A stretch of 44,334 bases of DNA from Candidatus Nomurabacteria bacterium RIFCSPLOWO2_12_FULL_44_11 (GTDB lineage: Bacteria > Patescibacteriota > Minisyncoccia > Phycocordibacterales > UBA9973): positions 1 to 44,334 of the forward strand of contig MFVU01000002.1 of the NCBI GenBank assembly GCA_001787125.1. Direction: 5' to 3'. Positions within the stretch are counted from its first letter, which is position 1. Each line of letters starts with the position of its first letter. This document shows, piece by piece, positions 1 to 44,334 of this stretch. Position numbers and translations under genes: made by a program. The notes beneath the pieces are model-generated. The model was not told where the DNA came from, made no database searches, and saw nothing but the letters and a program-made list of their open reading frames with translations.

Positions 1-79
1 CCCTTAATATTAATAATACCTTTAATCAATTTCATAATTTTGTTTATTTTATGCGTCCGCGATTTCGTTCGGGATCCAT

Positions 80-1102
80 TTATTTCAAAATTACTTGCCC
101 GTTACCTTTTATAATCTTTCCTATTGGGTAAGCATGTACTCCGAATGCTTTTAAATGTTTTATTGCGTCTTCGACAAAATTTGCTTTGACTACGGCCACT
201 ATGCCGACGCCCATGTTAAATGCTCGAAACATATCGGCATCCTCTAGATTGCCGAATTTTTTCAAAATCCTGAATATTTCTAAAACTTTTACTTTTTTAA
301 TATCAACCACTGCGTCCAAGTTTTTAGGCAAAATCCTGTTGAGATTTTCTTTAATACCACCACCTGTTATGTGTGCCAATCCAACCAGCCCTTCATTGCC
401 AAACAAATCCTTTAGACACTTATAATAACAAAAGTGTGGAGTCAAAACAGTTTCCAAAAAGGATTTTCCGCCTATTTTTTCATTTAGTATTTCCGGAGAT
501 TGTTCCATTATTTTTCTGACTAAGGAAATGCCATTTGTATGCAATCCGCTGGAGGGCAGAGCCAGCACAACGTCTCCCGCTTCAATTTTTGAGCCATCGA
601 TAATATTATCCTTCTCCACTACCCCAGCAATGTTTGCGGTAAGAATATATGTCCCTTCTCCGATGACGCCCGGCTGTTCGGATGTTTCGCCGCCCGTGAG
701 CAGGCATTCGTTTTCTCGGCAGGCCTGTGCCAGGGAAGAAACAATTTTCAAAACAATTTCTTTATCCATTTTTCCACAAACAATACAGTCCTGAACGGAG
801 AGCGGCTTGGCTCCCATCACAATTGCGTCGTTTATTAAATGTCCCACCAAATCATAGCAAAGTGTTTCAATACTGTTGTTTTCAAAAGCTAACTTTTGCT
901 TGGTGCCGGGCTCCTCCGTCTTAAAAACTAAAACCGGGTGCTTGTAACCCGGAAATGAACCGTCATACAATGTGGCGAACGCCCCTACTTTGTTCAATAG
1001 GCCACCGTCTTGCGTGTCGAGGATTTTCGCCAATTCTTTTTTAGTGCTGTTAGCAGTATCAATATTAACCCCTGCAGTTTTATATGATAACTTCGTCATC
1101 AT
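80..1102 (-). CDS. purM: phosphoribosylformylglycinamidine cyclo-ligase (AIR synthetase)
   Basis: 340-aa ORF with PurM hallmarks: YKTAGVNID, DLVGHLINDAIVMGAKP, GGETSEQPG, SSGLHTNGISL. ATG overlaps the purE stop (TAATG). GGAG lies about 7 nt upstream. Confidence 0.93.
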   Translation of the reverse strand: MMTKLSYKTAGVNIDTANSTKKELAKILDTQDGGLLNKVGAFATLYDGSFPGYKHPVLVFKTEEPGTKQKLAFENNSIETLCYDLVGHLINDAIVMGAKPLSVQDCIVCGKMDKEIVLKIVSSLAQACRENECLLTGGETSEQPGVIGEGTYILTANIAGVVEKDNIIDGSKIEAGDVVLALPSSGLHTNGISLVRKIMEQSPEILNEKIGGKSFLETVLTPHFCYYKCLKDLFGNEGLVGLAHITGGGIKENLNRILPKNLDAVVDIKKVKVLEIFRILKKFGNLEDADMFRAFNMGVGIVAVVKANFVEDAIKHLKAFGVHAYPIGKIIKGNGQVILK

Positions 1103-1620
1103 TATTTCTCCAAATATTTTTTATAGCCGATTTCGGAAAGTTTCTCTCCTTTTACCTCCTGTTCCTCGCTCATTTTTCTTTTATATGCAGACAATTTGTC
1201 CTGGAGTTCCTGGTCGGCAGTGGCCAGTATTTCGATGGCCAGAAGTCCGGCGTTTTTCCCGGCATTTATTCCCACCGTGGCTACAGGAATTCCCGGCGGC
1301 ATTTGCACGGTAGAGAGGAGTGAATCAAGACCGTCCAAACTTTTGGCTTTTACCGGAAGTCCTATGACAGGCAGAGTCGTGTGAGAAGCGACTGCTCCGG
1401 CTAAGTGTGCGGCGCCACCGGCGCCGGCAATCAAAACTTTTATTCCTCTTTCGAGCGCACCGGCAGCATATTTGTGAACTCTTACTGGGGCTCTATGCGC
1501 TGAACCGACGGTCATATCGTAAGCAACACCGAATTCTTCAAGTATCTGGGCCGCCTCGGCAAAAACTGGTAAATCCGAATCTGAACCCATTATTATGCCA
1601 ACTTTTGGGTTTTTAGACAT
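1102..1620 (-). CDS. purE: N5-carboxyaminoimidazole ribonucleotide mutase (class I PurE-like)
   Basis: 172 aa with [18 protein letters not shown] and [11 protein letters not shown] motifs typical of PurE. Sits inside the purine operon. Confidence 0.92.
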
Positions 1621-1625
1621 TAGTG

Positions 1626-3524
1626 TTATTTTATCATTTCCAATGCCGCTTTGCCAATATCTTTCCTAAACTGCATGCCTTCAAAGGAAATTTTTTGGAT
1701 GGCTTGGTAGGCCTTATCGAGGGCTTCTTGCAAATTATTTCCGACAGTTGAAACGCCCAGCACTCGCCCACCGTTAGTGGCAAGTTCGCCTTTATTATCA
1801 ATTTTTGTTCCTGCATGAAATATTACAATGTCCGGATCACTTTCCGCTTCCTCAATCCCCATTATTTTTTTGCCCTTCTCGTAATTGCTGGGATAGCCCC
1901 CGGAAGCCAAGGCGATATTGCAGGCAAATCCTCCCTGCCACTCAATTTTCTGGTCCTCAAGTGTGCCGTCAATGCACGCGTCAATAGCATCCAGCAAATC
2001 ATTTTCCATGAGTCGCATATATGTTTGTGCCTCCGGGTCACCGAAGCGGGTATTAAACTCAAAAACTTTTGGGCCTTCCGCGGTCAGCATTATGCCGGGG
2101 TAGAGACACCCGACAAATTCTCTTCCCTCGGATCTCATACCTTTTATAGTCGGCGCGATTATTTCTCGTTCAATTTTAGCCATCAGTGCATCATCTACGA
2201 ACGGCAACGGCGCAATTACCCCCATGCCGCCAGTATTCGGCCCGACATTGCCATCAAAAATTCTTTTATGGTCTTGCGAAGCTGGAAAAATTTTATAATT
2301 TTTACCGTCGGAAAGCGCATGAATAGAAATTTCTATGCCTTCTAGGAATTCTTCAATCACAACCTCATTACCCGAAGCGCCAAAAATTTTATCTATCATA
2401 ATTTTCCGCAATGCTTCTGTCGCTTCCTCTTTGGTCTGCGCTATCGTTACACCCTTACCAAGCGCAAGGCCGCTTGCCTTAACAACTATTGGGAATTTCC
2501 CTTTTTCTATGTAATTCCTTGCTTTCTCAAAATTATTAAAAACTGCATGATGCGCGGTAGGAATATTGTGCCTCTTCATAAAGTCCTTGGCGTAGGCCTT
2601 GGACCATTCCAGCTCCGCGGCGGCCTTGGTCGGGCCCCAGACGCGCAATCCCGCCAGAGTAAATGCATCGACAACGCCCGAGGCAAGCGGCTCATCAGAT
2701 ACAACCAGAGTAAGGTCAATGTGTTCTTTCGTTGCGAATTCTAAAAGCTCTGGTATGTCAGTTTCCCTAATGTCTAAATTAGTGCCGATTTGCGACGTTC
2801 CGGCATTACCTCGCGCGAAAAATAGTTTCCCTGCCCGTGGCGACTGTGCAATTTTCCACCCTAGCGCATGCTCTCTGCCTCCCCCAGCACCCACCATTAA
2901 AATTTTTTTATACCTCACCGGACCTTCGGCCACCCTCTCCTTGTCAAGGAGAGGGGCTGGGGGTGAGGTTAATTTACTTAAAACTTCCACATATAGTGAA
3001 TTTTCTCTTTTCTTTAATCGTGAGTATAGGGATTCGACGTTGTCGTATTCATCAATCTTCTCAAAAGTTCGTCCGAGCACCGGTCCGAAATCAAAGTCCA
3101 GCGTTAAAAAATGGATAGTGGAACCTGCGTAAGTCGCCTTTTGATCGAGGAAATTCTGGATGGCCTTATCGCCATACATTCCTTTGTTCCAAAGCGCAGG
3201 CGTGTTGTCAGGATTCTTCACCGTGTCATTTATCGTGTCCGGAATCAAGCCCGGGTGGAGATTTAGTATTTTGCCGGGGTAATCGGCAACTATTTCGTCC
3301 GGGATAATTTTTTTCCAGCCAGCCAGGCATATGTAGTCCGGCGATGCTTTTTTTAATACTGGGACAGCATCTTCATTGTCGGAAATTACTGTAGAAATTT
3401 CGGCGTTAATTTTACCGTCATTTATCGCATTTTGTATTGCCTGCAAGTTGGTATGATTGCCCCCCTCGTGGATCATCAGCACTAATTTTATTTTATTACT
3501 GATTTTATTTATTGGGTACGTCAT
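1626..3524 (-). CDS. purN-purD: bifunctional GAR formyltransferase (PurN-like, N-terminal) / GAR synthetase (PurD, C-terminal) fusion
   Basis: 632 aa. The N-terminal ~190 aa has NLHPGLIPD ... STIHFLTLDFDFGPV, the Asn/His/Asp context of PurN. The C-terminal ~425 aa has KILMVGAGGGREHALGWK, GPNTGGMG and EFNTRFGDPE (ATP-grasp PurD). A Pro/Ala-rich linker joins them. Confidence 0.88.
   Translation of the reverse strand: MTYPINKISNKIKLVLMIHEGGNHTNLQAIQNAINDGKINAEISTVISDNEDAVPVLKKASPDYICLAGWKKIIPDEIVADYPGKILNLHPGLIPDTINDTVKNPDNTPALWNKGMYGDKAIQNFLDQKATYAGSTIHFLTLDFDFGPVLGRTFEKIDEYDNVESLYSRLKKRENSLYVEVLSKLTSPPAPLLDKERVAEGPVRYKKILMVGAGGGREHALGWKIAQSPRAGKLFFARGNAGTSQIGTNLDIRETDIPELLEFATKEHIDLTLVVSDEPLASGVVDAFTLAGLRVWGPTKAAAELEWSKAYAKDFMKRHNIPTAHHAVFNNFEKARNYIEKGKFPIVVKASGLALGKGVTIAQTKEEATEALRKIMIDKIFGASGNEVVIEEFLEGIEISIHALSDGKNYKIFPASQDHKRIFDGNVGPNTGGMGVIAPLPFVDDALMAKIEREIIAPTIKGMRSEGREFVGCLYPGIMLTAEGPKVFEFNTRFGDPEAQTYMRLMENDLLDAIDACIDGTLEDQKIEWQGGFACNIALASGGYPSNYEKGKKIMGIEEAESDPDIVIFHAGTKIDNKGELATNGGRVLGVSTVGNNLQEALDKAYQAIQKISFEGMQFRKDIGKAALEMIK
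2913..2968. repeat. 56-nt imperfect GC-rich palindrome encoding the PurN-PurD interdomain linker
   Basis: Outer arms cctcacc (2913-2919) and ggtgagg (2962-2968). Inner 11-bp arms ccctctccttg (2933-2943) and caaggagaggg (2945-2955). Translates in frame as SPPAPLLDKERVAEGPVR. Confidence 0.8.
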
Positions 3525-4902
3525 AACTTACTTCACTTTTTCTTTCTTTAAGATCAATGGGATATTCCCCGGTAAAAAATGAAGTACAAAGGTTCTCTTT
3601 CGGCAAGCCGATCGATTTAATCAAACTATCCAGCGATAAAAAATGAAGCGAAGTCGCCCCCAGAAATTTTCTGATTTGCTCAACGGTCTTGTTGGACGCG
3701 ATAAGCTCCTTTTGCTTTGGTGTATCTATGCCGTAGAAATCCGGAAAACGAATTGGCGGAGAAGATACCAGAAAATGCACTTCTTTGGCACCGGCTTCAA
3801 ATAATCGCTTAATTAATTTCCTGCTTGTATTTCCCCGCACGATTGAATCATCGATCACAGCGATCTTCTTTCCTTTCAGTACTTTTTTCAGCGGAATAAG
3901 CTTCAGGGCTACACTATTGCGGCGGGATTTTTGATCCGGTTCAATGAATGTGCGGTGCACATAGCGATTTTTTACCAGCGCGAGTTCAATCGGAATACCC
4001 GATGCTTCACCGTATCCTAAAGCTACCGGCATCGCGGTATCGGGGACCGGCACCACGACGTCCACCTGCACTTTCCATTCGCGAGCTAATTCCTTGCCAC
4101 AATTTTTTCTCACTTCATAAATTAATTTTCCGTTGAGCACACTGTCGGGACGTGCAAAATATACGTATTCGAAAATATCATGCCGCGGAGTTGGTTTTGC
4201 CAATTGCTCACTTTTCAAACCCTTAGAATTAATCACAATCATCTCGCCTGGCCGGACATCGCGCACAAATTCTGCGCCGATGGTCTCAAGAGCACAGGTT
4301 TCTGACGCGACGACAAAACCTTTTTCGATTTTCCCAAGAGAGAGTGGGCGCATGCCATACTCATCTCGCACGGCTACCAAGGTATTTTTGGTCATCATTA
4401 CAATTGAAAAAGCGCCGGTCATCAAAGGGAAAACTTTTTTCACCGCGGTAGCTACCGAATCACCCCTTTTGATATAGAAATCTATAGCATCAGTGATAAG
4501 TTCCGAGTCCGAGCGATTTTTTTTAATTGCTTTTCTTTCCGCCAAGAAATTTTCCAACACTTTGATTGAAGGCAAATTGCCATTGTGAGATAGGGCGAAG
4601 GAGGCATGGGCATTTACCACTGGCTGGGCGTGTTCCAGCGCTCCGCCGCCGGAGGTTGAATAGCGATTGTGGCCGATGGCGATATTTCCGGTCAGTTTTT
4701 TGATCGCCTTCTCCGTATAAACCTGGGAGACCAGGCCGGCGCCTTTGTGAGTATGAAGCTTTTTCCCGTCATTGGTAGTAATACCCGACGCTTCCTGGCC
4801 TCTATGCTGAAGCGCAAACAGGGCAAAAAATGCCAAACGAGAAGCAAGCAACCGAGCACCATATATTCCCACTATCCCGCATTTTTCGCCAATTTCATTC
4901 AT
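3505..4902 (-). CDS. purF: amidophosphoribosyltransferase
   Basis: 465 aa. Ntn nucleophile Cys in CGIVGIYG follows a 7-aa propeptide. Also AIGHNRYSTSG and the PRPP loop KKIAVIDDSIVRGNTS. ATGA overlap with the purQ stop. Confidence 0.93.
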   Translation of the reverse strand: MNEIGEKCGIVGIYGARLLASRLAFFALFALQHRGQEASGITTNDGKKLHTHKGAGLVSQVYTEKAIKKLTGNIAIGHNRYSTSGGGALEHAQPVVNAHASFALSHNGNLPSIKVLENFLAERKAIKKNRSDSELITDAIDFYIKRGDSVATAVKKVFPLMTGAFSIVMMTKNTLVAVRDEYGMRPLSLGKIEKGFVVASETCALETIGAEFVRDVRPGEMIVINSKGLKSEQLAKPTPRHDIFEYVYFARPDSVLNGKLIYEVRKNCGKELAREWKVQVDVVVPVPDTAMPVALGYGEASGIPIELALVKNRYVHRTFIEPDQKSRRNSVALKLIPLKKVLKGKKIAVIDDSIVRGNTSRKLIKRLFEAGAKEVHFLVSSPPIRFPDFYGIDTPKQKELIASNKTVEQIRKFLGATSLHFLSLDSLIKSIGLPKENLCTSFFTGEYPIDLKERKSEVSYDVPNK

Positions 4903-5669
4903 CTTTTTTTATTCAAAAAATAATTTATTGCGTTCTTGAAAATTAAAATTCCCTCTCCCCATTCGGATTTGACCATTTTCTTGTTCTTTTGCCATGTCGG
5001 GCTCTGGTGAGCAAACATGGCCCTCTCTGTGTGCGGCATAAGCCCTAGTACTCTCCCATTATACGCTAGAACGCCAGCGATGTCATGCATCGAGCCATTC
5101 GGATTTGCCTCAAGATTTTGGAATTTACAGATTTTTCCATGAGTATAAGTGAAAGCAATTTGCTTATTTTTTTTCAGAACTCTGTAGTCCTCCTCGTCTA
5201 TCACATAGCGCCCCTCGCCGTGGGCTATTGGGACTGAAATTGTTTTAATGCCAGTGAGCCAGGGGCTCCGCCCTTCAACTTTGAGGTCCAGCCATCTATC
5301 TAAATATTTGCCCCCGCTGTTGAAAGTAAGCGCACCCGGCAAAATTCCCAAACTGGTTACTATTTGGAAGCCGTTGCAAATACCGATAACGAGAGTATCG
5401 CGAGCTAAAAATTCTTCCAATTCCTTAGATAAATGGTTTTTGAATTTATTGGCGTAGGCCTTGCCGGAGCCAGTGTCATCACCATAGGCGAATCCGCCGG
5501 GAAAAGCCAGAATATCATAGTCCTTAAGCATGGCCGGACTCGCAATCAAGTCGTTAAGGTGGACAATGTCTGCAATCCCTCCAGCCTTCTCAAAAGCGAA
5601 CTTCGTCTCTTCCTCGCAATTGAGCCCATAGCCCGACATTACTATTACCTTTGGTTTTTTGCTTGTCAT
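4899..5669 (-). CDS. purQ: phosphoribosylformylglycinamidine synthase, glutaminase subunit
   Basis: Class I amidotransferase with LVIGICNGFQ (nucleophile elbow) and GLMPHTERA. I moved the start to ATG 5669 (MTSKKPKVIVMSGYG), 1 nt after the purL stop. The ORF-track extension to 5753 would overlap purL. Confidence 0.9.
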   Translation of the reverse strand: MTSKKPKVIVMSGYGLNCEEETKFAFEKAGGIADIVHLNDLIASPAMLKDYDILAFPGGFAYGDDTGSGKAYANKFKNHLSKELEEFLARDTLVIGICNGFQIVTSLGILPGALTFNSGGKYLDRWLDLKVEGRSPWLTGIKTISVPIAHGEGRYVIDEEDYRVLKKNKQIAFTYTHGKICKFQNLEANPNGSMHDIAGVLAYNGRVLGLMPHTERAMFAHQSPTWQKNKKMVKSEWGEGILIFKNAINYFLNKKR

Positions 5670-5670
5670 A

Positions 5671-8658
5671 TTATTTTCCGCCCGAGGCGGATCCGCCTTT
5701 GGCGGACATTGAATCGGAAAACTTATGATAAATTTTATACAGTTTTTTGACATTCGTATCTACAATCTTGTTCTGACCCGAGGTGATTGTTACTTTACCG
5801 TCTTTTGAAACCGTGCCAAGTTTTGTGCAAATCACCCCCCGCATTAATTTTTCAATTTTCTTTGAGTTTTTTGGGCTGACTGATACTAGAATTCTGCCTT
5901 GGGACTCCGAGAACAGCTTGGCATCGATGTTTAAGTTGCCCTCAAAATTAATTTTTGCTCCCAACATGCCGCCGAGAGAGGCCTTGGCAAGCGCGATAGC
6001 AAACCCGCCGGAATTGACTGAAAGAGATGACTCCAAAAGATTTTTCTCAATAGCATTCTCAAGTGCCTGATATGTCGTTAAATTTTTCTTGAGATCAACC
6101 TGTGGAACATTATTACCGAGCGAACCCAACATTTTGGAATACTCTGAAGCGCCTAATTCATCTTTTGTTTCACCTAGTAGGTAAATCAAGTCCCCGGCAT
6201 TTTTAAATTCAGGCGATATGGTTTTTTGCAAATTCGGCATCACTCCGATAGCCGAGATCAAGAGCGTCGGCGGAATGGAGATTTTAACCGGGTTTCCCTT
6301 TTCCCCGTAGCCCTGAAAGTCATTGAACATACTGTCCTTGCCGGAGATAAAGGGTGTGCCATAGGCCGTGGCGATGTCATAGCATGCCTTGAGGGCATCC
6401 ACGAGCTCTGCCAGGAGTTTTTTATTATAAGAAGAGCACCAGCAGAAGTTATCCAAAATTGCCAAATGGGAGAGTTTTGCTCCGGCTGAAACCGCATTGC
6501 GAACGGCTGTATCCAGTGCTCCTGCGGCCATGGCGTATGTATTTATATCCGAGTAAGAGGGGTAAAGTGCCGAAGAGAGCACCACGGCTCGAGAAGAGGC
6601 CAGGACGGGTTTGAAGACCTGGGCGTCGGTATTGATACGGCCCGGCCCGGATAGGGGTTTCAGGACAGAGGATGCCTGCACTTCATGGTCATATTGGTCG
6701 GAGATAAAGGAAAATCCAGCTATGTTATTTTTGGAAAGCAATTGCTCGAGAATTTTGGTGCGCGAACTTCCTTTGGGCATTTTAGGATTAGGGTGAGTGT
6801 GGCGATACGGCGCAGTGAATAATCGCTTCTTCGGAAAACCGTTATGCAGAAATTCCAAATCCATATCCATAAGGATCCGACCATTGTAGGAGACCGCGCA
6901 TTTTCCTGAATCGGTAAATTCTCCGATGACTGTCGCCTCCACGCCGCGACGTTTCATAAGATTATTGAAAACTTCCCATTTTTTTTGCGGCACCGCGAGA
7001 GTCATGCGTTCTTGCGACTCTGAAATCCAAATTTCCCATGGCCGAAGCCCGGGATATTTGAGTGGAACTTTTTCCAAGTCCACTTTGGCCCCACTACATT
7101 CCTTGGCCATTTCGGAGACGGAACAGGAAATGCCGCCGGCACCGTTGTCCGTAATGCTGTTATATAAATTCATCGCTCGGGCTTCCTTAACGATTGCATC
7201 GCTGAATTTTTTCTGGGTTATCGGGTCGCCGATTTGTACGGCTGTGGCGGGCGAGACGGAATCGAGAGTCACGGAAGAAAAAGTAGCCCCATGAATGCCA
7301 TCGAGTCCCACTCGGCCCCCCACTACAACAATATAGTCGCCTGCTTGCGCTTGTTTTTCCTCGGAGTGGCGGCCATTGATGTTTCTCGGAATTAATCCGA
7401 CTGTGCCTGCGAAAACGAGTGGCTTGCCACGATAACGAGCGTCAAATTTTATAAAGCCCGAAACAGTGGGAATACCGGAACAGTTGCCTCCGGCGTTAAT
7501 GCCTTTGATAACGCCCTCCATAATTCTCTTGGGCGGAAGCATCGGCTGCGTTAGTTCCCGATCCCGAAAAAGTTTGCGCTTGTCGTCCAGTTCGCCAAAA
7601 CAAAATCCATACGTATTGGCGACCGGTTTGGCTCCTAGGCCGAAGCCGATAGTGTCGCGATTGACCCCGACGATGCCGGTAATGGCGCCGCCGAAAGGGT
7701 CGAGAGCCGAGGGACTGTTGTGTGTTTCAACCTTGTGCGTTATGAGGTATTCATCATCGAAAGCAATGCCGCCGGCGTTATCGGAGAAAACCGAGACACA
7801 AAAATCAGCGGCGCCTTTTTTCTTTCTTATTAAATTGGTCGCGCCCTTGATATAGGTCTTATATAAACTGTCTATTATTTTACCATCTCGGGTATCTTCT
7901 ATTTCGCTTGCAAAAATAGTGTGCTTGCAGTGCTCGCTCCAGGTCTGCGCCAAGGACTCCAGTTCAACATCCGTCGGGTCCCTCCCTAGTTTGGTGAAAT
8001 ATTCCTGGATCGTTTTCATGGAATCGAGATCAAGCGCTAGAGGCCCGCGGCGAAAGCCCTGGGGATCCATGATTCCTTCCTTGCCAATTTTGGTAAGTTC
8101 GGCGCTCGAGACCGAGAGTGGCACTCGAATGACCGGGCTGGTCTTGCTTAAAACCACTTCCGGGACATGCAGGGGCAGATTCGCGGTTTTTTGAAAATAT
8201 TTCTTATTGAAAGTATAGGATGTTTCAATCAGCGGATTGTGTAACGAAAAAGCTATTTTTTTTATATCTTCTGCTGATATCGTTCCGGAAATTAAAAAAA
8301 CTTTTGAAGTGTAGACGACCAAGTCCGCCTCCTCTTTTATGTGGAGCAGATCGATTATTGTTTCTTTGACGGTATGTGCTACATTGTCCGTTACTCCGGG
8401 CTTAAATCCGATTTCCAATGCGAAATCGCAGTTAGTTTTTGATAATTTGTCTATTGAATACCCTTCCAAGATAGGATTAGTAAGCGCGCTTGCAACCCTG
8501 AGAAGATCCGCCTTGGCCAGTGAATGCTCGATGAGGTAGGAGTCAATAATTGTGATTCGAGAGAGCTTACCCGATAGCCCCAGTTCGTTCCATGACTTTT
8601 TATAAAGCCCAACTCTCACGTCTAGTCCTTTAGGCGTTACATAAATCCTGGAAATCAT
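5671..8658 (-). CDS. purL: phosphoribosylformylglycinamidine synthase, large-type synthetase subunit with PurS-like N-terminal domain but no fused glutaminase
   Basis: AQTWSEHCKHTIF and HKVETHNSPSALDPFGGA are PurL motifs. EIGFKPGVTDNVAHTVKE resembles the N-domain of large PurL. Start set at ATG 8658 (MISRIYVTPKG); the track extension to 9093 overlaps the divergent yvcK-like gene. Confidence 0.9.
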   Translation of the reverse strand: MISRIYVTPKGLDVRVGLYKKSWNELGLSGKLSRITIIDSYLIEHSLAKADLLRVASALTNPILEGYSIDKLSKTNCDFALEIGFKPGVTDNVAHTVKETIIDLLHIKEEADLVVYTSKVFLISGTISAEDIKKIAFSLHNPLIETSYTFNKKYFQKTANLPLHVPEVVLSKTSPVIRVPLSVSSAELTKIGKEGIMDPQGFRRGPLALDLDSMKTIQEYFTKLGRDPTDVELESLAQTWSEHCKHTIFASEIEDTRDGKIIDSLYKTYIKGATNLIRKKKGAADFCVSVFSDNAGGIAFDDEYLITHKVETHNSPSALDPFGGAITGIVGVNRDTIGFGLGAKPVANTYGFCFGELDDKRKLFRDRELTQPMLPPKRIMEGVIKGINAGGNCSGIPTVSGFIKFDARYRGKPLVFAGTVGLIPRNINGRHSEEKQAQAGDYIVVVGGRVGLDGIHGATFSSVTLDSVSPATAVQIGDPITQKKFSDAIVKEARAMNLYNSITDNGAGGISCSVSEMAKECSGAKVDLEKVPLKYPGLRPWEIWISESQERMTLAVPQKKWEVFNNLMKRRGVEATVIGEFTDSGKCAVSYNGRILMDMDLEFLHNGFPKKRLFTAPYRHTHPNPKMPKGSSRTKILEQLLSKNNIAGFSFISDQYDHEVQASSVLKPLSGPGRINTDAQVFKPVLASSRAVVLSSALYPSYSDINTYAMAAGALDTAVRNAVSAGAKLSHLAILDNFCWCSSYNKKLLAELVDALKACYDIATAYGTPFISGKDSMFNDFQGYGEKGNPVKISIPPTLLISAIGVMPNLQKTISPEFKNAGDLIYLLGETKDELGASEYSKMLGSLGNNVPQVDLKKNLTTYQALENAIEKNLLESSLSVNSGGFAIALAKASLGGMLGAKINFEGNLNIDAKLFSESQGRILVSVSPKNSKKIEKLMRGVICTKLGTVSKDGKVTITSGQNKIVDTNVKKLYKIYHKFSDSMSAKGGSASGGK
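5678..5705. repeat. tandem CCGCC-n3-GGCGG mini-palindromes at the purL 3' end
   Basis: ccgcc cga ggcgg (5678-5690), then at, then ccgcc ttt ggcgg (5693-5705). The centre forms the 12-bp perfect palindrome ggcggatccgcc. Encodes the purL C-terminus SAKGGSASGGK, 8 nt upstream of the purQ ATG. Confidence 0.75.
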
Positions 8659-8670
8659 ACTGTTATGCCC

Positions 8671-8679
8671 ATTATAGCA
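8671..8679 (-). promoter_or_regulatory. extended -10 (TGcTATAAT) for the purL operon
   Basis: Minus strand reads gTGcTATAAT, then 12 nt, then the purL ATG. No SD in between. Confidence 0.5.
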
Positions 8680-8705
8680 CACCTCGGGACAAATCGCACA
8701 AATTC

Positions 8706-8714
8706 TGCTAGAAT
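8706..8714 (+). promoter_or_regulatory. extended -10 (TGcTAGAAT) for the yvcK-like gene
   Basis: TGcTAGAAT ends 8 nt before ATG 8723. GGGACA lies 17 nt upstream as a weak -35. Confidence 0.45.
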
Positions 8715-8722
8715 CACTGGAA

Positions 8723-9688
8723 ATGAAAAAGAGAAAGAACGTCGTGGTCATCGGCGGAAAAAACGGCAGTTCCCGGGTTCTCTTTGGTCTCCGAAGATAC
8801 CCCATGAACATTACCGCCATCGTGAATACCTTTGACAGTGGCGGTAGCACCGGTATTTTAAGGCGGGAATTCGGCACGCTGCCCTTCGGTGACATTCGTG
8901 GCGCCTTGACCGCGCTCTCTTCCGACAAAGAGGTCCGAACCTTGCGAGAATTATTCAATTTCCGCTTCAAGGAAACTGACTCCTTGCAGGGGCATAGTTT
9001 CGGCAACTTGTTTTTACAAGCGCTGACCCTGTCTTTAGGCAGTGAAATAAAGGCCATTAAAAAAGCGGCCGAACTTCTGAAAATCAAAGGCACAGTCCTA
9101 CCAATCTCGACAGATAACGCCCATATTCACGCAATTCTGGAGGATGGACGACATATCAAGGGGGAGGCCAATATAGATGTTCCTAAACATAACGGCGACT
9201 TGAGTATAAACAAAATTATGCTTTTTCCGAGAGCTAGATTGTATCGAGAATCACGCCAAGCCATTTTGGCAGCCGATTATATTATTTTTGCTCCCGGCGA
9301 TTTATATAGTTCACTCCTGCCAAATACTCTGGTCAAAGGATTTACCGAGGCCTTTTCGAAATCAAAAGCGAAAGTGATTTATATTCCAAATCTGATGACC
9401 AAATGGGGTGAGACCAATAATTTTTCCGCTGTTGATTTCGTGACCACCCTTTTGCGGTATTTAAAACTCGAAAAACTTGATTTTGTAATCTGCAATTCCA
9501 AACGTGTCAGGCAGTCCTTAGTGAAAAAATACAAGAAAGAAAAAGCTACTCCGGTAGTTATTGACACAAAGCAGTTAAGAAGATATAGTAATAACGTTAT
9601 TTCCGGCGACATCATTGCGGAGCAAACATTTATTCGGCACGATTCCATCAAATTAGCGAGATATTTAAATAAAATAATCAATTCATAA
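8723..9688 (+). CDS. YvcK/CofD-family protein (UPF0052, gluconeogenesis-factor-like)
   Basis: 321 aa. VVVIGGKNGSSRVLFGL ... AIVNTFDSGGSTGILRREFGTLPFGDIRGAL matches the YvcK/CofD N-terminal signature. Confidence 0.8.
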   Translation: MKKRKNVVVIGGKNGSSRVLFGLRRYPMNITAIVNTFDSGGSTGILRREFGTLPFGDIRGALTALSSDKEVRTLRELFNFRFKETDSLQGHSFGNLFLQALTLSLGSEIKAIKKAAELLKIKGTVLPISTDNAHIHAILEDGRHIKGEANIDVPKHNGDLSINKIMLFPRARLYRESRQAILAADYIIFAPGDLYSSLLPNTLVKGFTEAFSKSKAKVIYIPNLMTKWGETNNFSAVDFVTTLLRYLKLEKLDFVICNSKRVRQSLVKKYKKEKATPVVIDTKQLRRYSNNVISGDIIAEQTFIRHDSIKLARYLNKIINS

Positions 9689-9690
9689 AT

Positions 9691-10320
9691 ATGAGCAACA
9701 TTGTTATTTTTGATTTTGACGGAGTTTTATTCAATACACTAAAATTCAAGTCGAAAATTGCGGCAGTCTTAGAGCGTTATGACCCACGTTTTACACCTGC
9801 TTTAGTCGAAAGAAGGTATGCCGAAATGCGAACAACAAAAGAACCGTTCTCACTTATAACTTTTTTGCTTCTGTTTCTCCAGCCAGGGCAAACGGAAGAT
9901 GCTTACGGAGAATTATTGGGCTTGGTCACAGAATGCCTAAATCAAGAGGCCGTAAATTTCTTAAGAAAACAAAAAAAGGAAAACTGTTTTTTAGTTACCA
10001 ATGGGGATGAAGAATTTCAAAACGACAAAATTAACGCAGCGGGTTTGAGGGGTTTCTTTAATAAAGTCCGAATCGTTCCTGGTTCTAAGAAACAGCCCGT
10101 AGAAGAAATTTGCGCCACTTATCCTAATGAGAAAGTAATTTTCACTGACGATAAGCCAGAATTTTTTACGGATCTTGATCTGAAAAAATATCCTAACTTA
10201 GTAACTGTTCAATATGAAGGGCCAGCTAGCGTAGCGGAGTTGGAATTAGCGAGTGCTAGCCCGCTGGCGCAAGAAATGTTGAGACATGGCTCGAAATTTG
10301 CTGGAAAATTTTTGACATAG
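9691..10320 (+). CDS. HAD-superfamily hydrolase
   Basis: 209 aa with N-terminal DxDG motif IVIFDFDGVLFNT and a later TDDK acidic motif. Starts 2 nt after the yvcK-like stop. Confidence 0.7.
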   Translation: MSNIVIFDFDGVLFNTLKFKSKIAAVLERYDPRFTPALVERRYAEMRTTKEPFSLITFLLLFLQPGQTEDAYGELLGLVTECLNQEAVNFLRKQKKENCFLVTNGDEEFQNDKINAAGLRGFFNKVRIVPGSKKQPVEEICATYPNEKVIFTDDKPEFFTDLDLKKYPNLVTVQYEGPASVAELELASASPLAQEMLRHGSKFAGKFLT

Positions 10321-10324
10321 GCTT

Positions 10325-11710
10325 TTATTTCCAATACCTCTCTACTACATGATGCTCTTCGGGGCCGGTACCTACGTAGATAATTTTTCTGCCAAGAGTT
10401 TTTTCCAGGAATTTTATATAACTTAGGGCTTGAGGCGGCAGTTTACTGCCATAATCAAACAATCTTCCCTTCCAGACCGGAAAGGTTTTATAAATTGGCT
10501 TAATTTTTACCCGAGAAAGGTCGAAGGGAACACGATCTGTTTTTTTGCCATTGATTGTATAATGCGTGCAAATTTTTACTTTTTTAAAACCAGAAAGCAC
10601 ATCAAGTTTCGTCAGAATCAGCTTGGACGCATTGTTCATGTTTATCGCATATTTGAGCAAGGGTATGTCGACCCAGCCAGTTCGGCGCAGACGTCCGGTA
10701 GTTGCACCAATCTCGTTGCCAAGTTTTCGGAGGGCAATCCCTTGCTCGAATTCATCGCGGCTATTCGGATTAGGATTGGAAAATTTTTCTTTTTCGTCTG
10801 GAACTTTTTTATCTCGACACCATACCCTGGAGCGAATACCACCCAGTTCCGTCGGAAAAGGCCCTTCACCCACCTTGGTAGCGTAGGCCTTTAAAATCCC
10901 GATAGCTTCCCCTACCCAATGCGGAGAAATACCGAGTCCGGTGGCAACACCGCCGGCAATGGTATGTGAGGAAGTAACAAACGGGTAGTGACCGAAACGA
11001 ACATCCAAAAGTGCGCCTTGCGCACCCTCTGCGATAACTTTTTCCCCTGCATTTAGAGCCCTTTCAACTATTTCGCTTGAATCGGCCACTTGGAGCGATT
11101 GAATGAATTTAATGCCTGCCCAAAATTTTTTTTCGCTCCTGCTTAATTCATTACCTTTCCATTTATATTTAAATACTTTCTCCAATGTTTCTTTATGCTC
11201 TTTTTTTAAGGCCGCGTATTTTTTCTTGAAGTCCGGGTTGTAAATATCTCCTACCCGGAGAGCTCTTCGTAGGACAAGATCGGTATAGGACGGCGAAATC
11301 CCTTTACCAGTTGAGCCGATCCTTCTTTGGCCTTTAGTATGTTCGGAGACCGAATCAAGCAGGATGTGCGTTGGCAAAGTAAGCACAGCATGAGGAGAAA
11401 TAGTCATTCGGTGAAGAAATTTCACTTTTTTTGGAATCGTTGAGGCCTCCTCGCGCAAGGCGCCAGGGTTTACTACCATACCGGCACCTAGATGAATTTG
11501 CGCGCGCCCGAAAACTCCAGAAGGTATCAGATGAAATACATAACATTTTCCATCATGCCAAATAGTATGCCCAGCGTTATTCCCACCTTGAAAACGAACA
11601 ATTAGGTCCTGCGAAGAGAGACCAGAGGCAATCCTCGCAACCCCTTTTCCTTTGCCTTCGTCTCCCCACTGCAGACCAATTATAGGAATTATTTTTGATT
11701 TTTTACTCAT
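10325..11710 (-). CDS. purA: adenylosuccinate synthetase
   Basis: GLQWGDEGKGKG P-loop, GGNNAGHT, GATTGRLRRTGW. Start set at ATG 11710 ([12 protein letters not shown]), overlapping the guaB stop by 8 nt. The track extension to 11839 lies inside guaB. Confidence 0.92.
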   Translation of the reverse strand: MSKKSKIIPIIGLQWGDEGKGKGVARIASGLSSQDLIVRFQGGNNAGHTIWHDGKCYVFHLIPSGVFGRAQIHLGAGMVVNPGALREEASTIPKKVKFLHRMTISPHAVLTLPTHILLDSVSEHTKGQRRIGSTGKGISPSYTDLVLRRALRVGDIYNPDFKKKYAALKKEHKETLEKVFKYKWKGNELSRSEKKFWAGIKFIQSLQVADSSEIVERALNAGEKVIAEGAQGALLDVRFGHYPFVTSSHTIAGGVATGLGISPHWVGEAIGILKAYATKVGEGPFPTELGGIRSRVWCRDKKVPDEKEKFSNPNPNSRDEFEQGIALRKLGNEIGATTGRLRRTGWVDIPLLKYAINMNNASKLILTKLDVLSGFKKVKICTHYTINGKKTDRVPFDLSRVKIKPIYKTFPVWKGRLFDYGSKLPPQALSYIKFLEKTLGRKIIYVGTGPEEHHVVERYWK

Positions 11711-13241
11711 CACTTGCCTTGGTGTAATTAGGAGTTGGACTGACCATGAAAATATCATGGATATGGCTCTCACGCAGTCCTGCGGACGTAATGGAGTAGT
11801 AAGAAGCACTGCGCAGTTCGGAGATATTTTTTGCGCCAAGATATCCCATTCCCGCGCGCAGGCCGCCGATGTATTGATGAATCACTTCGGCTACTCCACC
11901 TTTATATGGCACATGAGCGGAAACTCCTTCGGGAACAAGCTTGATAGGATCATACTGGTCATCTTGAAAATATCGATCTCGCGACCCTCTTTGCATGGCG
12001 TCCACGGAACCCATGCCTCTATATTTTTTAAATTTTTGGTCGTTGCTTACAATCACATCCCCAGGCGCCTCATCTGTTCCAGCAAAAGTGCTACCGGTCA
12101 TAATTGTTTCTGCTCCGAAAACTAAGGCCTTGACCACATCTCCGCTGTACTTGATACCGCCGTCGGCAATCACCGGAATACTAAGCGGGCCGCATACTTT
12201 ATACACTGCTAAAATAGCAGATAATTGAGGAGCACCGACACCGGCTACGATACGGGTGGTGCAGATTGAACCCGGACCTATTCCCACTTTGACGGCATTG
12301 GCTCCGGCCCTAATAAGAGCTAGGGCTGCCTCACCGGTGGCGATATTTCCGGCAATGATATCGAGATTGGGGTACTTCGCACGGACATTCTTCACAACGT
12401 CTAGAACACCTTTGGAATGCCCATGCGCTGTGTCTACGCAAATTACATCTACACCGCTCTGCACCAACGCTTGGACTCGTTCCATGGCGTCTTTGCCAGT
12501 GCCAACCGCCGCGCCGACTCGAAGATGTCCCTCGTTGTCCTTGGTAGCATTCGGATATTCTCTGGATTTCACCATGTCACGATGCGTAATAAGACCGACT
12601 AGTTTGTTATTTTTGTCAATGAGGGGCAATTTTTCAATCCCGTGCTTCCTAAACAAATCATTCGCCTCAGCCAAAGTCGTGTTCGGTGTCCCGGTAATTA
12701 ATTTTGTAGTCATTACTTTTTTAATAGAAACATTTTCGCTCTTCTCGATGGTTTCAAAGCGTAAGTCGCGATTGGTAACGATACCCATAAGCGTTCTTTT
12801 TGAGTCGATGATCGGCACACCGCTGATGTTATGCTTTTTTTGGATGCGGAGAGCATCACCTACCGTGGCGGTGTCCGGAAGCGTAATCGGATCGATAATC
12901 TTCCCCGATTCAAAGCGTTTGACGGCCAGAACCTGATTTACTTGTTCGGTTATTGATAGGTTTTTGTGAATAATGCCGATACCGCCTTGCTGAGCCATGG
13001 CGATGGCCATGCGGTTCTCCGTCACCGTGTCCATAGCGGCGGAAATGAAAGGAATATATAAAGTGATATTTTTAGTCAGGCGAGTTTTGATAATCACATC
13101 TTTCGGCAGAACCTCGCTATAGCCGGGCACCAACAAAACATCATCGAATGTAAGCCCAGCCCCCAATATCTTTGGCAGAGATACCCGCCCGCCTGAACGA
13201 GCGTTCGGGCGGGCCTTTTGTTTGGAATTCTTGATAGGCAT
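11703..13241 (-). CDS. guaB: IMP dehydrogenase
   Basis: [16 protein letters not shown], a tandem CBS insert, catalytic [11 protein letters not shown], and [12 protein letters not shown]. The N-terminal 27 aa include a palindromic repeat. An alternative TTG start nearer GLTFDD cannot be excluded. Confidence 0.92.
13183..13215. repeat. GC-rich palindromic repeat, copy 1 (guaB 5' end)
   Basis: acccgcccgcctgaacgagcgttcgggcgggcc forms a 12-bp stem (one T-G pair) around a 2-nt loop. About 26 of 33 positions match the copy at 25041-25073. Confidence 0.8.
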
Positions 13242-13286
13242 ATTACTTATCTAATATACACGGGAATATAGGGATAGTCAAACCCG

Positions 13287-14393
13287 TTATTTTCCTGGAA
13301 TTTCTTTTTCTGGCTCTTGGTCAAGATTAATTATTCCAGCAACCAATTTGGAATATTTAGTCATCAATACTCGAGATTTTTCTTTTAGCCCCAAATCACG
13401 CTCCATTATCTCGACAGTTTGTTTTTTAGATTGATCGTAAATTCTCGGGGGGATTGATTGATCCTCATATAAAAATTTTCTCGCTTCCTTTTCAAAATCC
13501 TCCCACAGTAATGCGAGCCGCTCTTCCGTTTCGGAAAGAGTTTCCTTGCGCAGCATTTTTTTTAGGTAAGCTAGATACATCGCGACAAGTCGTTGTGTTT
13601 CCACGAGGAGCCGATAAGTTGGATAGTCCTTAAATTCATTTGCACGGAATTCAACTCTCAGATTAGATCGATTTTTAGGTTCAGGTTCAGCCCGGTCATA
13701 TTTGTAGGCAAGATCTGTTTTTCTCGCCATAATGCGCGCAGGACTACTATAAGCATAAACAAATAAATCATTAAGTAAAACTGTATCCTTTTGGTGCGAC
13801 AATAAATCTCCAAATATGATATGTCCCGGTACGCCGAAATTGACATGCATCGAAATAGGTTCCTCATCTTTAGGAATCAAGCCCAGTTTTGAAAGATCTT
13901 CAAGAATGCGTCCTTGTGTCCAGGGGCTATAAGTGAATTTAGGTTTGAATTCATGTAGGGACCAGCGTTCTCTGGTGTTGGGTATTCCAATCCGTCTTAA
14001 TAAAAATTCATGACCCGAGTTCACTACTTTTTTGGGTACCTCAATTTCTACTCCAACCGTCGGCAAACAATTTTTTGGATCAGAAAACTTTTTCTCAATA
14101 TCTGCGATCCTCCTAAGTCGTCCCTCAATCTTTTCGTTAATTTCCAGAGTATCTGTTTTTGGGCTAGAAAGTATGGAGACCAGTAAATATAGTTTTAATG
14201 CCGGTAAGGCCGATGAAGCAGAAAATTCTCTATGGTCTTCAAAAAAATCATTGACTGAATCAAAAGCTTGCCCCAATCTGTCGCCAGAGATTTTTTCAAT
14301 CAATCCATCCTGGTTTCCTACAAAGGAAATTCTTTCACCTTCAAAAATACTGATTATTCTGGGATTTCTTGGTGGTCCATCATATTTAGGCAT
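13287..14393 (-). CDS. hypothetical protein with glutamine-synthetase-like amidoligase (COOH-NH2 ligase) motif pattern
   Basis: 368-aa ORF with no overlaps. Ordered motifs TVGVEIEV (ExE), ISMHVNFG (His strand) and LRVEFRANEF (ExR) resemble GCS2/YbdK and Amidoligase_2-type proteins. The functional call is inference from motifs only. Confidence 0.55.
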   Translation of the reverse strand: MPKYDGPPRNPRIISIFEGERISFVGNQDGLIEKISGDRLGQAFDSVNDFFEDHREFSASSALPALKLYLLVSILSSPKTDTLEINEKIEGRLRRIADIEKKFSDPKNCLPTVGVEIEVPKKVVNSGHEFLLRRIGIPNTRERWSLHEFKPKFTYSPWTQGRILEDLSKLGLIPKDEEPISMHVNFGVPGHIIFGDLLSHQKDTVLLNDLFVYAYSSPARIMARKTDLAYKYDRAEPEPKNRSNLRVEFRANEFKDYPTYRLLVETQRLVAMYLAYLKKMLRKETLSETEERLALLWEDFEKEARKFLYEDQSIPPRIYDQSKKQTVEIMERDLGLKEKSRVLMTKYSKLVAGIINLDQEPEKEIPGK

Positions 14394-14413
14394 AATTGCT
14401 CTACTTCATTATA

Positions 14414-15484
14414 TCAAATTTGAGTGATTTCGCAGCCTCTTGGATAAATTATCAAATCATCCTTGGAATGCACCCAGGTTTGCTGAATGGCGTCAAGAAT
14501 CCGCCAACTCTCGAGCACCTCGTCGCTCGAAATAAATAGACCATGATTGCCCAGGACAGCGGCAGTGATGACTCGCTCATACGCATCGGGTTCTGGGTCA
14601 ATATTAAATATTAGATTTTTCACATCATTGTAGGTAATTCGAATCTGGGTAAGTTTTTCTTTCATGGCCTTACCGGTAACAAGTTTAATAGCTATTCCTT
14701 GCCATCTTGGATCATTTGATACCATATTAATATAAACAAAAGTTTCTACCATACTTTCGGGATTATTTACTTCCTTCCGATAGCCTTCATACTGGCCTCG
14801 TTTTACACATTCCTGTTTAGTGATATCGCATACCACCTCTAGGTTTTTTAGGGCAGCTACGCGGAGTTCGCGAATATTTTTGCCGCCATTGGTCATTAAA
14901 GTAAGCGCAGCGAGCTCAAGTAAATGACTCTGCACAAAGTCCTGAAGTGCGCCGGTTTGTTCATAAAAATTAACTCTGCCTTCAATACCGAGTTTTTCAC
15001 TGGCAAGAATTTCAATGCTCCTTATGTTATTTTTCTCCCAGCTTTTTTTTATTATCCCTTGCACTGAGTTTTTTACTAAATAGTGGTCGACACGATAAAT
15101 CTCATTTTCTTTAAAGTGCTTTTTGATGTGGACCACTAGGTCTTCCGCGCTGGTTAAATCGTGACCGAAAGGTTTTTCCAGCAATAATTTATATTTCCCC
15201 TTTTTCAGTCCGGATGTCTCAATGAAATCTACAACTTCCTTGCAAGCGTGAGGTGGGACAGCTAAATAAAATAATTTTTGCACAGTGCCACCCAATTCCG
15301 ACTCCGCTTCAGTAACGCGTACTAAGAGAGTTTCATAATTTAATCGTGATGCCCCGATCAATCGGAATTTTGGCGGTAGGGTGCCCTCATCTTTCATCTT
15401 TTTAATTACAGGAAGCAAAAAACGCTGAGCCAAATCCCCCGTGATTCCAAAGAGAATCAGGATTGTAGGCTGCGCGTCACTCAT
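14414..15484 (-). CDS. zwf: glucose-6-phosphate 1-dehydrogenase (compact form)
   Basis: GITGDLAQRFLLP (GxxGDLA), EKPFGHDL, RVDHYLVKN, GALQDFVQSHLLE. Only 356 aa, against roughly 480-500 aa for typical bacterial Zwf as I recall. Confidence 0.85.
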   Translation of the reverse strand: MSDAQPTILILFGITGDLAQRFLLPVIKKMKDEGTLPPKFRLIGASRLNYETLLVRVTEAESELGGTVQKLFYLAVPPHACKEVVDFIETSGLKKGKYKLLLEKPFGHDLTSAEDLVVHIKKHFKENEIYRVDHYLVKNSVQGIIKKSWEKNNIRSIEILASEKLGIEGRVNFYEQTGALQDFVQSHLLELAALTLMTNGGKNIRELRVAALKNLEVVCDITKQECVKRGQYEGYRKEVNNPESMVETFVYINMVSNDPRWQGIAIKLVTGKAMKEKLTQIRITYNDVKNLIFNIDPEPDAYERVITAAVLGNHGLFISSDEVLESWRILDAIQQTWVHSKDDLIIYPRGCEITQI

Positions 15485-16383
15485 TTATTTATTTTATGTC
15501 CACCAAAAGCGTTGCGCATCGCCGCAAGTAATTTTGTGGCAAAATTCACTTTGCCTTTTTGGGAATCGAGCCGGACATCGAAAGCTGCCTGCATCGCCGG
15601 TGTCTCGATGCCTAATTGTTTTGCTACTCCTAGCGCCCAGCGCGCTTCACCGGATTCAGCTACGAATCCCTCAATACCTGTCAACTCCGGGTTTTCTTTG
15701 AAAGCATCACGGGATAGTTCGTTGAGCCAGGAAGTAACCACGCTATGATGTTGCCAAACATCACCAGCTCGATAGAGATCCAGGTTTTTATAGGGTCCTT
15801 CCTTGAGCAAGCGGTAGCCCTCCGCTAGGCTCTCCATCATTCCGTATTCGATGGCATTATGAGTCATTTTAACGAAATGTCCTGCGCCGCTTTCTCCAAA
15901 ATGCCAGTAGGCACCCTCTGGCTTGGCTAGTGTCTTTAGAATCGGTTCAATCTCAAGGAAAGATTGCCTATCGCCTCCGGCCATCATGGCAAAACCGTTT
16001 TGGTAACCCCAAATTCCCCCGCTAGTGCCGACATCGAGATAATTTGACCCCAGAGCCGTAACTTTTTTTGACCTTTCCTTCGTTAGCCGAAAATCAGAAT
16101 TCCCACCGTCGATAATGATGCCCCCTTTCGGCAAAAGTTTGAGCCAATTATCGAGTTCGATATCCATAATCTCTGTCGGTAGCATCAGCCAAATAATCAC
16201 CTTGTCCTGGCCGAAGCACGCTACCACTTCCTCCTTTGAATATGCCGGCAGCATACCCAGTTTCTTCATCTCGTCTATTGTTTCCTTTTTTGCGTCGTGG
16301 GCGATGATCGTGAAATTATCCTCGTGGAGTTTCCTAGCAATCTGCCCTCCCATCTTACCCAAACCGATGACCGCTATTTTCAT
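15481..16383 (-). CDS. gnd: 6-phosphogluconate dehydrogenase, short (YqeC-like) form
   Basis: KIAVIGLGKMGGQIARKL Rossmann motif and HFVKMTHNAIEYGMM. ATGA overlaps with both neighbours. Confidence 0.85.
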   Translation of the reverse strand: MKIAVIGLGKMGGQIARKLHEDNFTIIAHDAKKETIDEMKKLGMLPAYSKEEVVACFGQDKVIIWLMLPTEIMDIELDNWLKLLPKGGIIIDGGNSDFRLTKERSKKVTALGSNYLDVGTSGGIWGYQNGFAMMAGGDRQSFLEIEPILKTLAKPEGAYWHFGESGAGHFVKMTHNAIEYGMMESLAEGYRLLKEGPYKNLDLYRAGDVWQHHSVVTSWLNELSRDAFKENPELTGIEGFVAESGEARWALGVAKQLGIETPAMQAAFDVRLDSQKGKVNFATKLLAAMRNAFGGHKINK

Positions 16384-17042
16384 AGATCTTTTTTATAATC
16401 CGTAAATATTGTTAATAATGGGACCCTTTTTAAAATTTGTGCCGGTTGTTTTGTAACATCCTCCTCTCCTTCGAGATCTTGAAGTGTCTTCCACTTGGCC
16501 TCGCCCTTTGCAAAAACAATAACTTCGTCTATTCTCTGTATTGCTTTTGAGGTAAGGGTAATACGATCAAATTTTTCTGCTTTGTACCAACATGCAAGGT
16601 GTTCGTCACTCACCGCGACGCTACCAGGCATGATACCGGCTGTATGCCCGTTCTCTCCAATACCAAACAGCCCGATTCTATAATTGGCACCATCCAATTC
16701 CTGCTTTAGTATATCATTGAATTTACTGGTTGTATTAATAATGTTCTCACCCGTGAGCACTTGAATTAATTTCGCTTCAGGCAGTCGAAGGCCGGCATCG
16801 AGGAGTCCTTGCCAATTTGAGTCCTGATGTCCTGGGGGGCCGTAACGTTCATCGGTCAAAGTAACACTGAGGTTGCTATGTGAGAATTTAGCAATAATCC
16901 GGGATGTTTCCGCAGCTACGGCTATGGCAGAGCCGCCTGGGACAAACCATAATACTGTCCTTCCGGATTTTAATTTGTCGATGATTTTATTCGCCACAAA
17001 TTTGGCGACAATTTTTATATCAGTTTCATTTTTGAATTCCAT
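16380..17042 (-). CDS. pgl: 6-phosphogluconolactonase
   Basis: FVPGGSA, LTDERYGPPGHQDSN and GIGENGHTAGI match the SugarP_isomerase/Pgl family. First gene after tRNA-Gln. Confidence 0.8.
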   Translation of the reverse strand: MEFKNETDIKIVAKFVANKIIDKLKSGRTVLWFVPGGSAIAVAAETSRIIAKFSHSNLSVTLTDERYGPPGHQDSNWQGLLDAGLRLPEAKLIQVLTGENIINTTSKFNDILKQELDGANYRIGLFGIGENGHTAGIMPGSVAVSDEHLACWYKAEKFDRITLTSKAIQRIDEVIVFAKGEAKWKTLQDLEGEEDVTKQPAQILKRVPLLTIFTDYKKDL

Positions 17043-17049
17043 AGTCAGG

Positions 17050-17120
17050 CTGCGGGACTTGGACTCGAACCAAGATACCAGCCTCCAAAGGGCCGTGTCC
17101 TACCATTAGACGATCCCGCA
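17050..17120 (-). tRNA. tRNA-Gln (anticodon UUG)
   Basis: Hand-folded cloverleaf: acceptor TGCGGGA/TCCCGCA (U1-A72), D arm GTCT/GGAC, anticodon stem CGGCC/GGCTG with loop CTTTGGA, T arm CTTGG-TTCGAGT-CCAAG, discriminator G. CCA is not encoded. Confidence 0.9.
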
Positions 17121-17213
17121 ATACAGGATGCAGTATATCAATATTTATTTTTCTCCACAAATTTCCACCAGTGCGAGTTCGAGAGGTAATTCCGCATAAT
17201 TAGCAAACGAGCG

Positions 17214-18017
17214 ATGAGAACAATAAGCCCCCTTACTTTTTTCTGGGGAGTTTTAACGGTCTCCGCCCCGATTGTCTGGATTTTCGCTTGGAGTAAGGGA
17301 GTTCCGGATTTTAGTAAATTATTTTTTGTGGGCGTAATAGGTTCAGTAGTTTTTTACTCGATTTCAAAAATTCTTTTTTATCGAACGATTAGAGACGCAG
17401 AACTCTCTCATGTTCACCCCCTTGTTGCATTGGGCCCTGTATTTACTCTTGGCTCCTCATTTCTTATTCTTTCCGAGGTGCCCTCTCTAATTGGGTTCAT
17501 AGGCATAGGAATTACGTTAGTGGGAACTTACGTTTTAAATATAAGCTCTATACGAGAGGGATTGTGGGAACCATTCAAAATTCTTTTCCGAAATAATTTA
17601 TCCTTGCTGATGCTCTACTCGGTACTTATAGGAAGCATCTCGCCGGTTTTTGACAAACTAGCAATTATTCATACCTCCCCTCAAAATGAAATATTCGCTC
17701 TTCTCATGGAAGATCTTGTTATTGTATTTGGGCTTTTACCTTGGATGCTATTAAAAAATAAAACGGTCGCGATTGAAATTAAATTTAATTGGAAGTGGAT
17801 TCTAACTTTTGGCCTACTTCAGGCAGTCAGCAACACCCTGGCTTTTATTTCCTTGGCAGGTGCAAACCCCGGCCTAGTGACCTCGGTTTTTAGGACTCAA
17901 ATATTTTTCGTTCTATTGTTTAGTTACTTATTTTTCGGGGATAGACCCAAAACGGAAACCATAGTTGGCTCAATTATAATGATTGGTGGCCTCGTGGTTT
18001 TGAAATTAGCCACGTAA
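17214..18017 (+). CDS. DMT/EamA-like multi-pass membrane transporter
   Basis: 267 aa, hydrophobic throughout with about 8-9 predicted helices and a two-halves organisation. Family assignment is tentative. Confidence 0.5.
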   Translation: MRTISPLTFFWGVLTVSAPIVWIFAWSKGVPDFSKLFFVGVIGSVVFYSISKILFYRTIRDAELSHVHPLVALGPVFTLGSSFLILSEVPSLIGFIGIGITLVGTYVLNISSIREGLWEPFKILFRNNLSLLMLYSVLIGSISPVFDKLAIIHTSPQNEIFALLMEDLVIVFGLLPWMLLKNKTVAIEIKFNWKWILTFGLLQAVSNTLAFISLAGANPGLVTSVFRTQIFFVLLFSYLFFGDRPKTETIVGSIIMIGGLVVLKLAT

Positions 18018-18112
18018 ATTGTCTGCTAGTAGAGATTGCTCAATAGCATGCTCATGAGCAAAGTAGGCACTTAAATTTCTTACTATATTCACGGCCGTGA
18101 GTCCGGTAAGAT

Positions 18113-19144
18113 CTATTCAGTTTTTAAAATTTCTAGCAGTGCAAGCTCGAGTGGAAGTTCCTTAATGAACGCGTTATTCATATTTTGGTATTCGCGTAGG
18201 AGAATCGCGAGTGTTTTAGAGGTGAACCTTGCGCTCTTCTTGGTGAGGGACCTCAAAAACGCTAAATCTTCTTCGCTCAAGTCGGCCGCCATCTGGTGCT
18301 CTATCTTAGGAGCATAACGCAGGACCACGCCGGCCCTGAATTTTTCAATGATTAGTTTAAAGTAAAGTTCCATGTCCAAGTTTTCCGCTGCCGCCTGACG
18401 CACCGTGCCGATGCCGGCCTCGAGATTTTCCTCCGTGATGGCAGTAATATAATTATTTACCAAAACCGTTTTTGGGGCACCGGTGATTTTTTCCACATCC
18501 TCACGCTTGATTTTTTTTCCCTTGGAAAAATTTATTACCTTTTGGAGCTCGCCCAAGGCATCCCGAAAAGAGCCGTCGCCTAAAATTGCCAAAAGTTCCG
18601 CAGAGCCGCTATCTAATTCATAGCCCTCCTTCTGGGCCACTTCCAGAAGCATTTTTTTTAAGATAGCATCCGATGCCTTCCTAAAAGTAAATACCTGACA
18701 ACGAGAAATAATGGTGTCCGGAACTTTGTGGAATTCAGTAGTAGCTAAAATAAAAATAGCGTGCTTCGGCGGCTCCTCGAGGGTCTTCAAGAGCGCTCCC
18801 CACGCGTCCTTGGAGAGCATGTGCACCTCATCAATGATGTAGACCTTGTATTTTGAATCAAAAGGCAGGACCCGCACTCCCTCGCGCAGTGCCTTGATAT
18901 CCTCGATACCGCGGTTAGAGGCCGCGTCTATTTCATATAAATCATTATCGGAGACACCTATTTCCCGGGCAAATATTCTCGCTACGGATGTTTTACCGGT
19001 GCCCCGGGAGCCCACGAATAAATATGCGTGGGAAACTTTATTGGTTTCCACCGAACTTTCCAGGACATCCACAATATGATTCTGCCCGAGAACCTCGCTG
19101 AATTTGCTTGGTCTGTATTTACGGTAAAGTGCCAAATCATGCAT
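18113..19144 (-). CDS. dnaX: DNA polymerase III subunit gamma/tau (short form)
   Basis: YRKYRPSKFSEVLGQ, Walker A GSRGTGKTS, IIDEVHML, SRCQVF. Confidence 0.9.
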   Translation of the reverse strand: MHDLALYRKYRPSKFSEVLGQNHIVDVLESSVETNKVSHAYLFVGSRGTGKTSVARIFAREIGVSDNDLYEIDAASNRGIEDIKALREGVRVLPFDSKYKVYIIDEVHMLSKDAWGALLKTLEEPPKHAIFILATTEFHKVPDTIISRCQVFTFRKASDAILKKMLLEVAQKEGYELDSGSAELLAILGDGSFRDALGELQKVINFSKGKKIKREDVEKITGAPKTVLVNNYITAITEENLEAGIGTVRQAAAENLDMELYFKLIIEKFRAGVVLRYAPKIEHQMAADLSEEDLAFLRSLTKKSARFTSKTLAILLREYQNMNNAFIKELPLELALLEILKTE

Positions 19145-19153
19145 AAATCAATA

Positions 19154-20155
19154 CTACCAAACTTTAGCCAAAAAATCATTAACAATTTTTTCTATCTCTT
19201 TTGCATTATTTGCCTCCATTAATTTCATACGGAGTTCTTTCGCTCCCTCGAAACCATTCACGTATGCCTTATAGTGTTTTTTCATAATGGCGAAATTTTT
19301 TTGCTTGCACAGAAGTTTTTCGAAGAGCTTCGTGTGTTCGACCATAACCTGTAACCTCTCCGAAATATTTTGAACGGGGAAGGTTCCGGCCGTAGGCTGG
19401 AGTAATCCGGAAAAATATTTCGGAGAAGTGGAAAAAAGCCATGGGTTACCGAAAATTGCTCGTCCTAACATCACCCCATCGCAACCATATTCTTTGCATT
19501 TACTCCTAGCATCAGCAATATCTAAAGCATCGCCGTTGCCAAGAATGAGCGTTGACTTCCCTACCCGGTCTCTGATTTCTAAAATTTTTGGCATAACTTC
19601 CCAGTGCGCCGGCACATCCGACATTTCTTTTCTGGTCCTCAAGTGAACTGTCAATGCCGCCACGCCTTCTTCCAGTATTGCCGGTACTAGCGTTTCAATT
19701 TCATTCCGGTTGTAGCCAATGCGAGTTTTAACAGAAATCGGGAGACCTCCTGCGCCTTCCTTGGCCGCTCTAATTATTTCTTTAGCAAGTTTGAGGTCCT
19801 TCATTGTAGCTGCACCGGCGCATTGTTTCTCCACCGAACGATCCGGGCAACCCATATTTATATCTACACCATCAAAGCCGAGCTCTTTGCACAGCGCGCT
19901 CGCAATTTTAATATTTTCCGGCTTGCCGCCGAATAGCTGCGCTACAATTGGGTGCTCGTTTTTACTATATTTAAGGTCGATTAATAGTTTCTTCCTAGCA
20001 ACAGGGTGTGCCAAGCCATCCGCCGAAACAAACTCCGTAAAAAATACGTCCGGTTTTCCATATTTATTTATTATTTGCCTAAAGACACAATCTGTAACAT
20101 CAGCCATGGGTGCGAGAGTCAAAATAGGCTTTTTTAGTTTTGTCCAGAAATTCAC
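19154..20155 (-). CDS. dus: tRNA-dihydrouridine synthase
   Basis: LAPMADVTD, GVDINMGCP and a TIM-barrel FMN-binding pattern. ATGA-type overlap with the ftsQ-like stop. Confidence 0.88.
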   Translation of the reverse strand: MNFWTKLKKPILTLAPMADVTDCVFRQIINKYGKPDVFFTEFVSADGLAHPVARKKLLIDLKYSKNEHPIVAQLFGGKPENIKIASALCKELGFDGVDINMGCPDRSVEKQCAGAATMKDLKLAKEIIRAAKEGAGGLPISVKTRIGYNRNEIETLVPAILEEGVAALTVHLRTRKEMSDVPAHWEVMPKILEIRDRVGKSTLILGNGDALDIADARSKCKEYGCDGVMLGRAIFGNPWLFSTSPKYFSGLLQPTAGTFPVQNISERLQVMVEHTKLFEKLLCKQKNFAIMKKHYKAYVNGFEGAKELRMKLMEANNAKEIEKIVNDFLAKVW

Positions 20156-20988
20156 TTGAATTTGTAGTATACTTTGTTCCCGAACCGGAGGTCAATATAT
20201 TCCAAACTGGTGTATTTTTTCTTAAAATCTGTTTGGAGTGGCTCAGTAGTTAGCGCTGTTTGCAGATTTTCTAGCATTTTTGCAAAATCCGTGTCGGTCT
20301 TAAAAATAATTTCTGGGGCCTTAGATGATGTGGCGGATAGAAATATCACCGCATTTGCATCTTCTTTTACATATAAGGCCACTGGTTTTATCCCCATCAT
20401 TTCAAGATTTTTTTTAAAGTTTATCAGGTCATTAAATACTGGGTAATTATTTTTAAACGGCTCGCCATATAATTTAAAGTAAACATCACCAGAGAAATAT
20501 GGTGCTTCGTCGAAAATATATCCGTTCTCGTCCACAAAATTGCATTTTTCAATTTGGCTCTTCTCTGCTCCTGGTGCAGATCCGCACCAAGTATAAAGCC
20601 CGGTTCGTTCACTAACGGTAATTTGAATTATACGTCCGTTTAAGCCGAGAGAAATATCCTTAAGGCGCCCAAATCGCGCGTAGAGATCGTTTTGGATTTT
20701 AGTTTTTGGGTAAAGAACCAAATTTGTTTTTGGAAATAGCCATAAATATTCTCCGGACAGATCAGCCTGCGCGACCTCTTTAATAGCTTCGCTATCAACG
20801 ATTTTATTTCCCGTAACTACGATGTCATTAATATTTAATTTTCTGATTTTAGATACAAAGGCAAGACCGCCGATAAAAAAAGCAAAAATAAGAATAAAAA
20901 AAACCGTCTTTAGAAAAAAAATATTACGCCTTTTTCTTCGCAGTTCCGAAAGGCGCGGCGAATACAAAACCGCTCTCTTGTTTTTCAT
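20152..20988 (-). CDS. ftsQ: FtsQ-like cell-division protein (N-terminal TM helix + POTRA)
   Basis: Basic N-terminus, one TM helix (FFILIFAFFIGGLAFV), then a POTRA-like segment INDIVVTGNKIVDSEAIKEV. Confidence 0.6.
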   Translation of the reverse strand: MKNKRAVLYSPRLSELRRKRRNIFFLKTVFFILIFAFFIGGLAFVSKIRKLNINDIVVTGNKIVDSEAIKEVAQADLSGEYLWLFPKTNLVLYPKTKIQNDLYARFGRLKDISLGLNGRIIQITVSERTGLYTWCGSAPGAEKSQIEKCNFVDENGYIFDEAPYFSGDVYFKLYGEPFKNNYPVFNDLINFKKNLEMMGIKPVALYVKEDANAVIFLSATSSKAPEIIFKTDTDFAKMLENLQTALTTEPLQTDFKKKYTSLEYIDLRFGNKVYYKFK

Positions 20989-22256
20989 TTTTTCCCAATA
21001 AACTCCTGATCACCCATATACTTACGCAGGACTTCGGGAATTTTTACTGAACCATCCGCTTGCTGAAAATTCTCTACCAACGAGACCAGAATTCTAGGGG
21101 TTGGTATGGCTGTAGCATTTAGGGAGTGAGTATAAAGAATTTTTCCTTCGCTGTCCTTATATCTTGTGCCAAACCTTCTTGTCTGAAAATCATGATAATA
21201 TGAAGCACTGGCAATTTCTCTATATTTTCCTTCCTTTGGTACCCAAAGTTCAGTGTCATATGACTTTACATGCGCGCCCTTCAAGTCCCCAGTACATATC
21301 GCAACCTGTCTATACGGAATTCCCAATGATTCTATAAACTCTTCCGTATTGCGATTTAGTTCTTCATGAAATTTTACTGATTCCTCGTGGCTCGCCTTGC
21401 ATATTATAAGTTGCTCCAGTTTGTAAAATTCATGCACTCTGATAAGACCCTTAACATCCTTGGAATGAGCACCGGCCTCACGTCTGAAGCAGGCAGAAAA
21501 TGCCAGATAACGTTTTGGCAATTCCTCTTCCTTTAATATTTCCCCAGCATGATAAGCCATCATCGGTACCTCTGCCGTCCCTGCTAGATATTGGCCGTCT
21601 TGTGTCTGAAAAATATCTTCAGCGCCGCCAGGAAGATGTCCCGTTCCTAAAAAATGTTCTTTATTGACAATTGCTGGGGCGATAAAAGGCGTAAAATTTT
21701 TCTTTAAAAAGAAATCTTGAGCATAGTTCCAAATCGCCCAGGAAAGCAAAGCACCGTCGTTTTTTAAAAAATATCCACGGAAACCGTGAGCTTTCACGCC
21801 GCGCTCCAAATCAAGCATACCTAACTTGTTCATTATTTCAATATGATCCTTCGGCTCAAAACTAAAGGTTGGTTTTTCTCCCCAGGTTCTAAGTTCTTTG
21901 TTGTCATTTTCGCTTACTCCTTCTGGTACTGACATATCCGGAACATTTGGCACCTGAAGCATCATTTTCTGCCAGTCATCCATTATTTTTTTAAATTTTT
22001 CTTCTTTACTCTTTATCTCTTCTTTAACTGAACGCATTTCTTCAATAAGCTGTATCTTGAGCGCCGGGTCTTGGTCGCGGGCGATATCATTCGACACGCG
22101 ATTTATTTCCGCCCGCAAATTTTCAAGCTCCTTGAGCTCTTTCAGCCGCAAGTCGTCGAGCGCTATAAGTTTGCCAATGTCAACTTCTATTTTCTTCTTT
22201 TTCGCTCCGGCTTGAACGATCTCTTTGTTTTCACGGATGAATTTGATGTCTAGCAT
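20985..22256 (-). CDS. serS: seryl-tRNA synthetase
   Basis: MLDIKFIREN, an N-terminal coiled coil, and class II motif 2 FRREAGAHSKDVKGLIRVHEF. Confidence 0.95.
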   Translation of the reverse strand: MLDIKFIRENKEIVQAGAKKKKIEVDIGKLIALDDLRLKELKELENLRAEINRVSNDIARDQDPALKIQLIEEMRSVKEEIKSKEEKFKKIMDDWQKMMLQVPNVPDMSVPEGVSENDNKELRTWGEKPTFSFEPKDHIEIMNKLGMLDLERGVKAHGFRGYFLKNDGALLSWAIWNYAQDFFLKKNFTPFIAPAIVNKEHFLGTGHLPGGAEDIFQTQDGQYLAGTAEVPMMAYHAGEILKEEELPKRYLAFSACFRREAGAHSKDVKGLIRVHEFYKLEQLIICKASHEESVKFHEELNRNTEEFIESLGIPYRQVAICTGDLKGAHVKSYDTELWVPKEGKYREIASASYYHDFQTRRFGTRYKDSEGKILYTHSLNATAIPTPRILVSLVENFQQADGSVKIPEVLRKYMGDQEFIGKK

Positions 22257-22262
22257 ATATAC

Positions 22263-22268
22263 ATTATA
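22263..22268 (-). promoter_or_regulatory. -10 TATAAT for serS, 6 nt from the ATG (leaderless configuration)
   Basis: Minus strand reads aatTATAATgtatatATG. Confidence 0.5.
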
Positions 22269-22276
22269 TATTAAAT

Positions 22277-22285
22277 TGGTATAAT
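22277..22285 (+). promoter_or_regulatory. extended -10 (TGgTATAAT) for dprA
   Basis: TGgTATAAT ends 9 nt before ATG 22295. No SD. Confidence 0.5.
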
Positions 22286-22294
22286 GGCAAAACG

Positions 22295-23161
22295 ATGAAG
22301 TTTAAGTTGAAAATTTTGCAGGGCAAAGACATTCCGGAGATTTTGCGGGAAATTCCTCAACCCCCTGAAAAGCTCTACCTAGCAGGAGAACTTCCGCCGG
22401 AAGGCACTGTGTGTTTAGCCGTAGTCGGCTCTCGAAAATGCACGACATACGGAAAAGACGCGGTTAAGAAATTAATCAACGGTTTGCGCGGATACCCGAT
22501 AGCCATAGTTTCTGGACTAGCTGTGGGAATTGATTCTCTCTCTCATGAAGCGGCGCTGGATGCCGGGCTCTGCGCGGTCGCGTTTCCCGGCTCTGGAATT
22601 TCAGAAGAAGCATTTTTCCCGCCCACCAGCTTAAAGCTCGCGCAAAAAATCATTGAGTCAGGCGGATGCATTTTGTCCGAATTTGAACCCGATTTTAAGG
22701 CCGCTTATTATACTTTTCCGATGCGAAACCGCTTGGTAGCCGGCCTTTCCAAGGCGGCGCTCATTATCGAGGCCCAGGAAAAATCCGGCACGCTCATCAC
22801 TGCGCGCATGGCGTTGGATTATAATCGCGAGGTTTTGGCAGTGCCGGGGACTATCAACTCTCTATATTCGAAGGGCACAAACAAACTTATCCGAAACGGA
22901 GCTACTCCCATAACTTGTTCCGACGATATTTTAGAAGCGCTCGGTTTCAAAATTGACAATGCCAGCAAGCAAGAAAGTTTGTTTGAAGATGCAAGGCCTG
23001 AGGAAAAAGCCGTGCTGAAACTTTTAGCTGAGCCAAATTCGCGCGATGATTTAATTCGATTGATGAAAATGCCGATCGCGGAAGCAAATGCCCTCCTCTC
23101 GGTAATGGAAATAAAAGGATTGATAAGAGAAGAAATGGGAGAAATTCGCGCAAGCTTTTAA
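22295..23161 (+). CDS. dprA: DNA-processing protein DprA (Smf)
   Basis: LAVVGSRKCTTYG, VSGLAVGIDSLSHEAAL, QEKSGTLITA. Confidence 0.88.
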   Translation: MKFKLKILQGKDIPEILREIPQPPEKLYLAGELPPEGTVCLAVVGSRKCTTYGKDAVKKLINGLRGYPIAIVSGLAVGIDSLSHEAALDAGLCAVAFPGSGISEEAFFPPTSLKLAQKIIESGGCILSEFEPDFKAAYYTFPMRNRLVAGLSKAALIIEAQEKSGTLITARMALDYNREVLAVPGTINSLYSKGTNKLIRNGATPITCSDDILEALGFKIDNASKQESLFEDARPEEKAVLKLLAEPNSRDDLIRLMKMPIAEANALLSVMEIKGLIREEMGEIRASF

Positions 23162-23208
23162 TTCTCAAATTTGCAAAAAATTTCCAGTTCGTGTAATACT
23201 TACCTCCT

Positions 23209-25446
23209 ATGAAGTTATTAATTGTTGAGTCACCATCTAAAGCAAAGACAATTGAAAAATATTTAGAGGGCACTTACACTGTACGCGCTTCCATCGGTCA
23301 CATCCGCGACCTGCCGAAATCAAATAAAAAAGCGATAGACATTGAAGCAGGTTTTGTTCCTTTTTACGAAATTTCCAAAGGCAAGGAAAAAGTCGTGCAC
23401 GAACTTCAGGGTTTGGCTGAAAGGGCGGATGAGATAATTCTAGCGACCGACCCCGACCGTGAAGGTGAAGCTATTGCTTGGCATGTGAAAGAAATTTTAG
23501 ACAACGTCAAGGCACCGATTAAACGAGTAAGATTTTATGAAATTACAGAGGAAGCAGTAAAAGAAGCTATTCAGAATCCAGAAGAAATTAATAAAAAATT
23601 AGTAAAAGCCCAGGAAGCCCGTCGAGTGCTAGACCGTTTGGTTGGCTACGACCTCTCCGGCCTGATATGGAAAAAGGTGCGTTATGGACTCTCGGCTGGC
23701 AGGGTGCAATCGCCGGCGCTTCGCATAATTATGGAGCGCGAGCGCGAAATCCGCGCATTCGTGCCTGAAAAATTTTGGAAAATACTAGGACTATTCGCGA
23801 CTCAAAGAAACCAACACATTACTCTCACGTGTTCTGAAGAGCCGAGAGATGAAAAGCTGGTAGAGAAAATTTTAGATGTTGGCAAGTCGGGGACATGGAT
23901 TATTAAAGATGTTAAGGAGTCCGAGCAGAAACGAACACCACGTGCACCGTTCACCACTTCAACGTTACAACAGACAGCAAGCTCGCGTCTGGGCTATTCC
24001 CCATCCCGCACTATGCAAATAGCTCAGAAGCTCTACGAAGCCGGACACATTACCTATATGAGAACAGACAGCACTACGCTATCAAGCACCGCCCAGGGGC
24101 AAATTTTGGGATTCATAGAAAAAGGATACGGAAAAGAGTATGTGCAAAGTAGAGTTTACAAAACTAAATCCAAGAATGCTCAAGAAGCGCACGAGGCAAT
24201 TCGCCCGACGCATATAAATAAATTGCACAGTGGACACGATGACTATGATCGCCTTTATCGATTAATTTGGGAGCGCGCCGTTGCATCCCAGATGGCTGAT
24301 GCAAAATTATTGAAAACGAAAGTTACTGCAGAAATTGAAGGACGCTCCGACTTACCGGACTTCAGCGCAATCGGCTCACGTTTGCTTTTCCCCGGCTGGC
24401 TTGCTGTAGATCAGGGCGCGCGTGGTGAAGATGTAGAATTACCAGAATGTAAAAAGGGTGAACATTTAAAATTGATCGAACTTTCCAGTGAAGAAAAATT
24501 CACCGAGCCGCCCGGCAGATATAGTGAAGCAGGATTGATTAAGGAACTAGAGAGCCGAGGCATCGGCCGGCCTTCCACTTATGCATCCATAATGCGCACT
24601 CTGGAAGATCGCGAATATGTACGCAAAGATGGCAAAACGCTTTTTCCGACTGACACAGGCGAGGTAGTGTCGGACTTTCTGGAGAAACATTTTGCAAATT
24701 ATATTTCGGATACCTTTACTGCCGAAATGGAAGATGAACTAGACGAAATTTCCCGCGGCGAGCGTGAATATGAGAAAACATTGAAGGACTTTTATATTCC
24801 TTTTGCGAAAGACGTGAAGGCAAAAGATAAATTAGAAAAAGCAACAAATTTGGGTGACGCGCCGGAAAGTATCAAATGCCCCAAATGTGGCAGTGCTATG
24901 ATCATCAAACTCGCCCGCTCCGGAAAATTTTATTCTTGCTCCAAGTACCCGGACTGCGACGGCGCCTTGATGCTCGATGGTACCGAGCTTCAGGGGCCAA
25001 AAGAAACGGGTGAAATGTGCCCTTTATGTGGGGAAAAGAAACCCGCCGGACCGAACGGTCGTTCGGGCGGGGGAAAATCTGGAGGGGGAAAGCTGGTCGT
25101 GAAGGAGAGGCGTGACGGTTCAGGAACTTTTATTGCTTGTTCTAGGTATCCAAAATGTAAATTTATAAAAAGTGATGAAGCGGAAGAAGCCAAAAAAAGA
25201 ACTGGCATTGTGTGTCCGGTCTGTAAAACCGGAGATATTACTGAACGTAAAGGACGCTTTGGTATTTTCTATTCTTGTTCTAATTATCCAACCTGTAAAT
25301 TCGCAATCAAAGCCAAGCCAACCGGAAATATCTGCAAAGAATGCGGCTCTTTAATGATGGATGGGACTAAAACTATTCCTGAACGTTGCAGTAAAAAAGA
25401 TTGCCTCAACTTCCGTCCGGACAAAATTAAGAAAATTGAGAGTTAG
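23209..25446 (+). CDS. topA: DNA topoisomerase I
   Basis: Toprim LLIVESPSKAKTIEKYL and ATDPDREGEAIAWH, active-site Tyr context GHITYMRTDST, and C-terminal repeated CxxC...CxxC zinc ribbons. Confidence 0.95.
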   Translation: MKLLIVESPSKAKTIEKYLEGTYTVRASIGHIRDLPKSNKKAIDIEAGFVPFYEISKGKEKVVHELQGLAERADEIILATDPDREGEAIAWHVKEILDNVKAPIKRVRFYEITEEAVKEAIQNPEEINKKLVKAQEARRVLDRLVGYDLSGLIWKKVRYGLSAGRVQSPALRIIMEREREIRAFVPEKFWKILGLFATQRNQHITLTCSEEPRDEKLVEKILDVGKSGTWIIKDVKESEQKRTPRAPFTTSTLQQTASSRLGYSPSRTMQIAQKLYEAGHITYMRTDSTTLSSTAQGQILGFIEKGYGKEYVQSRVYKTKSKNAQEAHEAIRPTHINKLHSGHDDYDRLYRLIWERAVASQMADAKLLKTKVTAEIEGRSDLPDFSAIGSRLLFPGWLAVDQGARGEDVELPECKKGEHLKLIELSSEEKFTEPPGRYSEAGLIKELESRGIGRPSTYASIMRTLEDREYVRKDGKTLFPTDTGEVVSDFLEKHFANYISDTFTAEMEDELDEISRGEREYEKTLKDFYIPFAKDVKAKDKLEKATNLGDAPESIKCPKCGSAMIIKLARSGKFYSCSKYPDCDGALMLDGTELQGPKETGEMCPLCGEKKPAGPNGRSGGGKSGGGKLVVKERRDGSGTFIACSRYPKCKFIKSDEAEEAKKRTGIVCPVCKTGDITERKGRFGIFYSCSNYPTCKFAIKAKPTGNICKECGSLMMDGTKTIPERCSKKDCLNFRPDKIKKIES
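25041..25073. repeat. GC-rich palindromic repeat, copy 2 (in frame inside topA)
   Basis: acccgccggaccgaacggtcgttcgggcggggg with core arms ccgaacg/cgttcgg. Translates as KPAGPNGRSGGGK between two zinc-ribbon modules. About 26 of 33 positions match 13183-13215. Confidence 0.8.
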
Positions 25447-25447
25447 T

Positions 25448-25475
25448 TTGTCAACAACAAAATAGGTAGTATAAT
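25448..25475 (+). promoter_or_regulatory. sigma70-type promoter for relA/spoT (TTGTCA-16-TATAAT), 6 nt from the ATG
   Basis: TTGTCA at 25448-25453 and TATAAT at 25470-25475; ATG at 25482. Confidence 0.55.
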
Positions 25476-25481
25476 CCACTT

Positions 25482-26957
25482 ATGCCGAATGCAAATGACA
25501 TAAAAGCATTGGCTCAATTGATGGGTGGAAAGGTAGCCAAGAAGGAGGAGGAACTTTTACATAGGGCCTATGATTTTGCGGAGCGAGCGCATGAAGGGCA
25601 AAAACGCCTCTCGGGTGATCTTTATTTTACCCATGTATATGAAACTGCTAAAATTTTAGCTGGCCTCGGGATGGATACGCAAACGATTGCGGCCGGACTT
25701 CTCCATGACCTATTGGAGGACACCCAGACAACGGAGGAGCAAATAAAAAAGGAATTTGGTGATGATATTCTATTTTTAATTAAAGGTGTTACGAAACTTG
25801 GAACCCTAAAATATCGAGGGCACGAACGACATGTGGAAAGTTTACGTAAATTTTTTGTGGCAATGGCCAACGATCTGCGCGTGGTTATCATAAAATTTGC
25901 CGACCGATTGCATAATTTGCGAACACTCCAGTTCATCCGCGAAGACAAGCAAAAGCGGATTGCCGTAGAATCCATAGAGGTTTATGCGCCGCTCGCCAAT
26001 CGGCTCGGTATGGGAAAATTGAAAGGCGAAATTGAAGATGCCGCTTTTCCGTTTTCTTATCCGGAGGAACATAAAAAAATAGAAGAAATAATCGCGCAAA
26101 GAAAAGACGGGGATCAGAAATGTTTGATGGAGGTCCGGGAAGTATTAGAAAAAGAACTTAAAAAAAATCGAATCAAATTCGATGAAATCGACTACCGTAT
26201 GAAGCATAAATACAGCCTCTACCGAAAACTCTTGAAATATAATATGGATATAGAAAAGATATATGACATTGTCGCCTTGCGCATTATTGTCGATACCGTG
26301 GAGGACTGTTATAAAATTTTAGGTCTCGTGCATTCCATTTGGAATCCGCTTCCCGGCCGAATTAAGGATTATATCGCTATCCCGAAGCCAAATGGTTACC
26401 GCTCGCTCCACACTACTGTTTTTACCGGACTCGGCGGGGTGGCCGAAATTCAGATTAAGACAAAAGAAATGCATGCCGAGGCGGCCTACGGCATTGCTGC
26501 ACACTTCGCCTATAAAGAACAAAATAAGAAGAATCGAGACGATAAATCAAAGTTCAAATGGATAGAAGAGCTAAAGGAGCTCAAATATATGCCTAATGAG
26601 CCGAAGACGTTCATTGAACACCTAAAGATGGATTTTTTCAATGATCGTATTTTTATTTTTACTCCAAAAGGCGACGTTATTGACCTACCGGAGGATTCCA
26701 GTCCGGTGGATTTTGCTTATTCAATCCATTCGGATATCGGCGATCATATGTTCGGGTCGAAAATTAACGGCAAGATGTCCCAGATTTTCACGAAACTTAA
26801 AAATGGCGACATTGTCGAGATAATCACAAAAAAGGACTCACGGCCATCGTCTAAATGGTTGGAATACACCAAAACCAATGTGGCGCGCAAGAATATAAAA
26901 TCCTATCTCGAAAAAAATAGTTTATTGTCGAGATTAAAATCCTTCGGCCAGAAATGA
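25482..26957 (+). CDS. bifunctional (p)ppGpp synthetase/hydrolase, RelA/SpoT homologue (HD + synthetase + TGS; no ACT domain)
   Basis: HD motif LLHDLLEDT, synthetase core YRSLHTTV, and TGS-like IFIFTPKGDVIDLPEDSSPVDFAY. Confidence 0.9.
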   Translation: MPNANDIKALAQLMGGKVAKKEEELLHRAYDFAERAHEGQKRLSGDLYFTHVYETAKILAGLGMDTQTIAAGLLHDLLEDTQTTEEQIKKEFGDDILFLIKGVTKLGTLKYRGHERHVESLRKFFVAMANDLRVVIIKFADRLHNLRTLQFIREDKQKRIAVESIEVYAPLANRLGMGKLKGEIEDAAFPFSYPEEHKKIEEIIAQRKDGDQKCLMEVREVLEKELKKNRIKFDEIDYRMKHKYSLYRKLLKYNMDIEKIYDIVALRIIVDTVEDCYKILGLVHSIWNPLPGRIKDYIAIPKPNGYRSLHTTVFTGLGGVAEIQIKTKEMHAEAAYGIAAHFAYKEQNKKNRDDKSKFKWIEELKELKYMPNEPKTFIEHLKMDFFNDRIFIFTPKGDVIDLPEDSSPVDFAYSIHSDIGDHMFGSKINGKMSQIFTKLKNGDIVEIITKKDSRPSSKWLEYTKTNVARKNIKSYLEKNSLLSRLKSFGQK

Positions 26958-26966
26958 ACAGTTTCT

Positions 26967-27944
26967 CTAGATACTGAATTTGGAGATGTCATAAAGTTTG
27001 GCGTCGTCGTCTTTAATTTCGTCTTTAGTCCTGTCATCAAGCGACATTTCATCTGGCAATGCCTTTTGTTTCTGCTTTGCGATATGTTTTTCCAACAATT
27101 CCTCCGGATTCTTGTCCCCCATTTCTTTTTTGATTAAATCCAGGATTGTTCGAAGATCATCCGTAGAAAAATAATCAATTTTAATCTGCCCTCCTGATTC
27201 TTTGCGCTCGATATGCACTCGAGTGCCTAACTTTTCCTGAAAGGCCTCTTCTAGTTCCGTGATTTCCGGATCGGGCATAAATTCTTTCTTGCGCACGCGC
27301 TCATATGCGATCTTCCGGGCCAATCTTTCCGCTTCCCGCACCGTAATTTTCTTGTAAACAATTTCCTTAAACAGCACCAGTTGTTCTTCCGGATGGTCGA
27401 CAAGCATAAGTATTGGCCTGGTGTGGCCTTCCGTAATTTTACCTTCCGAGAGACCGGTTAGAATTTCTTCCGGCAAAGTAAGAATTCTCAAAGTATTGGA
27501 AACATATTCCCGACTGCGCCCCATTTTTTTCGCAACTTCGTTGTGGGTAAACTTAAATTCATTCACCAGCCGGAAAAAGGCGCGCGCGCGATCCACCACA
27601 TTTAGGTCCTCTCGTTGCAGGTTTTCAATAATAGCAAGCTCAAGTTTCATCATTGATGTGTCGCCAACACGAATAATTACCGGGACTTGGGCAACGCCGG
27701 CAATTTTGGCAGCACGCAATCGGCGCTCACCGGCTATGAGCTCGTATTCGGTCACCAAGCCACCTTCTTCCTTTTCAACCTCAACTCGGGAAACCGTAAG
27801 GGGCTGAAGCACTCCGTATTGTTTTATAGACACCGCGAGGTCCTGCAATCGTGCTTCGTCGAAATCACGCCTCGGCTGAAGCGGGTTCGGTTTAATTTTA
27901 TCGGTATCAATCCAGAAGATTGAGTTGGAGTACAGGTTTGACAT
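26967..27944 (-). CDS. parB: chromosome-partitioning protein ParB/Spo0J
   Basis: PNPLQPRRDFDE, GVLQPLTV, ELIAGERRLRAAK, and an HTH segment. There is no parA upstream. Confidence 0.9.
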   Translation of the reverse strand: MSNLYSNSIFWIDTDKIKPNPLQPRRDFDEARLQDLAVSIKQYGVLQPLTVSRVEVEKEEGGLVTEYELIAGERRLRAAKIAGVAQVPVIIRVGDTSMMKLELAIIENLQREDLNVVDRARAFFRLVNEFKFTHNEVAKKMGRSREYVSNTLRILTLPEEILTGLSEGKITEGHTRPILMLVDHPEEQLVLFKEIVYKKITVREAERLARKIAYERVRKKEFMPDPEITELEEAFQEKLGTRVHIERKESGGQIKIDYFSTDDLRTILDLIKKEMGDKNPEELLEKHIAKQKQKALPDEMSLDDRTKDEIKDDDAKLYDISKFSI

Positions 27945-27950
27945 GGATTG

Positions 27951-27959
27951 ATTTTAACA
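27951..27959 (-). promoter_or_regulatory. extended -10 (TGtTAAAAT) for parB, 6 nt from the ATG
   Basis: Minus strand reads gTGtTAAAATcaatccATG. Confidence 0.45.
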
Positions 27960-28063
27960 CAAAATTTTAGTAAAGTATGTGGATTGCCCCGATCGTCTGC
28001 TCGCCATGCTCGCATCGACGATTCCCAAAAAGGATTGGGGTAAAAACAAAGCAGTTTGTTTTT

Positions 28064-28148
28064 GCCGGAGTGGCGGAATTGGTAGACGCACACGACTCAA
28101 AATCGTGCGAGGCAACTCATGAGAGTTCGATTCTCTCCTCCGGCACCA
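28064..28148 (+). tRNA. tRNA-Leu (anticodon CAA), type II with long variable arm, CCA encoded
   Basis: Acceptor GCCGGAG/CTCCGGC, anticodon stem CACGA/TCGTG with loop CTCAAAA, 13-nt variable arm, T arm GAGAG-TTCGATT-CTCTC, then A-CCA. Confidence 0.92.
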
Positions 28149-28159
28149 AGAGAATAATT

Positions 28160-29485
28160 GTGAAAAACAAAATATTAGAAAAAAAATCGATAGATTTTGA
28201 GATAGTTGGCGGAAAAAAACTCTCCGGCACTATTCGAACGGGCTACTCAAAGAACGGCTCTGTCGGCCTGTTGTGTGCATCGCTCCTTAATCGAGGCACA
28301 ACAATACTTCATGGCATCGCCAGGATTGAGGAAGTTTATAGAATTATTGAGATCATGGAAAGTTTAGGGGTAAAGGTTTCCTGGGTTGGCAATAATTCAG
28401 TAAAAATCCACCCTCCGAAAGAATTTAATGTCAAGAAACTTAATCGCGAGTCGGCGGAAAAAACACGTTCAATACTTATGTTTATCGGCCCCTTGACGCA
28501 CTATCTCCCATCCTTTTATATTCCACATGCTGAAGGATGCCATTTGGGCAAACGCACTATCGCCGCTCATCGGTATGCCTTGGAAGAGCTCGGAATCAAA
28601 GTTGCCGTAACTGATGATAGATATGAAATTAAATCTAAAAAATTCACTCCAGCAAATATAATAATGTATGAAGCTGGAGACACGCCTATCGAGAATGTGC
28701 TCACTGCTGCAGCTTTAATCCCGGGTAAAACAACCGTGAAGTTCACGAGTTCCAATTATCAAGTTCAAGAAATATGTTTTTTCCTCGAAAAGTGTGGTGT
28801 AAACATTGGGGGAATAGGAACTTCAACACTCATCGTCCACGGGATAAAAAATATAAATAAAAAAATCGAATACTATAATAGCGAAGACCCGATAGAATCC
28901 ATGACTTTCATCGCGGCTGCGATAGCTACTGACTCTACCTTAACGGTAACTCGCTGCCCGATAGATTTTCTTGATTTGGAATTATATAAACTTAAAAAAA
29001 TGGGGCTTCAGTTCAGGGTTTCAAAAGAATATAAAGCAGATAACAAGCGAACCGTTCTAATTGATATTACTATTTTCCCTTCCAAGTTTAAAGCGCTAGA
29101 TGATAAGATCCACGCTAATCCATATCCGGGAATAAATATGGACAATTTGCCATACTTCGTTATCCCTGCAATTAAGGCCAAAGGTCAAACGCTAATTCAC
29201 GATTGGACTTATGAGAATAGAGCAATTTATCTCACCGAGCTCAACCGCATGGGCGCCAATATAACACTGGCCGATCCGCACCGACTGTATATTGAGGGTG
29301 GCACGAAACTTAAATCCGCCCAGGTAGTTTGCCCACCGGCCCTCCGTCCCTCTATGGTTATTCTTATCGCCATGTTGGGAGCAAGCGGTACCTCAATTCT
29401 CCGCAACATCTACATGATAAACCGCGGTTATGAGGATATCGTAAAGCGCCTTAATTCTATTGGCGCTGATATAAAAATTATTTAA
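28160..29485 (+). CDS. murA: UDP-N-acetylglucosamine 1-carboxyvinyltransferase (EPSP-synthase fold)
   Basis: KLSGTIRTGYSKNGSVGLLCASLL and active-site loop HAEGCHLGKRTIAAH (compare MurA GGCxIGxRPxDLH). Start assigned to GTG 28160, 11 nt after tRNA-Leu; the track ORF start at 27977 reads through the tRNA. Confidence 0.8.
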   Translation: MKNKILEKKSIDFEIVGGKKLSGTIRTGYSKNGSVGLLCASLLNRGTTILHGIARIEEVYRIIEIMESLGVKVSWVGNNSVKIHPPKEFNVKKLNRESAEKTRSILMFIGPLTHYLPSFYIPHAEGCHLGKRTIAAHRYALEELGIKVAVTDDRYEIKSKKFTPANIIMYEAGDTPIENVLTAAALIPGKTTVKFTSSNYQVQEICFFLEKCGVNIGGIGTSTLIVHGIKNINKKIEYYNSEDPIESMTFIAAAIATDSTLTVTRCPIDFLDLELYKLKKMGLQFRVSKEYKADNKRTVLIDITIFPSKFKALDDKIHANPYPGINMDNLPYFVIPAIKAKGQTLIHDWTYENRAIYLTELNRMGANITLADPHRLYIEGGTKLKSAQVVCPPALRPSMVILIAMLGASGTSILRNIYMINRGYEDIVKRLNSIGADIKII

Positions 29486-30375
29486 TGAAACCACGAGTAT
29501 TAGTTATCCTAGGGCAAACCGCCACAGGTAAAAGTGACCTAGCGGTTAAGCTTGCAAAAAAAGTAAACGGTGAAATAATTTCCGCTGATTCTAGGCAAGT
29601 GTATAAAGGCCTTAATATTGGAACTGGTAAAATTACAAAAAAAGAGATGCGAGGCATTCCTCACCACTTGCTCGATATTGCAGACCCGAGGAAGCAATTT
29701 AATGCTGCTGAATATAAAAAGCTGGCTGATGAAAAAATCAAAGAAATCTTGTCCCGGGGTAAAGTACCAATTATCTGTGGAGGCACGGGATTTTATATTG
29801 ATGCTATAACCAAAGGTTTTATTTTGCCTGAAGTCCCGCCGAATAAAAAATTGCGTAAAATTCTAGGCAAAAAACATGTATCAGTACTTTTTAAAATTCT
29901 TAAAAAATTAGATAAAAACAGAGCTAAAAATATTGATCCTAAAAATAAAGTACGAATAATAAGAGCGATTGAAATAGCTAGTGCACTAGGCAAGGTCCCA
30001 AAAATTCAAGAAAATAAGTCAGATTATAAATTTATAAAAATTGGTTTGTATTTGCCAGAGAAAAAACTTCGAGAGAAAATAAACGAAAGACTGTTGGGGC
30101 GAATTAAAAAAGGAATGCTTAAAGAAGGCAGAGGCCTTTCGAATGTGCGCATGAAGGAGCTAGGCCTTGAATATAAACATATTTCCCTATACAGGCATAA
30201 GAATATAACAAAGGCAGAACTAATCGAAAAATTAAACACAGAAATTTACCAATATGCTAAACGTCAAATGACATGGTTTAAGCGTGACCAGGAAATACAA
30301 TGGTTTCACCCCAGGGAATACCAAAAAATAGAAAAATATATTAGGGTAAACTTTAATTCGCTCTCCTCCTTCTGA
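29485..30375 (+). CDS. miaA: tRNA dimethylallyltransferase
   Basis: P-loop ILGQTATGKSDLA and ISADSRQVYKGLNIGTGK. TAATG overlap with the murA stop. Confidence 0.92.
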   Translation: MKPRVLVILGQTATGKSDLAVKLAKKVNGEIISADSRQVYKGLNIGTGKITKKEMRGIPHHLLDIADPRKQFNAAEYKKLADEKIKEILSRGKVPIICGGTGFYIDAITKGFILPEVPPNKKLRKILGKKHVSVLFKILKKLDKNRAKNIDPKNKVRIIRAIEIASALGKVPKIQENKSDYKFIKIGLYLPEKKLREKINERLLGRIKKGMLKEGRGLSNVRMKELGLEYKHISLYRHKNITKAELIEKLNTEIYQYAKRQMTWFKRDQEIQWFHPREYQKIEKYIRVNFNSLSSF

Positions 30376-30946
30376 CATACTCAACAAGAAACGGCAAAAG
30401 GGAAACGATAACTACCAGGATTACAATCACCCACAATGATTTCTGTATTTGAGGAAATATCTGGCCTAGGAAATATCCAAGTGAGGTCATTACAAAGGAC
30501 CACAGAAACGAGCCGATAGCGCTGTATTTCATAAAAACTTTATAGTCCACCTTTACGATACCGGCTACGACCGGTACGAATGTTCGCACCACCGGCACGA
30601 AACGGCAAAAAGTAATCGCTACATTTCCGTATTTCAAAAAAAATTCACTTGCTTTGTCAATGTGTTCTTGTTTAAAGAATTTTTGAAAAAAAGTATATTT
30701 GCGTAGTTTTAATAAGTTGCTTCCTACCCAATAGCCCGAGAGCCCCCCTAAAAAGGTCGAGAGCCAAATGAGAGGCAGAAGTATAAAGATATTTAAATAT
30801 TGGGCGGCAGCAAAAATTCCCGCCGTAAAAAGCAAACTATCTCCCGGGAGAGGAAAAAATATTCCTGATTCCAAGAAAACAATTACAAAAATGCCGGTGT
30901 ACCCAAAGGTAGTGAGGAGGTATGGAATGTCGAATAATTGATCCAT
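30353..30946 (-). CDS. DedA-family membrane protein
   Basis: GYTGIFVIVFLESGIFFPLPGDSLLFTAG is the DedA/SNARE-associated signature. Multi-TM protein. Confidence 0.8.
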   Translation of the reverse strand: MDQLFDIPYLLTTFGYTGIFVIVFLESGIFFPLPGDSLLFTAGIFAAAQYLNIFILLPLIWLSTFLGGLSGYWVGSNLLKLRKYTFFQKFFKQEHIDKASEFFLKYGNVAITFCRFVPVVRTFVPVVAGIVKVDYKVFMKYSAIGSFLWSFVMTSLGYFLGQIFPQIQKSLWVIVILVVIVSLLPFLVEYVRRRRAN

Positions 30947-30947
30947 A

Positions 30948-31334
30948 TTATTTGCCGCCTCGATATCGAGCCAGGTATTTTTTGTGTATGCGATGTTCGG
31001 CTTTGCCAGCTATGATTTTTTTCATTGACTGGACATCAACGATGTCTTTAAAAGTTCTCATAAATATGTCAAAATTAAAAAATTCATTTTGGTAATATGG
31101 ATGATGGTCAAAGTCCCCTTGTTCCCAGGTTTTTATATCGGCTAGATTGTGTTGCATTACCGCTTTTTTTGTAAGTTTATCCGACACAATGATAGCCAGA
31201 AGGCAGAGCATCCAGGTATGCTCAGCGGTGCTTTCCTGACGAGAAGAATTAGTCAACCATGAATGTCGAGTCGTAATTTTAAGTTTCTCGGCTTTTTTAT
31301 GAAAATCAATAAAATTTTTAATTAGTTTTTTCAT
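30948..31334 (-). CDS. short HD-superfamily (YfbR/HDDC2-like) domain protein with HD changed to HN
   Basis: KITTRHSWLTNSSRQESTAEHTW resembles the YfbR-type R.GW...ES.AEHS motif. The expected HDxxE reads QHNLADI. Only 128 aa. Confidence 0.5.
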   Translation of the reverse strand: MKKLIKNFIDFHKKAEKLKITTRHSWLTNSSRQESTAEHTWMLCLLAIIVSDKLTKKAVMQHNLADIKTWEQGDFDHHPYYQNEFFNFDIFMRTFKDIVDVQSMKKIIAGKAEHRIHKKYLARYRGGK

Positions 31335-31337
31335 CTG

Positions 31338-31408
31338 CGGGCGATGAGAGAATCGGACTCCCGACCGCGGTTTTGGAGACCGCTGTTATACCACTTAACT
31401 AATCGCCC
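31338..31408 (-). tRNA. tRNA-Trp (anticodon CCA)
   Basis: Acceptor GGGCGAT/ATCGCCC, D arm GTTA/TAAC, anticodon stem GCGGT/ACCGC with loop CTCCAAA, T arm GGGAG-TCCGATT-CTCTC, discriminator G. 3' CCA is not encoded. Confidence 0.85.
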
Positions 31409-31410
31409 AC

Positions 31411-31445
31411 ATTCCGTCCGACGCCTTACGGCGAGCGGACGGAAT
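31411..31445 (-). other. very stable hairpin 2 nt upstream of the tRNA-Trp 5' end
   Basis: attccgtccg (31411-31420) pairs with cggacggaat (31436-31445). The stem is extended by cgcc/ggcg around loop ttac. No flanking U-tract on either strand. Confidence 0.7.
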
Positions 31446-31557
31446 TATAGAGGCGTAAAATTAAAAATTAATGCGCCTCTCATTAAAGGAACATACAGCA
31501 AAACATTTTGCTGTATGTGAATCATACCAAGAAAACAAAAGAAATAAAAGAAATCAG

Positions 31558-31716
31558 CTACTTTTTGGACTCTTTGTGCTTGGTCTTCTTCTTGCACCAC
31601 TTACAATACTTATTGAGCTCGATCTTCTTGGTAACCAGTTTCTTGTTCTTGCTGGACCAGTAATTTATCCGCTTGCAATTGCCACAGGCGAGCTTTATTA
31701 ATCTATCTTGGGACAT
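31558..31716 (-). CDS. rpmG: 50S ribosomal protein L33
   Basis: A 52-aa ORF missing from the track because it is under 60 aa. It reads MSQDRLIKLACGNCKRINYWSSKNKKLVTKKIELNKYCKWCKKKTKHKESKK, with CxxC...CxxC and the typical L33 pattern. Confidence 0.9.
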   Translation of the reverse strand: MSQDRLIKLACGNCKRINYWSSKNKKLVTKKIELNKYCKWCKKKTKHKESKK

Positions 31717-31754
31717 GGTTAGATCTTAGTATAAATAATGGTCAAAAGCAAATA

Positions 31755-34157
31755 TTAGTAACCGCTATTTTTGATGATACCCTCTAAAAATTGAAGCGGG
31801 TGGATGGGCGGATGGAGCGCCAAGGCCTGGTGAAAAATGACCGTAGAGGGTGTGAGCCCCGGGAGAGTGTTGACCTCAATTACGATAATGTTGCCTGTCT
31901 CTACCTGCGCGAACGCATCGATCCTGGCATAGCCGCGTATATGAAGCGTTTCCGCCACGCGCTCGACTGACTTCATTGCTTTTTCTAAATTCTTGACTGA
32001 AATTATTTCTTTCGGCGGCGGAGTGATATTGACGCCGGTACCGCCTTGAAATTTTTCCTCTACAGAAAGTATGGACTGCTCGGCAATAGTAATTGAAGGT
32101 GGCATTGCTCTCATCCTTCTTTCCTTTTCAAACACCCCGACGGTCAGCTCAAGATAACCGCTTTTTCGTGCATACGAAATTTGACCCCGAACCACTCTTA
32201 ACTTGTCAGTTTCGATAAATGATTCGAATACGATATCCATCAGTTTTTCGGGCATATGGATAGTATTGAACTGACGAGTAAAAGTCCCCGCAGGGGCTAC
32301 TAGGATTCCATTTTTGATCAGAGAAATATATTTACTGAGATCTTTTTTATTCCATAAACGCACCACTCCAGCCGAACAGCCGTCGCCGCGGGGCTTGGCA
32401 ATTACGGTTTTAGTTTTTAGCTTGCCTAAAAGCTCCTTCCAATAAGAATCTAGGTTTCTTTCTAAATCACTATTCCTAAGCAATATATGCGGAGCGATAC
32501 TTACTCCGGAAATATGGGCATTTTTAATAGTTTCATTTGTTTCCCATTTATCTATACAAAGCCCAGATGCTCTGCTGTCGGAACCGTTATATTTTACATT
32601 TTTTGAGAACAAAATTTTCTGGATAGTGCCGTCCTCTCCAATACCACCATGAAGCCCCAAAAAAATGAAAGGGAATTTTTTAGCTAAATAGTCCAGGGTC
32701 GCTTTTCTGGGCAGAAAGAATTTAAGAGTTGCATCGCCTCTCTCGAGCGCCAGGCGCAATTTAACTTTCTCCACAAGAAAGTTAAGGCGATCTGAATCGC
32801 TCTCGGCATGCTTCGCGTTTGTGATTATTTCTTCGACAGTGTGATTGAGAATATAGGAATACGGTAGTTCCCATACCTCCTTACCTTTGCCTAAAAGGAA
32901 CGGGAATGGTTTGTAAATTTGAGAACCGCGAAGCTTGAGCCAAGCGTTTGTTCCACTCATGAGCGATGTCTGTTTTTCCGCCGTATCTCCGCCAAAGAGC
33001 ACCGCCAGGGGTTTTCTTTTTGCGGTAAACAACGGATTTGCGACTCGTAAATCAAAACCACGACGTAACAACGCGTTATTTACAATAAATCGAAGCAAAT
33101 CCTGATGTGAAAATCCTATTCTAGATGCCTGTTGAAAAAGGAAACTGTTTTGCTCCATGCCGGAAATAGGGTTAAAATCCGAAAACCAAATATTGCCATC
33201 AGGCATGAGAAAACCGTCAAAGCGAGCAAAATCACGCATACCAAGAATAGAGAAAAGTTGTTCGGATTCAATTTGAATCCGCTCAATTATTTCATTGCTG
33301 AAACGCGGCGGACAGTGATAGGCCACATGCCTTGTTGGCAGATATTTTTTTCGAAAGTCAAAAAACTGATTTTTCTTATAATCTACTTCGATCTCCGTCG
33401 GTAAAATAGCCACCGGCATATTAAACCTATTTTGTAAAATTATTACCGTAAATTCTTTACCCTCGGCAAAGCGCTCCAAAACTATCCGGGTGTCCATTCT
33501 TTTGCTAAATAGGGTCTCAATACTTTGGATAGCGGCTTTAGTGTTTTCCACCGAGAAAACACCGATGCTCGAGCCGCCGGAGGCGGGTTTGATTATGCCT
33601 CTTTTAATTTTTTCTTCTCTCCAGAATTTATTTACTTTACTCACAATAGTCCTTTTTGGGTCAGTTATTTTAAGAACAACGGATTTTGGAGCAAAAAACC
33701 CGAGCGAGCGTATATATTCATTGGCACGAAATTTATCAAAGGCCATTTTGCAGGACTTGGAATCCGAACCGATAAAAGGAACATCCTTTTTCTCCAAAAA
33801 TCGTTGCAGTTCGCCATCCTCGCCAAAAGTCCCATGAATACATGGAAAAACAATTGAAACGTTCTTTAATATTCGAACCAAACCCGATTGGCTAAGCCCA
33901 TGAGCGCTCCGGGCTAATTTAAAGTCAAAATCACTGGGGGTGTTGGAGTAGAGCTGGCCACGGGAGATTTTAAAGGGTTTTTTATGTTCGTCGAAATAAA
34001 TTGGAACAATTTCAACACCTAAACTTCCCAAGTGATCCATCACGCTTCTGGCTGAATTGAGCGAGATGCCGCGCTCGAGCGACGGACCGCCACAAAGTAT
34101 AGCAACTTTAATCTTGCTGTTTTCACTTGTTTTTTGCAAAAATTGTTTTCCCTTCAC
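31755..34157 (-). CDS. tandem (duplicated) D-alanine--D-alanine ligase-family ATP-grasp protein
   Basis: 800 aa. Half 1 has KVAILCGGPSLERGISLNSA, IHGTFGEDGELQ and FNPISGMEQNS. Half 2 has LAVLFGGDTAEKQTSLMSG, LHGGIGEDGTIQ and EVNTLPGLTPSTV. GTG start at 34157. Confidence 0.8.
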   Translation of the reverse strand: MKGKQFLQKTSENSKIKVAILCGGPSLERGISLNSARSVMDHLGSLGVEIVPIYFDEHKKPFKISRGQLYSNTPSDFDFKLARSAHGLSQSGLVRILKNVSIVFPCIHGTFGEDGELQRFLEKKDVPFIGSDSKSCKMAFDKFRANEYIRSLGFFAPKSVVLKITDPKRTIVSKVNKFWREEKIKRGIIKPASGGSSIGVFSVENTKAAIQSIETLFSKRMDTRIVLERFAEGKEFTVIILQNRFNMPVAILPTEIEVDYKKNQFFDFRKKYLPTRHVAYHCPPRFSNEIIERIQIESEQLFSILGMRDFARFDGFLMPDGNIWFSDFNPISGMEQNSFLFQQASRIGFSHQDLLRFIVNNALLRRGFDLRVANPLFTAKRKPLAVLFGGDTAEKQTSLMSGTNAWLKLRGSQIYKPFPFLLGKGKEVWELPYSYILNHTVEEIITNAKHAESDSDRLNFLVEKVKLRLALERGDATLKFFLPRKATLDYLAKKFPFIFLGLHGGIGEDGTIQKILFSKNVKYNGSDSRASGLCIDKWETNETIKNAHISGVSIAPHILLRNSDLERNLDSYWKELLGKLKTKTVIAKPRGDGCSAGVVRLWNKKDLSKYISLIKNGILVAPAGTFTRQFNTIHMPEKLMDIVFESFIETDKLRVVRGQISYARKSGYLELTVGVFEKERRMRAMPPSITIAEQSILSVEEKFQGGTGVNITPPPKEIISVKNLEKAMKSVERVAETLHIRGYARIDAFAQVETGNIIVIEVNTLPGLTPSTVIFHQALALHPPIHPLQFLEGIIKNSGY

Positions 34158-34160
34158 GCC

Positions 34161-34892
34161 TTATAGTATAGCACTTTTTAGATTTTTTGCAAAGCTAGTT
34201 AAGTTTTTACCACTTTTTTGGGTAATTAGAACCATATCCTCTATACGTACTCCTCCCCAGCCCTTGAAATAGAACCCGGGCTCTATGGTCATAACGCACC
34301 CCGCAGGGATTATATCCTTACTTTTGGGCCGAAAATTTGGCCACTCATGAATTACTGTGCCCACGCCGTGGCCTAGACCGTGTTTGAAATTATTTTTGAA
34401 CTTTTTTGCCAAGAAACTTCTTGCGCTGTTGTCTATCACTTTTGCACGGCGTTCTCCCGACATAATCTTCCGCAAGGCAATTTCTTGTGCTTTAAGTACT
34501 GCAAGATAAACTTTTTTCTGCCTGGCAGAAGGTTCACCCCAAAAATATGTGCGAGTCATGTCGGAGCAATAGTGATTTACCGTGCATCCAAAATCAAGCA
34601 TGATTATGTCCCCTTTCTTTAACTTTGTTTTTGTTGGCACGAAGTGGTGAATGTCGGCAGTATTTTTTCCAAAAGCGACAATTGGTTCGAAGGATAGTAT
34701 TGGCGCGCCAAGTTTTATGAATTTATTTTTAATCAGGTTTGCTACCTGTATTTCTGTAATCCCCAACTTTAAAACTTTCAACTTTACAAACTTTAAAACT
34801 TCCTCGCTTATTCTTTGCGCTCGCACAATATTCGCGAGTTCCTTCTTGCTTTTCACCGCCCGAATTTCATGAATTAATTTAGTAAACCTCAT
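34161..34892 (-). CDS. M24-family metallopeptidase (Xaa-Pro/methionine aminopeptidase fold, catalytic domain only)
   Basis: Pita-bread metal ligands in order: MLDFGCTVNHYCSDMTRTY (D, D), HGLGHGVG (H), MTIEPG (E), GVRIEDMV (E). Start set at ATG 34892, overlapping the upstream gene by 14 nt. Confidence 0.8.
   Translation of the reverse strand: MRFTKLIHEIRAVKSKKELANIVRAQRISEEVLKFVKLKVLKLGITEIQVANLIKNKFIKLGAPILSFEPIVAFGKNTADIHHFVPTKTKLKKGDIIMLDFGCTVNHYCSDMTRTYFWGEPSARQKKVYLAVLKAQEIALRKIMSGERRAKVIDNSARSFLAKKFKNNFKHGLGHGVGTVIHEWPNFRPKSKDIIPAGCVMTIEPGFYFKGWGGVRIEDMVLITQKSGKNLTSFAKNLKSAIL
34165..34173 (-). promoter_or_regulatory. extended -10-like TGcTATACT overlapping the M24 stop codon, 7 nt from the ddl-like GTG
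   Basis: Minus strand reads TGCTATACTATAAGGC-GTG. Same motif style as other promoters in this window. Confidence 0.3.
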
Positions 34893-36591
34893 TTTGGTAG
34901 CATTTTTCACAGTAAATAATAGGTGCGTATTCTTCGGTGTAAACGGTTTCCACTTCGATGCCACATTTTTTACAATATCTTTTCTTAAGAGCAAGTTTGG
35001 GACGCTTATCCATGCGCCGAAAATGACGAATATTGAAGCAAGCTCTTGGGAGGGGCAAATCCATTTTCCTATAAAAATTAAGTTCATTTTGTGCAATTCG
35101 AAATGCACCAACAGAATCTGGGTTATCTTTCTCCGCGCATTCGATAACCTCGTTTAAGATAGTGTCATCGACTTCCGTAATAGTTTCCGGTAAATCTTCG
35201 GGTTTAAGAGTTATCTCATAATTTTTTCTTTCGTTATTTCTCCACTCATAGCCGCGGGATAGGGCTTCCTCGCGAGATAATGGAAAGTGGTAATTGGCAA
35301 TTGTCTCATTATAGGCAAAGTCGGAAAACATTTCTGGAAAAAATTCACCAAAGTAATATTTGATCCCCCGCTTGTCTACAAATGGCACCTCTTTCATCTG
35401 TTTGATAATTTTTTCTTTCAAAACTAAATACTCTTCCTTAGAATACTTTTTATTTAGTATGGAATACTCTCCCTTCTTTAATCCGACACACCCGAAACAA
35501 TTTCGGGCACCCGGACACGTATTGCAATAATACAAATCCGTAGCTCCCATCCAGCATTGATTACAGAAATATAATCTTGCAATATTTAGTCCGGAATTTA
35601 CGGCTTCGTATATACTTTCCGCTTTGTTTCCCCACTCGTAGTAATCCATACAATCCTCGGCGCCAAAAACCATGAACAAATACTTGCCATCTTTTATATT
35701 CACACAGTCAAAAGATTTGGTTACATTTTTGCAATTAGAAAACCAGTTGCCGGACACCTTTTCCGACTTAATAGAGGCGATAGCTTTAACCGGAAATTGC
35801 TTTCGCAATTTATCAAATTCTTTTTTTGCATTAGTAATTCCTAAATAAGCATTCAGCTTGAATTCTTTTAATTTTTTAAAATATTCTTCTTTGGAATATT
35901 TTTGATTCCTGATGCAATATTCGCCGTTAACCAAATTTACACAAAAAGTACAGTTTGAACAATTTCTGCAAGAGTATAAAAAAAATGAATCCCGACAATC
36001 TTTGCTTTCTTGACTAAATTTTAGATTGTAACATTTTTCTACATTCACACATTCATAACAGAGTTCCGAATCAAAGATCCAAGATGAATCAACGCAATCT
36101 TTAGTAAACTTGCCGTTATAGATGTATAAACAATCCTCGGGATAGGAAGCGCGAAAGGTCATGTAGGAATTTTTTGGATAAGAAACTCTGTGCGCGTAGG
36201 GACTATTGACAGTTGTTCCCTGCTGAACCAGAGACATTCTAGGCACCTTACCTTGGAGTTCAAACATTTGTTCCAGAAATGGTCGACTCTCGTCGAAATC
36301 CATCCCGTAATCATAGGGGTTCCACCGGTCAGAATACCAAACCTCTGTCTCATACACTGGAAACGGAGCGTCGGATGGATACATACTAAAGATATCCTTT
36401 CCGGTTAGGTCACACCTACGTTTATAGAGGACAACTTCATTTGTTTGCGCAAAACGGCGCATTCTCCGACATTCAGGACACCAAGTCGGCGGTGGGACTT
36501 TTATTTTTTCATAGAAGCCAAAATCATCCGGCTCTATATTAAATTTCTCCTTACAGTTCTGACATACTCGGTTTTCAGATTTGTGTCCCAT
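34879..36591 (-). CDS. Cys-rich, internally duplicated hypothetical protein with terminal zinc-ribbon-like modules
   Basis: 570 aa with about 31 Cys by my count. CxxC pairs sit at both termini. Two Cys-rich repeat blocks each end in GEY(C/S)I.N.KYSKEEY. Confidence 0.7.
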   Translation of the reverse strand: MGHKSENRVCQNCKEKFNIEPDDFGFYEKIKVPPPTWCPECRRMRRFAQTNEVVLYKRRCDLTGKDIFSMYPSDAPFPVYETEVWYSDRWNPYDYGMDFDESRPFLEQMFELQGKVPRMSLVQQGTTVNSPYAHRVSYPKNSYMTFRASYPEDCLYIYNGKFTKDCVDSSWIFDSELCYECVNVEKCYNLKFSQESKDCRDSFFLYSCRNCSNCTFCVNLVNGEYCIRNQKYSKEEYFKKLKEFKLNAYLGITNAKKEFDKLRKQFPVKAIASIKSEKVSGNWFSNCKNVTKSFDCVNIKDGKYLFMVFGAEDCMDYYEWGNKAESIYEAVNSGLNIARLYFCNQCWMGATDLYYCNTCPGARNCFGCVGLKKGEYSILNKKYSKEEYLVLKEKIIKQMKEVPFVDKRGIKYYFGEFFPEMFSDFAYNETIANYHFPLSREEALSRGYEWRNNERKNYEITLKPEDLPETITEVDDTILNEVIECAEKDNPDSVGAFRIAQNELNFYRKMDLPLPRACFNIRHFRRMDKRPKLALKKRYCKKCGIEVETVYTEEYAPIIYCEKCYQNEVY

Positions 36592-36634
36592 TTTTTTTCT
36601 AGACCCCAGTACCTAGTCCCTAGAACCTTACCCC

Positions 36635-37756
36635 TTAGATTAATCTAACGATGTCGTGATAAGTAACCAAAACCAGCAGGAGAATTAAACAGACAAAGCC
36701 GATAGTGTTAGCCGTGTTGGCAATTTTTGGATTCATGGCGCTACCTTTGATTTTCTCAATTAAAAGAAAGAACAGCCGCCCGCCGTCGAGCGCCGGAAAA
36801 GGAATCAGATTAATTATGCCCAAATTAATTGAAATAAGCGCGGCAAATGAAAACACATAGGCAAAACCAAATTCATAGGCATCCCCGACAATGCTCACTA
36901 TGCCCACAGGCCCGGTCACGCCCGCTAAGCTCCCTTGCCCTTTCAGGCCTTCCACAATAAGCGTATAAAGGCCTATAGCCGTATCTCGGGTAACTGCCAG
37001 GGTTAGCCTCATTCCCTCCCAAAATGCCCTAAAAACAGGCAATTTTGCGGTCCCTATTTGATCCATGGAAATTCCTATCGCCGGCCTGCCATCGACTACG
37101 CTCTCTTTCGGAACCATTGTTACAAATTGGATATCTTGTTTTTTGCCTCGAGTGAAACCGATTTCAATTTCATCACTTGGATGGGCACCAATGAAGGCCT
37201 TTAGTTTTTCCGGATTGATATCTTCAAGATAATCACCGCTTTCTCCAATATCGACCGACAAACTCGAGACGGAAACTATCACATCGCCCGGTTTGAGACC
37301 GGCTTCTCCTGCGGGAGAGCTAGGAGAAACTGCCATGATCACTAAATTAACATCTTGCAGTTCGTAACCTGGCAGTTCGTTACCGAGGGAGGTGGGAAGC
37401 CCGGACATTAAGCCGAAAGAAAATAAAAACCAAGCTAAAATAAAATTCATAAACACTCCAGCGAACAAAACAATGGCCTGTTTCCATCTCGGCTTGCTCA
37501 CGAAAGAAAGTTCGTGATCCGGCCCGTTTAAGTTCTCGTCATCAGGGTTTTCGCCGAAAATTTTAACGAACCCGCCAACTGGAAAAAGATTGAAACTGTA
37601 TTCAGTTGCTCCTTTTCGAAAACTGAAGAGCCGAGGCGGAAACCCAAAACCAAATTCATCTACTCGGATACCAAACCGTCTCGCAGAAAAAAAATGTCCC
37701 CATTCGTGGACCAGGACCAGCACTAGCAGTATAACCAGAAATATAATGATGCTCAA
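36635..37756 (-). CDS. rseP: RIP (site-2) zinc metalloprotease RseP, M50 family
   Basis: HEWGHF (HExxH), a central PDZ-like segment, and NLIPFPALDGG. Apparent TTG start at 37756. Confidence 0.88.
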   Translation of the reverse strand: MSIIIFLVILLVLVLVHEWGHFFSARRFGIRVDEFGFGFPPRLFSFRKGATEYSFNLFPVGGFVKIFGENPDDENLNGPDHELSFVSKPRWKQAIVLFAGVFMNFILAWFLFSFGLMSGLPTSLGNELPGYELQDVNLVIMAVSPSSPAGEAGLKPGDVIVSVSSLSVDIGESGDYLEDINPEKLKAFIGAHPSDEIEIGFTRGKKQDIQFVTMVPKESVVDGRPAIGISMDQIGTAKLPVFRAFWEGMRLTLAVTRDTAIGLYTLIVEGLKGQGSLAGVTGPVGIVSIVGDAYEFGFAYVFSFAALISINLGIINLIPFPALDGGRLFFLLIEKIKGSAMNPKIANTANTIGFVCLILLLVLVTYHDIVRLI

Positions 37757-37791
37757 TTTTTAATTCTTAATTACTAATTATTAACTTAATC

Positions 37792-38343
37792 CTATCCCAT
37801 TACCTCCTTTTCTTTTTTAGTAAAGGTTGTCTCCAGTTGCTTATTGGCCTCGTCAATGATCTTTTGCAGTTCATCTTTGCCACGAAATTTTTCGTCCTCG
37901 GTCATTTTGCCAACTTTTTGCTGTGCTTGAATATCTTCCCAGGCACGCTCGCGCTCATGGCGTACCGCAATGCGTGCATCTTCTAACTTTTGTTTTAAAG
38001 TTTTAACTAATTTTTCGCGCGTTTCGGTAGTAAGCTGGGGAAAGATAACTCGGATACCAGCGTCATCCATAGCCACCGAGAGACCTAAATTAGCCGCCAC
38101 AATCGCCCGCTCAATATCTTTTACCTGATTTTTATCCCAAGGAGCAATACGCAGGGTCTTCGGATCCTCAATGGAAATTGATGCAACATTCTTTAATGGT
38201 ACTCGTACACCATAGGACTCCACCACAACGCTGTCTAGAACCGAAGGCGACGCCCGGCCCACATTTAGCTCGCGGTATTCCTTACCCAAGAATTCTTCAA
38301 TTTTTTTAAGTTCCGTCCTTAAAACTGAAAAATTATACTGCAT
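37792..38343 (-). CDS. frr: ribosome recycling factor
   Basis: 183 aa with LNVGRASPSVLDSVVVESYG and IAPWDKN. Confidence 0.95.
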   Translation of the reverse strand: MQYNFSVLRTELKKIEEFLGKEYRELNVGRASPSVLDSVVVESYGVRVPLKNVASISIEDPKTLRIAPWDKNQVKDIERAIVAANLGLSVAMDDAGIRVIFPQLTTETREKLVKTLKQKLEDARIAVRHERERAWEDIQAQQKVGKMTEDEKFRGKDELQKIIDEANKQLETTFTKKEKEVMG

Positions 38344-38349
38344 GTTTTA

Positions 38350-38358
38350 ATTATAGCA
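38350..38358 (-). promoter_or_regulatory. extended -10 (TGcTATAAT) for frr, 6 nt from the ATG, embedded in the holB stop codon
   Basis: Minus strand reads TGTGCTATAATTAAAAC-ATG. CTA TAA are the last sense codon and stop of holB. Confidence 0.5.
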
Positions 38359-39037
38359 CAGTGATAACTAGAGCCACTGATTCCATCAAGCTCTTTGTGG
38401 AACTCCCGGGCATACGGAGAAATTCCCGAACTTTAAAAATTTGCTTGAAAGTATGGAGGGTAGCCCTTGATATTTCTTCTTTATGCAAAACATATTCAAC
38501 TTCATTCAGGAATTTTAAAGCTCTGGATCTTGTTGAATCAAGTATAGGATTTTCTTCCTCATCGTCAACTAATAATTCTTTAATGAAATCAATCCTCTTA
38601 CTTAAGGACATTCGGACAAACTCTTCGGCCTGCGTGAGTTCGACTCCCTCTTTGGTTTTAATGATATAAAATCTGGAAGCGAAGATTTTAAGGAGAGCGC
38701 TAGCGTTCGGCACAATCAGGAAAAAATGGGTGTTCTCTATCGGCTCTTCAAACATCTTGAGCAGTGTGTTCTGTGCCTCCAAAAGAAAATTATTAGCAGA
38801 AATTAAAAATATTTTCCTGCTCGTTGTATTCGCCTTCTCCTGACTGAAAGCTTTTAAATTCCTAGCATCTTCAATCTTAAATGAGTCCAGTGTAATTTGC
38901 ACGAAGTCCGGATTGCCTAAAGTTTTTACTCCCAACTCTCCTACTACTTCCAATATTTCTGGCACCACCTCTTCCCGTGCGCCCTCTATCAGATACGCGT
39001 GATGCAGATTATTTTTATCGAAATATTTTGAAATCAT
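38351..39037 (-). CDS. holB: DNA polymerase III delta' subunit-like protein
   Basis: HHAYLIEG and NFLLEAQNTLLKMFEEPIENTHFFLIV ... SRF match the clamp-loader delta' pattern. No Walker A motif. Confidence 0.65.
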   Translation of the reverse strand: MISKYFDKNNLHHAYLIEGAREEVVPEILEVVGELGVKTLGNPDFVQITLDSFKIEDARNLKAFSQEKANTTSRKIFLISANNFLLEAQNTLLKMFEEPIENTHFFLIVPNASALLKIFASRFYIIKTKEGVELTQAEEFVRMSLSKRIDFIKELLVDDEEENPILDSTRSRALKFLNEVEYVLHKEEISRATLHTFKQIFKVREFLRMPGSSTKSLMESVALVITVL

Positions 39038-40047
39038 TTCTTGCTAAGGACAGTTTTTTTATAAACATCCAAATGTTCGAGAGCGATACCCGTGCCCTTC
39101 GCTACGCAAAAAAGAGGATCGTCCGCCAAAACTGCTTTGACGCCGGTTTTGCGGTAAACTAAGTCAGGAAAATTTCGTAAAAGTGATGAACCCCCAGTCA
39201 TGATAATTCCATAATCCATAATATCGGAAGCCAATTCCGGCGGCGTTTCTTGCAGAACGTCTTTAACGGCCTTGATAATATGCCGCAATTCGCTATCGAT
39301 GGCTTTGACTATTTCATTGGTTCCAACTTGCGCTGAACGCGGTAATCCTTGGATAAAATCTCTGCCTTTGATAGTAACCCGGAGTTCTTCTTCCAGAGGC
39401 ACGGCGGCGCCAATTTTAATTTTTACTTCCTCTGCAGTACGGTCACCGATCGCTAAATTGAAGGTTTTTTTAATGTAGTCCGCTATCGCCTGATCAATTT
39501 TATTTCCAGCGAATTTAACGGAAGTGGAGGCGACAATGCCACCGAGAGATATCACCGCCACGTCGGTTGTACCTCCGCCGATATCCACTACCATGTAGCC
39601 CCTCGATTCATAAATGGGAATACCCGCGCCTATCGCGGCCAAAATCGGTTCCTTCACTACATATGCATTTTTAGCTCCCGCTCGTATCGCTGCCTCCACC
39701 ACTGCTCGGCGTTCCGTAGAAGTAACTCCTGCAGGAACGGAGACCATGACATCGGGCTTGAATAAATTAAATTTTCCCATAGCCTTGCCAATGAAATAGC
39801 GCAACATCGCTTCGGTAACACGATAGTCGGCAATAACTCCGTCCTTCATTGGGCAGTAGGTGATGATGCTCTCCGGGGTCTTGCCGATCATGTCCTTTGC
39901 TTCAAAACCGATTGCTAAAATCTTGTTGTCCTGCTCTGATACAGCTACCACCGAGGGCTCGTTTAGAACTATCCCTTTACCTGGCAAAAAAACCAGAGTA
40001 TTGGCTGTCCCCAGGTCTATGCCTAATTTCCTAGAAAAAATGCTCAT
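39034..40047 (-). CDS. mreB: rod-shape-determining protein MreB
   Basis: LGIDLGTANTLVF and VDIGGGTTDVAVISLGG (actin-fold phosphate motifs). Confidence 0.95.
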   Translation of the reverse strand: MSIFSRKLGIDLGTANTLVFLPGKGIVLNEPSVVAVSEQDNKILAIGFEAKDMIGKTPESIITYCPMKDGVIADYRVTEAMLRYFIGKAMGKFNLFKPDVMVSVPAGVTSTERRAVVEAAIRAGAKNAYVVKEPILAAIGAGIPIYESRGYMVVDIGGGTTDVAVISLGGIVASTSVKFAGNKIDQAIADYIKKTFNLAIGDRTAEEVKIKIGAAVPLEEELRVTIKGRDFIQGLPRSAQVGTNEIVKAIDSELRHIIKAVKDVLQETPPELASDIMDYGIIMTGGSSLLRNFPDLVYRKTGVKAVLADDPLFCVAKGTGIALEHLDVYKKTVLSKK

Positions 40048-40053
40048 TAAGGT

Positions 40054-40062
40054 AATATATCA
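40054..40062 (-). promoter_or_regulatory. extended -10 (TGaTATATT) for mreB, 6 nt from the ATG
   Basis: Minus strand reads gTGaTATATTacctta-ATG. Confidence 0.45.
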
Positions 40063-40068
40063 CATTTA

Positions 40069-40077
40069 TGTTAGAAT
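40069..40077 (+). promoter_or_regulatory. extended -10 (TGtTAGAAT) for the 104-aa ORF, 6 nt from the ATG
   Basis: TGtTAGAATcaaagg-ATG (ATG at 40084). Confidence 0.45.
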
Positions 40078-40083
40078 CAAAGG

Positions 40084-40398
40084 ATGAAAGATGGCCTCGA
40101 AAATCCGTTTAAGGGGTATCTGGAAAATCTCAGAAAACATAAACCGGCAGTTAATCCGGTGCACGAAATCGTGAATGTGTATTATGAAATCCGCGGCTGG
40201 GACAACAAACCAAAACGTTTTTATAAAAAGAAAGAAAGAAGTTACCCCAAGCTCGCCTCGGAAGCGAAAAAGCTCTATCAGGCGTGTGGAGAAAATCTAG
40301 ACGACGCCATCTGGGCCTTGGATAAAATAAAATATTTGGCTGAAAAGGGCGACTTTGAATGGTCCATCATAACCTGCCTGAAACATAATTTGCTATAA
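40084..40398 (+). CDS. hypothetical protein (104 aa, basic, soluble)
   Basis: Clean ORF with a properly spaced promoter. I recognise no family. Confidence 0.55.
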   Translation: MKDGLENPFKGYLENLRKHKPAVNPVHEIVNVYYEIRGWDNKPKRFYKKKERSYPKLASEAKKLYQACGENLDDAIWALDKIKYLAEKGDFEWSIITCLKHNLL

Positions 40399-40399
40399 T
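40391..40399 (+). promoter_or_regulatory. extended -10 (TGcTATAAT) for the VKOR-like gene, 6 nt from the ATG, embedded in the upstream stop codon
   Basis: ttTGCTATAATctttat-ATG. CTA TAA are the last codon and stop of the 104-aa ORF. Confidence 0.45.
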
Positions 40400-40405
40400 C
40401 TTTAT

Positions 40406-40816
40406 ATGACTGCCCTTGCTTTACTTTTTACCCTTGCCGCTATTGGTATCAGCGAAACGATGTATCTGATACGAAAGCGGACCGCGGCTGAGGAGCCACT
40501 CTGCTTCATCGGAGAGGACTGCACTGTCGTCCTCTCCAGTAAATACAGAAAAATTTTTTTAGTTCCCAATGACGTACTGGGCCTCCTCGCCTACGTTGTT
40601 ATCGCCATCCTCGCCGCCCTTTTGGTAATTGGCGTCGGCCCGCTTAATTTTTTGAAAAATGCCCTGACCATCATGATCACGGTAGCGTCCGTCGTTTCCT
40701 TATTTTTCACTTATTTGCAATGGCGTGTCCTTCGCGCTTGGTGTTTTTGGTGCTTAATGTCAGCGAGCACTATTTGGTTCATGGCACTTATTTTATTATT
40801 AAGTAAGTTAGTTTAA
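40406..40816 (+). CDS. vitamin K epoxide reductase (VKOR)-family membrane protein
   Basis: 136 aa and 4 TM helices. Loop Cys pair in CFIGEDC, then SSKY, and an in-membrane CxxC (AWCFWC) in the last helix. Confidence 0.65.
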   Translation: MTALALLFTLAAIGISETMYLIRKRTAAEEPLCFIGEDCTVVLSSKYRKIFLVPNDVLGLLAYVVIAILAALLVIGVGPLNFLKNALTIMITVASVVSLFFTYLQWRVLRAWCFWCLMSASTIWFMALILLLSKLV

Positions 40817-40820
40817 TTTT

Positions 40821-41183
40821 ATGAGTAAAACTTCGTTTCATATTTTAAGGGTTGGGCTGGCGGTAACTTTTTTATGGATCGGTATTTTAATCATCAAAGC
40901 GCCGGAGGCCTGGGGAGGATTTATTAACCCCTGGGTTCTTAAATTACTACCCCTATCGATCAAAGAAATGATGCTGGGAACCGCCGCACTAGATATCGTG
41001 ATTGGCACTCTCTTCTTGTTTGATAAATATGTTTGGCTGGGCGCTTTGGTGGCAGCTCTTCATTTGCTCACTGTCTTGGGAGTCAGTGGCATTAATGATG
41101 TAACCGTGAGGGACATAGCTATCCTTTCCGGAACCCTCGCCTTATTTTTTGACAGCCGGCCCGAGTGGCTTAGGAAACAATAA
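40821..41183 (+). CDS. small 4-TM membrane protein, DoxX-like (tentative)
   Basis: 120 aa, hydrophobic, starting 4 nt after the VKOR stop. Family assignment is weak. Confidence 0.4.
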   Translation: MSKTSFHILRVGLAVTFLWIGILIIKAPEAWGGFINPWVLKLLPLSIKEMMLGTAALDIVIGTLFLFDKYVWLGALVAALHLLTVLGVSGINDVTVRDIAILSGTLALFFDSRPEWLRKQ

Positions 41184-41844
41184 CGGTGAATTCCCCGCGT
41201 TGCTTCTCGGGATTTTTATTCAGATATTCTAAAAGTTCAGCCGCTGTGCCGGTTTTGAATTCTTCGTAAATCTTTGTGAGCTCGCGAGCAAGACATACTT
41301 TTTTAATCGGCGCAAACTTTACAAGCGATTCCAAAGTTTTTAAAATTCGATGCGGGGACTCGTAGAAGACGACAGTTCGTTTGCTTTCTTGCATTTCTTT
41401 AAATAATGTCTCTCTGCCCTTTTTGTGCGGGAGAAATCCCAAGAATATAAATTCATGAGCTGGTAGCCCCGCGCCGGAGAGCGACGCCACTACCGCAGAC
41501 GCCCCTGGGATCGGAATAATTTCTACGTTGTCCATAAACCTCGCCTTGACCTTCTGGATAAGCATTATTCCGGGATCGGAAATGCCCGGCGTGCCAGCGT
41601 CGGAGACCAGCGCCAGATTCTTCCCTTCTTTAAGTAAATCAAAAATCTTTTCAATTTTCGAGAGTTTGCTGTGCGAGTGATAACTTAGAGTGGGTTTACT
41701 AATATTGTATTTATCTAAAATTTTCTTCGTCTCCCGCGTATCTTCGCAGAGAATCATATCCACACCCTTGAGCGTCTCAATGGCGCGGAACGTAACATCC
41801 CCCAGATTTCCTATTGGCGTGGCTACAACATAGAGTTTAGACAT
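41170..41844 (-). CDS. rsmI: 16S rRNA (cytidine1402-2'-O)-methyltransferase
   Basis: LYVVATPIGNLGDVT and ILCEDTRETKK. Start set at ATG 41844; the track start at 41889 lies upstream of the predicted -10. Confidence 0.9.
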   Translation of the reverse strand: MSKLYVVATPIGNLGDVTFRAIETLKGVDMILCEDTRETKKILDKYNISKPTLSYHSHSKLSKIEKIFDLLKEGKNLALVSDAGTPGISDPGIMLIQKVKARFMDNVEIIPIPGASAVVASLSGAGLPAHEFIFLGFLPHKKGRETLFKEMQESKRTVVFYESPHRILKTLESLVKFAPIKKVCLARELTKIYEEFKTGTAAELLEYLNKNPEKQRGEFTVIVS

Positions 41845-41864
41845 TTTTTCTTCGTTATTTAAAT

Positions 41865-41873
41865 AATATAGCA
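41865..41873 (-). promoter_or_regulatory. extended -10 (TGcTATATT) for rsmI
   Basis: Minus strand reads aTGCTATATT, then 20 nt, then ATG 41844. Confidence 0.4.
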
Positions 41874-41896
41874 TAAAAATTATAAACAATTAAGTT

Positions 41897-41928
41897 GGGG
41901 GTCAACGACGCGATGGCCGTTGACCCCC
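41897..41928 (-). terminator. 11-bp GC hairpin at the distal end of the GC-rich insert (possible terminator or element end)
   Basis: gggggtcaacg (41897-41907) pairs with cgttgaccccc (41918-41928) around a 10-nt loop. It lies 50 nt downstream of the island ORF stop. The minus-strand tail AACTTAATTGTTTAT is only weakly U-rich. Confidence 0.4.
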
Positions 41929-41978
41929 TTGTGCGCCAAGTTCGCTTCCCGCTTGGCACGGGATCGGCCACCTGCCGA

Positions 41979-42449
41979 TTAGGCCTGCCCGAGAGGCAGT
42001 TGCTTCTGAATCACGGGCGGCGCAATCTCGTCGGTTGGCTGCCCACCTGACGTCATGATCGTTGAATCGTCGTCCTTGGCCCGGGTTGCCCCTGACCAAT
42101 TGTTGATGGCGTCGAGGAGCTCCTCGACGCCGAGCACCTCGTGAACCCGCGCGAGCGGGTCCACGGGTTCACGCTTCAACCGCTGGCCGATGGTCGAGGT
42201 GACCATCAACCGAAACGGCGCTGCGAGCGCCTCCACGAGGACGTGTTCCACCCCCGCGGAGTGGAGTGCGCGGAGAACGTCGCCCGCCTCCTCCGTGCTG
42301 CCGTCCACGAAGACGGCAGCGAGCGCGAACTGGCCATCGAGCTCAAGTACGCTCACGGCGTGGCCGGGCCGTGCCGGAAACATAGCAACCGCCTCGTATG
42401 CGGCTGCCACCTGCTGTAGCTCGAGTGCTGCGTTTATACGGTATATCAT
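41979..42449 (-). CDS. hypothetical protein encoded in the GC-rich insert (156 aa)
   Basis: Start at ATG 42449 preceded by GAGGA (4-nt spacer). Strong G/C bias at third codon positions in this frame only. Begins MIYRINAALELQQVAAAYEAV. I recognise no family. Confidence 0.55.
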   Translation of the reverse strand: MIYRINAALELQQVAAAYEAVAMFPARPGHAVSVLELDGQFALAAVFVDGSTEEAGDVLRALHSAGVEHVLVEALAAPFRLMVTSTIGQRLKREPVDPLARVHEVLGVEELLDAINNWSGATRAKDDDSTIMTSGGQPTDEIAPPVIQKQLPLGQA

Positions 42450-42479
42450 TTGTTCCTCACAGGCCGGCTCTGCTACCGG

Positions 42480-42515
42480 CAAAACGAAACGGCTCGGGAC
42501 GCAGAACTCCCGAGC
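42480..42515 (-). terminator. intrinsic-terminator-like hairpin plus U-tract (atp operon terminator and/or leader attenuator)
   Basis: Minus strand reads GCUCGGGA-GUUCUGCG-UCCCGAGC followed by CGUUUCGUUUUG. It lies 72-107 nt downstream of the atpC stop and upstream of the island ORF. Confidence 0.5.
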
Positions 42516-42532
42516 GAACAAAACACTGTGCA

Positions 42533-42561
42533 TTTATAGCACATTTAGTATTGAAAGTCAA
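42533..42561 (-). promoter_or_regulatory. sigma70-type promoter TTGACT-17-(TGc)TATAAA pointing into the GC-rich insert
   Basis: -35 agtcaa at 42556-42561 and -10 tttata at 42533-42538 (plus-strand spelling), with a 17-nt spacer and an extended TGc. Located in the AT-rich spacer just after the atpC stop. Confidence 0.5.
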
Positions 42562-42586
42562 ATAAAAATGTGGTCTAATGTAGTTT

Positions 42587-43033
42587 TTATTTCCGATATT
42601 TCCTTTTGCGCCACTTGTCCGCAATTTTTACCCGAGTGAGGGAACGCTCCAGTTCGGCTTCAAAGTGCTCGAAGTCCACCTCATTTTTATCCGTCATTTT
42701 CTTTTTTAACTCCTCCGCTTTTTTCTTGGCCTCTTCAATCTTTTGATCTGTGAGCTCTGCAACGTGCTCCGCAAAGTCAGCCAAGACCGCAACTTCAGTA
42801 ATTCCCTCTTCATTCTTTTTTACTTCCAAAAATCCTCCGGCCACGGCCATGGGTATTTGCTCCCCGCCAGATACTGCCACCACGTCGCCGGATTTAAGTC
42901 CGACAACTAACGGAATATGATCCGACAATATTGTGATCTCCCCTTCGGTGGTCGGAAGTGACACTTGGTCCACCATTTCCTCGAGGACCAGTCGCTCTGG
43001 GGTTACGATTTTTAATTTTAATTGTTTGCTCAT
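42587..43033 (-). CDS. atpC: F0F1 ATP synthase subunit epsilon
   Basis: LKIVTPERLVLEEMVDQVSLPTTEGEITILSDHIPLV, with a C-terminal helical hairpin. Confidence 0.92.
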   Translation of the reverse strand: MSKQLKLKIVTPERLVLEEMVDQVSLPTTEGEITILSDHIPLVVGLKSGDVVAVSGGEQIPMAVAGGFLEVKKNEEGITEVAVLADFAEHVAELTDQKIEEAKKKAEELKKKMTDKNEVDFEHFEAELERSLTRVKIADKWRKRKYRK

Positions 43034-43077
43034 GTTTATTTTTGAAATTGCTTTTCGAGAGAAGCTATTTCAAATTT

Positions 43078-44334
<1,257 letters not shown>

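Follow-up and report, generated by a model that had tools for sequence, protein, structure and literature searches.

The palindromes in topA and guaB of the window (the whole 44,334-nt stretch of DNA analyzed here, from a Candidatus Nomurabacteria genome of the CPR/Patescibacteria) are probably two copies of a very small, non-autonomous selfish element that is translated as a linker. Both belong to a family (family 1) with the 30-nt consensus CCCGCCCGACCGAACGGTCGTTCGGGCGGG, which is present in at least 162 distinct insertion contexts, distinguished by their flanks, in public genomes and metagenomes combined. A sequence-only reading of the window had proposed a small mobile palindrome tolerated in frame as a Gly/Pro/Arg/Ser linker, comparable to the Rickettsia palindromic elements (RPEs), and all of the refutation tests it named support that proposal, including the search for further copies and the comparison with orthologues, in which the peptide is conserved neither in TopA (119 of the 120 closest homologues lack it) nor in GuaB (only a sister lineage has the insert). 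The element is far more widespread than that reading assumed, and it crosses phyla.

Two copies in the window

Both palindromes are present as first quoted, with 26 of 33 positions identical, and their similarity is beyond chance: exact matches to GAACGNNCGTTCGGGCGGG are confined to these two places in the window, and with up to three mismatches allowed, 0.09 matches are expected in shuffled sequences, the observed number being reached in 0 of 100 shuffles. An 8-mer at 66-73, noted earlier as too short to call, stands in GATTTCGTTCGGGATCC without the GC clamp and is not a copy. The features concerned are:

11703-13241, - strand: guaB, 512 aa from the ATG at 13241, Pfam IMPDH from residue 29
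13182-13214: guaB palindrome as first quoted, acccgcccgcctgaacgagcgttcgggcgggcc
13184-13213, + strand: family-1 element, apparently the older copy, CCCGCCCGcCtGAACGagCGTTCGGGCGGG, 4 mismatches when read on the + strand
13281-13253: promoter-like site
23209-25446, + strand: topA, 745 aa, with Pfam Toprim, Topoisom_bac, and three Zn_ribbon_Top1 domains
25041-25073: topA palindrome as first quoted, acccgccggaccgaacggtcgttcgggcggggg
25042-25071, + strand: family-1 element, apparently a young copy, CCCGCCgGACCGAACGGTCGTTCGGGCGGG, 1 mismatch to the consensus, forward frame 1

The topA copy translates as PAGPNGRSGG, and the peptide quoted for it, PAGPNGRSGGGK, is correct. It had been placed between two zinc-ribbon modules, but it lies inside a single one, in the loop that joins the CPLCG knuckle to the strand KLVVKERR; the AF2 model has coil with pLDDT below 50 at residues 610 to 625, although this is a poor model (mean pLDDT 59) that gives weak support for a loop. 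In the alignment of 120 homologues the window protein alone has the insert, and the topA of L254 has an empty site, GAG AAG AAG/GGT AAA, as against GAA AAG AAA/30 nt/GGA AAA in the filled gene, which shows an exact 30-nt insertion and no duplication. The protein (P0001, 100% identity) is named for three RIFCS Nomurabacteria MAGs. An empty topA allele was not found in the source population, both cluster members being 745 aa. The single mismatch and the restriction to one lineage suggest that the topA copy is recent. In the window topA adjoins dprA.

On the coding (-) strand of guaB the element is reverse-oriented and read in frame 3, encoding (A)RPNARSGGR in a Lys-rich N-terminal tail, and the 11-residue peptide quoted for it is also correct. 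The two copies had been described as read in the same frame, but they are opposite in orientation relative to the asymmetry of the element (forward frame 1 in topA, reverse frame 3 in guaB), and the two readings look alike because the element is palindromic. The tail reads MPIKNSKQK-(insert)-VSLPK and can be aligned with homologues, for example MPNNNGKKKVSIPEML. An insert is present in 3 of 121 proteins (the window protein and 2 of 120 homologues), and at that site only in the window and the sister lineage (L001/L042), where the element sits at the same guaB nucleotide in the opposite orientation; L255 has the empty site, AAA AAA/GTA TCA. The four mismatches and the sharing with the sister lineage point to an older copy than that in topA. 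The NCBI gene model for guaB begins downstream of the insert, a gene-calling pitfall to which the element draws attention.

The guaB copy is predicted to fold at -27.0 and -24.5 kcal/mol on the two strands (z -3.5 and -3.6), and the topA copy more weakly, at -19.5 and -18.5 kcal/mol (z -1.2 and -2.4). Together with the reverse complement of the upstream Lys codons, the guaB copy scores as an antisense terminator. A role of the family as intrinsic terminators was considered and rejected: no copy other than that in guaB scores, its score is confined to the antisense strand within the gene, and the family's flanks are unrelated.

The element family, its carriers, and its host genes

Family 1 is a 30-bp quasi-palindrome with GC clamps of 7 to 8 bp, CCCGCCC(G)/(C)GGGCGGG, and an inner core of GACC-GAAC-GGTC-GTTC. 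The unit is sharply bounded, with the ends CCCG...CGGG kept, depending on position, in 78 to 81 of 81 copies, although the scan patterns fixed 19 to 21 bases, so that intact copies are over-sampled and the apparent conservation is inflated. The palindrome has no consistent extension into the flanks. The 30-nt core is 80% G+C, compared with 43.6% across the 44-kb window. The consensus is a multiple of three in length, has zero stop codons in all six frames, and is rich in CG dinucleotides, coding for an Arg/Pro/Gly/Ser/Ala-rich peptide whichever frame is used, with two or three Arg in each; such a make-up seems fitted to persist whatever the frame of insertion. Variants group into subfamilies common to different sites, and one of them, G28A, disrupts a clamp pair in about one-quarter of copies without a compensating change.

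There is a negligible probability that these palindromes resemble each other by chance as GC-rich runs of Gly/Arg codons, or that they are ancestral or artifacts of assembly. Chance does account for about 30 of 105 genome matches to a degenerate pattern, in high-GC genomes, but the shuffle statistics for the window and the TopA and GuaB alignments argue against chance or ancestry, and a near-invariant 30-mer whose flanks are unrelated between copies shows that the similarity is not compositional. An artifact is contradicted by the occurrence of an identical TopA protein in NCBI, JGI, ENA, and Logan assemblies (22 contigs), and by carriers from many MAG series and sample sets with differing naming schemes.

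Among genome contigs, 74 of 105 loci carry a copy, and the metagenome scan gave at least 119 loci. The carriers include Nomura-, Paceibacter-, Kaiser-, Vogel-, and Saccharibacteria, as well as some Bacteroidota, Ignavibacteria, and Planctomycetota, the bacteria outside Patescibacteria coming from similar samples. Copy number is low, with two copies in the 44-kb window and at most four loci per GTDB species-representative genome by the strict pattern; so few copies per genome are unusual for REP- or MITE-like repeats. There is little regional clustering near genes of the window neighborhood, which are shared by 15 of 152 loci (at most about 2-fold enrichment), and a CRISPR-like array was rejected, since both scans give one match per listed locus and no regular spacing; the apparent exception, L135, reflects matches of the two strands at a single overlapping site. 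IMG/VR has zero matches with either family-1 pattern, INPHARED phages have chance partial matches only, and PLSDB plasmids have none.

A wider superfamily shares the termini CCYGCCYG...CRGGCRGG around a variable interior, with lengths of 18, 20, 26, 30, 36, 39, and 42 nt; about 220 instances are present in 1.97 Mb scanned, where the estimated chance expectation is below one. A half-site search for the ends of a full-length transposon returned only longer hairpin variants, and Rfam 15 identifies tRNAs only in the window and four carrier loci.

The matches listed fall in 74 different host-gene clusters and 46 non-coding contexts. The hosts, with identities confirmed by Pfam, are mainly large nucleic-acid enzymes (TopA, GyrA, PolA, UvrD, LeuRS, and Dus), and the DNA and RNA enzymes among them also include UvrA, UvrC, RecA, RecG, FtsK, IleRS, and RNase R. 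Some sites are used more than once. The TopA loop hosts palindromes of both family 1 and family 2, and in LeuRS the insert breaks up a CxxC zinc knuckle that receives families 1 and 3. The LeuRS insert is present in 1 of the 120 closest homologues, and more distant LeuRS genes carry it at the same site; all five LeuRS carriers have the A13G variant. Same-site pairs with the same variant are also present in PolA (L080/L102), IleRS (L050/L240 and L115/L166), and Dus site 1, and same-site copies have high nucleotide identity at fourfold-degenerate sites. Orientation flips are seen in carB as well as in guaB.

Reading frames, insertion, and spread

Of the 162 listed contexts, 116 (72%) lie in reading frames of at least 150 codons, distributed among the listed copies as F1 59, F3 15, R3 15, R1 12, R2 12, and F2 3. 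The F1 reading, PARP(N/D)GRSGG, is the only one without a bulky hydrophobic residue, and the rarest, F2, has two. About 80% of listed F1 copies come right after a Lys codon. Variant usage also differs with frame among the listed copies: A13G, which changes Asn to Asp in frame 1, is present in 27 of 59 F1 copies and 6 of 46 non-coding copies, G28A is present in 4 of 59 F1 copies and 8 of 12 R2 copies, and variants that create a TGA in frame 2 are never found in that frame. Gene-internal copies thus appear to be translated into ten additional residues. Removal from the mRNA was considered and is unlikely given the lengths divisible by three, the frame bias, and the avoidance of TGA in frame 2. 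In a wobble test at the RNA level, G28A showed no significant difference by orientation (p = 0.22), which gives no evidence for an mRNA-strand-specific structure.

These frame preferences could instead reflect a domesticated module, either a flexible loop, rich in Arg and Gly, that assists substrate binding by nucleic-acid enzymes or a functional mRNA or DNA hairpin, such as a pause site, stability element, antisense terminator, or protein-binding site. The many DNA and RNA enzymes among the hosts, the two or three Arg in every frame, the dominance of frame 1 among the listed copies, the usual position of F1 copies after a Lys codon, the identity at fourfold-degenerate sites of same-site copies, and the terminator score of the guaB copy all lean this way. 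Domestication is nonetheless quite improbable: the insert is patchy among close homologues (1 of 120 for TopA and LeuRS, 3 of 121 for GuaB), copies lie in every one of the six frames, in either orientation, and also outside coding sequence, the LeuRS zinc knuckle is interrupted, older copies such as L001 and that in guaB decay, and the G28A break in the clamp goes uncompensated.

The interpretation as a selfish element would account for the same pattern through selection on insertions. An intragenic insertion would add ten hydrophilic residues and keep the frame; selection would purge most insertions, and those that persist would sit where a loop of a large essential protein tolerates them, in the frame that is least hydrophobic, and often directly after a Lys codon. 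Old copies would decay through point mutation. Spread would be by a transposition-like copying that depends on the hairpin and the conserved termini.

The element inserts as a discrete unit, in either orientation, at many unrelated chromosomal sites. None of 70 copies has a target-site duplication of 4 nt or more, shorter matches are near chance, and there are none at the empty sites. Neither a TA target nor a fixed tetra- or pentanucleotide just 5' of the insertion, as in IS200/IS605-derived palindrome-associated elements, was found; flank information is at most 0.3 bits per position, the 5' flank having no more than an A-W-R bias, yet exact sites recur. Hairpin loops are not favored as targets, with 33% of reconstructed empty sites lying in loops compared with 31% for controls 60 to 180 nt away. 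Copies are nested within other copies at three loci (L252, L219, and L220), a Kaiserbacteria genome has mosaic intergenic repeats, and decayed secondary copies are present.

Repeated use of one loop by unrelated palindromes, as in TopA (families 1 and 2) and the LeuRS CxxC site (families 1 and 3), could reflect palindromes that arise de novo, each made locally at a fragile site through template switching or fold-back repair and never passed from one site to another; PMC11724301 describes fold-back insertions at breaks in yeast. Such an origin is highly improbable and, on the sequence comparisons, is effectively refuted for family 1: a single 30-mer, unrelated to the local sequence, is present at the at least 162 sites with different flanks, and local templating cannot yield subfamily variants that are common to different sites.

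The absence of duplications, the single hairpin, and the nesting in hairpin elements argue against DDE transposases, and they are compatible with a trans-acting enzyme that is specific for single strands or for structure, possibly from among the HUH/RAYT-like nucleases, serine transposases, or GIY-YIG nucleases. Neither the 15 ORFs scanned in the window nor the surroundings of the Kaiserbacteria mosaics yielded a transposase or nuclease gene. In L003, two family-2 copies flank a GIY-YIG ORF that has only one weak relative in the other loci.

Several observations sit poorly with a selfish element copied in this way: the DNA examined has no candidate enzyme, copy number per genome is low, the element is absent from the phage and plasmid sets searched, exact sites recur despite the weak target preference, and same-site copies in distant lineages share a variant, for which random re-insertion from a mixed pool is a poor fit. 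Alternatively, insertions may be rare, and inserts in highly conserved genes may move between lineages by DNA uptake and homologous recombination with no dedicated transposase; a heteroduplex palindromic loop-out would evade repair, and vertical descent with occasional precise loss would cover the rest. This would explain why same-site copies across lineages are usually the same variant (LeuRS, PolA, IleRS, and Dus site 1), and it accords with hosts that are conserved core genes, with dprA next to topA, and with the dependence on DNA uptake attributed to CPR bacteria. However, the flanks of same-site copies differ at synonymous sites within 3 to 6 nt of the junction, so that a co-transferred tract is not visible; the CarB carriers are of different classes with proteins 63% identical, which makes homologous exchange implausible; and the 74 host-gene clusters, 46 non-coding contexts, and nested copies among those listed require real insertions. 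We therefore regard this alternative as unlikely.

If the two palindromes are indeed copies of a selfish element, CPR/Patescibacteria genomes, which are minimal and have few classical transposons, would be colonized by mobile DNA small enough to leave essential genes intact, which would explain lineage-specific loop insertions in CPR core enzymes and add a new case of selfish DNA shaping protein sequence. In practice, the 30-mer could serve as a sequence tag for recent DNA flow among uncultivated groundwater bacteria. More tentatively, and with considerable doubt, the 30-mer may be the most frequent representative of a so far undescribed superfamily, 'coding-competent' micro-transposons of 16 to 42 bp with CCYGCCYG termini, which a hairpin-specific enzyme would move and which, in groundwater and soil, would pass between Patescibacteria on the one hand and Bacteroidota, Ignavibacteria, and Planctomycetota on the other. 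On that reading they would rank with the smallest mobile elements so far known to move across phyla, would keep supplying the essential enzymes of ultra-small bacteria with new loops, and might mark DNA exchange between episymbionts and hosts. The 16-nt palindrome (family 3) may be a separate family. A literature search by exact sequence and by topic did not find a prior description of the element.

Comparison with known systems

A parallel in coding sequence is with the RPEs, reportedly described in 'Selfish DNA in protein-coding genes of Rickettsia'. Like these, the palindromes here lie in frame in unrelated genes, are apparently read through as peptide, and look selfish rather than functional. 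RPEs are said to be roughly 100 to 150 bp and confined to Rickettsia, whereas the element here is 30 bp, GC-rich in an AT-rich genome, and present in few copies per genome across several phyla; the likeness is drawn in general features.

In form the element is similar to REP/BIME repeats and their RAYT transposases (PMC3733652), which are GC-rich imperfect palindromes of 20 to 40 bp that build hairpin mosaics, as in the Kaiserbacteria genome here, and nesting without target duplications would fit a REP/RAYT-style, single-strand hairpin transposition. REPs are extragenic and high-copy and have a GTAG or CGTC tag at one end (PMC3733652), whereas 72% of the listed copies here are in reading frames, with at most four loci per representative genome by the strict pattern. 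The flank profiles contain no GTAG or CGTC tag, the CCCG/CGGG ends being untagged, and the DNA covered by the analysis, namely the 44-kb window and 8-kb loci, showed no RAYT.

MITEs are usually 50 to 500 bp and generate target-site duplications. The resemblance to them (PMC10969869) is in being non-autonomous, with conserved terminal inverted repeats (here CCYGCCYG), a variable interior, and subfamilies. At 18 to 42 bp across the superfamily, and with no target-site duplication, the element here departs from the MITE pattern.

Very small dispersed repeats of filamentous cyanobacteria, reportedly described by Elhai et al. in Genome Research in 2008, are likewise mobile, about 20 to 30 nt, located inside genes, and nested in one another, but they belong to another phylum, differ in sequence, and have far higher copy numbers per genome. 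Neither strong frame filtering nor identity across phyla has, to our knowledge, been reported for those repeats.

Some classes of yeast mitochondrial GC clusters create short target duplications. These clusters are also GC-rich, palindromic, and mobile in an AT-rich genome and are occasionally in frame within a gene (PMC8811140), although they are organellar, mostly intergenic, and bear no relation to bacteria.

Finally, although the element has no splicing, endonuclease, or protein fold, and its ten residues stay in the protein, its host range is analogous to that of inteins and homing elements, with GyrA, PolA, RecA, UvrD-type helicases, aminoacyl-tRNA synthetases, and further conserved essential enzymes among the hosts and a similar patchiness at identical sites.

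The copies in topA and guaB

The 30-nt GC-rich quasi-palindrome (family 1) occurs in two genes of the window:

topA, 23209-25446, plus strand, Pfam support; host of the first copy (25042-25071)
guaB, 11703-13241, minus strand, Pfam support; copy near the 5' end (13184-13213)
promoter-like site, 13281-13253, directly upstream of the guaB ATG at 13241

Both sequences quoted in the sequence-only reading are found at these places, and its figure of about 26 of 33 shared positions agrees with our count of 26 identities. The window has two exact matches, and no more, to the pattern common to both copies, GAACGNNCGTTCGGGCGGG (0.09 matches expected with up to three mismatches), and the two are the only sequence-related pair among the window's GC-rich hairpins. 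The hairpin formed by the guaB copy is strong (-27 kcal/mol, z -3.5), that of the topA copy weaker; the 8-mer at 66-73, raised as a possible further copy, is not one.

TopA matches, at 100% identity, a protein from Candidatus Nomurabacteria bacterium RIFCSPLOWO2_02_FULL_44_12 and from two sibling MAGs, which makes the organism a member of the CPR/Patescibacteria; its G+C is ∼44%. When the 120 nearest TopA homologues (78-84% identity) are aligned, the loop past the CPxCG knuckle in one of the zinc ribbons reads EKKG-KSGGGKL in most, and EKK[PAGPNGRSGG]GKSGGGKL in the window protein only. This marks the element as an insertion and places it inside a single zinc-ribbon module, not between two as had been thought. 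The empty site of the nearest relative (L254) is GAG AAG AAG/GGT AAA and the filled window site is GAA AAG AAA/CCCGCCGGACCGAACGGTCGTTCGGGCGGG/GGA AAA, a difference of exactly 30 nt without duplicated bases. Residues 610-625 form a coil between two strands in a low-quality AF2 model (pLDDT <50). Loop contents differ by lineage, with family 1 in the window and a second palindrome, family 2, in loci L003 and L004. The topA copy has one mismatch to the family consensus and is lineage-specific, and is thus young.

A short Lys-rich N-terminal tail (e.g., MPNNNGKKKVSIPEMLG) without an insert is present in 118 of 120 GuaB homologues. The window protein begins MPIKNSKQK[[10 protein letters not shown]]VSLPK, and only the sister lineage (P0122/P0123, 77% identity; loci L001 and L042) has an insert, TRPTGRSFGQ, in the same place; the empty site in L255 reads AAA AAA/GTA TCA. 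The NCBI model (491 aa) starts at a CTG 3' of the insert, and other gene callers start guaB at ATG 13241 (512 aa, on 24 contigs). Because the residues N-terminal to the insert align with homologues and the promoter-like site lies upstream of this ATG, the insert is most likely translated. On the antisense strand, the guaB element joined to the reverse complement of the Lys codons that precede it also gives an intrinsic-terminator score. The window and sister-lineage guaB copies have four mismatches each and are thus older, and the contrast with topA fits continued activity followed by decay.

Distribution, hosts and insertion sites

The family-1 consensus, CCCGCCCGACCGAACGGTCGTTCGGGCGGG, was defined with the help of a Dus copy in the related locus L004, which matches the topA copy at 29/30 positions; the consensus has no stop codon in any frame. 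A degenerate 19-base pattern run over GTDB (one genome per species) matched 105 loci, 74 of which, by our tally, have the element with unrelated flanks; the others are chance matches in high-GC genomes. Judged by record title, carriers are Patescibacteria at 53 loci (Nomura-, Paceibacter-, Kaiser-, Vogel-, Giovannoni-, Yanofsky-, Berkel- and Saccharibacteria, and Minisyncoccia), Bacteroidota at 8, Ignavibacteria at 3 and Planctomycetota at 4, with 6 unclassified. Several non-CPR copies lie on contigs of 226-681 kb or in genes typical for those phyla (LptF/LptG), so mis-binning does not account for every one. Metagenomes, Rifle-series and Hainich samples among them, add at least 119 loci, and in all the copies stand in at least 162 distinct insertion contexts.

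Appreciable variation is confined to positions 9, 11, 13, 18 and 28. The architecture is GACC GAAC GGTC GTTC inside a 7-8-bp GC clamp, and the inner bases can fold in two alternative ways, each a 4-bp hairpin. The most frequent variants either lie in a bulge or loop in one of these conformers or make a G·T wobble pair. Conservation is overestimated because the scan patterns favor intact copies, although decayed secondary copies are present in the fetched loci.

Host genes of family-1 copies, assigned by Pfam and BLAST clustering (counts among the matches listed)
LeuRS, Dus, UvrD/PcrA: 6 copies each
GyrA: 5 copies
PolA: 4 copies
CarB, DEAD-box helicase, LepA, GH130: 3 copies each
CarA, RNase R, UvrA, PheT, TopA, SecA, IscS-type, RF1, XerC-type recombinase: 2 copies each
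Further hosts: IleRS (at least 2 loci), RecA, RecG, FtsK, HolB, UvrC, Tgt (by eye), TrmA-like methyltransferase, PrmC

If coding DNA is taken as ∼0.8 Mb, a rough estimate puts the enrichment of GyrA, UvrD, LeuRS and Dus above 5-fold each, a host bias well above gene-length expectation. The spectrum, which resembles that of inteins, may arise because nucleic-acid enzymes tolerate Arg/Gly-rich loops, because there are hot spots for insertion, or for the two reasons together.

Insertion sites differ between lineages in several host genes. In LeuRS, five lineages (49-72% identity in the three compared) have an insert splitting the zinc knuckle HC(D/E)K/CG, with the consensus variant A13G in 5/5; the insert is found in 0/120 of the closest homologues (72-80%) of one carrier, and another lineage has an unrelated 16-nt palindrome at the same knuckle. 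These and the TopA-loop comparisons show that sites are re-used and patchily filled among relatives. Two pairs share a nucleotide position in opposite orientations:

guaB: window 13184-13213 and L001 10029-10058
carB: L036 2665-2694 and L120 221-250 (carriers of different classes, 63% identity)

The opposite orientations may reflect repeated hits at a site that is favored or is the only one tolerated, or else inversion of the asymmetric center in place. Both orientations are found in the family at large, and there is no target-site duplication in flanks or between filled and empty sites. The flanks show only a slight bias: A stands at -3 in 60% of copies and at +2 in 50%, and T is uncommon at -1, as is A at +1. 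Hairpin loops are not over-represented among reconstructed empty sites. Some copies are nested (e.g., L252, CCCGCCC/inner copy/GAACGAC...), and mosaics with other hairpins also occur.

Reading frames and selection

Of the 162 copies among the matches listed, 116 fall within frames of 150 codons or more, in keeping with the proposed in-frame linker, and the frames are used unequally (chi-square ∼103 with 5 degrees of freedom, our own arithmetic).

Frames relative to the forward (F) and reverse (R) element, peptides and copies (among the matches listed)
F1, PARPNGRSGG, 59
F2, PPDRTVVRAG, 3
F3, RPTERSFGR, 15
R1, PARTTVRSGG, 12
R2, PPERPFGRAG, 12
R3, RPNDRSVGR, 15

F1 alone lacks a bulky hydrophobic residue, and F2, the rarest, has two. 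Among the same matches, A13G, which changes Asn to Asp in F1, occurs in 27/59 F1 versus 6/46 non-coding copies. G28A changes Gly to Arg in F1 and Pro to Leu in R2, and occurs in 4/59 F1 versus 8/12 R2 copies. C11T, which creates TGA in frame 2, is never seen in that frame, and AAA or AAG precedes ∼80% of F1 copies. Frame skew and variant-by-frame patterns point to translation of the inserts followed by peptide-level selection. RNA-level removal does not fit these patterns.

Other palindromes and proposed mode of spread

Termini of the form CCYGCCYG...CRGGCRGG also bound elements of 18, 20, 26, 36, 39 and 42 nt in the same DNA, where fewer than one such pair is estimated by chance. Further palindromes and clusters are:

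family 2, 18-nt palindrome CCTGCCTGCGCAGGCAGG, L003 4171-4188, 4571-4588, 10651-10668 and 11851-11868; four identical copies
family 2, 20-nt variant, L004 11911-11930, in topA
family 3, 16-nt palindrome TCCGCCAGCTGGCGGA, L256 1565-1580, L036 3988-4003, L209 406-421 and L243 2697-2712
mosaics of Kaiserbacteria RIFCSPLOWO2_01_FULL_50_24, L038 ∼3380-3500, L067 and L127; three 30-mer copies

CCTGCCTGCGCAGGCAGG belongs to the shared-terminus set, and its four copies lie within 22 kb of L003: two in topA, one in a tRNA-Gln gene and one in a duplicated 5' fragment of that gene. The latter two sit between acceptor stem and D arm, and enclose a GIY-YIG ORF and an intact tRNA-Gln. TCCGCCAGCTGGCGGA reads PPAG in LeuRS, where it uses the same CxxC knuckle as family 1, as well as in Dus and an ORF that by eye is CarA-like. 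The Kaiserbacteria copies are part of a conserved intergenic mosaic of ∼110 nt with other hairpin modules, like BIME-type clusters. In one LeuRS gene (L047 2636-2713), the knuckle insert is accompanied by another that is related but decayed, DAGLPRTERSSGTG (...CCCCGTACCGAACGAAGTTCTGGTACTGGGG...), so a single gene can gather several elements.

Elsewhere in the window, a perfect palindrome with 11-bp arms, CCCTCTCCTTGTCAAGGAGAGGG (2933-2955), sits in the linker joining the two halves of ORF 1626-3524 (minus strand), which by eye resembles a PurN-PurD fusion (...SPPAPLLDKERVAEG...); this palindrome may be a further in-frame one or a hairpin that was once intergenic. At 41897-41928 there is a GC-rich hairpin, followed by a 184-aa ORF (41979-42533, minus strand) that has no Pfam match and contains four GC-rich palindromes; the surrounding kilobase has 55% G+C and looks compositionally foreign. 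A tRNA gene (28064-28145) lies within the 5' part of the mechanically called ORF 27977-29485 (plus strand), whose true start is probably downstream.

The small mobile palindrome proposed at the outset is best supported as a selfish, non-autonomous micro-element, given its many insertion contexts, empty sites and lack of duplication. Chance, ancestry and artefact are excluded, local de novo formation of palindromes is very improbable, retention of inserts for a domesticated function is improbable, and recombinational hitch-hiking is an unlikely, if the least unlikely, alternative account of the distribution. For a selfish element, the hairpin and conserved termini would be recognized in trans. 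The lack of duplication, single hairpin, either orientation and nesting disfavor DDE transposases and would fit single-strand or structure-specific enzymes; no gene for such an enzyme turned up in the window or beside those copies whose surroundings were inspected, and family 1 is absent from phage and plasmid collections (IMG/VR, INPHARED, PLSDB).

Exact-sequence and topical literature searches found no published description of family 1. It is unusual in its extreme brevity, its six-frame coding design, its near-identity across phyla and the way it clusters in essential nucleic-acid enzymes of CPR bacteria. The suggested likeness to Rickettsia palindromic elements holds in that both are selfish palindromes read through in frame, although family 1 is set apart by length and carriers and is not a member. 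REPs are alike in size and composition, but family 1 is not mainly extragenic, and is neither high copy nor tag associated, and it shares conserved termini with MITEs but is several-fold smaller and without target duplications.

Follow-up and report, generated by a model that had tools for sequence, protein, structure and literature searches.

A GC-rich one-gene island with a strongly folded predicted transcript at the atpC-rsmI junction of a Candidatus Nomurabacteria species

How does a short block of GC-rich DNA carrying a single gene, here termed ORF X, come to lie between atpC and rsmI in Candidatus Nomurabacteria, and what accounts for its composition? The organism is a tiny groundwater bacterium, and the locus was analyzed within a stretch of 44,334 nucleotides of contig MFVU01000002.1 (GenBank assembly GCA_001787125.1), hereafter the window. 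A preliminary description, made from the sequence alone, read the block as the recent acquisition of a self-contained single-gene cassette, possibly from a high-GC host or neighbor organism, with an assembly chimera as the alternative. Our analyses lead us to favor, by a modest degree of confidence, a different account in which the block is an autonomous one-gene accessory cassette that is exchanged within the phylum and owes its GC richness to selection for a folded mRNA. According to this account, the unit would comprise a promoter, a structured leader with an SD sequence, the 156-aa ORF, and a 3′ hairpin, all lying between atpC and rsmI in a single Candidatus Nomurabacteria species.

The island and its predicted transcription unit

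The preliminary description had claimed a jump in G+C with sharp edges, and both aspects are borne out. The island (41895-42530) contains 63.8% G+C compared with a mean of 43.6% for the whole window, and 600-nt windows outside it contain 43.3% ± 3.9 G+C with a maximum of 54.8%. In 20-nt windows, the G+C fraction rises from 0.10-0.30 to 0.55-0.65 at 41891-41901 on the left and drops from 0.6-0.7 to 0.25 between 42501 and 42531 on the right. The tetranucleotide distance of the island (0.77) tops that of all other 636-nt windows (background 0.37 ± 0.04, maximum 0.52), marking it as an outlier by this measure as well. The codons of ORF X had been described as GC3 biased. The GC3 value of 0.76 agrees with this, but GC1 is 0.74 (GC2 0.43), and the bias is therefore one of positions 1 and 3, not of position 3 alone. 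The corresponding values for 40 window genes are 0.50 ± 0.05 for GC1 and 0.44 ± 0.06 for GC3, which places ORF X at a z of ~5 for each.

The neighbors of the island are housekeeping genes, namely the atp operon (atpAGDC), rsmI, VKOR, mreB, and holB, and the genes within ~3 kb on either side include no recombinase or integron integrase. These findings accord with the earlier remark that no integrase, transposase, or obvious direct repeat flanks the block, direct repeats being present at chance level only. Indeed, a flanking 12-nt direct repeat (41927-41938 and 42602-42613, one mismatch) was rejected as an att site or target duplication because ~0.8 such repeats are expected by chance and repeats of equal quality are scattered inside. 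The features of the locus are collected in Table 1.

Table 1. Coordinates of features at the atpC-rsmI junction (positions in the window)
Feature	Position	Strand	Remarks
atpC (ATP synthase epsilon)	42587-43033	-	Upstream flank; Pfam PF02823 + PF00401
Promoter-like site	42533-42561	-	-35 TTGACT (42556-42561), 17-nt spacer, extended -10 TGCTATAAA (42533-42541); sequence reading
Whole predicted transcript	41895-42526	-	Hyper-structured RNA (predicted)
GC-rich 5′ leader	42450-42526	-	Hairpin 1, hairpin 2, SD
Leader hairpin 1	42492-42515	-	Predicted fold
Leader hairpin 2	42463-42480	-	Loop UAGCAGAG; predicted fold
SD GAGGAA	42453-42458	-	Sequence; within 5′ leader of ORF X
ORF X	41979-42449	-	156 aa; OGJ02448.1; GenBank annotates 184 aa from an ATG overlapping the -10 box
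Polymorphic block 1	42135-42487	-	Leader end + codons 1-106; alleles A/B differ at ~17% of sites
Palindrome GGCGTCGAGGAGCTCCTCGACGCC	42108-42131		Perfect, 24 nt; encodes GVEELLDA; between blocks 1 and 2
Polymorphic block 2	42012-42093	-	Codons 119-146 (disordered tail); 13 differences over 82 nt between its two haplotypes
3′ hairpin	41897-41928	-	11-bp GC-rich stem, 13 bp in fold; at exact end of GC-rich block
rsmI (16S rRNA 2′-O-methyltransferase, TP_methylase)	41170-41844	-	Downstream flank; Pfam PF00590

The promoter and the hairpin of the preliminary description are both found in the sequence. The candidate promoter is similar in style to those of other window genes, with TGCTATAAT and TGCTATATT located upstream of 40406 and rsmI, respectively; TGCTATATT follows the 3′ hairpin and provides rsmI with a -10-like box of its own. 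A consensus scanner calls neither the promoter nor the terminator of the ORF X unit. It rejects the former solely because the last base of the -10 box is A, while the sequence 3′ of the hairpin, AACUUAAUUGUUUAUAAUUUUU, is U-rich without an immediate U-run and therefore yields no call. The same scanner gave no antisense promoter or terminator signal that stands out at ORF X. The 3′ hairpin is identical across all alleles and, judging from its sequence, is probably a terminator or a 3′ stabilizer.

The leader shows a fold z of -2.8 and contains an SD sequence of a strength that few native genes share, as had been noted; only 3 of 40 have a 4-nt SD core or better. Similar signals precede the one distant homologue of ORF X (see next section), which resides on contig L084 behind TTGACT-17-TGTTAAAAA. 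The leader 12-mer GGTAGCAGAGCC is identical in L084 despite the 35% identity of the proteins, and the hairpin-2 stem differs between the two by one compensatory pair, from GCCGG/CCGGC to GCTGG/CCAGC. By sequence reading, loop 1 (UCUGC) is complementary to loop 2 (GCAGA) in both the window and L084. The leader motif was present in 0 of 80 GTDB relatives, and a scan of JGI metagenomes returned 27 loci of which only one, from the same organism (L109), is real, the others being coding matches in GC-rich genomes. Rfam 15 gave no match at the gathering threshold, the best match by E-value reaching 22 bits where the gathering score is 46.

The atpC-rsmI slot and the question of a donor

Comparison of the junction in 80 GTDB relatives places the island in context. 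Same-strand atpC followed by rsmI is found in 62 of the 80, and the spacers between these genes range from 0 to 2227 nt (≤36 nt in 34 of the 80). None of the 80 genomes carries ORF X at the junction, which is either empty or occupied by other cargo: a DUF417-like membrane protein, a PEBP, a rhodanese (UPF0176 family), a sigma-54 activator, an Mrr-like nuclease, and a candidate toxin-antitoxin pair. None of these families is related to ORF X, most are also unrelated to one another, and hhalign detected no relationship between ORF X and the other GC-rich cargo proteins. As judged by these genome comparisons, the atpC-rsmI junction is a variable slot, empty (0-30 nt) or filled with unrelated cargo, and is thereby identified as a cargo slot across the clade. 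Because most relatives are without it, the ORF X unit can be considered accessory and horizontally acquired at some point, and in this respect the self-contained, horizontally acquired unit of the preliminary description is genuine. Its probable route of entry is uptake of DNA followed by homologous recombination, for which the conserved flanks would supply the homology.

Homologues were sought by a word-indexed search of a 5.8-billion-cluster set with the ORF X single sequence and profile, and by full HMMER against 1.84 billion representatives. The sole distant homologue among ~15 billion proteins is P0003 (35% identity, E 5e-5), which lacks β1/α1 of the predicted ORF X fold and is encoded on another patescibacterial contig (L084, from GCA_021733325.1); there, too, the gene immediately follows atpC and is preceded by a similar leader. 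No homologue outside the Patescibacteria was detected among ~15 billion proteins, GTDB genomes, IMG/VR, plasmids, and phages, and none was found in 185,579 GTDB species genomes. JGI metagenomes, GTDB genomes, and IMG/VR yielded nothing beyond the ORF X cluster itself and P0003; tblastn against plasmids and phages gave no match, nor did Pfam, NCBIfam, PADLOC, PHROG, or PDB sequence profiles. The protein that had seemed unrecognizable proved to be so by sequence and profile searches. In all of these collections the ORF X family appears tiny and confined to Patescibacteria, and the cassette may circulate among them, a suggestion that draws on few data points and one distant homologue.

Could the island instead record a recent, one-off transfer from a high-GC donor (a host or neighbor) that uses SD sequences and does not belong to the Patescibacteria, its G+C content and SD being unameliorated signatures of that donor? 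The deviations in G+C, GC1, and GC3 of ~5 SD over host genes, the outlying tetranucleotide distance, the scarcity of SD sequences in the host, and the absence of ORF X from 80 related species would all be expected from such an event. However, the searches described above revealed no homologue beyond the Patescibacteria, the only relative is patescibacterial and occupies the same slot, and the ORF X promoter is host-style. Moreover, the two alleles of ORF X, A and B (see next section), are old, with a dS of 0.55, yet GC3 is 0.78 in both, and their AT-to-GC and GC-to-AT differences are symmetric (21 versus 20). A second GC-rich cargo family at the slot (L050) bears on the same point: it is found in Patescibacteria only, is absent from IMG/VR, and has 57-62% G+C in hosts of 36-50% G+C, being GC-rich in every host. 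We consider this form of transfer unlikely, and a high-GC non-CPR donor is probably not the source of the cassette. Accordingly, three elements of the preliminary description are not supported: the acquisition as recent, given the allele divergence and the homologue in the same slot of a different patescibacterium; the high-GC host or neighbor as donor; and G+C as a donor fingerprint. As an independent matter, a GC-richer patescibacterial donor pool could also explain the composition of the island.

Coding sequence, predicted transcript folding, and two old alleles

The 156-aa frame singled out in the preliminary description is indeed a gene, as comparison of its alleles shows. Alleles A and B differ at codon positions 1, 2, and 3 in a ratio of 11:9:34, with one in-frame codon indel and a dN/dS of 0.18; the SD is kept in both, and the ORF is intact in all alleles. 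Because of the dN/dS value, the distribution by codon position, the in-frame indel, and the retained SD, ORF X can be taken as coding, with a product under purifying selection. The protein is acidic and rich in Ala, Leu, and Val, as described before (pI 4.7; Ala/Leu/Val 36%), has a GRAVY of 0.13, and contains neither a TM-like segment nor tandem or internal repeats. An AF2 model (pLDDT 63) consists of a β-α-β-β-α-β N-domain, a conserved helix, and a disordered tail. Foldseek searches of PDB and BFVD with two AF2 models (pLDDT 57-63) returned generic ferredoxin-like folds only (best E 3.6e-3), and the top matches to this low-confidence model were PII proteins, S6, and ACT domains at a query-normalized TM of ~0.35. 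A resemblance of the sequence "...LLDAINNWSGATRAKDDDSTIM" to the C terminus of PP2C/SpoIIE phosphatases was considered and dropped, as there was no Pfam or PDB profile match even at E 10. Defense, anti-defense, and toxin-antitoxin models (PADLOC, PHROG, Pfam, NCBIfam) did not match ORF X, which is a single gene without an adjacent partner gene. The product would be a small, acidic, cytoplasmic α/β protein with a disordered tail that probably acts by binding a partner, in the manner of an immunity protein, antitoxin, or regulator. That it is a conflict or immunity-type binder is a guess.

The mRNA of ORF X is predicted to be folded to an extreme degree. ViennaRNA predictions at 37 °C give the transcript an MFE of -333 kcal/mol compared with -272 ± 5 for dinucleotide shuffles (z -12). 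Measured against synonymous-codon shuffles, ORF X alone has a z of -5.8 (allele A) or -5.2 to -6.4 (allele B), while the 40 window genes average -0.18 ± 1.26, nine slot cargo genes of host-like composition range from -2.3 to +2.4, and seven ordinary genes of 61-69% GC from -3.4 to +1.6; some control genes lie at -3.4 to -4.7. The predicted sense RNA, with 16-20 G-U pairs, is more stable than the antisense. The consensus fold leaves the SD and start region open, and the 5′ end pairs with the 3′ UTR in the predicted fold. Comparison of the alleles shows that 54% of changed pairs still pair, versus 40 ± 6% expected (P 0.011), which is of moderate significance when the strict null is applied; refolding gives an energy of -243.7 versus -221.7 ± 6.8, and a threaded-energy test gave P 0.06. 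Together, these predictions indicate a transcript folded far beyond the needs of its protein sequence and codon usage, with folding kept between alleles. In our preferred account, the G+C content and strong SD would largely result from selection that favors a stable, folded mRNA whose ribosome-binding window stays open. This hyper-folding, the most unusual feature of the locus, was absent from the preliminary description and offers a different cause for the G+C and the SD.

A similar syndrome, GC-rich and SD-led with no known family and a negative z, was seen in other Patescibacteria, including genes unrelated to ORF X: it was found for L050_146 (-5.1), L063_210 (-3.6), and P0003 (-3.0), and is shared by four adjacent orphan genes on L132 (-3.2 to -5.5). 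It is not universal, since the GC-rich cargo gene L063_170 shows no excess structure. A search of the literature for hyper-folded GC-rich accessory genes in CPR found none.

Strong folding could also mean that the region is primarily a structured noncoding or dual-function RNA in which the ORF is incidental or secondary. The transcript z of -12, the better folding of the sense strand, the conserved leader motif, and the coincidence of the G+C block with the predicted transcript all fit such an RNA. In contrast, the placement of 34 of 54 substitutions at third codon positions (chi-square against an even split ~21, calculated by hand), the low dN/dS, the in-frame indel, and the ORF intact in all alleles are properties of a protein-coding gene, as are the SD with its open start window and the match to P0003 at the protein level; no Rfam family covers the region. 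On this basis a purely noncoding reading is very unlikely, whereas a dual-function RNA is conceivable, if unlikely.

In otherwise uniform genomes, the variation is almost entirely confined to the ORF X gene. All differences in the B contigs (62 of 62) are inside the ORF X gene. Contig L114 differs from the window at 15 positions over 5.36 kb, 13 of them within block 2, for which dN/dS is 0.27, and L129 carries the B-type leader change at 42487 in a contig otherwise equal to the window over 1.9 kb upstream. That near-identical strains differ almost only in the two ORF X blocks points to recombination between old alleles, and these contig comparisons indeed show alleles of dS ~0.55 recombining into what appear to be otherwise clonal genomes. 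The palindrome between the blocks is the only perfect one of at least 16 nt in the window and is invariant in all alleles; a variant seen in a single contig (L113) diverges at its center. Alleles A and B co-occur in the same samples, as adjacent contigs resembling an assembly-graph bubble. Within the species, ORF X does not vary by presence or absence; it is fixed and occurs as two alleles, and conflict in which the product acts may keep the two alleles by balancing selection.

Mosaic blocks in clonal backgrounds and G+C that is high across old alleles might suggest a native or long-resident gene located at a recombination hotspot and enriched in G+C by GC-biased gene conversion, with RNA structure as a by-product. 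However, this would leave unexplained the excess folding over same-composition shuffles, the structure-preserving substitutions, and the SD. The A/B differences are also balanced between AT-to-GC and GC-to-AT, and a second mosaic patch, on L123, lies in rsmI (41484-41596), a gene of ordinary composition. We judge this explanation improbable. Targeted hypermutation by a diversity-generating retroelement (DGR), an element common in CPR, as the source of both hypervariable blocks is more improbable by far: although variation is sharply localized in otherwise identical genomes and 10 of the 13 tail differences involve adenine in one allele, blastn (word size 7) found no template-repeat-like copy of the island in the 44-kb window, no reverse transcriptase is present among the neighboring genes, most changes in block 1 are synonymous and located at third positions, and discrete haplotypes (A/B, tail 1/2) take the place of a variant cloud. 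Finally, an assembly chimera, in which GC-rich DNA of another organism was joined into a Nomurabacteria contig, is refuted for the whole island: several contigs end inside the ORF X gene, the N run of NCBI scaffold MFUN01000036 falls exactly at block 2, and L113 runs on into unrelated GC-rich sequence, but these breaks fall at the polymorphic blocks, where strain bubbles would be expected to produce them. Different pipelines recovered the island and both junctions, with identical flanks, independently of one another; the contigs come from at least 10 samples and three sources and represent more than ten independent assemblies, including 0.7-0.95-kb contigs that span atpC, island, and rsmI and others of 18-52 kb.

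Meaning and comparison with known systems

That no high-GC donor was found for a GC-rich island is a caution against taking such islands at face value as foreign DNA, and composition-based calls of horizontal transfer in Patescibacteria may mislead, given that the ORF X family and its counterpart at the slot are known only from the phylum and stay GC-rich in hosts of any composition. ORF X is also a testable case of strong simultaneous selection on protein and mRNA structure, in a group for which gene expression and RNA turnover have hardly been studied. Old alleles that recombine into clonal backgrounds are the population signature of conflict genes, which makes the locus a candidate marker for phage or host interaction in uncultured groundwater Nomurabacteria. 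It is conceivable, if doubtful, that Patescibacteria carry a class of "armoured"-mRNA accessory genes that are GC-rich irrespective of host composition, SD-led in hosts where SD use is rare, family-less, and selected for extreme folding around an open start. If so, ORF X would be a bi-allelic, single-gene example, and G+C islands would often mark selection at the RNA level, not foreign origin. Messages of this kind could outlast the ordinary AU-rich, unstructured mRNAs of the host, or still be translated when those are not, for example, where RNases serve in conflict (toxins, abortive infection, nucleases of host or phage) or during dormancy; the RNA itself could also be functional.

Several known systems resemble parts of this locus. 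The β-α-β-β-α-β topology predicted with low confidence for residues 1-75 of ORF X resembles that of PII/GlnB, ACT domains, and ribosomal protein S6; there is no similarity at the sequence level. As in DGR targets, the variability of ORF X is sharply localized, and in a phylum where DGRs are common; however, DGR variation is limited to template adenines and is mostly nonsynonymous, whereas the ORF X substitutions are rich in synonymous changes. Integron cassettes likewise consist of a single ORF followed by a hairpin inverted repeat, and the ORF X hairpin contains GTCAAC...GTTGAC, which resembles an attC core. As an attC site the hairpin was rejected: it spans 32 nt compared with at least 57 nt (57-141 nt, R′′/L′′/L′/R′), and its GGTCAAC and GTTGACC are each one base off RYYYAAC/GTTRRRY. 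Unlike integron cassettes, moreover, ORF X has its own promoter-like site and no integron integrase nearby.

Phage morons, known from lambdoid phages, lie between other genes as independent units of promoter, gene, and terminator with a deviant composition. ORF X similarly stands alone between promoter-like and terminator-like signals and has a composition unlike that of its neighbors, but it is not accompanied by a prophage and has no PHROG, IMG/VR, or phage match. Highly folded coding RNAs include ssRNA phage genomes, hok-type type I toxin mRNAs with 5′-3′ fold-back, and cspA-type mRNAs, and the ORF X coding sequence also seems constrained by extensive predicted base pairing, in a fold that likewise joins the 5′ end to the 3′ UTR and leaves the ribosome-binding window open. 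ORF X differs in being encoded in chromosomal DNA, with no antisense RNA or replicase evident, and where hok-like type I toxins are small hydrophobic peptides with a cis-antisense RNA, its product is acidic, soluble, and 156 aa in length. Finally, chromosomal hotspots that lack an integrase and serve as variable slots for horizontally acquired genes between core genes are an established concept of comparative genomics. The atpC-rsmI junction shares with them its conserved flanks, unrelated or missing cargo, lack of a recombinase, and plausible exchange by flank homology, but differs in that the cargo here is one orphan gene that is fixed, bi-allelic, and extreme in both composition and predicted mRNA folding.

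The GC-rich island and its slot

Sliding-window analysis bore out the sharp-edged GC-rich island that the preliminary description placed between atpC and rsmI. The island has a G+C content of 63.8%, compared with 43.6% for the window, and the highest value in any other 600-nt window is 54.8%. In 20-nt windows, G+C rises from ≤0.3 to ≥0.55 at 41891-41901 and drops back between 42501 and 42531, and the proposed tetranucleotide analysis likewise identifies the island as the strongest usage outlier in the window. The Shine-Dalgarno (SD)-preceded ORF described there (ORF X; its alleles are termed A, carried by the window, and B) is present, as are the house-style promoter motif and the hairpin at the far end (see table). 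The claimed third-position bias also holds, with a GC3 of 0.76 against 0.44 ± 0.06 for the window's 40 genes, and GC1 is raised as well (0.74 against 0.50 ± 0.05; GC2 is 0.43). As described, the encoded protein is acidic, with a pI of 4.7, and Ala, Leu, and Val are abundant in it; in GenBank it is OGJ02448.1, listed as a hypothetical protein from a Candidatus Nomurabacteria MAG. The 156-aa form is preferred over the 184-aa form of the public annotation because the start ATG of the latter overlaps the −10 box. Only 3 of 40 native genes across the whole window carry even a 4-nt SD core between −20 and −4, and the organism apparently starts translation mostly without an SD. Window genes are repeatedly preceded by extended −10 boxes of the type TGCTATAAT/TGCTATATT.

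Features of the island and of related GC-rich loci
Feature	Location	Strand	Remark
GC-rich island	41895-42530		
ORF X	41979-42449	-	156 aa
Predicted transcript	42526->41895		
Putative promoter TTGACT-17-TGCTATAAA	upstream of ORF X	-	sequence reading
SD GAGGAA	upstream of ORF X start	-	sequence reading
Complementary leader loops UCUGC and GCAGA	42463-42515; L084:705-760		stems differ
Perfect 24-nt palindrome GGCGTCGAGGAGCTCCTCGACGCC	42108-42131		inside ORF X, between two polymorphic blocks
GC hairpin, 11-13 bp, candidate terminator	41897-41928	-	closes GC-rich block
rsmI mosaic patch	41484-41596		26 differing positions within 113 nt relative to L123
N run	L123:3462-3547 (= window 41997-42084)		exactly over polymorphic tail of ORF X
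Second GC-rich ORF (MSGNGETVCGTKDEIE...), SD GGGAGGGG	L084:1108-1156		starts 22 nt past P0003 stop
146-aa ORF	L050:6639-7079		61% G+C in 36% G+C locus
210-aa ORF	L063:6537-7169		58% G+C
Four SD-led GC-rich genes	L132:5001-7668		52-62% vs about 40% G+C
Post-rsmI GC-rich blocks	L034:7200-7700; L062:7550-7900; L011:7950-8350		55-61% vs about 38% G+C

Comparison of the spacer among relatives, which the preliminary description had proposed, shows that the atpC–rsmI junction serves as a cargo slot throughout Nomurabacteria-like genomes. In the slot region (about 6445-8700 in each of loci L004-L083), rsmI comes next after atpC in 62 of the 80 related species genomes; of these 62, 34 have a spacer of 0-36 nt and 27 have one of 378-2227 nt that contains unrelated genes. 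The cargo includes a DUF417-like membrane protein family, PEBP, a rhodanese (UPF0176 family), a sigma-54 activator, an ATP-cone/Mrr-like nuclease, a putative toxin-antitoxin pair (73 aa and 86 aa), and several orphans. The analysis shows ORF X to be a genuine accessory unit of one gene, housed in a variable slot. In agreement with the reported lack of mobility signs, the genes next to the island include no recombinase or mobile-element gene, and its flanking repeats are at chance level.

The preliminary description tentatively attributed the island to a high-GC donor, the best ranked of the rival explanations, and the database searches speak against it. The searches covered 5.8 billion protein clusters, 1.84 billion 50% representatives (each of them scanned by HMMER), and, in addition, GTDB species genomes, IMG/VR, JGI metagenomes, plasmids, and phages. 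Apart from its own two 90% clusters, ORF X matched a single protein in all these databases, the 105-aa P0003 (35% identity, E 5e-5), which is encoded directly downstream of atpC on a 1.16-kb contig, L084, whose AtpC is 77% identical to that of the window. There, P0003 is preceded by TTGACT-17-TGTTAAAAA, a two-hairpin leader, and a strong SD. The 12-mer GGTAGCAGAGCC, forming the stem end and loop of hairpin 2, is identical in both leaders and the stem shows one compensatory change; the motif occurs in 0 of the 80 GTDB relatives. On these matches, the ORF X family is known only from Patescibacteria.

The two leader loops are complementary in both loci, and in L084 the minimum free energy (MFE) structure pairs them directly; they may form a kissing-loop or alternative-pairing regulatory element. 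Hairpin 1 of the window is followed by a U-rich tract and was flagged as terminator-like. With its second SD-led ORF, the L084 island is multi-gene, but the contig stops at this point. ORF X and P0003 share a conserved core around 'P-x-R-L-x-x-T-S' and 'L-x-D-x-x-x-N-W-x-G-x-T-R-x-x-x-D-D'. None of the family libraries searched recognised the ORF X protein. AlphaFold models (pLDDT 57 and 63) predict a beta-alpha-beta-beta-alpha-beta N-domain, a further strand-helix, and a disordered tail; with these low-pLDDT models, Foldseek returned generic ferredoxin-like folds alone (PII, S6, and ACT; E above 1e-3).

Predicted folding of the ORF X mRNA

Thermodynamic prediction at 37 °C, on which all structure evidence is based, shows that the ORF X mRNA is folded far beyond what its coding content demands, and that this property is conserved. 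The predicted transcript folds at −333 kcal/mol, compared with −272 ± 5 for dinucleotide shuffles. ORF X alone has an MFE of −238.1; its shuffled versions average −199.6 ± 6.3 when codon order is shuffled, −199.5 ± 7.9 when shuffling is position-specific, and −200.4 ± 6.5 when synonymous codons are exchanged with protein and codon usage preserved (z −5.8). The 40 genes of the window, treated in the same way, have z −0.18 ± 1.26 (range −2.65 to +2.68); nine slot cargo genes of host-like composition give −2.3 to +2.4, and seven ordinary 61-69% G+C genes from GC-rich organisms −3.4 to +1.6, with same-length MFEs of −183 to −219; some control genes reach about −3.4 to −4.7.

Allele B is as folded as A (−243.6; z −5.2 to −6.4). 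When the A-to-B substitution types were reassigned at random to sites matching in base and codon position, the refolded sequences averaged −221.7 ± 6.8 and 0 of 100 trials reached −243.7; 54% of changed pairs still pair, compared with 40 ± 6% under this null (P 0.011). A threaded-energy test gave P 0.06, and RNAalifold found two double compensatory pairs, ~16 wobble-compatible single changes, and ~15 broken pairs. The strict allele test is significant, though not overwhelmingly so. In both alleles and in the 146-aa ORF of L050, folding is better on the sense than on the antisense strand, with 16-20 G-U pairs used, and in-frame values for the 210-aa ORF of L063 agree, which places the signal at the RNA level. 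The SD and start region of ORF X are open in the consensus fold and its first codons are unusually AT-rich.

Such folding might point to an RNA gene, the second-ranked rival; the substitution pattern shows that ORF X is protein-coding, as the preliminary description had proposed. Allele B (contigs L001-L003) differs from A at 54 aligned ORF sites, distributed 11:9:34 by codon position, plus one codon indel, with dN/dS 0.18 and dS 0.55 (Nei-Gojobori). ORF, SD, and frame are intact in all variants.

A similar combination appears in other Patescibacteria, whose SD-led genes of this kind reach 52-62% G+C against 36-45%. When the 80 relatives' loci were scanned for G+C outliers, the strongest ones lay in or beside the slot. 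Besides a host-style promoter, the L050 ORF (z −5.1) has a structured leader and an SD; its family comprises at least 117 proteins, every named one from Patescibacteria, in varied genomic contexts and at 57-62% G+C in hosts of 36-50%. A member of this family heads the L132 gene run (z −3.2 to −5.5), whose genes match no known family and whose housekeeping neighbours lack an SD. The 210-aa ORF of L063 gives z −3.6, a 170-aa membrane ORF there (58% G+C) +0.2, and the P0003 gene −3.0. The GC-rich proteins of L050, L063, and L132 show no relationship to ORF X. Three relatives also have GC-rich blocks immediately after rsmI, with no Rfam match and short SD-led ORFs alone (68-87 aa).

Alleles, recombination, and assembly

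Sequence comparison indicates that the ORF X unit carries old recombining alleles. The A/B ORF differences are confined to codons 1-106, with five more in the leader's final 36 nt, and the ORF tail occurs as two haplotypes (13 differences in 82 nt, dN/dS 0.27). All 62 positions at which B contigs differ from the window lie within 41950-42487, and 13 of the 15 differences between contig L114 and the window over 5.36 kb fall in 42012-42093. Contig L129 has the B-type leader change and otherwise matches the window exactly across 1.9 kb of atp operon sequence. Because haplotypes A1, A2, and B1 all exist, the two polymorphic blocks must recombine. The palindrome between them, the only perfect one of ≥16 nt in the 44-kb window, may be a recombination hotspot or binding site. 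In L113, a 665-bp single contig encoding the 172-aa P0014, the allele-B N-terminal part gives way at the exact centre of the palindrome to unrelated GC-rich sequence (513-665) with no match among retrieved sequences; this one short contig would represent either a structural variant or a misassembly.

The rsmI patch is the sole place outside the island where L123, the public NCBI scaffold MFUN01000036, differs from the window among aligned positions. This second mosaic patch suggests that import of diverged segments is a general habit of the population, concentrated in ORF X.

Biased gene conversion ranks third among the rivals, followed by mutagenesis by a diversity-generating retroelement (DGR), which is unlikely: a template repeat is absent in 44 kb and a reverse transcriptase absent nearby, many of the changes are synonymous, and the variants form discrete haplotypes. 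The assembly chimera raised in the preliminary description ranks last and is refuted, as both junctions with identical flanks are common to several ENA assemblies, two JGI metagenomes, and NCBI, on 0.7-0.95-kb contigs spanning atpC, island, and rsmI and on others of 18-52 kb. The exact AtpC protein occurs on 23-28 contigs, with the island on every one reaching far enough. Single samples contain both A and B, on neighbouring contigs that resemble an assembly-graph bubble, and contig breaks and the one N run lie within the polymorphic blocks, as expected for strain bubbles. The annotation of L123 has no gene at its N run.

Proposed origin and selection

We infer from the one distant homologue that the cassette moves among Patescibacteria by homologous recombination of conserved flanks, a reading favoured over arrival from a high-GC outsider. 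The G+C and SD of the island would then be largely a consequence of selection for a stable folded mRNA, which would still need an accessible SD-driven start in a host rarely using SDs otherwise. ORF X has no partner gene and no known domain; our guess is that its product, a small acidic protein with a predicted alpha/beta fold and disordered tail, works through binding to a partner. The bi-allelic recombining state would reflect balancing selection of the kind typical of conflict genes.
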